From Chloroflexota bacterium (GTDB taxonomy: Bacteria; Chloroflexota; Dehalococcoidia; Dehalococcoidales; WRFJ01): a stretch of DNA of 26,765 bases. The notes under the pieces were generated by a model that had not been told where the DNA came from, did no database searches, and saw nothing but the letters and a program-made list of their open reading frames with translations. Positions within the stretch are counted from its first letter, which is position 1; each line of letters starts with the position of its first letter. The position numbers and the translations under genes were made by a program. Of this stretch, positions 1 to 26,765 are shown piece by piece. Where the stretch lies: assembly GCA_009778865.1 (NCBI GenBank), contig WRFJ01000001.1, positions 1 to 26,765 of the forward strand. Direction: 5' to 3'.

Positions 1-420
1 AAAGTGCTGGTGCGCGCTAATATTGAGCTAGGATCACATCTTTCATTGATAGGTGATTTTTTTGGTTTAACATACTATCAAAACAGTGGGGCAGCTTTTG
101 GTATTTTTCAAGATGGCACGGCTATCCTAGCTTTAATCTCTGCCTTGTTTGCCAGCGGATGCCTGTTATTATTTTTAAAACCAAATATAATCCCGCAATT
201 AAACAATGTTTGGGGCAATGCGGGGCTTACTTTACTTTTTAGCGGGTCGGTAGGCAATCTTATAGATCGTATTTTTTTGGGTTTTGTTACCGATTGGATC
301 AAACTGGGGCCCATACCTAACTTCAACGTCGCCGACGGCTGTGTAACTGTAGGCGTTATATTACTGTTAATTTTCGTGTTACTGCCAGAACTCTTTAAGA
401 AAGAGCAACGGCATGCCTGA
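1..420 (+). CDS. lspA: Lipoprotein signal peptidase II (5'-partial; reading frame is open from base 1)
   Basis: Motifs NSGAAFG, GNLIDR and FNVAD with hydrophobic segments; overlaps the downstream RluA-family gene, the usual lspA-rluD arrangement. Confidence 0.95.
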   Translation, partial: KVLVRANIELGSHLSLIGDFFGLTYYQNSGAAFGIFQDGTAILALISALFASGCLLLFLKPNIIPQLNNVWGNAGLTLLFSGSVGNLIDRIFLGFVTDWIKLGPIPNFNVADGCVTVGVILLLIFVLLPELFKKEQRHA

Positions 421-1309
421 CTTTATAATAGAAAAAGCCGATGATGGGTTAAGATTAGATGTCTTTTTAAGTCAAAAGACCAAATTTACACGTGCTAAAA
501 TAAAAAAACTTATTGATGGCGGTCAAACGACTGTTGACCAATGTTTAGTTAATAAAAACGGACTTATCGTTAAGAACGGCATGCAGATAACAATCAATAT
601 ACGTAACCCGCAGCCTCTTGATGTGGCAGCTTATGACTTTCCGCTAAACATAGTTTTTGAAGATGAATATTTTTTAGTTGTAGATAAGCCAGCCGGTCTG
701 GTGGTACATCCAGCGCCAGGTCACTATGACGACACTTTAGTAAACGCCCTTAAAGCTAAATATGACAATCTACCCAGCCTAGGAGGACAGGAACGCGCCG
801 GCATCGTTCACAGACTGGATATGGACACCAGCGGTTTAATACTGATAGCTAAAAGTGAAGAAGCCATCGTATATTTCTCGCAGCTTTTCCAGCAACACCA
901 AATTGAAAAACACTACATAGCATTAGTAAAAGGCCGACCTGCAAACAACTACGGACGTATAGAAGCTCCCATCGGTCGTCATCCCAAAAACCGCCAAAAA
1001 ATGTCCGTTAACACCAAGGGACGTGAAGCTATAACCGAGTATACTGTTAAAGAATACTATAAAAATCATGCTCTTTTGGATATAAAACTACTGACTGGGC
1101 GCACTCATCAAATACGTGTACATCTAGCGGCTATAGGCCACCCAGTATACGGAGACTGTCTTTACGGCCAAGAAGAAAAGAATCTTACCAGGCACTTTTT
1201 GCATGCTGGCTATCTTTTATTTACTCACCCTAAGAGCAAAAAGCTGATGCAATTTTCCTCACCGCTACCTAAAAACTTAAGCGATATTTTAAAAAATACC
1301 AGCCTTTAA
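413..1309 (+). CDS. rluD: RluA/RluD-family 23S rRNA pseudouridine synthase with N-terminal S4 domain
   Basis: S4-like N-terminus (RLDVFL), VDKPAGLVVHP, catalytic HRLDMDTSG and GRTHQIRVH motifs. Confidence 0.92.
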   Translation: MPDFIIEKADDGLRLDVFLSQKTKFTRAKIKKLIDGGQTTVDQCLVNKNGLIVKNGMQITINIRNPQPLDVAAYDFPLNIVFEDEYFLVVDKPAGLVVHPAPGHYDDTLVNALKAKYDNLPSLGGQERAGIVHRLDMDTSGLILIAKSEEAIVYFSQLFQQHQIEKHYIALVKGRPANNYGRIEAPIGRHPKNRQKMSVNTKGREAITEYTVKEYYKNHALLDIKLLTGRTHQIRVHLAAIGHPVYGDCLYGQEEKNLTRHFLHAGYLLFTHPKSKKLMQFSSPLPKNLSDILKNTSL

Positions 1310-1497
1310 GAGAATCTATGGCAATGCTATAATAAATGCATTAATTGCCATAAGTATGAATAATATTTTGATAAGTAAACATTGGCTTAATTTTAGCAGC
1401 GTTTGCTAGTTGTTTGACTGATATATTTATCTTATTAATGTTTGATTAATCTTAATAGTTTATATTTAGCAAAGAAGGTTTTACAAGGAGAAATACA

Positions 1498-2007
1498 ATG
1501 AAAAAGCCAACAAAAATATTTTTGGTTTTACTAAGCTCAGTTTTGCTTCTGGCAGGTGTGATCGGTACCACCGGTTGTATGTTTACTGATGACAGCAATA
1601 GTGTCAAATCTTACGCCGTAAATAAAACTATAACGTTTGCTAAAGTCAAATACACCGTGACCGAAACAATACGCTCTGCTACTCTAAACGATATAGCCGC
1701 TCCTGAAGATTACGAGTATTTGACTATTACCGTCAAGATAGAAAATACCGTCAACAACCGCATGACTTTTAACCAGCTGTGTTGGCGTTATGTAGATACC
1801 AACCATATAGAACGCGATTGTCTCAATGATGCTCAATACCAAACTTCCACCTCTATGGGCGCAGGTGCTATCGTAGCTAAAAATTCCACTCCTTTTGTCA
1901 GTACTATTAGTTTTTTAGTTAAAACAGGCGAAACTGGTTTGATCAATTTCTACTTTACTTTAGATTCTTTAGTAGCCGGATTTGCCATTGATCTAAGCAA
2001 AAAATAA
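1498..2007 (+). CDS. Predicted lipoprotein, DUF4352-like Ig-fold domain
   Basis: RBS (aggag) upstream; signal peptide MKK...LLLAGVIGTTG-C with lipobox; beta-rich pattern YEYLTITVKIENT resembling DUF4352. Domain call is by eye. Confidence 0.7.
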   Translation: MKKPTKIFLVLLSSVLLLAGVIGTTGCMFTDDSNSVKSYAVNKTITFAKVKYTVTETIRSATLNDIAAPEDYEYLTITVKIENTVNNRMTFNQLCWRYVDTNHIERDCLNDAQYQTSTSMGAGAIVAKNSTPFVSTISFLVKTGETGLINFYFTLDSLVAGFAIDLSKK

Positions 2008-2015
2008 GAGTACAT

Positions 2016-3491
2016 ATGGGAAAAGAAGTAAGAGTACGCTATGCTCCTAGCCCCACCGGACTTCCGCACGTGGGTAATATACGTACAGCCTTATTTAACT
2101 GGCTGTTTGCACGCCATTACGGAGGTAAATTTATCGTACGTATAGAAGATACCGATCGTGCACGATATGTGGATACAGCCACCGAGGCTATGCTGGACGG
2201 CCTGCGCTGGTTAGGCATAGATTGGGATGAAGGTCCTCAAGTAGGTGGCCTCTATGCTTCTTATTTTCAAAGCGAGCGCTTACCACTTTATCAACAGGCC
2301 GCAAGCAAACTGGTAAGCGAAGGTAAGGCTTATTATTGCTACTGTACACCCGAGCGTCTTGATAAAATGAGAGAAACGCAAATTGCTGCCAAAACTCCTC
2401 CGGGCTACGATCGTACTTGTCGCTCTTTAAGTGATGCTCAAAGGGCTGCATTGGAAAAACAAAGCCTGCCATGCGTAGTACGCTTTAAGTGTCCTTCTAA
2501 TGGCAAAACTGTCTTTAACGACGCTATACGTGGTCAAGTAGAGTTTGAAAATGCCTTGCTAGATGATTTTATTATTTTAAAAAGCGACGGCTACCCCACT
2601 TATCATTTAGCCAACGTAGTAGATGATGCTGCTATGCATATCAGCCATGTACTGCGTGCCGAAGAATGGATACCCTCCACGCCTAAGCATATTTTATTAT
2701 ATGAAGCTTTAGATCTTAAAGACCATGTACCTATTTTTGCCCATATGCCTATGATTTTAGGCCCCGATAAAAGCAAGCTTTCCAAAAGACATGGTGCAAT
2801 AGCCATCACAGCCTACAAAGAAGAAGGCTATTTACCGGAAAGTATGTTTAACTTTTTAGCTCTTTTAGGTTGGGCCTACGATGATAAGACTGAGATTTTC
2901 GACTGTCAAGAATTGATAAAATATTTTGATCTTAATAAAGTATCCAAAACAGCAGCTATCTTTAATGTGGATAAACTTAATTGGATGAACGGCATGTATA
3001 TTCGCTCTTTAGAACCGACCGACTTGGCTGCCCGTATGCAACCTTTAGTTGAAGAGCATATAAAAAAGCTTACGATACAGGATGTACAATATTTGCAAGA
3101 TATCACACCACTTATCCAAGAGCGCATTAAGCTCCTAAATAAAGAAAATGTAGTAGAACCCATCCGCTTTTTCTTTACCGATAAACTAGAGTATAGCACT
3201 GACAATCTAAAAGCCTCCAAACTGGAAAAAGAGCCAACACAAAAAGTAATATCGACTGTAAAAGAAAGACTGCAAACATTAAATGAATTTAGTGATAAAA
3301 ATTTAGAGATAATCATCAAGCCCCTGTTGGAACAAAGCAGTCTTAAGCCCGGACAATTCTATGGAGCTTTGCGCTGGGCGGTATCGGCCAGCGAAGTTTC
3401 TCCACCCATCTACTCAACCATGCGCGTACTGGGTAAAGAACGAGTAATTAATAGAATGCAAGATGCTTTAGCCGCTCTTAAAACTTTTTAG
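2016..3491 (+). CDS. gltX: Glutamate--tRNA ligase
   Basis: VRYAPSPTG-PHVGN (HIGH motif), RIEDTD, CYC zinc-site, KLSKR (KMSKS motif). Confidence 0.97.
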   Translation: MGKEVRVRYAPSPTGLPHVGNIRTALFNWLFARHYGGKFIVRIEDTDRARYVDTATEAMLDGLRWLGIDWDEGPQVGGLYASYFQSERLPLYQQAASKLVSEGKAYYCYCTPERLDKMRETQIAAKTPPGYDRTCRSLSDAQRAALEKQSLPCVVRFKCPSNGKTVFNDAIRGQVEFENALLDDFIILKSDGYPTYHLANVVDDAAMHISHVLRAEEWIPSTPKHILLYEALDLKDHVPIFAHMPMILGPDKSKLSKRHGAIAITAYKEEGYLPESMFNFLALLGWAYDDKTEIFDCQELIKYFDLNKVSKTAAIFNVDKLNWMNGMYIRSLEPTDLAARMQPLVEEHIKKLTIQDVQYLQDITPLIQERIKLLNKENVVEPIRFFFTDKLEYSTDNLKASKLEKEPTQKVISTVKERLQTLNEFSDKNLEIIIKPLLEQSSLKPGQFYGALRWAVSASEVSPPIYSTMRVLGKERVINRMQDALAALKTF

Positions 3492-3500
3492 ATTTGGCCC

Positions 3501-3543
3501 TAAACGATAAATGGCCCACCATAAATAGGCCATTTATCGTTTA
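3501..3543. terminator. Bidirectional intrinsic terminator between convergent gltX and the P-type ATPase
   Basis: Perfect 16-bp inverted repeat taaacgataaatggcc (3501-3516) / ggccatttatcgttta (3528-3543), 11-nt loop. Confidence 0.85.
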
Positions 3544-3554
3544 CAAGCAGTTAT

Positions 3555-6197
3555 TTATTTTAGACTATTTTTAGCATATCTGCTATCGGTAATGGCATCA
3601 CGAATAACTTTATAGGTCTGAATAATAAACGTAGGAGCAAAAGCTAAAGCAACAATCTGCCATATTTGTGCACCGTTTAACGGTTCAACCTGAAAAGCTC
3701 CCTGTAAAACAGGAACGAAGAGAGCACAGACTAACAAAGATACGCCGGCACCAAAAGCCATCCAACTGTATTTATTTGCTAAAATACCCAGCTTGAAGAT
3801 AGAGCCTTTGCCACGGCAGTTAAAACCATGGAACAGTCTGGCTAAAGTAAGAGTAGCAAAAGCCATGGTCATAGCCATAGTCGCACTGTGTGCATAACCA
3901 ATATAAAAAGCCCACATGACAAAAAAACCTATCGACAAACCCTGGACGCAGATAGCCGTTAGCAGATAACGATTTAAAATAGGTTCTTTAGAGTCCCGCG
4001 GTTTATCTTTTAATAAATTCTGGCGCGGACTTTCCATACCGATGGCAATAGCCGGCAGACTATCAGTCAGTAAATTGATAAACAAAAGCTGCACAGCAGC
4101 AAAAGGCATAGGCAATGCAACTACCGAAGCGTATAACACTCCTAAAATGGCAGCAAAATTGCCACTCAGTAAGAAGCGAACAGAATTTTTGATGTTATTG
4201 TAAATGTTGCGACCGTTAGCTACAGCTTTTACAATAGTAGCAAAATTATCGTCAGCCAAAATAACGGCGGCAGCATCCTTGGAAACAGCGGTGCCAGTCA
4301 TACCCATAGCCACACCCACATCAGCCTTTTTTAAAGCTGGGGCATCATTTACACCATCGCCAGTCATAGCCACAATATTGCCGCGCTTTTGCCAAGCGTC
4401 AACTATACGAATTTTGTGTTCTGGAGAAACCCGAGCGTAAACAACAATATGAGCAATCTTTAAAGATAAATCTTCATCGCTCATTTGATTTAACTCGCAG
4501 CCATCTACAGCTATGTCCTCGTCGCGCATAATACCTATCTGACGGGCAATGGCAGTCGCTGTGGTTTTATGATCACCGGTAATCATCACTGTTTTGATAC
4601 CGGCCAGCCTAGCTGCCTTTACTGATTCTATAGACTCCAAACGCGGGGGGTCCATTAGTGAAATTAAACCAATAAAAGTAAAATCCTGCTCGTCCTCCAA
4701 AGTTATCATATGTTCGTTTTTAAATGTTTTATAAGCAAAAGCCAGTACACGCAAGCCGTTTTGTGACAGTTTTTCGTTAATATTAAAGATCTCTCTTTTA
4801 TCATCAGCGGTAAATTCTTTAACGATGCCAGCAATTTCAATATGTTTTACCAAAGGCAAAATGACATCTAAAGCGCCCTTGGTGTACATGGTATATTGAC
4901 CGTTTATACAGTGTAAAGTGCTCATCATTTTACGGCCAGAGTCAAAAGCCAGTTCACTAAGACGCTGGTGTTTCCCCCGATGCTCTTCTTCATGCATACC
5001 CAATCTATGGCCCAAATTTACCAAAGCCACCTCAGTAGGATCACCTATATTTTGACCATTACGAACAGTAGCATCACTGGCCAATATAGCAGCATTTAAA
5101 AGTCGAGCATGTTGAGGATTTTGTGTTACCAAGTCATCACTGGACATCAGTATGCCATCAACGTAAGCCTGTTGGGTAACCATTTTATTTTGCGTAAGAG
5201 TACCGGTTTTGTCAGAGCAGATAACAGATACGGCACCCAAACTTTCCACTGCTTTAAGCTCTTTAATGATAGCATTAGCTTTAGCTATTTTTTGTGTACC
5301 TACTGCCAGCACAATAGTAACAATAGCACTTAAAGCTTCCGGTATGGCAGCTACCGCTAAAGCTACAGCAAAAAGCAGGGCATCAGTAAAACTGTAGTTT
5401 TGAATCATATTTAAAGCAAATATCAAAATACAGATGGCTATAATGACCATGGCCAACTTTTTGCCAAAATTATCCAAACTGATCTGTAGTGGCGTTTTCC
5501 TTTGCTGGGTTTGGTTCATCAGAAAAGCAATCTTACCTATTTCAGTGTGCATAGCAGTAGCTGTAACTGCCATATAGGCGCGCCCATAAGTAACCAATGA
5601 ACCACTGTATACCATATTTTTGCGATCTCCAAGCGGCAAATCGCTTGCTTCTATAATATCTATAGTTTTGTCTATACTATGGCTTTCACCTGTAAGTGAG
5701 CTTTCATTAACCTGCAAAGAAAAATTCTCTATAATGCGCCCATCGGCTACTACCAAATCTCCTGCTTCCAACGACACAATATCACCTTTAACTATCTCTG
5801 CAGCAGCCATTTCAGTTTTGATGCCATCACGTATAACTTTGGCAGTAGGTGCCGATAAAGCTTTAAGACTTTCCAGAGACTTTTCGGCCTTAAAGTGCTG
5901 TACAGTGCCTAATATGGCATTTAATATAAGCACCGCCACAATAACAATACAACTTTCAATAGACTTGGAAACCGCTGAGATAGCAGCGGCTATTAATAAT
6001 ATAATGACCAATAAGTCTTTAAATTGCTCAAAAAATACTCGAATGACGCTTTTCTTTTCGCCTTCGGATAAAGTGTTGGGACCGTCTTGTTGCAAACGCT
6101 TAGCAGCTTCTTGAATACTCAAACCTTGTCGCCTGCCGGCCAGCTCATTAAGTGTATCTTGGGCACTTAAATTAAAAAAATCTTTTTTGTCAGACAT
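3555..6197 (-). CDS. P-type IIA (Ca2+/Mn2+-transporting, YoaB/LMCA-like) ATPase; likely start MSDKK at 6197 rather than 6242
   Basis: TGES, AIPEAL, DKTGTLT (phospho-Asp), TGDGVNDAPAL and LFINLLTD motifs. The longer ORF start at 6242 lies inside the riboswitch terminator. Confidence 0.93.
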   Translation of the reverse strand: MSDKKDFFNLSAQDTLNELAGRRQGLSIQEAAKRLQQDGPNTLSEGEKKSVIRVFFEQFKDLLVIILLIAAAISAVSKSIESCIVIVAVLILNAILGTVQHFKAEKSLESLKALSAPTAKVIRDGIKTEMAAAEIVKGDIVSLEAGDLVVADGRIIENFSLQVNESSLTGESHSIDKTIDIIEASDLPLGDRKNMVYSGSLVTYGRAYMAVTATAMHTEIGKIAFLMNQTQQRKTPLQISLDNFGKKLAMVIIAICILIFALNMIQNYSFTDALLFAVALAVAAIPEALSAIVTIVLAVGTQKIAKANAIIKELKAVESLGAVSVICSDKTGTLTQNKMVTQQAYVDGILMSSDDLVTQNPQHARLLNAAILASDATVRNGQNIGDPTEVALVNLGHRLGMHEEEHRGKHQRLSELAFDSGRKMMSTLHCINGQYTMYTKGALDVILPLVKHIEIAGIVKEFTADDKREIFNINEKLSQNGLRVLAFAYKTFKNEHMITLEDEQDFTFIGLISLMDPPRLESIESVKAARLAGIKTVMITGDHKTTATAIARQIGIMRDEDIAVDGCELNQMSDEDLSLKIAHIVVYARVSPEHKIRIVDAWQKRGNIVAMTGDGVNDAPALKKADVGVAMGMTGTAVSKDAAAVILADDNFATIVKAVANGRNIYNNIKNSVRFLLSGNFAAILGVLYASVVALPMPFAAVQLLFINLLTDSLPAIAIGMESPRQNLLKDKPRDSKEPILNRYLLTAICVQGLSIGFFVMWAFYIGYAHSATMAMTMAFATLTLARLFHGFNCRGKGSIFKLGILANKYSWMAFGAGVSLLVCALFVPVLQGAFQVEPLNGAQIWQIVALAFAPTFIIQTYKVIRDAITDSRYAKNSLK

Positions 6198-6216
6198 TCT
6201 TGGACTCTTCTTAATT

Positions 6217-6286
6217 GTAGTATAAAAAAAGACCGTTAACATGGAAACAAACGCTCAAAAGCGTTTAAAACCACATTAAAAGTCTC
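6217..6286 (-). terminator. Riboswitch expression platform: intrinsic terminator sharing the P1 3' strand
   Basis: Transcript reads gagacttttaatgtgg...aaacgct-tttg-agcgttt...ccatgttaacggtc followed by a U-tract. The hairpin uses the same gagacuuuuaa that forms aptamer P1, so the two folds are mutually exclusive. Confidence 0.7.
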
Positions 6287-6367
6287 GTTAACCAGTAAAT
6301 GGCGCATAGAGCCGGGTCTAAAAAGACCGTGGTGACGACAGCTATGTTGAAAACTACTCCCTTTTAA
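6276..6367 (-). ncRNA. yybP-ykoY (Mn2+-sensing) riboswitch aptamer
   Basis: Minus strand has P1 ttaaaag/cttttaa, conserved GGGAGTAG, a GTCGTCACCAC loop element and AACGAGAC; it lies directly upstream of a P-type ATPase, a known context for this riboswitch. Confidence 0.88.
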
Positions 6368-6397
6368 AATAAAGGCCTGATTTTTCTATCTTTTTGA

Positions 6398-6426
6398 AGT
6401 ATATACCGTTCAAATGTATTTTGCAA
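6398..6426 (-). promoter_or_regulatory. Sigma70-type promoter for the riboswitch/ATPase transcript
   Basis: TTGCAA (6421-6426) - 17 nt - TATACT (6398-6403) on the minus strand, about 30 nt before the aptamer. Confidence 0.75.
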
Positions 6427-6475
6427 ATACGAGCACAATCGATAAAATAACAAAAATCGCTGACTATACTAATAC

Positions 6476-7601
6476 TATTGATCCCCCGATTAAATATTGC
6501 GCTAAGCCGCATAAGCTGTAGTCGGTGTATTGAAGAAAGATATTATTTTATACGGATTAAGCTGAACCGACTTCATGTGAGAGCGTATATTATGCTCTAA
6601 GTCATTTTCCGAGCGCGGCATGTAACGATTACCCACTCCGCGCTTTAAGTCACTGTTAAGGTATTCTCCGGGGTTGTACTCTGGTGTATACGGCGGCAAG
6701 TAAAATATCTCCAATCTCGGCTTATGCCTTTTAACCCAAGTGGTCGCTTTTTTACTATGATGCACGCGTAGATTATCTAAAACCAAGAATACTTTCTTTT
6801 CGGTGTCTTTTACTAAGCGGCTAAAGAAATCTATAAGCTTATCTGCATTCATATTGTCTTTGTACAGCATAAAGCGCATTTTGCCACTACTGGAAACTGC
6901 TGATAGCATATTGATTTTCATCTTAATTGACTCAGTTTTTAATACGGGAGTGCGCCCGATAGGCGCATATCCCTTAGCGTAATTAGCAGTGTTCTGTATG
7001 CCGGTTTCGTCACCGAAGAATATTTGGGCGTTTTCTCTCTTGGCTTGCTCTTTTATCCCAGGGAACTCCCGTTCTACCCAATCAACTATCTTTTTAGCAT
7101 CCTGCTTGTAAGCTCGTTTTGCCGGACGTTGAACCGAGAATCCCCAACGCAAAAGATAATAACCCAAGGTGCTTAACGGCATTGACATCTTGTATGTCTG
7201 CTCAATGTACTCAGCTATGTTCTTACGCGTCCACATACAACCCTTTAGACGGAGTTGTTCCGGACTTTTGTCTATAATAACACCCCTAACGGCTCTTTCT
7301 TGTTCTATGGTTAAAACTCGGCTGCTGCCAAGTTTGCGTCCGCGCCTTTGAAGCTTAATCCCGGCAAAACCTTCATCTCTGAATTTCTTGATTGTTGACT
7401 CAACATGTCTTCGGCTTACATCCAATATTTGGGCGGTTTCCGCCCCTGTTTTACCTTGTTTTTTCAGCCTGACAATGTTTTTACGAATCTGAAACTGTTC
7501 TTTCGGGCTTAAATGTTTGGCATCCGTTCTTAATTCTTTTTCCATGTTATAAGTGTATCATTTTTTAATCTATTACGCAATATTTATTCGGTATGTCAAT
7601 A
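6476..7601 (-). mobile_element. IS630-family insertion sequence, apparently intact
   Basis: 26-bp imperfect TIRs including the terminal TA (6476-6501 and 7576-7601; 21/26 identical), TA at both ends, a single transposase ORF. Confidence 0.92.
6502..7545 (-). CDS. IS630-family transposase (HTH + DDE_3)
   Basis: N-terminal HTH and winged-helix (WTRKNI...WGFSVQRPAKRA); catalytic triad in FGDETG, VLDNLRVH and YTPEYNPGEY. Confidence 0.95.
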   Translation of the reverse strand: MEKELRTDAKHLSPKEQFQIRKNIVRLKKQGKTGAETAQILDVSRRHVESTIKKFRDEGFAGIKLQRRGRKLGSSRVLTIEQERAVRGVIIDKSPEQLRLKGCMWTRKNIAEYIEQTYKMSMPLSTLGYYLLRWGFSVQRPAKRAYKQDAKKIVDWVEREFPGIKEQAKRENAQIFFGDETGIQNTANYAKGYAPIGRTPVLKTESIKMKINMLSAVSSSGKMRFMLYKDNMNADKLIDFFSRLVKDTEKKVFLVLDNLRVHHSKKATTWVKRHKPRLEIFYLPPYTPEYNPGEYLNSDLKRGVGNRYMPRSENDLEHNIRSHMKSVQLNPYKIISFFNTPTTAYAA

Positions 7602-7616
7602 TAGCCGACAGTATGT

Positions 7617-8231
7617 TTATACCTTATTAATTCTTTTATAATCTTCACGCTGCACACAGTCAGTCACTGCTCTTTTACCTAAAGAGAACATACGCTCCAA
7701 AGCTTCCGGCCGGCCTTTTATGCCGTCTATGGTATTAAGATTAGAAGCTGTTTCCATACCGAAAAATTTTATATTGTGACTAATAAACCAAGTACTGATT
7801 TCCTCTTTGATGCAGTCAAATATATCGTTTCTATCGCGCCCGCCGGCAGCTAAAATATAACCTCGCCTTTCTTTAGGTGGATAAAGAGGATCGGTTGCCA
7901 ATATGTATTTGCGCACCCAGTTACTCTGACCACGATCAATTAAAGTTTTAATTTGCGCCGGCACGCCGGCAAAGTAAATGGGAGAAGCTATGACGATAAT
8001 ATCGGCCCAAGCCAAATCTTCATTTACCATATTCATATCATCTTGCTTAACACATTCACCACTACTAAAACACTTATCGCAATGCTCACAGTAGTCTATT
8101 TTTATAGAACTGGCAGAAATTTGTTTAATGGCTGCTCCTTGTGACTCGGCACCTGCTAAAAAAGCTTTCAGCATAATAGCAGTATTGCCCCAGCGACGCG
8201 GAGAAGCAGCTATGCCCAAAACACAGATCAA
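7617..8231 (-). CDS. Iron-sulfur flavoprotein (Isf) / NADPH-dependent FMN reductase family
   Basis: ASPRRWGNT FMN loop, compact C-x2-C-x2-C-x5-C motif (CEHCDKCFSSGEC), ASPIYF and KTLIDR motifs; TTG start abuts the ybeY stop. Confidence 0.88.
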   Translation of the reverse strand: MICVLGIAASPRRWGNTAIMLKAFLAGAESQGAAIKQISASSIKIDYCEHCDKCFSSGECVKQDDMNMVNEDLAWADIIVIASPIYFAGVPAQIKTLIDRGQSNWVRKYILATDPLYPPKERRGYILAAGGRDRNDIFDCIKEEISTWFISHNIKFFGMETASNLNTIDGIKGRPEALERMFSLGKRAVTDCVQREDYKRINKV

Positions 8232-8687
8232 TTATCTATCCCTTTCTTCTAAAGCACACATGATACGTTCTTCTAGACTTTGCATATGAATCTCCTGTTC
8301 AGGTTGTAAATGATCATAGCCCAAAAGATGTAAAATGCCGTGGATAAGTAAGCGCCTAAGCTCTTCTGTCTGGCTAACCTCATATTCAACAGCCTGGCGC
8401 ACCACCGCCGGTGCCGAGATAATAACATCACCTAAATGACGCATATCGTCTGGGACAACAAAACCGTCCTGGCATTCCATTTGGAAAGATATAACATCGG
8501 TGATTTTATCTATATAACGATACAGATAGTTTATCTCACGTATACGCTCATCGCTTACAATGGAAATACCCATTTCGCTTTCCCCAGCATCCGCTAAACA
8601 TAAAATATTCTCAGCACTTTGATACAACCAGTCTTCACTGACCATATTTAAAATACTATCGTCTTCAATGGTTACATTAATTTCCAT
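8232..8687 (-). CDS. ybeY: rRNA maturation endoribonuclease YbeY
   Basis: TDVISF, LGDVIIS and HGILHLLGYDH zinc motif. Confidence 0.95.
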   Translation of the reverse strand: MEINVTIEDDSILNMVSEDWLYQSAENILCLADAGESEMGISIVSDERIREINYLYRYIDKITDVISFQMECQDGFVVPDDMRHLGDVIISAPAVVRQAVEYEVSQTEELRRLLIHGILHLLGYDHLQPEQEIHMQSLEERIMCALEERDR

Positions 8688-8768
8688 ACCTATTTATCAT
8701 ATCATACTAACCACACTGCTTTAAACAGCAAATATGGCACTGTAGCGACTTATCAAACAGCAGTTGCC

Positions 8769-8798
8769 TTGTGAGAAAACAAATCTTTGTGTTATAGT
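8769..8798 (+). promoter_or_regulatory. Putative promoter for tRNA-Ser
   Basis: TTGTGA - 18 nt - TATAGT with extended -10 TGn (8790-8792), about 30 nt upstream of the tRNA. Confidence 0.5.
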
Positions 8799-8830
8799 AT
8801 TAGCGCATCGTTTTGAAAGCAACGGGCTGC

Positions 8831-8922
8831 GGGGAGATCGCATAGAGGTCTAGTGCGGGCGCCTGCTAAGCGCTTATCCTGAGATTTCGGGATCGAGGGT
8901 TCGAATCCCTCTCTCTCCGCCA
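8831..8922 (+). tRNA. tRNA-Ser(GCT)
   Basis: Acceptor stem GGGGAGA/TCTCTCC, G discriminator and encoded CCA; anticodon arm GGCGC-CTGCTAA-GCGCT; long variable arm; T arm GAGGG-TTCGAAT-CCCTC. Confidence 0.97.
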
Positions 8923-8969
8923 TAAGAAAACCAACTATTTCAAAGTATGAGATGGTTTGGATTGGTACC

Positions 8970-9458
8970 ATGAAGAGAATTTTGATCACTTTATCTATAA
9001 TATCCATGATACTTGTTGGGTCTCTAGGAACTGTATCTTGTTCTTATACTAGTCTTGACGATTGTCCGCTTGATGTGACCTATGGAATATACAATGAGGG
9101 TAACGAAGTTTATTTGGCTTTGGATTTTACCAACACTGGTAAAAAGACAATAAAAAATATTGAAATCGTCTTTTATCATTCAGTCCTTTTAAACGATGGT
9201 AAGAGTCAGAGTGGTAGGACAGGAGAAAAAATATTCCATTATGGCGAACGACTTAAAGGTGGAGAAACTTACGAGTATTCTTATCTTGTTTTCAGAGATA
9301 CCGCCGATTTATTCGCAGTTGAATTTTCAGGAGATCTGTATATAACATGGATTGATTATAGTCTATTTGGCGGTCAATGGGGAGAACCGACCTTAGGTAA
9401 ACCAATGAACACAGAAAAAGCATTTCATGTTAATCTGGATTCAGTAATAAAAACGTAA
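8970..9458 (+). CDS. Predicted lipoprotein of unknown function (likely start MKRIL at 8970; ORF track start 8952)
   Basis: Signal peptide MKRILITLSIISMILVGSLGTVS-C with lipobox Cys; beta-rich mature part; followed by a strong terminator. Confidence 0.7.
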   Translation: MKRILITLSIISMILVGSLGTVSCSYTSLDDCPLDVTYGIYNEGNEVYLALDFTNTGKKTIKNIEIVFYHSVLLNDGKSQSGRTGEKIFHYGERLKGGETYEYSYLVFRDTADLFAVEFSGDLYITWIDYSLFGGQWGEPTLGKPMNTEKAFHVNLDSVIKT

Positions 9459-9507
9459 TTGTTTGAAAATAACTACATGTCCTGTAGCACAATTTATTCA
9501 GTTTTTT

Positions 9508-9549
9508 AACGTAAAATCCTCTAGTTTTGCTGCTAGAGGATTTTACGTT
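9508..9549 (+). terminator. Intrinsic terminator after the island lipoprotein
   Basis: Perfect 17-bp inverted repeat aacgtaaaatcctctag / ctagaggattttacgtt, 8-nt loop, T-rich flanks. Confidence 0.85.
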
Positions 9550-9600
9550 TTGAGGCTGGTTCAGCGTATACTAGTACTCTTCACGTGTGGTTAAGAACCG

Positions 9601-9625
9601 CTCTCTCCGCCATAAGAAAATCAAC
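9601..9625 (+). repeat. Second copy of the tRNA-Ser 3' end (attR-like)
   Basis: Direct repeat of 8911-8935 with one mismatch. Confidence 0.85.
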
Positions 9626-9709
9626 CCTTAAATTTAGCTTTAAAATAGGTATTTTTAGGGATTTTGTTTTTTGGACACACTATAGGACATATTTTTTAGA
9701 CTGTGATAT

Positions 9710-9921
9710 TTATGGCTGAAATAATTCCTTTCTGTGTATTGAGAAAAAATGAGCATAATTACAATGACAGTCTGATTTGCCGGCATTGTACAACTGGACC
9801 ATCTGGTTTTTAAATTCTTCTGAGTAATCCCGTTTCTTTCGTCTTTCTAACATGGTTTGCTCCTTCTTCTGACAGACTATTGTACCTTATTAAATCTGCC
9901 CAATGAAGTATAGCCGGCCCA
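9710..9921 (-). pseudogene. Truncated IS3-family OrfA remnant with probable left inverted repeat
   Basis: 47-aa ORF 9853-9710 MLERRKKRDYSEEFKNQMVQLYNAGKS... matches the IS3 OrfA N-terminus for about 27 aa, then diverges. RBS aaggag upstream; TGGGCCGGCTATACTTCATTGGGCAGA starting at 9921 resembles an IS3 IRL. Confidence 0.65.
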
Positions 9922-10084
9922 AGTTATATGAGCCTGCGATCTGTATCCGAGAGCACTGCGCAACTAAGGCGACTACTCCTGTCTCCATTGTTCTATTCTA
10001 AAATATGTTGGACTTACACAGAAGATTGACACCACTTGATATTAAGTGCCAAAATTGGAAACATTAATAAAATAAGGTGAATTT

Positions 10085-11323
10085 TTGCTCTCTTTCTATG
10101 AATGGACCATAGGCTGCCAAATGAACCGCGCTGAAAGCTTGCGTTTAAGTGCCCGTTTATTTGAAATGGGATACACACGTGCTTTTAGACCAGAGCAAGC
10201 CGATGTTATTTTATTAAACACTTGCGTAGTACGCCAAAACGCTGAAGACAAAGCAGTAAATAAACTGCAAAACCTCAAAGCTTTAAAGAAAAAATACCCG
10301 GAAAAAACCATTGCTCTCAGCGGTTGCTTAGTAGAAAGCGTAGAAACTACTAAAGAACGTTTCCCTTTTGTAGATGTAATATTTAAAGCTGGAGATTGGC
10401 CGCAGGACTGGCTTAAGAGCGTCTATCCATCCCTACCACTTAAAGCTAATATTTCAGAAGCAGTGACCATTATGCAAGGCTGCAACCAGTTCTGCACCTA
10501 CTGTATCGTACCGTATCGCCGTGGCCGTGAACACTCGCGTACTATAGAAGATATAGAAAATGAAGTGCGTGTTCTGGTAGCGCGCGGTGCTTTGGAAATA
10601 GTACTCTTGGGACAGAATGTAGATGCTTACGGACAAAACTTAAAACCGCGGGTAACATTGGCTGATTTATTATGTAAATTAAATAAAATAGAAGGTTTAA
10701 AACGCCTGCGCTTTCTAACTAGCCACCCCAAAGACGTGGACGATAAATTGATAGCGACTATGGCCAGTCTTGACAAAGTATGCCATCAAATAAGTCTGCC
10801 ATCACAAAGCGGTGACAATGAAATCTTACAAAAAATGCGTCGTGGCTATACTATAGAACAATACTGGACTGTTATCTGTAAACTAAAAGAAGCTATGCCC
10901 GATATAGCTCTATCCAACGATATTATTGTAGGATTCCCAGGTGAAAGTCTAAAAGCTTATCAAAACAGCTATGAACATATTCGAAATGGCCGTTTTGACA
11001 CCGTGCATATTGCTGCTTATTCAACACGCAGCGGCACCATTGCCGCCCGCACTATGACAGATGATGTATTAACAAAAGAAAAAGAGCGCCGCTTAAAAGA
11101 ATTGGAAAACTTACAGCAAAACATCTCTCAAGAAATTAATCAATCACTAGTGGACAGTACACAAGAAGTACTTTTCACTGAACTTAAAAATAATAAGTGG
11201 CAAGGACGCACCAAAAATGATAAACTAGTGTTTGTGAATTGTGACGGTAATCTTATCGGACAAACGCGTATGATACATATTACCTGGAGTGGCGCTTGGT
11301 CGCTTAGCGGTAAAATCGTTTAA
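10085..11323 (+). CDS. miaB: tRNA-2-methylthio-N6-dimethylallyladenosine synthase
   Basis: UPF0004 domain TIGCQMN/LNTCVVR/SGC, radical SAM motif GCNQFCTYC, IIVGFPGE and C-terminal TRAM domain. Confidence 0.95.
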   Translation: MLSFYEWTIGCQMNRAESLRLSARLFEMGYTRAFRPEQADVILLNTCVVRQNAEDKAVNKLQNLKALKKKYPEKTIALSGCLVESVETTKERFPFVDVIFKAGDWPQDWLKSVYPSLPLKANISEAVTIMQGCNQFCTYCIVPYRRGREHSRTIEDIENEVRVLVARGALEIVLLGQNVDAYGQNLKPRVTLADLLCKLNKIEGLKRLRFLTSHPKDVDDKLIATMASLDKVCHQISLPSQSGDNEILQKMRRGYTIEQYWTVICKLKEAMPDIALSNDIIVGFPGESLKAYQNSYEHIRNGRFDTVHIAAYSTRSGTIAARTMTDDVLTKEKERRLKELENLQQNISQEINQSLVDSTQEVLFTELKNNKWQGRTKNDKLVFVNCDGNLIGQTRMIHITWSGAWSLSGKIV

Positions 11324-11344
11324 TAATCAGAGGTTAATTGTTAT

Positions 11345-11689
11345 ATGGGAACTCAAGGCTGGGCTATTCTTATAATGCTGGTGGTTTTTGCTTTGGCTTT
11401 TTATTTATTATTGATGCGCCCTCAGCAAAATCAACGCAAAAGGCAAGAAGAAATGATGTTGCAATTTAAACCCGGAGATAAAATTTTCAATACCAGCGGC
11501 ATAATTGGCACTATAGTTAGTATAGACGAAATGACAGTAGTTGTAGAAACTGAAAACGGTGCTGAAATACGCATGCTTAAAGGTGGAATTGCCGGTTATG
11601 TAAATACCATTCCAGGTTTAGCAGAACCACAAGAAGACCAAGATAATGAATCTGCGCATATAGAAAGCGCCGATCAAGAAAATAAATAA
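11345..11689 (+). CDS. yajC: Preprotein translocase subunit YajC
   Basis: Single N-terminal TM helix, RPQQ...KPGDKI..TSGIIG pattern, acidic tail. Confidence 0.9.
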   Translation: MGTQGWAILIMLVVFALAFYLLLMRPQQNQRKRQEEMMLQFKPGDKIFNTSGIIGTIVSIDEMTVVVETENGAEIRMLKGGIAGYVNTIPGLAEPQEDQDNESAHIESADQENK

Positions 11690-11715
11690 TTATCTGAAAC
11701 AAAAAAGGAAAGAAT

Positions 11716-12561
11716 ATGAGTTCTCAAGAATTAGTACAAAAAGCTATTGGTTTGATGATGGAGGAAGAGATTCCTACCAAAGATCTTACTTCGGAAGTGC
11801 TTATACCAGCTAATATGGCTGGTCGTGCCAAAATCATCGCTAGGGATGAATGTATTTTGGCTGGTGGAGAGCTGGCGACTATGATTTATATGCGTCTTGA
11901 CAGTAGCTTAGAGGTTGTGCCGGCCATTTCCGACGGCGAACGCGTTAAACTAGGTGACATCGTTTTGAACTTAAACGGTCGCGTACGTTCTATTTTGCAA
12001 GCCAAAGATATGGTATGTTCTCTTTACGGCCGTCTTTCCGGCATTGCTATGGAAGCTGAAAAATATGTTAAAGCCGTAGAAGGTACCGGCACTGAAATTA
12101 TGGATACTCGTCTTACCGCTCCCGGCATGCGCATGCTGGATAAATATGCCGCCTATGCTGGTGGCTCTCACACTAACCCACCCACTCTTTCTTCGGCTTT
12201 TGTTATCACTAAAAATCATTATTTAGCTTTAAAAGCCAAAAACAAAGGCTTAAAAGAGGCTGTTAAAGAATGTCGTGACTTCTCGACTTCACCTATTAAA
12301 ATCTATATTGAAGTAACTGATGTCACTATGGCCAATGACGCCATAGAAGCCAAGCCTGATTTTATTATTTTCAAAGATATGCTGGATCTACCAGAAATTG
12401 CCGCTTTACAAAAAATTATGCCAGAAACAATTAAGACCCAGTATTATGGCCCACTTAATCTAGAAACCGTGCGCGCTATTGCTAATACCGGCGTTAACCA
12501 AATCGCCGTGCCACAGATAACTACTGAGTTTAGACTGCAGAAATTTGATCTTTCTTTCTAA
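11716..12561 (+). CDS. nadC: NadC (quinolinate phosphoribosyltransferase)-like protein with degenerate active site
   Basis: Full-length two-domain NadC pattern (DLTS, ILAG, RLSGIA, DTR, KYA, GG, NH), but canonical TRKT, HR, KxNH, LDN and SGG motifs are replaced. Confidence 0.75.
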   Translation: MSSQELVQKAIGLMMEEEIPTKDLTSEVLIPANMAGRAKIIARDECILAGGELATMIYMRLDSSLEVVPAISDGERVKLGDIVLNLNGRVRSILQAKDMVCSLYGRLSGIAMEAEKYVKAVEGTGTEIMDTRLTAPGMRMLDKYAAYAGGSHTNPPTLSSAFVITKNHYLALKAKNKGLKEAVKECRDFSTSPIKIYIEVTDVTMANDAIEAKPDFIIFKDMLDLPEIAALQKIMPETIKTQYYGPLNLETVRAIANTGVNQIAVPQITTEFRLQKFDLSF

Positions 12562-12578
12562 AAACAACCTATGATTTA

Positions 12579-12603
12579 AACCCCGCTCATAAAAAGCGGG
12601 GTT
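12579..12603 (+). terminator. Terminator ending the miaB-yajC-nadC-like unit
   Basis: 9-bp GC-rich stem aaccccgct / agcggggtt, 7-nt loop, followed by a T-rich tract. Confidence 0.7.
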
Positions 12604-12704
12604 ATCTTTACTATTAGCTAAAACATGGCAACAAGACATTTTTTATAACAACCAGCTATCTTTTCTATAAATTTTACGATATACTTTTAAGCACGGAGTA
12701 AAAA

Positions 12705-13247
12705 TTGGAAAACGAAAATCTTGTCATCGACCGTGTTAAAAAAGGTGATAAAAGTGCTAGCGGCGAGCTTTACAATGCTTATTTCGACCACATATATCGT
12801 TACCTTTTCCTCAAGCTCAATGACCGCCAAGAAGCCGAAGATATGACTCAAAGCGTATTTATATTGGCTTTAAAAAACATCAATTCCTACCACGAACGCG
12901 ATGGCGCTTGCTTTTCTTCTTGGCTCTACAGAATCGCACATAATCAGTATATTGATGCATTGCGCAAGAAAAATAAGGTTTATCACACTTCAATAGATGA
13001 AGCTTATGATTTATCCAGTAATGAAGTGTCGGCACAAGAAAAGATAGAGAGAAAAGAACAAGTTGCTCATATACTTAAAGCTTTTAAAAACTTAACCGAC
13101 GCACAACAAGAGGTGGTAGCTTTACGTTTTGGCCGCGAGTTGTCTTTGGCGCAAACAGCACAGATTATGGGTAAAAGTGAAGGGGCAATAAAGGCTTTGC
13201 AACGTGCTGCTGTCAAGTCTTTACAAAAAAAGTCACATGAACAATAA
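12705..13247 (+). CDS. ECF-type RNA polymerase sigma-70 factor
   Basis: Region 2 (AEDMTQSVF, FSSWLYRIAHN) and region 4 (LTDAQQEVVALRF...SLAQTAQIMGKSEGAIK); TTG start after RBS ggag. Confidence 0.93.
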   Translation: MENENLVIDRVKKGDKSASGELYNAYFDHIYRYLFLKLNDRQEAEDMTQSVFILALKNINSYHERDGACFSSWLYRIAHNQYIDALRKKNKVYHTSIDEAYDLSSNEVSAQEKIERKEQVAHILKAFKNLTDAQQEVVALRFGRELSLAQTAQIMGKSEGAIKALQRAAVKSLQKKSHEQ

Positions 13248-14025
13248 CTTACAAAACGCTAACGATATTGATCAAGCTTTTGAAGATTGTTTAGATATGC
13301 TAAACAACGGTGCTTCTTTGGAAGATTGCCTTAGCCTTTACCCGCAATATACCGACCAATTGTCGCCTATGCTAAAAACTGCCCGCCTAACACACGATGT
13401 TTACAACGAGATTAAGCCTTTAACTGGCAGCCAAACCCGTATTCAAGTGGCAGTCATGCAAGCTGTCTATCCGCAAAAAAATAATGCCGAAAGCTTTTTC
13501 AGAAAGATGTTTAGGACACCGGCTGTAGTTTTTTCAATTGTCGCTTTATTGATATTTATTGTAGGCGGCAGCGCCTTGGCTGCCATATCGCAAAACACCA
13601 TGCCAGATAATGCACTCTACAGCATCAAGCGCACAAGTGAAAATATAGAGTTGTTCTTCAATTTCACAGATAACGGCAAAGCTAGTCAATCATATAAAAT
13701 GGCTGAACGCCGAGCCGATGAACTAGTTTACGCCATAAGTCATAATGATGCCAAAGCCGCCACCGCCATCTTTAACGACTTCAAAAAATATTATTACATG
13801 CATATGTTATACACTACCGGTGTAAAACCGCAAACATTTGATTACTACAAAATTAATTCTCTAGTCTTAAATACAGCTATGAGGGATTATAATTTAAGGC
13901 TGTATTTAAAGCAAGCACTAGCTGTAGCTAATGTATATTTAAGTTTACAGCGTGACTACAACATGATAGACAGCGCTGCCTTTATCAGTATTACCCATGA
14001 TTTGACAATTATTTTAGCAAATTAA
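13237..14025 (+). CDS. Putative membrane-anchored anti-sigma factor with DUF5667 domain (likely start MNNN at 13237)
   Basis: Overlaps the sigma stop; N-terminal FEDCL...LEDCLSLYP..L.PML; one TM helix; MPDNALYSIKR..E...AERRADE resembling DUF5667. Confidence 0.75.
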   Translation: MNNNLQNANDIDQAFEDCLDMLNNGASLEDCLSLYPQYTDQLSPMLKTARLTHDVYNEIKPLTGSQTRIQVAVMQAVYPQKNNAESFFRKMFRTPAVVFSIVALLIFIVGGSALAAISQNTMPDNALYSIKRTSENIELFFNFTDNGKASQSYKMAERRADELVYAISHNDAKAATAIFNDFKKYYYMHMLYTTGVKPQTFDYYKINSLVLNTAMRDYNLRLYLKQALAVANVYLSLQRDYNMIDSAAFISITHDLTIILAN

Positions 14026-14142
14026 TGGAAGTCAATTCAGATAAAGCTTTCTTAGTATATCCTGAACTTCAAAAAGCAAAGAAAATAACAAAAAACCTTC
14101 TATGGTAAAATGAAAAACACCGTAGAAAGCTTTTATGTTATA

Positions 14143-14172
14143 TTGACATGGTAAAAAGACAGCTACTATACT
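14143..14172 (+). promoter_or_regulatory. Sigma70-type promoter of the ispH-leuS unit
   Basis: TTGACA (14143-14148) - 18 nt - TATACT (14167-14172). Confidence 0.7.
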
Positions 14173-14203
14173 TAAAATAATTGCGCTTAACGAGGAATTG
14201 ATT

Positions 14204-15052
14204 TTGAATAAAGAAATAAGAAAGGCGCAAAACATAGGCTTATGTTTTGGCGTTACCTGTGCTTTGCAGGCAGTACATGAATATGCTAAAGACCATAAGG
14301 TAATCGTTACCTGGGGTGATGTAGTGCACAACAGTCTAGTAATGGACGGCCTAAAGCAAATGGGCGTGCAAGTGGTGGCCGCTATTAATGATATTAAAAG
14401 CAGTCATATTATTATCCCCGCTCACGGTGTTTCTCCGAATATCATACAGGCTTTTAACGAGCGTCGTATCAATATAATAGATACTACATGCCCTTTTGTG
14501 TGCCGCGCCCAGAAAACTGCTTCGGCCTATGGTAAAAAAGGTTTTTTCACCATAGTTTACGGTGATAAAAATCACGCCGAGGTTAAAGGTATATTGGGTT
14601 GGTCCGGAGAACGCTCTCTGGCTACCAAAGATATAAGCGAATTAAAAAAGATACTTAATCTACCTCTAAAAATAGGACTGCTATCGCAAACTACTCAAAA
14701 ACCCAGTGATTTTATCACTTTTTGCCAACAAGTAACCGAACTAGCCTATACTAAAGATAGTCGTATATACATCACCGATACTATATGCCATGATATACGC
14801 AAACGCCAACAAGCAGCTTCCGAACTGGCTCAATGGGCCGATATGGTGGTTGTTATAGGTTCGCCTAACTCGGCTAATACCCAAAACCTGCTGCAATTAT
14901 GCTCTTCCATTACCCATGCCATACAAGTGGAAAAAGCCGCCGACTTAATTGCCGATATGGTAGCTGGTTACCAAAAAATAGGCGTGGCTGCCGGCGCTTC
15001 TACCGATGATGCTGCTATAAACGGTGTCTACGAAAAATTAAAGAGTTTTTAG
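14204..15052 (+). CDS. ispH: 4-hydroxy-3-methylbut-2-enyl diphosphate reductase (start TTG at 14204 preferred to 14198 by RBS spacing)
   Basis: Three cluster Cys in GLCFGV, TTCPFV and DTICHD; VVHN, AHG, SQTT, SANT and AGAST motifs. Confidence 0.95.
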   Translation: MNKEIRKAQNIGLCFGVTCALQAVHEYAKDHKVIVTWGDVVHNSLVMDGLKQMGVQVVAAINDIKSSHIIIPAHGVSPNIIQAFNERRINIIDTTCPFVCRAQKTASAYGKKGFFTIVYGDKNHAEVKGILGWSGERSLATKDISELKKILNLPLKIGLLSQTTQKPSDFITFCQQVTELAYTKDSRIYITDTICHDIRKRQQAASELAQWADMVVVIGSPNSANTQNLLQLCSSITHAIQVEKAADLIADMVAGYQKIGVAAGASTDDAAINGVYEKLKSF

Positions 15053-15117
15053 CCTTGTTTTTGCTTACCTAAAAATAGTAATATTGAGTGATATTTAACT
15101 CTAAACAGAGAGAAATT

Positions 15118-17553
15118 ATGTATGATCCTACACAAATTGAGAAAAAATGGCAGGCACAATGGGAGCAAGACGCTCTCTATCTTGTAAATGACGATGATGC
15201 TTCCCCAAAATGGTATTCGCTGACCATGTTTCCTTATACCTCAGGTGATTTACATATCGGTCATTGGTATGCCGAAGCTCCGGCTGATACTTACGCCAGG
15301 TATAAGCGCATGTGCGGATATAATGTATTGCGCCCTATCGGTTTTGATGCCTTTGGTTTACCTGCTGAAAATGCTGCTATCAAACGCGGTATCCATCCCC
15401 GTGAGTGGACACTTGGTAATATAGCTAACATGACACGTCAATTAAAAAGCATGGGTTCTTGTTATGACTGGAACCGTGAAGTAGTGACTTGTTTATCTGA
15501 TTATTACCGATGGACACAATGGTTTTTCTTAAAACTATTTAAAGAAAATTTGGCTTATCGTAAAAAGGCTCCGGTCAACTGGTGTCCATCCTGCCAAGCA
15601 GTGCTGGCCAACGAACAGGTAGAAGATGGTAAATGCTGGAGATGCGAAAGCCAAGTGATACAAAAAGATTTAGAGCAATGGTTTTTCGGCATTACTAAAT
15701 ACGCCGCTGAACTGGCTAATCATGAAGGTATTGACTGGCCGGAAAAAATAAAAATAATGCAAAGAAACTGGGTGGGCCGCTCAGAGGGAGCCGATATATC
15801 CTTTCTCTTGGAAAAACCTGCTAAAGAATATGATAGCATAAAAATATTTACCACCCGCCCCGATACTGCTTACGGTGTAACTTTTATGACCATAGCTCCC
15901 GAGCATCCCATGGTAGAATATATTACAACTCCTGAACAAAAAGAAGAGGTAACTGCCTATCAACAAAGAAGCCGCGAAAAAAATGACATTGAGCGTCTTT
16001 CTACCGAAAAAGAAAAAGATGGCGTATTTACTGGTGCTTATTGTTACAACCCTTTAAACGATGACAAAATACCGGTATATATTGGTGATTATGTATTGAT
16101 TAGTTATGGTACCGGTGCCGTAATGGCTGTACCGGCCCATGATACTCGTGATTTTGCTTTTGCCAAAAAATATAATTTACCTATCAAAGTAGTGATTGCT
16201 TCCCCCAACTATAACGGAGAAGAACTGTCGCAAGCTTATATTGAATCCGGCTCTTTAATTAACTCTGGCCGTTTTGATAGTATGAACAGTGAAGAAGCTA
16301 AAAAAGCCATTGCCGAATATTTGACCGTGCTCGGTAAAGGCGGTCCTTCTGTAAATTATAAATTGCGCGACTGGCTTATTTCTCGGCAGCGCTATTGGGG
16401 AGCACCTATTCCCATCGTATATTGCAATAGTTGCGGCTTAGTACCTGTTAACGAAGAAGAGCTGCCGGTATTATTACCAGAAAAAGCTGAGTTCAAACTG
16501 ACCGGAGAAAACCCGTTAAAATACAATGAAGAATTTGTAAATACTACCTGCCCCAAATGCAATCGGCTAGCCAAACGCGAAACCGACACGATGGATACTT
16601 TTATGTGTTCATCGTGGTATTTTATGCGCTACACTAGTCCCCACTCACCAGACGCTCCGTTTTATAAAGAAAATGTAGAGAAATGGATGCCGGTAGATCT
16701 TTATACAGGTGGTGCCGAACATGCTGTAATGCATCTTTTCTATGCACGCTTTTTGACCAAAGCCTTACGCGATATGGGTTATGTTAATTTTAGCGAACCT
16801 TTCAGCCGCTTATTTAACCAAGGACTGATTTTAGCTCAAGGTGGCGGCAAAATGAGTAAGTCTAAAGGCAATACCGTCACCCCTGATGATCTCGTAATTA
16901 GAGTTGGCGCCGATGCCGTACGAGCTTTTTTGATGTTTATCGGCCCATGGGACCAAGGCGGCGAGTGGAACGATGCTGGATTAAACGGTATAAGCAGATG
17001 GCTACAGCGCATATGGAGCTTGGTCATTGAAAACTATCAAGAACAGACATTAAATGAGAAGGACACACGTGACTTTGTACGCGCAATGCACCGCACTATT
17101 GCTAAAGTGGGTGATGATCTAGAAAAATTGCGTTTTAACACTATGCTGGCTACGCTGATGGAATATTCGAATTATCTAAACAAAGTAAAAACTGCCGGCA
17201 GTGTGCCCTATTTTATTTGGCAAGAAGCTATGAAAAATTTGATATTGATGCTAGCACCATCCACTCCGCATATTACTGAGGAAATGTGGCAGATTAAGGG
17301 CCAACTTTACTCGGTGCACCAACAGGCTTTCCCACAATATGATGCTGAATTAGCTACCGAAGAGGAAATCACTTTGGTGGTGCAAATAAACGGCAGAGTA
17401 CGCGATAAAATTAACGCTCCTATTGGTCTTACCGCTCAGCAAGCCGAAGATCTAGCACGTAGTAGTGAAAAAATCTTAAGTTTTACCGAGGGACGCCAAA
17501 TAGAAAAAGTCATCTATGTTGCAGGACGGCTTTTAAATATTGTGGTAAAATAG
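15118..17553 (+). CDS. leuS: Leucine--tRNA ligase (likely start MYDP at 15118; ORF track GTG at 15088)
   Basis: MFPYTSGDLHIGH, TTRPDT editing domain, DWLISRQRYWG, KMSKSKGN and C-terminal VVQINGRVR. Confidence 0.97.
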   Translation: MYDPTQIEKKWQAQWEQDALYLVNDDDASPKWYSLTMFPYTSGDLHIGHWYAEAPADTYARYKRMCGYNVLRPIGFDAFGLPAENAAIKRGIHPREWTLGNIANMTRQLKSMGSCYDWNREVVTCLSDYYRWTQWFFLKLFKENLAYRKKAPVNWCPSCQAVLANEQVEDGKCWRCESQVIQKDLEQWFFGITKYAAELANHEGIDWPEKIKIMQRNWVGRSEGADISFLLEKPAKEYDSIKIFTTRPDTAYGVTFMTIAPEHPMVEYITTPEQKEEVTAYQQRSREKNDIERLSTEKEKDGVFTGAYCYNPLNDDKIPVYIGDYVLISYGTGAVMAVPAHDTRDFAFAKKYNLPIKVVIASPNYNGEELSQAYIESGSLINSGRFDSMNSEEAKKAIAEYLTVLGKGGPSVNYKLRDWLISRQRYWGAPIPIVYCNSCGLVPVNEEELPVLLPEKAEFKLTGENPLKYNEEFVNTTCPKCNRLAKRETDTMDTFMCSSWYFMRYTSPHSPDAPFYKENVEKWMPVDLYTGGAEHAVMHLFYARFLTKALRDMGYVNFSEPFSRLFNQGLILAQGGGKMSKSKGNTVTPDDLVIRVGADAVRAFLMFIGPWDQGGEWNDAGLNGISRWLQRIWSLVIENYQEQTLNEKDTRDFVRAMHRTIAKVGDDLEKLRFNTMLATLMEYSNYLNKVKTAGSVPYFIWQEAMKNLILMLAPSTPHITEEMWQIKGQLYSVHQQAFPQYDAELATEEEITLVVQINGRVRDKINAPIGLTAQQAEDLARSSEKILSFTEGRQIEKVIYVAGRLLNIVVK

Positions 17554-17625
17554 TAGGAAAAGGGCTTGTTCTACAATAAAGTTGGGCTCTTTTTAAATAA
17601 CATTCTTTATAGTTAGAGAACTAAA

Positions 17626-18432
17626 ATGAAAATAGCTTTTATCGGCTGCGGCAATATGGGCAAAGCTATCATCAGCGGTTTAAAAAACAATCGCACTAAT
17701 ATCCCTTTTGAATTTACCATCAGTGCTTTTGATCCTCTGCAAGAGGAACTTAAAGTTTTTGCTAAAGAATACGGCATAGAAGCTACTACCACTAATCTGC
17801 AGGCCATAGACAATGCCGACATCATAGTACTAGCTGTAAAACCGCAAAGCATAGAACAGGTATTACCTCCTTTAAAGGGGCATATTAAAAACTTAGCATT
17901 AATTGTAAGTATCTGCGCCGGTGTACCTATCAAGAAAATCCAGAATTTGAGCGGACACCAAGCCATAGTACGTGCCATGCCCAATACACCGGCGCAGATA
18001 GGACAAAGCAACACCGTATGGACTTCTAGTTCCATAAATAATGAACAAGAAATGTGGGCTTTAAATGTATTAAAGGCCATCGGTATTAGTCATTTTGTAG
18101 GTAGCGAAGATAATATAGATAAAGCCACGGCTATTTCTGGTAGCGGTCCGGCTTATGTTTTTTATTTTACCGAATGTTTGGTTAAAGCAGCTTTGGAGTT
18201 GGGTTTTGACGAAGAAATGGCCACAACTCTAGCCATCAATACTGTAGCTGGTGCCGCCAGTTATGCACAAAACAGTACGCTGGAACTGTCTAAACTGCGT
18301 GAAAACGTTACCAGTAAAGGCGGTACTACCGAAGCAGCTTTAAAAATATTTGACGAACAAGGCTTAGAAAGTATTACTATAGAAGCAGCTAAAGCCGCTT
18401 ATCGCCGTGCCCGGGAATTGAGTGTTATTTAG
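17626..18432 (+). CDS. proC: Pyrroline-5-carboxylate reductase
   Basis: FIGCGNMG Rossmann motif, LAVKPQ, RAMPNT, SGSGPAY and VTSKGGTT. Confidence 0.96.
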   Translation: MKIAFIGCGNMGKAIISGLKNNRTNIPFEFTISAFDPLQEELKVFAKEYGIEATTTNLQAIDNADIIVLAVKPQSIEQVLPPLKGHIKNLALIVSICAGVPIKKIQNLSGHQAIVRAMPNTPAQIGQSNTVWTSSSINNEQEMWALNVLKAIGISHFVGSEDNIDKATAISGSGPAYVFYFTECLVKAALELGFDEEMATTLAINTVAGAASYAQNSTLELSKLRENVTSKGGTTEAALKIFDEQGLESITIEAAKAAYRRARELSVI

Positions 18433-18446
18433 GAGTAATTTCTATC

Positions 18447-18722
18447 ATGGCTGATTTTTTTCGTATTCTAATCGACATGATACGCATATTGCTGCAAATA
18501 TATGCTTTTATAATTGTAGCTAGAGTTTTTGTTTCTTATTTTGTATCCAAACAAAACGCTTCTACAGCTTTTATTTACCGTATTACCGAGCCACCTTTAA
18601 AGCTTTTCCGTAAGCTTTTGCCTTATAATAAAAGAGGTATAGACTGGTCTCCTTTGCTGGTACTTATAGCTATAGTTATCGCATCTCTTTTACTGTATTC
18701 TCTGAAAAATGCTATAAGCTAG
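18447..18722 (+). CDS. yggT: YggT-family membrane protein
   Basis: YRITEPPL..FRK.LP...IDWSPLL motif; follows proC as is common. Confidence 0.9.
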   Translation: MADFFRILIDMIRILLQIYAFIIVARVFVSYFVSKQNASTAFIYRITEPPLKLFRKLLPYNKRGIDWSPLLVLIAIVIASLLLYSLKNAIS

Positions 18723-18776
18723 AAACAAGACTAAATAAAATAAATATGTTAATATAAGCAAAAGAAAGGGATAAAG

Positions 18777-19277
18777 TTGAGCTGGCTTGATATTGTTATA
18801 ATCATTATATTGGCTCTGTCAGCTTTAGGCGGTTTACGCAAAGGCCTAATTCAAATGGTCTTTACACTAGCCGGCGTATCGTTGGGAATTTTTCTGGCCG
18901 GCCGTTTTTATGAAACGGCCGCTGGTTGGTTGACTTTTATTACGAATACAGACTTAGCCAACGTAGTAGCTTTTATATTGATTCTGCTGGTAGTGCTGGT
19001 GGTCTGCCTTATAATAGCGCACTTTTTGGCCAAACTAGCCAACATCACTCTTATGGGCGTAATTAACCGCCTGGGCGGTGCTTTATTCGGAATTTTCCTA
19101 GCCAGTATTATTATAGCGGCTATTTTGGCTATAATTACTAAATATACACCTTGGGATGTAGTAGTCAACTCCTTTATAGCTAAATTATTATTAGGCTATT
19201 TCCCGCTGGTTTTGGGACTTTTACCGAAAAGCTTTCAAAGTATTAAAGATTTTTTCACCACACCGATTATAACCTAA
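18777..19277 (+). CDS. cvpA: CvpA-family (colicin V production) membrane protein
   Basis: WLDIVII...G.RKGLI, NRLGGALFG and four TM helices. Confidence 0.9.
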   Translation: MSWLDIVIIIILALSALGGLRKGLIQMVFTLAGVSLGIFLAGRFYETAAGWLTFITNTDLANVVAFILILLVVLVVCLIIAHFLAKLANITLMGVINRLGGALFGIFLASIIIAAILAIITKYTPWDVVVNSFIAKLLLGYFPLVLGLLPKSFQSIKDFFTTPIIT

Positions 19278-19283
19278 AATTCT

Positions 19284-19334
19284 ATATCATAAAACAACCG
19301 CCGATTATAAAAATCGGCGGTTGTTTTATGATAT
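19284..19334. terminator. Bidirectional terminator between convergent cvpA and ferredoxin
   Basis: Perfect 23-bp inverted repeat (19284-19306 / 19312-19334), 5-nt loop. Confidence 0.88.
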
Positions 19335-19346
19335 TCTTAGTGTAAT

Positions 19347-19595
19347 TTATTCGTCTTCTATACGAGCCTTTTTGGCACGCAACTCTTCTTCGGTTTCTTT
19401 GTGCTCGGGATCTAGGACACAACAGTCTACCGGGCAAATCTCCACACAATGAGGCACATCGGCAGTATCAATGCACTCTATGCAACGGGCGGGGTCAACA
19501 ACATAGATAATTTCTTCTTCAGTTATAGCATTCGTCGGGCATTCGGCAACACAAGCATCACAATTAATACATTCCTCGGTAATTTTATAAGCCAT
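19347..19595 (-). CDS. 2[4Fe-4S] ferredoxin, YfhL/Alvin type
   Basis: CINCDACVAECP and CIEC-x8-CVEICPVDC with a C-terminal helix (ETEEELRAK). Confidence 0.93.
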   Translation of the reverse strand: MAYKITEECINCDACVAECPTNAITEEEIIYVVDPARCIECIDTADVPHCVEICPVDCCVLDPEHKETEEELRAKKARIEDE

Positions 19596-19689
19596 TTTTG
19601 TTTTTTAAAAACCTCCAAAGACAACGGTTTTTAGCCGTTAAAGTCCGTTAGTTAAAATAATATTAGCGATATTTTTTACAAAAAGCAAA

Positions 19690-20169
19690 TTAATCGCCCG
19701 TTTTATTTATTAAAGCCATACTTACGCAAAATGGCACCAACTGACTAATATCGGCCCCTAATTTATAAACTTCCTTTAATAAGCTGGAAGAAAGAAATTG
19801 AAAAGCCGGAGAAGACATAAAACATACCATTTCCAAATCTTCATCCAAACGCTTATTCATCATAGCCATATTAAATTCATGTTCAAAATCACCACCGAAA
19901 CGTAGACCGCGTACTATAACTTGGGCTCCTACTTCACGAGCAAACTCTACTGTCAATCCGCTATATTTTTGCACAGTGACATTGGTCAGATCTTTTAAAG
20001 CCTCTTTAGCTAAAGCTACACGTTCGTCAGTACTAAAAAGTACCTTTTTATCCGGTTTTTCATAAACACCAATCACTATTTGGCTAAAGACGCGGGAGGC
20101 ACGCCTAGCTACATCTACATGTCCACAGGTAATGGGGTCAAAAGTGCCGGGATAAGCTGCAATAGTCAT
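19690..20169 (-). CDS. coaD: Phosphopantetheine adenylyltransferase
   Basis: YPGTFDPITCGH, RGLR...DFEHE and SSSLLKE. Confidence 0.96.
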   Translation of the reverse strand: MTIAAYPGTFDPITCGHVDVARRASRVFSQIVIGVYEKPDKKVLFSTDERVALAKEALKDLTNVTVQKYSGLTVEFAREVGAQVIVRGLRFGGDFEHEFNMAMMNKRLDEDLEMVCFMSSPAFQFLSSSLLKEVYKLGADISQLVPFCVSMALINKTGD

Positions 20170-20724
20170 TTAATTTTCTTCCACCTTTTTATAAATTGAA
20201 ATCAGGCTATCGCCGTGACGGGTATGTTTTACTTGTTTAAAAGGCCCGTATTGATTGCTTAAATTTTGGCGTACGGAGTGATTAACTACCAAAATAGTAT
20301 CGTCTTTTACTAAATGCGAAGATAGAAGTCTGTTTAAAAACTCATCTAATTCTTCTTTGCGATAAGGCGGATCCATCACTATCACGTCAAAGGGTTCTTT
20401 TAAAATGTTAAAAGCTTTTTCCACTCGTACACTAAGTACTTGAGCACGATTTTCTACGCCGGCATTTTGCAAGTTTTCTTTAATAACGCCACAAGTAGGA
20501 CCGTTGAGTTCCACAAAAGTAGCATGAGCAAAACCGCGTGAAATAGCCTCTAAACCCAAAGCTCCCGAACCAGCAAACAAATCCAACACTTGACCCATAG
20601 ACGGGTCAAGATGTTCTAACATAGAAAACATGGCACCGCGTACCAGCTCAGTAGCCGGCCTAGTAGACAGGCGTTTAGGAGTTTTAATATTGAAGCCTTT
20701 TAGACTGCCGCTGATAATGCGCAA
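20170..20724 (-). CDS. rsmD: 16S rRNA m2G966 methyltransferase RsmD
   Basis: MRIISG, RPATELVRGAMF, LDLFAGSGALGLEAISRG and DPPY. Confidence 0.94.
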   Translation of the reverse strand: MRIISGSLKGFNIKTPKRLSTRPATELVRGAMFSMLEHLDPSMGQVLDLFAGSGALGLEAISRGFAHATFVELNGPTCGVIKENLQNAGVENRAQVLSVRVEKAFNILKEPFDVIVMDPPYRKEELDEFLNRLLSSHLVKDDTILVVNHSVRQNLSNQYGPFKQVKHTRHGDSLISIYKKVEEN

Positions 20725-21028
20725 AATTTACTCCCTAATCTTTTAAGAACAATGATAAAGCCGTTATCTATTATATAACTGCTACGCCGTTAAATAAAAG
20801 CTGTAATATATCTAAAATACCCTAATGAAATTGGCATATGCCCATAAAAAAGGTTAAAACCGACTCTTTTTACTCCCAAAAACCTTTTTTAGCTTTAATG
20901 GTAATTTGATAAATGTCTTTTAAGTTGCTATCCTATTATACAGGATGGTATGTTCCCACAAGGCCATAGCCTATGGTATATTATGGGGAATTTGTGTATA
21001 ATCCAACATTTAGGAGGGTTACGGCATT

Positions 21029-24000
21029 ATGATCCAATCAATCACGAGGAGGGATTTCCTGAAAGTCAGCGGTGGTTTCACTGGCTTGTTTGCCACAGCC
21101 GGCCTTCTCGCCAACACTTCGGAACTTTCCGATTTGCGTATGGTAGATCGACGCCCCAAATGGAACAAGGAAACCAAAACTATTTGTCCTTTTGATTCAT
21201 GCAATTGCGGACAAATTTGCTATACTGACGATAAAGGTAATTTGGTAAACATTGAGGGCGATCCGGATAACCCACTGAATAGAGGTGCCGCTTGTGCCAA
21301 GGGCGCCAGCCTTATTGAAGTACACAACGGTTCTGATTTTGGAACGATAAACTCTAATCGTGTACAAAAAGTTAAATATCGTGCCAGCGGTGCTGCCGAC
21401 TGGACCGAGCTTAGCTTTGATGACGCTATCAATAAAATCTCCGATAAGATAAAAGCTACCAGAGATGCTGGTTTTACTACTACTGATAGTAGTGGTAATA
21501 CTGTTAACAGATGTGAATCTATCGCCTGCTTTGGCGGTGCTACACTCTTCAATGAAGAATGTCATATGATATCCAAGGCCATGCGCGCTTTAGGTTTGGT
21601 ATTTATGGACAGCCAAGACAGATACGACAGTGCTGCTGCCGATTTTGCTGTTTGGGCAGCTTTGGGCAACTACGGCTCTTCCAACAATTGGACCGATATC
21701 GCCAATACCAATTGCATCTTGGTTTTTGGCGCTTCGCCAATGGAGTCCTATCCGGCTTGCGTCTCTTATATTACCCATGCTACCGAGCAATGTAATGCCG
21801 CTCTTATATGTGTAGACCCGCGTTTTTCACGCACAGCTGCCAAGGCTGATGTTTACGTACCTATGAGAAACGGTGCTGATTTGGTATTTTTGGGTGGTTT
21901 GATACGTTATATTTTAAACCATATTGAAGAAACTCCAGAGGCTTTTAATATGGAGTATTTAATTAATTACACTAACATTGCAGCACTAGTCAGCTCCGAT
22001 TATAAAGGTCCGGATGATCTTGACGGCCTATTCAGCGGTTACAACAGTATCACTAAAACTTATAATAAATCTACTTGGTCTTTCCAGACCGATAGTTCCG
22101 GTAATATCTTAAAAGACACCTCATTGCAAAATTCCGACTGTGTTTTTCAAATTATGAAAAAACACTACAGCAGATACTCAGTACAAGTGGTTAATGAGAC
22201 TACCGGTGCCGACCCCTCTTTGATAAACGAAACTTATGCTTTGTTTACTGCTACTGGCACATCAGACAAAAGCGGTACTATTATTCACTCCATGGGCGCT
22301 ACTCAACACACTGTGGGAGCTCAGATTATTCACGCTTTCTCTATTATCCAATTGCTTTTGGGCAATATGGGTATGGCCGGCGGCGGTATACATACTATAC
22401 GCGGTGAGGGCAACTCTCAAGGCTCTTCCGACTTTGGTTTAAGTGTTGACTATTTGCCTGGTTATCTCAAAACCCCGATAGCTACCGATAGTAACATAGA
22501 CACTTATATTGCCCGTACAGCCAACGTTGCAGAAGCAGCCACTAAAAAAGCGGCTTTAATATCCTTACTTAAGTCTTGGTTCGGCAATAAAGCTGCGGCC
22601 AATAATGATTTTGCTTTCAACTATCTGCCCAAGATGGATCCAGATAAAAATTATACTGCTGTTAATGTTTTCGAATATATGGCTCAAGATAACAGCGTCC
22701 AAGGTGCTTTGGTCTTTGGTCAAAACCTAGCGGTTTCCTCTATGCACCAAAAATATGTTTTCGCCGGTCTGGATAAGCTTGATTGGCTGGTAGTAGCCGA
22801 TAAATGGGAAAATGAAACCGCATCTTTTTGGAAACGGCCTGGTGCTCCCTATGCAAATATTAAAACAGAAGTTTTCTTAATTCCCACTGCTGCCTCTATG
22901 GAAAAAGATGGCTCCACTACTAACAGCGCCCGCCTTATACAGTGGTCTTATAAAGCTGTTGATGCTCCTGGCGATGCTAAGAGCGAATTTGACATCATTA
23001 AAGCTTTAGTGGGCCAGATTAAGTCTAGATACAGCGGCAGTGCTAATGCTGCTGCCATTAACGACTTAACATGGAATTACACCAATACTCAGGCTGCTTT
23101 AGCCGAAATTAACGGAACAGCTGGCACCAGCCAACTCACTCGTCCCTCACAGCTGCGTGAGGATGGCTCTACAGCTTGCGGAAACTATCAATATATCGGT
23201 GTTTATGTAGGTTCTGCCGGTTTAGATACTTTTGAACAGGACAATATCGGCATGTTCCCCAGTGGTTACGTTGGTAATCGCGCTACCCGCACTTATACTA
23301 AAGACGTAGCTAGCAATGGTGCTAGCAGTTCTTTGGGTCTATATTCTTACTACGGCTATGCTTGGCCGCAAAATCAACGCATTTTAAACAACCGAGCTTC
23401 GGTCAACTTAAGCGGCCGTCCTTTTAACAGTAAAAAAGCTGTTATAAGTTATGAAAACGATACTTGGGTGGGCGATAAAACCACTACCGGTGCTCCTGCT
23501 GAAGAAAGCGGCATATTACCTTTTGTTAATATGTCAGATGGTGTAGCACAAACTTATTGTACTAATTTTGCCGATGGACCGTTGCCAGAACATTACGAGC
23601 CTTGGGAAACTCCCTTAACAACTAACCCCCTTTCTAAACAGCTAAACAATCCTTTACTGTTTGATCTTAAAGGCAATAAAAATCCCAAAGGTTCTTTTAA
23701 TTCTTATCCGATAGTAGCCACTACTTGCCGCACGACCGAGCACAGTATGGACGGTCAGAGCACCCGCAATATGAACTGGCTGGTAGAGATGATGCCCGAA
23801 GCTTTTGTGGAAATATCTAAAGAATTGGCTGCCAGTTTAAATGTAGACAGCGGCGATATGGTAAGAATTACTTCTGCCCGCAACTCAATAACCGTGCGAG
23901 CCATGGTTACCGCCCGCTTAAAACCAATGACCATCTCGGGTCTTGCTACTAAACTAAACATCGTATCTTTGCCTTGGCACTGGGGATTTATGGGAAAAGC

Positions 24001-24103
24001 TACCGGCGGCAGTGCTGCTTCGTTAGCTCCGGCTGTAGCTGATGCCAATGGTTATACTCCTGAATATAAAGCCTTCCTGGTTAAAATAGAGAAGGTGGTA
24101 TAA
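21029..24103 (+). CDS. omeA: Tat-exported FdnG/OmeA-like molybdopterin oxidoreductase catalytic subunit (complex iron-sulfur molybdoenzyme), atypical active site
   Basis: TRRDFLK Tat motif, N-terminal Fe-S region, GATQHTVG, RGEGNSQG, EKDGS.TNSAR..QW, C-terminal RTTEH...PEAFVEIS and PEYKAFLV. RBS aggagg. The symbol is inferred from the operon layout. Confidence 0.88.
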   Translation: MIQSITRRDFLKVSGGFTGLFATAGLLANTSELSDLRMVDRRPKWNKETKTICPFDSCNCGQICYTDDKGNLVNIEGDPDNPLNRGAACAKGASLIEVHNGSDFGTINSNRVQKVKYRASGAADWTELSFDDAINKISDKIKATRDAGFTTTDSSGNTVNRCESIACFGGATLFNEECHMISKAMRALGLVFMDSQDRYDSAAADFAVWAALGNYGSSNNWTDIANTNCILVFGASPMESYPACVSYITHATEQCNAALICVDPRFSRTAAKADVYVPMRNGADLVFLGGLIRYILNHIEETPEAFNMEYLINYTNIAALVSSDYKGPDDLDGLFSGYNSITKTYNKSTWSFQTDSSGNILKDTSLQNSDCVFQIMKKHYSRYSVQVVNETTGADPSLINETYALFTATGTSDKSGTIIHSMGATQHTVGAQIIHAFSIIQLLLGNMGMAGGGIHTIRGEGNSQGSSDFGLSVDYLPGYLKTPIATDSNIDTYIARTANVAEAATKKAALISLLKSWFGNKAAANNDFAFNYLPKMDPDKNYTAVNVFEYMAQDNSVQGALVFGQNLAVSSMHQKYVFAGLDKLDWLVVADKWENETASFWKRPGAPYANIKTEVFLIPTAASMEKDGSTTNSARLIQWSYKAVDAPGDAKSEFDIIKALVGQIKSRYSGSANAAAINDLTWNYTNTQAALAEINGTAGTSQLTRPSQLREDGSTACGNYQYIGVYVGSAGLDTFEQDNIGMFPSGYVGNRATRTYTKDVASNGASSSLGLYSYYGYAWPQNQRILNNRASVNLSGRPFNSKKAVISYENDTWVGDKTTTGAPAEESGILPFVNMSDGVAQTYCTNFADGPLPEHYEPWETPLTTNPLSKQLNNPLLFDLKGNKNPKGSFNSYPIVATTCRTTEHSMDGQSTRNMNWLVEMMPEAFVEISKELAASLNVDSGDMVRITSARNSITVRAMVTARLKPMTISGLATKLNIVSLPWHWGFMGKATGGSAASLAPAVADANGYTPEYKAFLVKIEKVV

Positions 24104-24105
24104 AG

Positions 24106-25314
24106 ATGACCGCTATTAAGAATTTTTTAAACAAAATTAATAACTCCGGTGCCAAAAATATCCCGCTTTTTACCAAATGGAGTATTTTACAGACTATTTT
24201 GGCCGGCGGGGCTTTAGTGGTTATTATTCTTAAGCTGTGTAGCGGCTTAGAGTTAGTTACTAATTTGAACGATGAATGGCCTTGGGGTTTGTGGGTAGCC
24301 TTTGACGTAGGTATTTTAATTGCCACAGCAGCCGCTGGCTTTACTTTGGCAGCTATTGTTTATGTATTCCAAATAGAAAAATTTAAGCCGCTAGTACGGC
24401 CGGCAATTTTGATAGGCACCCTTTTCTACACCATTGCCGCTATTGGTATTGCTGTAGACTTGGGTCGCTCATGGCTGATTGTTCACCCCTTATGGAAATG
24501 GAACCACGAATCCATCATGTTTGAGGTGGGTTGGTGCGTGATGTGTTATTTGACGGTATTGTATTTGGAGTTCTCACATAATCTTTTTGAGAGATTTCAT
24601 CTTAAATTTGCCGAGAAAGTTCATCATGCCGTCTTTATCCCACTGGTTTTTGCTGGTATATGCTTTTCTTTCTTGCATCAGTCTTCTTTGGGTGCTCTTT
24701 TTCTCATCGCCCCTCAACAGCAGCCGTTATGGCATGATCCGGAATCAGGCTATATGTTCTTTGTCTCGGCTATTGCCTTGGGCCTAGCAGTACTGACAAT
24801 ATTCAGTGTGGTTACAGCCAAGGCATGGAAAATGACGCTACGGATGGATATATTACCCAAGATCGGACTGATAGCAGCCTGGGTGCTGCTTGGTTATCTG
24901 GCATTCCGTTTCTTTGGTCTTATCCATACCGGTAATATTTCGGCTTTTGCATTTGACGAATTTGGCTTAATGTTCTTTATAGAAATAGGCATAGGCATGA
25001 TATTACCCATGATCTTGCTGTTCATGCCCAAAATTCGCAAAAATCTTACCGGTTTGTTAACAGCTTCCGGCTTTATTGTGCTGGGCATAGCTGTCAACCG
25101 CTTTATGACTCTTATTGTTTCACACGCCGGGTGGCGACATGCCCCTTATTTCCCGTCCGGTACCGAACTTTTATTTACTTTAGGTCTTATTTGCGGTGCA
25201 ATGCTAGTCTATCGCATTGCAGCTAAATACCTGCCTCTTTATACAGAACACTATAATGGTATTCCTAACGCTACCCAAGAAAATCATCCCGAAGTAGTTT
25301 ACGAAACTAAGTAA
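24106..25314 (+). CDS. omeB: HybB/NrfD-family integral membrane subunit (OmeB-like)
   Basis: TNLNDEWPWGLWVAFD, LVRPA, DLGR, S.MFEV..C and HQSSLGAL; about 10 TM helices. Confidence 0.88.
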   Translation: MTAIKNFLNKINNSGAKNIPLFTKWSILQTILAGGALVVIILKLCSGLELVTNLNDEWPWGLWVAFDVGILIATAAAGFTLAAIVYVFQIEKFKPLVRPAILIGTLFYTIAAIGIAVDLGRSWLIVHPLWKWNHESIMFEVGWCVMCYLTVLYLEFSHNLFERFHLKFAEKVHHAVFIPLVFAGICFSFLHQSSLGALFLIAPQQQPLWHDPESGYMFFVSAIALGLAVLTIFSVVTAKAWKMTLRMDILPKIGLIAAWVLLGYLAFRFFGLIHTGNISAFAFDEFGLMFFIEIGIGMILPMILLFMPKIRKNLTGLLTASGFIVLGIAVNRFMTLIVSHAGWRHAPYFPSGTELLFTLGLICGAMLVYRIAAKYLPLYTEHYNGIPNATQENHPEVVYETK

Positions 25315-26162
25315 TGCAACAGCGTATTGATAAAGCTACCGCTACTCTTAGGAGCTGGGTACAACAAAATAGCGCCTTCAAAGAAGCGGCCGATCTTTAT
25401 CAAGATATATTTGTAATTACAGAGCAGGCTTTATCTAAAATAAAGCCTGCTCTAGTTTTTTCGGCAGAGCTTGTGGCACAAACACTTAATAAGCAAATGC
25501 CCATATTGGCATCCAACCAATCCTTTCCCATAGACCCCAAAGATTTTAGAGATATAACCACGCAAATAGGAGAGGCTTTTAGTAGAGCCTCTCAAAAAGA
25601 ATTCCCTTATCAAAAACTTTTGGCTTTGCCGCAGTTTAGTGATGAGAATCTAGCCAATTTACTGCCTTTGTTGCTGCAAAATCAAACCGATTTTATAGTC
25701 GATTTTGCCCAAAACAGCAGTTACAATCTGGAGGCTGTTTATCTTTATGTACAAAGCATTATAACGCCCTTCGTAACAGCTACAGCCAAACCTTACTACC
25801 AGTCAATACTACAAAAAGGTCATGGTAACGTTTGTCCATTTTGTGGCAGTGCTGCCCGCTACGCCGTGCTTACCAAAAAAAATGGCGGCCGGGAGCTGTT
25901 TTGCGCTTTATGCCACAGCCGCTGGAGCACTTTGCGCATTACTTGTTGCTACTGCGGCAATAGTGATGCCCAAACGCAAAGCATCTTTTATCTTCACAAC
26001 GATGCCGGTCGTCGCGCCGATGTATGTTTTAAGTGCCGTCGTTATATTAAAACCAGTAATGAGCGACTCCTAGGCTATGAAGTCATACCGGAAATAGAAG
26101 ACGTAATTACCATGGAGCTTGATGCTATAGCTACGAAAGAAGGTCTTAGTAAAGAAGGCTAA
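25314..26162 (+). CDS. fdhE: Formate dehydrogenase maturation protein FdhE
   Basis: CPFCGS, CALCHSRW, CCYCGN and CFKCRRYIK Cys pairs; translational coupling (TAATG). Confidence 0.9.
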   Translation: MQQRIDKATATLRSWVQQNSAFKEAADLYQDIFVITEQALSKIKPALVFSAELVAQTLNKQMPILASNQSFPIDPKDFRDITTQIGEAFSRASQKEFPYQKLLALPQFSDENLANLLPLLLQNQTDFIVDFAQNSSYNLEAVYLYVQSIITPFVTATAKPYYQSILQKGHGNVCPFCGSAARYAVLTKKNGGRELFCALCHSRWSTLRITCCYCGNSDAQTQSIFYLHNDAGRRADVCFKCRRYIKTSNERLLGYEVIPEIEDVITMELDAIATKEGLSKEG

Positions 26163-26206
26163 TAATTCACGAGTCTGCTAAGAAGACTTTTTATTTGCTA
26201 ACTTGG

Positions 26207-26235
26207 TTGACCATTTTTACAGTTATTACTATAAT
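26207..26235 (+). promoter_or_regulatory. Sigma70-type promoter for the MMPL gene
   Basis: TTGACC (26207-26212) - 17 nt - TATAAT (26230-26235). Confidence 0.75.
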
Positions 26236-26316
26236 TTAGTAACCGGTAGTCACATAGGCTCATTTGTGGCAGCTTTTTTATTATTCTTACAAAACTAAGA
26301 GAAGTGCAAAAAAACT

Positions 26317-26765
26317 ATGTTTAAAAATTTCGGGAATTTTGTTATTAAATTCCGTGTACCTATCATTATTTTTTGGATTGTTTTGGTGGCAGCATCGATA
26401 CTTTTTGCTCCTTCTCTCAGTCAAGGAAAAAATGCCGGACAAAACGAAAGCATATTCTTACCTCCCGACAGTGAATCGGTAACGGCTACCAGATTAATTA
26501 ACGAATATTTCCCATCCAATGAAGAAAGCAAAACTGATAGCTTAACTATTATTTTATTCAATGAAAAAGGCTTGAGCGATGCAAATATAGTTGTTGCTCA
26601 AAGTTTTTATGATTGGCTTATTGGTTCCGGCCCACAGGTAATAGTCTCAATTCAATCTATTTTTAACAATCCAGCTTTAAAAGACCGTTTGTTATCGCCG
26701 GACGGCACCACTATGTTAATGAATATTTACCTGGACAATTCCAGTAAAGAGGCCGTTGATCAAGC
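26317..26765 (+). CDS. MMPL/RND-family transporter, 3'-partial (absent from the ORF track)
   Basis: Open frame from ATG 26317 to the window end: MFKNFGNFVIKFRVPIIIFWIVLVAASILFAPSL...FLPPDSESVTA...LLSPDGTTML, a typical MMPL N-terminus. Confidence 0.82.
   Translation, partial: MFKNFGNFVIKFRVPIIIFWIVLVAASILFAPSLSQGKNAGQNESIFLPPDSESVTATRLINEYFPSNEESKTDSLTIILFNEKGLSDANIVVAQSFYDWLIGSGPQVIVSIQSIFNNPALKDRLLSPDGTTMLMNIYLDNSSKEAVDQ

Follow-up and report, generated by a model that had tools for sequence, protein, structure and literature searches.

NadC, the QAPRTase of de novo NAD synthesis (EC 2.4.2.19), is a two-domain type II phosphoribosyltransferase (PRTase) that converts quinolinate and PRPP into NaMN, CO2 and PPi. 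In the numbering of the Mycobacterium tuberculosis enzyme (MtQAPRTase), K140, Glu201, Asp222, Ser248-Gly-Gly250, Gly270 and His274 form what we take to be the PRPP- and phosphate-binding set, as seen in the M. tuberculosis, Salmonella and mammalian structures. The quinolinate-binding set consists of R139, R162, K172, H175 and R105', the last of which is an arginine that the partner subunit contributes from its cap helix. The members of this second set are individually essential, in that the single mutants R105'A, R139A, R162A, K172A and H175A of MtQAPRTase have no detectable activity (Kim et al. 2014, PMC4065032). NadC can also be found as an orphan: in PMC11452294 (citing Sorci 2013 and Brickman 2017), the functional NadC proteins of Streptococcus pyogenes and Bordetella, which are encoded without nadA and nadB, are assigned to quinolinate salvage. 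ModD (TIGR01334) is a NadC paralogue of molybdate-transport loci that retains the NadC fold without part of the catalytic set.

The gene described here, which is designated nadC*, is a direct descendant of nadC that is under strong purifying selection and whose product, judging from its active-site residues, has most likely lost the capacity to bind quinolinate, PRPP or NaMN and to act as a phosphoribosyltransferase. It lies in the window (the whole stretch of 26,765 nucleotides that was analysed, from contig WRFJ01000001.1 of assembly GCA_009778865.1). The genome is a 0.92 Mb assembly of 140 contigs that is 75.7% complete and has a GC content of 40%, compared with 48-59% in its relatives. It is the sole representative of its family, as all 40 sampled relatives fall in other families of the order. 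A CPR/Patescibacteria origin, which the small genome might suggest, is rejected because every relative of its MiaB protein in the named genome collection is a Dehalococcoidales or Dehalococcoidia MAG. DNA of the window was found in termite-gut metagenomes (three runs, all of DNA, from two studies, possibly the source samples), and so far this uncultured family is recorded from such metagenomes. The features of the locus are collected in Table 1.

Table 1. Features of the miaB-yajC-nadC* block in the window.
Feature	Position	Strand	Description
Sigma-70-like promoter match	10026..10055	+	TTGACA-18-CAAAAT with TG, upstream of miaB; best match, candidate operon promoter by consensus only
miaB (tRNA-i6A37 methylthiotransferase)	10085..11323	+	First gene of the conserved miaB-yajC-(nadB)-nadC block
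yajC (preprotein translocase subunit)	11345..11689	+	TIGR00739, 79 bits (cutoff 44.2); 21 nt past miaB
Shine-Dalgarno-like AGGA	11706..11709	+	6 nt before the nadC* ATG
nadC*	11716..12561	+	Intact 281-aa ORF (product P0001), predicted NadC fold with remodelled active site
Remodelled residues of the nadC* product			D98, L133, N154, P155, T165, K166, Y197, K220, D221, Y244, P246, P266, T270
Kept residues of the nadC* product			R132, N167-H168, E199
Intrinsic-terminator-like hairpin	12579..12603	+	9-bp stem with 6 GC pairs and a T-rich tail; 18 nt past the nadC* stop; end of the putative miaB-yajC-nadC* transcript

The first-pass annotation, which was made from the DNA alone, had proposed an intact frame for a full-length NadC homologue without most of its catalytic residues, preceded by a ribosome-binding site and followed by a terminator, and each part of this description is upheld by the features of Table 1, by family matches and by alignments. 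The nadC* product (P0001) spans the Pfam families QRPTase_N (PF02749, 47.7 bits) and QRPTase_C (PF01729, 89.4 bits) end to end. Against the NCBIfam models it remains below the cutoff of all three families compared: 168.6 bits for the nadC equivalog TIGR00078 (cutoff 198.4, with 263 of the 269 model positions covered), 59.1 bits for the ModD model TIGR01334 (cutoff 178.85) and 23.7 bits for the nicotinate phosphoribosyltransferase model of the NF005529 / PRK08662 type (cutoff 378). The true NAPRTase of this genome is a fused protein encoded on contig C4, and only NadC-type families were matched in Pfam and NCBIfam. An AlphaFold2 model of the product has a pLDDT of 90.4 and a pTM of 0.85, with the only dips in pLDDT at residues 131-140 and 151-160, the two loops of the active site that carry substitutions. 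Foldseek comparison of this model with the solved QAPRTases 1x1o, 7xgm and 1qpr gives TM scores of 0.87-0.91. In the predicted structure, the two-domain QAPRTase (type II PRTase) fold is fully preserved.

The active site was compared residue by residue with M. tuberculosis QAPRTase (1qpn, in which chain numbering plus 1 equals literature numbering), in alignments that also took in 19 order-level relatives, 265 homologues from two database searches and 45 further Dehalococcoidia NadCs. Two of the five quinolinate-binding residues are kept (R139 as R132 and H175 as H168), and the other three have become D98, P155 and T165; from the PRPP/phosphate set only Glu201 is kept (as E199). The replacements are spread over nine blocks. 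In the cap helix E104-R105' is replaced by K97-D98; elsewhere K140 is replaced by L133, N-H161-R162 by T153-N154-P155, K172-D173 by T165-K166, the first Glu of EVEV by Y197 (in a column that is 81% conserved, less than the others), L-D222-N223 by F219-K220-D221, E-x-S248-G-G250 by Q242-x-Y244-G-P246, S-x-G270 by A264-x-P266, and H274 by T270. Asn174 is retained next to His175 (as N167), as are the core motifs RLSGIA and DTRxTxPGxR.

These positions are among the most conserved of the family. R105, R139 and R162 are invariant (100%) and K140, K172 and H161 are 97-98% conserved among the 265 other homologues, and the replaced columns K140, H161, D222, S248, G250, G270 and H274 are 73-100% conserved, the lowest value being that of the G250 column, in which Gly occurs in 73% and is otherwise mostly exchanged for Asn. 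Of 54 columns with at least 90% conservation in canonical NadCs (n=260), the nadC* product departs from the family at 21. The pattern of replacement lies far beyond chance. Since single substitution of any of five residues abolishes activity in MtQAPRTase (PMC4065032) and three of these are replaced here, we strongly infer that the nadC* product has lost QAPRTase activity.

Most of the substitutions had already been read from the translation, and the alignment to 1qpn and homologues confirms TRKT to TRLT (K to L133), HTNPP (H to N154 and R to P155), ITKNH (K to T165), LDN to FKD, SGG to YGP and SVG to AVP. A further claim, that EVE had become EVT, rests on a two-residue slip in register: the canonical E-V-E-V aligns with Y197-I-E199-V, in which the equivalent of Glu201 is kept. 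Four changes were absent from the earlier description, namely E104-R105' to K97-D98, H274 to T270, N to T153 and E to Q242.

The position of nadC* in the genome follows that of nadC in related genomes. The order miaB-yajC-nadB-nadC is found in the three nearest relatives that were examined (assigned by Pfam in G009 and G007 and from ORF size and BLAST in G022), and the order miaB-yajC-nadC* is found in the window and in three metagenomic loci (L028, L029 and L031), with a spacing between yajC and nadC* of only about 10-26 nt. In the window the 26-nt spacer between yajC and nadC* is the slot that is occupied by nadB in the nearest relatives. As nadC* occupies the same slot after miaB-yajC as the nadC of relatives, it is a positional orthologue and direct descendant of the Dehalococcoidales nadC; the loss of nadB from this slot predates the diversification of the nadC* clade. 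The loss of nadB from the locus was considered as a diagnostic of remodelling, an idea that is weakened by 13 other Dehalococcoidia loci with the order miaB-yajC-nadC and no nadB. In 12 of them the active-site blocks are canonical; the remaining one, L075, is a truncated locus in which only the cap block can be seen. The other Dehalococcoidia NadCs that were aligned (19 and 45 sequences) are all canonical.

The genes are separated by gaps of only 21 and 26 nt without an intervening terminator-like site, and co-transcription of miaB, yajC and nadC* is plausible. The miaB product contains the UPF0004, Radical_SAM and TRAM domains and scores above the cutoff of TIGR01574 (382.9 bits, cutoff 355.3) and below that of NF010916 (518 bits, cutoff 606). 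A search of the window against Rfam returned tRNA only, with no riboswitch near miaB-yajC-nadC*. Because the arrangement was inherited from a nadB-nadC ancestor, the miaB-yajC context gives no clue to a new role.

A maximum-likelihood tree recovers the nadC* clade as monophyletic (100/100), with the canonical NadC of G022 as its sister (97/86). The stem of the clade has a length of 2.53 substitutions per site, the median tip being 0.24, and the branches within the clade are short (0.07-0.34). Such a stem could be taken as wholly gene-specific acceleration, which was ruled out by using MiaB as a control: relative to the median over 40 genomes, the tip of the window is 3.0 times as long for MiaB and 4.6 times as long for NadC. 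The long stem is thus largely lineage-wide, and only an approximately 1.5-fold acceleration is gene-specific and concentrated on the catalytic shell.

The pathway that NadC serves is reduced in this lineage. No match to nadA or nadB (PF02445, TIGR00551) was found in the window, in agreement with the first-pass annotation, or in the 75.7%-complete genome, where the absence of nadA holds for the assembly and that of nadB is shown at the ancestral locus only; a second nadC was likewise not found in the 75.7%-complete genome. By comparison, nadA is present in 32 of the 40 relatives, often adjoining nadC. The genome encodes a fused nicotinamidase-NAPRTase (PncA-PncB), NadD and NadE, which together make up a complete route of nicotinamide and nicotinate salvage. 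The PncA/PncB pair occurs widely across the order, implying that salvage is ancestral and that only the de novo branch has been lost. Three relatives without nadA (G005, G026 and G038, 89-97% complete) are also without nadC, and the retention of nadC* is notable because nadA-less relatives usually lack nadC too.

The nadC* clade is small and well separated. Among 5.8 billion proteins searched, only three close relatives of the nadC* product were found (P0002-P0004, 66-72% identity), below which there is a gap in identity to 39% or less; the proteins aligned from this lower range are all canonical, save for a separate clade linked to valS. In a profile search of 1.84 billion representatives at 50% identity, the nadC* product stood alone at 589 bits, with the next match at 175 bits, and the clade is therefore a single 50%-identity cluster in that set. 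A related-locus search of the named genome collection found no relative of the product. DNA was obtained for four orthologous loci from JGI metagenome contigs (L028, L029, and L030 with L031), which add three to four lineages. The frames are open in all five sequences, which represent four to five lineages at 64-92% identity and have the replacements in common, and no frameshift occurs in the four orthologous loci.

Estimates of dN/dS were restricted to the least saturated pairs (89-92% amino acid identity, dS of about 1.1-1.5), since pairs at 70% identity are saturated (dS from 1.6 to more than 8). For these pairs nadC* has a dN/dS of 0.03-0.06, and the values for other genes are 0.05-0.06 for ispH, 0.08 for miaB, 0.08-0.12 for the ECF sigma factor, 0.10 for yajC and 0.15-0.19 for the DUF5667 gene, making nadC* the most constrained of six neighbouring genes by this measure. 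Because orthologous lineages with intact frames share the replacements at a dN/dS of 0.03-0.06, nadC* is not in decay and is under strong purifying selection. Among the 21 replaced positions, 13 do not vary within the clade and eight show only conservative exchanges (L/I, S/T/A, K/R, Y/S), which matches the background invariance of 60%. The old pocket thus shows no hypervariability of the kind expected without constraint, and no conservation demonstrably above that of the remaining protein.

We propose that the host lineage gave up de novo NAD synthesis and came to make NaMN through the fused nicotinamidase-NAPRTase, followed by NadD and NadE, and that the NadC protein would have been kept after the pathway was lost, with both faces of its former active site rebuilt. 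In the barrel, Leu, Asn, Pro and Thr would have taken the place of the cationic binders of quinolinate and PRPP, and Pro that of the phosphate-loop glycines; in the partner subunit's cap helix, Lys-Asp would have replaced Glu-Arg, the fold and the core residues being preserved. Without R105', R162, K172, K140 and H161, the two carboxylates of the substrate and the pyrophosphate would have no cationic partners. The loops of Gly250, Gly270 and His274 presumably hold the 5'-phosphate, as in QAPRTase structures and in part also in PMC4065032. Replacement of Gly250 and Gly270 by Pro and of His274 by Thr would alter these loops, so that binding of NaMN is unlikely. The resulting pocket would be less cationic and partly hydrophobic, with the bulky side chains of L133, Y197, F219 and Y244, and may be sealed as a permanent contact between subunits, as by pairing of D98' with R132, K166 or K220, or may bind a less anionic ligand. 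In either case, the function of nadC* would be one of binding, regulation or scaffolding by a NadC-shaped oligomer.

The reading that we favour is that nadC* has been exapted as such an oligomer, non-catalytic and with a role in binding, regulation or as a scaffold, and we give it about an even chance, the binding or scaffold role itself being speculative. The product would qualify as a pseudoenzyme, in that it appears from its residues to lack what is essential for the catalysis of its parent and is kept by purifying selection. The first-pass annotation, naming a different substrate, a scaffold or a regulator as examples, had likewise favoured retention for a role other than QPRTase activity over decay, which the family scores, the missing pathway genes and the dN/dS among orthologues all support.

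A different outcome of the same remodelling, which we regard as possible and rather less probable, is that the rebuilt pocket is a new functional site, either of a new enzyme activity or of a small-molecule sensor or regulator. The polar residues that are conserved or new in the pocket (R132, N167, H168, E199, K166, K220, D221, Y197 and Q267) make it equally compatible with a new catalytic site. Conservation at the replaced positions is no higher than elsewhere in the protein and so does not establish a specific new binding site. In its enzymatic form, this explanation would have the remodelled barrel catalyse some reaction other than phosphoribosyl transfer from PRPP, or act on a neutral or cationic substrate, by means of a set that combines retained residues (E199, H168, N167 and R132) with new ones (K166, K220, D221, Y197 and Q267). 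It draws on the conservation or conservative substitution of the replacement residues across the clade, on a dN/dS as low as that of the essential enzyme IspH, on a barrel scaffold that is intact in the predicted structure, and on the coordination of the change on both faces, with ER to KD in the cap and KD to TK and DN to KD in the barrel. Against these stand the lack of any recognisable known catalytic motif, the restriction of Pfam and NCBIfam matches to NadC-type families, the lack of pathway partner genes gained beside nadC*, and the nature of the replacements themselves, as L133, Y197, F219 and Y244 with two exchanges of Gly for Pro suggest a pocket that is filled or made rigid and not a new anion-binding site. 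A new enzyme is a doubtful, if tenable, explanation.

Three further explanations were considered. That the product is still a QAPRTase, with an unusual active site and used for the salvage of quinolinate, has a precedent in the orphan NadCs introduced above, agrees with the kept equivalents of R139, H175 and E201, and corresponds to the label 'nicotinate-nucleotide pyrophosphorylase' that public pipelines give to the orthologue P0004. It is very unlikely in view of the loss of three of five essential residues (PMC4065032), the replacement of K140, H161, D222, S248, G250, G270 and H274 in addition, and the score under the equivalog cutoff; the NadC of S. pyogenes (5hup) and other solved QAPRTases match as ordinary members of the family, in a comparison by overall match only. 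The explanation that nadC* is a decaying relic, useless after nadA and nadB were lost and with its frame open by chance, would suit a lineage that is host-associated, AT-shifted and of small genome size, that has lost the context of the de novo pathway and in which change on the nadC* stem was accelerated. This too is improbable in the extreme, being already contradicted by the selection data: the five frames are intact despite up to about 35% protein divergence, dN/dS is the lowest of the neighbourhood, the branches within the clade are short after a stem of 2.5, and the start codon, the SD-like sequence and the terminator are preserved. As for membership of the ModD family, a feature search of the ESM-Atlas places clusters labelled ModD nearest (score 0.96), and ModD is likewise a NadC-fold protein without some of its catalytic residues. 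The identification was rejected on HMM score, phylogeny and signature residues, and we give it next to no credence: the ModD score is far below both its cutoff and the score of the nadC model, the tree places nadC* inside the Dehalococcoidales NadCs, no mod genes lie near nadC*, and the two ModDs examined (L116 and L117, both above the model's cutoff) retain K140, H161, R162 and D222 and carry a signature of their own (TTRKVFP, PHR, LIFxQH, FDKL, AAGG), which nadC* does not match when aligned with them.

In biological terms, nadC* is a clean and datable case of an enzyme of core metabolism that was kept and remodelled after the loss of its pathway, for which canonical sister sequences exist for comparison and which is constrained as strongly as its essential neighbours. 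If the rebuilt pocket were a new functional site, the QAPRTase fold would, counting also ModD and the valS-linked clade, be a recurrent source of non-PRTase proteins, and nadC* might offer a handle on the role of ModD-like proteins. The practical weight of the case is modest, as the clade is small (five sequences from one uncultured family); one consequence is that the automatic label of its members would lead metabolic reconstructions to wrongly credit the organism with the step from quinolinate to NaMN.

Compared with canonical NadC (1qpr, 1x1o, 7xgm), the nadC* product shares descent, the slot after miaB-yajC, length, the core motifs with N174-H175 and E201, and a predicted fold of an N-terminal alpha/beta domain and a C-terminal open barrel (TM of about 0.9). 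It differs in the lack of R105', K140, H161, R162, K172, D222, S248/G250, G270 and H274, in a score under the equivalog cutoff, and in the lack of the partner genes nadA and nadB in the 75.7%-complete genome. The orphan NadCs of S. pyogenes and Bordetella resemble nadC* in that nadC is kept without nadA and nadB in organisms that otherwise depend on nicotinate and nicotinamide salvage, but are reported as active in PMC11452294, whereas nadC* is without the catalytic residues. ModD retains the NadC fold and, like nadC*, has lost K172, G270 and H274; its origin is independent, and nadC* lacks both a strong ModD score and the context of a mod operon.

A further NadC-like clade that came to light among the metagenomic homologues (P0067, P0101, P0242 and relatives) is always found in the order valS-nadC-like-methyltransferase. 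Its members are without K140, H161, K172 (also K to T), S248, G270 and H274, but unlike nadC* they keep all three of R105, R139 and R162 and score above the NadC cutoff (257-262 bits). They are about 32-33% identical to the nadC* product, as canonical NadCs are, and by this measure are not closely related to it. The literature searched contained no description of a catalytically dead NadC or of the valS-linked clade. As K172 is lost in ModD, in the valS-linked clade and in the nadC* clade, the QAPRTase fold has seemingly been repurposed repeatedly. With ModD and the valS-linked clade, the nadC* clade brings to three the independent lineages in which this fold has lost catalytic residues, and the scaffold therefore probably has a recurrent second use.

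The apparent source of the TNPP loop in nadC*, the window's remodelled NadC-fold gene, lies among canonical relatives. In the G009 genome the gene order is miaB-yajC-nadB-nadC, with nadA located elsewhere, and the encoded NadC is canonical except that H161 (M. tuberculosis QAPRTase numbering, used throughout) is replaced by Asn (SNRP), the first Glu of EVEV by Thr, and SGG by SGN. The corresponding loop in NadC of G022, another Dehalococcoidales relative, reads THRP. Judged from these motifs, it is an 'xxRP' variant of the loop that appears to have given rise to TNPP.

Downstream of nadC* in the window, the ECF sigma factor is BldN-like (166 bits, below cutoff) and is followed by the DUF5667 gene, the product of which is probably its anti-sigma factor. 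This pair is kept 3′ of nadC* in two metagenome loci (L028 and L030), and in its place the contig of the orthologue P0002 carries one gene resembling vcrB and another resembling a reductive-dehalogenase gene. Elsewhere in the window, an IS630-type transposase gene has a large upstream gene on one side and ybeY/FMN-reductase genes on the other.

Features located in the window and in related sequences
Feature	Location	Strand	Remarks
NadC of G009	L032:5982-6842 (= G009:C1)	-	Complete 1.5-Mb genome, neighbouring family
IS630-type transposase, intact	window 6502-7545	-	DDE_3 and HTH domains
tRNA gene, single	window 8831-8919	+	Rfam 52.7 bits
ECF sigma factor and overlapping DUF5667 gene	window 12705-14025	+	
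Nicotinamidase-NAPRTase fusion	G000 contig C4:7920-9419 (L002:886-2388)		500 aa
valS-linked NadC-like gene	L115:5821-6675		ENA metagenome contig
ModD proteins	L116 (G146:C95), L117 (G282:C14)		From two large Chloroflexota genomes

With regard to NAD supply, a nicotinamidase (isochorismatase-like) domain and a NAPRTase of archaeal type (NF006415, 405 bits) form a single protein in the source genome (G000). About 16 order-level relatives contain full-length matches to this fusion; in about 8 others there is instead a pair of neighbouring genes. Neither nadA nor a NadC homologue was found in the Dehalococcoidales genomes G005, G026 and G038 (89-97% complete), which suggests that the de novo branch has been completely lost repeatedly within the order. 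The G025 genome (95% complete) has a canonical NadC, nadA was not found in it, and it is a possible case of quinolinate salvage.

A second NadC-like clade with a degenerate active site (284 aa; P0067, P0070, P0101, P0115, P0242 and P0270-P0278) is independent of the nadC* clade. Its active-site blocks read DTRAT, NSR, VVTPNH, IEDL, CGK and IEALTS; the three Arg (R105, R139, R162) are retained, and K140, H161, K172, S248, G270 and H274 are missing. Because its members score 257-262 bits against TIGR00078, above the cutoff, annotation as NadC would follow. On both contigs examined (P0115 and P0276/L115), valS lies directly 5′, its stop overlapped by the start of the NadC-like gene, and a SAM methyltransferase gene lies downstream.

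The two ModD proteins, by comparison, retain K140, H161, R162 and D222. In both, K172 is replaced by Phe and ER105 by a GW(K/R) motif, and G270 and H274 are absent. K172 is missing from all three NadC-fold lineages without catalytic residues, namely ModD, the valS-linked clade and the nadC* clade.

Follow-up and report, generated by a model that had tools for sequence, protein, structure and literature searches.

An OmeA orthologue with Asp-Ser at the former formate dehydrogenase active site in an uncultured Dehalococcoidales family

We identified an orthologue of the Dehalococcoides protein OmeA in a 26,765-nucleotide stretch of DNA from a Chloroflexota bacterium (hereafter, the window). The protein, P0001, carries Asp-Ser at the position of the Sec/Cys-His pair of formate dehydrogenases (FDHs), a feature that the first-pass annotation took as the best candidate for an undescribed system in the window. 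Synteny, phylogeny, and shared substitutions and a shared indel instead make P0001 the positional and phylogenetic orthologue of OmeA in an omeA-omeB-fdhE locus, and Asp-Ser is a genuine variant, specific to this lineage, of a non-catalytic scaffold that is already known, not a new system. P0001 probably serves as OmeA in an organohalide-respiration complex that works without quinones, where it would act as a non-catalytic scaffold that does not oxidize formate and whose Asp200 is likely non-ligating. The window provides a second, independent OmeA lineage in which to consider the role of this protein in Dehalococcoides respiration and its possible molybdenum cofactor, with Asp at the ligand position, the active-site Arg kept and better preserved pterin motifs.

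P0001 (21029..24103, + strand; 1024 aa) is a molybdopterin-oxidoreductase-family large subunit of the FDH-N/FdhA fold, as assigned by HMM searches, phmmer, and AlphaFold2 modeling with Foldseek. Periplasmic FDHs match it from end to end, PDB chains are hit at E ~1e-209 in phmmer, and the Pfam domains PF04879, PF00384 and PF01568 are present. P0001 scores 853 bits against TIGR01553, above the curated cut-off of 814, and this model score is blind to the active site. The AlphaFold2 model, which contains no cofactor (pLDDT 89.5, pTM 0.91), superposes on FdnG and FdhA structures with TM 0.87-0.94 overall, and on FdhA structures with TM 0.88-0.94 and an rmsd of 2.0-2.4 Å. P0001 thus combines the FDH-N-type MopB fold and the Tat signal that are expected of OmeA. 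The Tat signal region (21029..21148, + strand) contains RRDFLK at residues 7-12; the model shows no structure for residues 1-40, and this N-terminus is near-identical in style to that of Dehalococcoides OmeA. The FS0 iron-sulfur motif, C53-x2-D56-x-C58-x-C60 ... C89-x-K91 (21185..21301, + strand), has Asp at the second Cys position, as do Dehalococcoides OmeA and 10 of 28 Sec/Cys FDHs of the order.

The active-site loop spans 21605..21712 on the + strand, with M193 starting at 21605, D200 encoded by GAC (21626-21628) and S201 by AGT (21629-21631). In phmmer, residues 199-201 (Y-D-S) align with I191-U192-H193 of D. vulgaris FdhA within a stretch that is gap-free from residue 105 to about 298, and R458-G-E-G-N-S-Q aligns with FdhA R441-G-E-S-N-V-Q. 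MAFFT alignments of 120 and 46 homologues place D200, S201 and R458 in identical columns. The residues and coordinates given by the first-pass annotation, the kept Arg, and its ungapped alignment of this segment to FDH were therefore exact. P0001 has D200-S201 where a TIGR01553-type enzyme has a Sec/Cys ligand followed by the catalytic His. The RGEGNSQG segment (22400..22423, + strand) keeps Arg458, Glu460 and Gln464, the counterparts of FdhA R441, E443 and Q447, and the FDH motif EHWQ is replaced by EHSM at residues 904-907 (23738..23749, + strand), with Met in place of the MGD2-contacting Gln (FdhA Q890; PMC9820355).

An identical P0001 is present in four independent assemblies (ERZ27257304, ERZ27257295, SRR5215144 and SRR10512951), and QDRYDS recurs in three further homologues (85, 57 and 53% identity) and one partial contig. 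In each of the five clade members whose DNA was retrieved, GAC encodes residue 200, and the neighboring codons show synonymous differences. A sequencing error, raised earlier as a possible refutation, is thus not the explanation, given the identical protein in four independent assemblies and QDRYDS in these homologues. The invariance of QDRYDS over homologues spanning 53-85% identity was counted against the scaffold reading. Conservation around residue 200 is unexceptional: over 21 residues, 57% of positions are invariant in the clade, versus a mean of 49% (76th percentile). We also used a degenerate pattern to search genome contigs and metagenome contigs for DNA that could encode D-[SN]-Q-D-R-Y-D-S-A. 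In the metagenome contigs the only real matches were the contig of P0006, which was already known, and a partial homologue (86%), and the five genome-contig matches, which have no tblastn similarity to P0001, were regarded as due to chance.

The first-pass annotation overstated the novelty of this ligand state, since residues other than Cys/Sec are not rare at this site of an FDH-N-like scaffold. Of the approximately 76 cluster representatives covering the site, only 23 carry Cys-His, and Asp occurs in five others, so that FDH-like scaffolds without Cys/Sec at the ligand position, some of them with Asp, are common among these representatives. Literature searches found no Asp variant of OmeA, and no papers on the sample accessions.

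Previous studies reported that Dehalococcoides OmeA has Ser at the ligand position and binds tightly with HupX/OmeB, that its Mo cofactor is unconfirmed, and that Dehalococcoides does not use formate (PMC3160892, PMC6005880, PMC10772276, PMC13390414). Membership of OmeA in a membrane complex with HupX, OmeB and RdhA, without formate oxidation, has been established for D. mccartyi alone (PMC6005880, PMC3160892). P0001 shares 47% identity with D. mccartyi OmeA (CbdbA195 / DET0187), and the CBDB1 entry CAI82443.1 belongs to the Dehalococcoides protein cluster. The window and D. mccartyi contigs have a common gene order, LeuRS-ProC-YggT-CvpA-ferredoxin(-)-CoaD-like(-)-RsmD(-)-omeA-omeB-fdhE, with no four-cluster gene in the omeA-omeB-fdhE operon. 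In the tree of OmeA and FDH proteins, the Asp-Ser clade (n=4) and Dehalococcoides OmeA form sister groups, with 100% SH-aLRT support whether the model is LG+G4 or the C20 PMSF mixture, and this pair is nested among the Sec-FDHs of the order. Tree and synteny both bear out the first-pass grouping of P0001 with OmeA rather than with working FDHs, to which identity is about 43-45%.

The two lineages have lost FDH residues largely at shared sites. Of 242 columns that are invariant in FDHs, 35 differ throughout the four-member clade and 39 differ in Dehalococcoides OmeA; 21 are changed in both, versus 5.6 expected (P = 5e-11), and ten of these 21 carry the same new residue. Both lineages have the Tat signal, the FS0 Asp and the loss of Sec/Cys and His, and they further share H81N, H195S, D228N, H241Y, L472S, D653E, F706P and Y787N, the deletion of the W491-W492 tunnel loop, which is one of the shared changes counted above, and the conversion of EHWQ to EHS(M/L). 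The lineages also differ: Dehalococcoides OmeA has Ser-Thr where P0001 has Asp-Ser, and Gly where P0001 has Arg458; the VDPRF and PMRxGxD motifs are intact in the P0001 clade and degraded in Dehalococcoides OmeA; Cys58 of the FS0 motif is extra in P0001; and A197D, Y420H, R435H, N236S and R640S are specific to the clade. The window host belongs to a GTDB family other than that of D. mccartyi and has a genome GC of about 40%. FdhA functional residues replaced in P0001 are H193, V197, T450, H457, W889 and Q890, whose roles are taken from PMC9820355 and PMC13080415.

The operon consists of omeA, omeB and fdhE, all on the + strand. The omeB gene (24106..25314; P0002, 402 aa) encodes an NrfD/HybB-type membrane subunit (PF03916) with 60% identity to D. 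mccartyi OmeB, and the fdhE-like accessory gene (25314..26162; P0003, 282 aa) has weak TIGR01562/PF24859 matches and is 38-39% identical to the syntenic gene of Dehalococcoides and Sec-type relatives. A sigma-70 promoter scan found promoter-like sites no more common than in shuffled sequence, and terminator-like sites numbered 13, versus a shuffle mean of 6.5, mostly within coding sequence. No FdnH-type four-cluster subunit gene is present in the operon. As expected for an OmeA system, the four-cluster partner HupX is instead encoded with the hydrogenase, in a hupX-hupS-hupL cluster of NiFe hydrogenase genes on contig C54. This genome, which is 76% complete, also contains at least eight rdhA matches and a maturation protease, and P0001 is its sole FDH-like gene. 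Many rdhA genes, hupXSL, and undetected Moco biosynthesis genes are features that the host shares with D. mccartyi, and several rdhA genes with a Hup hydrogenase are the setting expected of an organohalide-respiring OmeA host.

In the 76%-complete genome, we did not find the MoaA (C-domain), MoaC, MoeA or FdhD that would be expected to accompany an FDH-N, and the operon has no adjacent FdnH-type gene; no tRNA-Sec was found either. Of 61 genomes of the order, a count that includes this one, 51 have MoaC, but it is absent from two complete Dehalococcoides genomes, and MoeA follows the same pattern. Since complete Dehalococcoides genomes likewise lack MoaA, MoaC and MoeA (also PMC13390414), metal ligation by Asp200 is doubtful. 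The term "metal ligand" in the first-pass annotation was therefore too strong, as it assumes a Mo/W-bisPGD cofactor whose genes were not found in this incomplete genome. Asp200 is most likely not a Mo/W ligand, since synthesis of the pterin cofactor appears to be beyond this organism. Nevertheless, a single missing contig could account for the absence of these genes (about 1 in 4), given the incompleteness of the assembly and the fact that moaA, moaC and moeA lie together in one cluster in relatives.

We propose that the complex would comprise HupL/HupS, HupX, OmeA/OmeB and RdhA/RdhB. OmeA would have descended from a selenocysteine FDH at the same chromosomal locus and lost formate oxidation. 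It would now be exported by Tat to the periplasm and serve as a scaffold and Fe-S hub on which the four-cluster HupX and the NrfD-type OmeB dock. Asp200-Ser201 probably represents the state fixed after the catalytic position was freed from FDH constraint, as Ser-Thr was in Dehalococcoides, and Asp200 may pair with the kept Arg458 in the former active-site cavity. Of the roles suggested by the first-pass annotation, a non-catalytic electron/proton relay is the best supported.

It is unlikely that P0001 still binds Mo- or W-bisPGD, through genes on unassembled contigs or salvage, with Asp200 as a carboxylate ligand as in NarG/EbdA and a new redox chemistry, either on a non-formate substrate or as a tuned electron/proton gate in a dehalogenating complex. 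We regard it as rather improbable that Asp200 is a true Mo/W carboxylate ligand in an FDH-N scaffold and that OmeA is a working redox or proton-coupling site in the quinone-free complex. The pterin pocket may still be occupied, because the clade keeps Arg458, Glu460, Gln464, VDPRF and PMRxGxD and has Pfam scores near those of FDHs; with Lys91, these residues are better kept than in Dehalococcoides OmeA. QDRYDS is invariant in all clade members, the FdhE-like gene is retained, and omeA is under purifying selection (dN/dS 0.08 versus the 85% homologue), which indicates a functional gene and was counted for the scaffold reading as well. By analogy with known Asp-Mo enzymes, a metal at the Sec position could be within geometric reach of the Asp side chain. 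The pterin-domain Pfam scores are above threshold and only slightly below those of real FDHs, and for this reason they do not gauge decay of the pterin pocket. Against cofactor binding stand the cofactor genes not found here and missing from complete genomes of the sister lineage, the loss of His193, W889, the MGD2 contact Q890 and the tunnel loop, and the replacement of 19-26% of FDH-invariant positions, compared with a median of 2% in real FDHs. The fold is FDH-type and not NarG/EbdA-type (TM 0.56 to 2ivf), and conservation around residue 200 is not unusual.

A cavity rebuilt as a pterin-independent metal or ion site, formed by D197, D200, H420 and H435, with D205 in the window's subclade, seems very improbable. 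Throughout the four-member clade, but not in Dehalococcoides OmeA, the FDH-invariant A197, Y420 and R435 have become Asp, His and His, and the changed sites lie on sequence segments flanking the FdhA active site (Y403, for example, is two residues from M405). However, the changed positions are no more conserved than others (17 of 47 invariant, versus 49% overall), and such a site has no precedent in the family. The chance that P0001 is an ordinary FDH whose Asp codon is an artifact or recoded is negligible: its above-cut-off TIGR01553 score is outweighed by the identical assemblies, the conserved GAC amid synonymous differences, the absence of an in-frame stop and of a detected tRNA-Sec, the change of His193 and many other FDH-invariant residues, and the lack of an FdnH-type gene in the operon.

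P0001 was also compared with other systems. Sec FDH-N-like proteins of other Dehalococcoidales (G059, for example) occupy the same locus beside rsmD, followed by NrfD-type and FdhE-like genes; they are 46-49% identical to P0001 and share the FS0 Asp variant, and some of their hosts also have several rdhA genes. In contrast to P0001, these proteins retain Sec-His-Arg and every tunnel residue, and moaA, moaC and moeA are present in the genomes of their hosts. One of them is FdnG of Dehalogenimonas (PMC13390414), a reported formate oxidizer. With a Sec orthologue occupying this locus in a third lineage that has rdhA, there is a natural Sec / Ser / Asp series in which cofactor content, assembly and electron transfer can be contrasted, and which, if Asp200 did ligate Mo/W, would record three different chemistries. 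FdnG of E. coli (1KQF) and W-FdhA of D. vulgaris (6SDR) share with P0001 the fold, domain order, Tat export, the Lys between FS0 and the pterin site, and the Arg-Gly-Glu-x-Asn-x-Gln motif, whereas P0001 lacks Sec/Cys, the catalytic His and an adjacent FdnH/FdhB gene, and its tunnel loop is deleted.

In the type II DMSO-reductase-family enzymes NarG, EbdA, SerA and PcrA, the Mo protein ligand is an Asp at the position that D200 occupies in P0001, but these enzymes belong to another clade and fold variant. Membership of P0001 in this group was rejected by profile scores (TIGR03479, 72 bits versus 985; EbdA model, 24 bits versus 2000) and by fold (TM 0.52-0.56 to EbdA and PcrA). QrcB and ActB of alternative complex III are MopB-fold structural or electron-transfer partners of four-cluster and NrfD-type subunits that have lost catalysis. 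They resemble, by analogy, the role proposed for P0001 as a cofactor-less molybdopterin-family subunit in an NrfD-based complex, but are far more diverged; the QrcB score of P0001 is 44 bits against a cut-off of 440. The degenerate relatives P0010 and P0011 are encoded in an operon of multiheme cytochrome c, four-cluster and NrfD genes.

The 1024-residue protein P0001, encoded by an omeA-type open reading frame at 21029-24103 (+), is an ortholog of OmeA, the FDH-derived subunit of the Dehalococcoides organohalide-respiration complex, with a matching operon; as a variant of OmeA, it provides a comparative handle on OmeA function and cofactor content. Its nearest named relative (47% identity) is the protein cluster to which D. 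mccartyi OmeA belongs, with CAI82443.1 of CBDB1 among its entries. Downstream lie omeB, encoding an NrfD/HybB-type membrane protein (24106-25314), and a gene for an FdhE-like protein (25314-26162), with no four-cluster ferredoxin gene among the omeA-omeB-fdhE genes of the window. The flank order is shared with Dehalococcoides contigs (LeuRS, ProC, (YggT), CvpA, ferredoxin(-), CoaD-like(-), RsmD(-), omeA, omeB, fdhE), and identity to the Dehalococcoides counterpart is 62% for LeuRS, 60% for OmeB and 38-39% for the FdhE-like protein. In maximum-likelihood trees of 46 proteins, P0001 and three homologues (the Asp-Ser clade) form one clade, sister to Dehalococcoides OmeA with 100% SH-aLRT under both the LG+G4 and the site-heterogeneous C20 PMSF models, and this pair is nested within the Sec-containing FDHs of the order. 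In G059, an rdhA-bearing relative, the same locus beside rsmD is occupied by a Sec-His-Arg gene, a Sec (TGA)-containing FDH (L016, contig C73, 1495-4662) in an OmeA-style operon followed by NrfD and FdhE-like genes, without a beta subunit. This arrangement is likely a picture of the ancestral omeA state. G059 also has about eight rdhA matches, moaC and moeA. P0009, in sister position to the OmeA clade, carries Gly-His-Arg (EARIGH); since a single base change converts TGA to a Gly codon, it may represent an intermediate step in losing the ligand.

P0001 has a twin-arginine signal (RRDFLK) and the domains PF04879, PF00384 and PF01568, and scores 853 bits against TIGR01553 (FDH-N alpha; cut-off 814). 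When all PDB chains were searched with phmmer, D. vulgaris W-FdhA structures ranked best (E ~1e-209), with D. gigas FDH and E. coli FdnG next. Near the site, Y199-D200-S201 of P0001 pairs without gaps with W-FdhA I191-U192-H193, and R458-G-E-G-N-S-Q, whose Arg opens the RGEGNSQG motif, pairs with R441-G-E-S-N-V-Q; both assignments were repeated in two multiple alignments. The first-pass annotation, which placed Asp-Ser at the Sec/Cys-His position with the Arg kept, was thus right in every detail (M193 starts at 21605; D200 is GAC, 21626-21628; S201 is AGT). An AlphaFold2 model built from 50 homologues (pLDDT 89.5, pTM 0.91) superposes on FdhA structures with TM 0.88-0.94 (rmsd 2.0-2.4 A) and on 1KQF with TM 0.87/0.91, against only 0.52-0.56 for EbdA and PcrA.

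That the Asp codon is an artefact is ruled out, as the same protein, 100% identical, occurs on contigs of four independent assemblies (ERZ27257304, ERZ27257295, SRR5215144 and SRR10512951), and QDRYDS recurs in three more proteins, which are 85, 57 and 53% identical, and on a partial JGI contig (86%), with codon 200 being GAC throughout and adjacent codons varying synonymously. The gene is under purifying selection, with a dN/dS of 0.08 against the 85% homologue that is even along its whole length. The Dehalococcoides Ser codon (locus L049) is AGC, two changes from GAC via Gly or Asn, so that no single substitution turns one state into the other.

We compared this active site with those of working enzymes using the 242 columns that are invariant, with at most one exception each, among 28 true FDHs. 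When one FDH is withheld, it retains a median of 98% of them (minimum 88%), compared with 74-81% in the Asp-Ser clade and 84% in Dehalococcoides OmeA. The losses coincide strongly: 35 columns are altered throughout the clade of four and 39 in OmeA, with an overlap of 21 against an expected 5.6 (P = 5e-11), and at ten of these the new residue is the same. Following published FdhA residue roles (PMC9820355, PMC13080415), the replacements in the clade and in OmeA, respectively, are D and S at U192, S and T at H193, D, E or V and M at V197, S or A and A at T450, D or N and N at H457, S, T or C and S at W889, and M and L at Q890, an MGD2 contact. Both have lost the W491-W492 tunnel loop and kept E443 and Q447. 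R441 is kept in the clade, whereas D. mccartyi OmeA (QARLST, GGESN) combines Ser-Thr with Gly in place of Arg; likewise, VDPRF and PMRxGxD are intact in the clade but read VDCRL and AARSGSE in OmeA. Pfam pterin-domain scores of the clade are just slightly under those of real FDHs. Taken together, these features indicate that formate/CO2 catalysis has clearly been given up, while the pterin-binding framework is undecayed, which leaves some room for reading Asp200 as a metal ligand. The FS0 motif of P0001 (21185-21301) is C-x2-D-x-C-x-C; the Asp in place of the second Cys is shared by 10 of 28 Sec/Cys-His-Arg FDHs from this order and is thus not peculiar to OmeA and predates Sec loss. An extra FS0 residue, Cys58, is also seen in P0009-P0011 and P0070, relatives in which the four canonical Cys are complete.

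When 1.84 billion cluster representatives were scanned in full, the Asp-Ser clade fell into one 50% cluster, the next representative being 42% identical. Only 23 of about 76 representatives spanning the site have Cys-His; in the others the residue is S, G, D, T, K, R or another, with Asp in five, although pairwise alignment is less reliable at 30-40% identity and cluster representatives over-sample diverged lineages. Two degenerate relatives, P0010 (Ser-Gln) and P0011 (Asp-Gln), also lack the Arg. Their operon (multihaem cytochrome c, FDH-like, four-cluster, NrfD; L065 8001-13019, L066 8001-13010) lies directly 3' of ccm cytochrome-maturation genes and 5' of radical-SAM and sirohaem/haem genes, a setting that recalls the cofactor-less QrcB- and ActB-type subunits. 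Ligand loss is therefore recurrent in FDH-like scaffolds. The earlier interpretation, a new ligand state with a non-formate or non-catalytic role, was supported in part: the departure from formate chemistry agrees with the residue changes, but the novelty of the Asp-Ser state is confined to the OmeA family, where we found no published description of it in the literature. In a large Chloroflexota/Dehalococcoidia FDH-N-like clade (42 of the top 120 matches, including P0056, P0061, P0064, P0083, P0093 and P0102), Cys-Val or Cys-Ile replaces Cys-His and GAxNGLGC replaces RGESNVQG, so that Cys is retained and His and Arg are gone.

Cofactor supply bears on the role of Asp200. MoaC, MoeA (N domain), the MoaA C-domain and FdhD had no match in the window genome, which is 76% complete. 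Of 61 genomes in the order, window genome included, 51 have MoaC; MoaA is present in 28 of 31, the complete Dehalococcoides genomes being without either; MoeA is missing from Dehalococcoides and found in Sec-type relatives. This survey agrees for Dehalococcoides with a previous report that its sequenced genomes lack moaA, moaC and moeA, which Dehalogenimonas retains along with Sec-FdnG (PMC13390414). Because the three genes form one cluster in relatives, a single lost contig could explain their absence, with a chance of roughly 1 in 4; we consider it quite probable that the organism truly lacks them. Their absence suggests that P0001 holds no pterin cofactor, and in an organism unable to make it, Asp200 would not act as a metal ligand in the usual meaning of the term.

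The source genome (0.92 Mb, 140 contigs, 76% complete) is the sole member of its GTDB family among the genomes sampled. It has at least eight reductive-dehalogenase matches, a richness for which the 60 relatives surveyed in the order offer counterparts only in the two Dehalococcoides genomes (20-22 matches) and G059 (8), and a hupX-hupS-hupL cluster with a maturation protease, divided between contigs C54 and C76. Within its 76% completeness, we found no second FDH-like gene and no tRNA-Sec among 34 tRNAs. By analogy with Dehalococcoides biochemistry (PMC6005880, PMC10772276), P0001 would belong to a comparable complex: folded, Fe-S-loaded OmeA would be exported by Tat and dock onto OmeB in the membrane, HupX, a four-cluster protein, would fill the place of FdnH, and electrons would pass from HupLS through HupX to RdhA. 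OmeA would serve as the surface for docking and perhaps lend its FS0 cluster; Asp200 would sit in a vestigial cavity and may, more speculatively, pair with Arg458.

Among neighbouring genes, a 2x[4Fe-4S]-type ferredoxin (82 aa, 19347-19595, -) holds the same place upstream of omeA in the window, the 85% relative and Dehalococcoides. The region downstream of fdhE (window 26317-26763; L042 15289-19926) begins with an MMPL-family transporter, 987 aa on the longer contig, beyond which come a small Fer4 protein and a flavoprotein of HI0933-like type; a homologue of the latter flanks the Dehalococcoides omeA locus on its other side. An IS630-like DDE_3/HTH transposase (6502-7545, -) lies amid housekeeping genes, and an additional DDE_Tnp_1 element is found 5 kb 3' of fdhE on longer contigs of the same organism.
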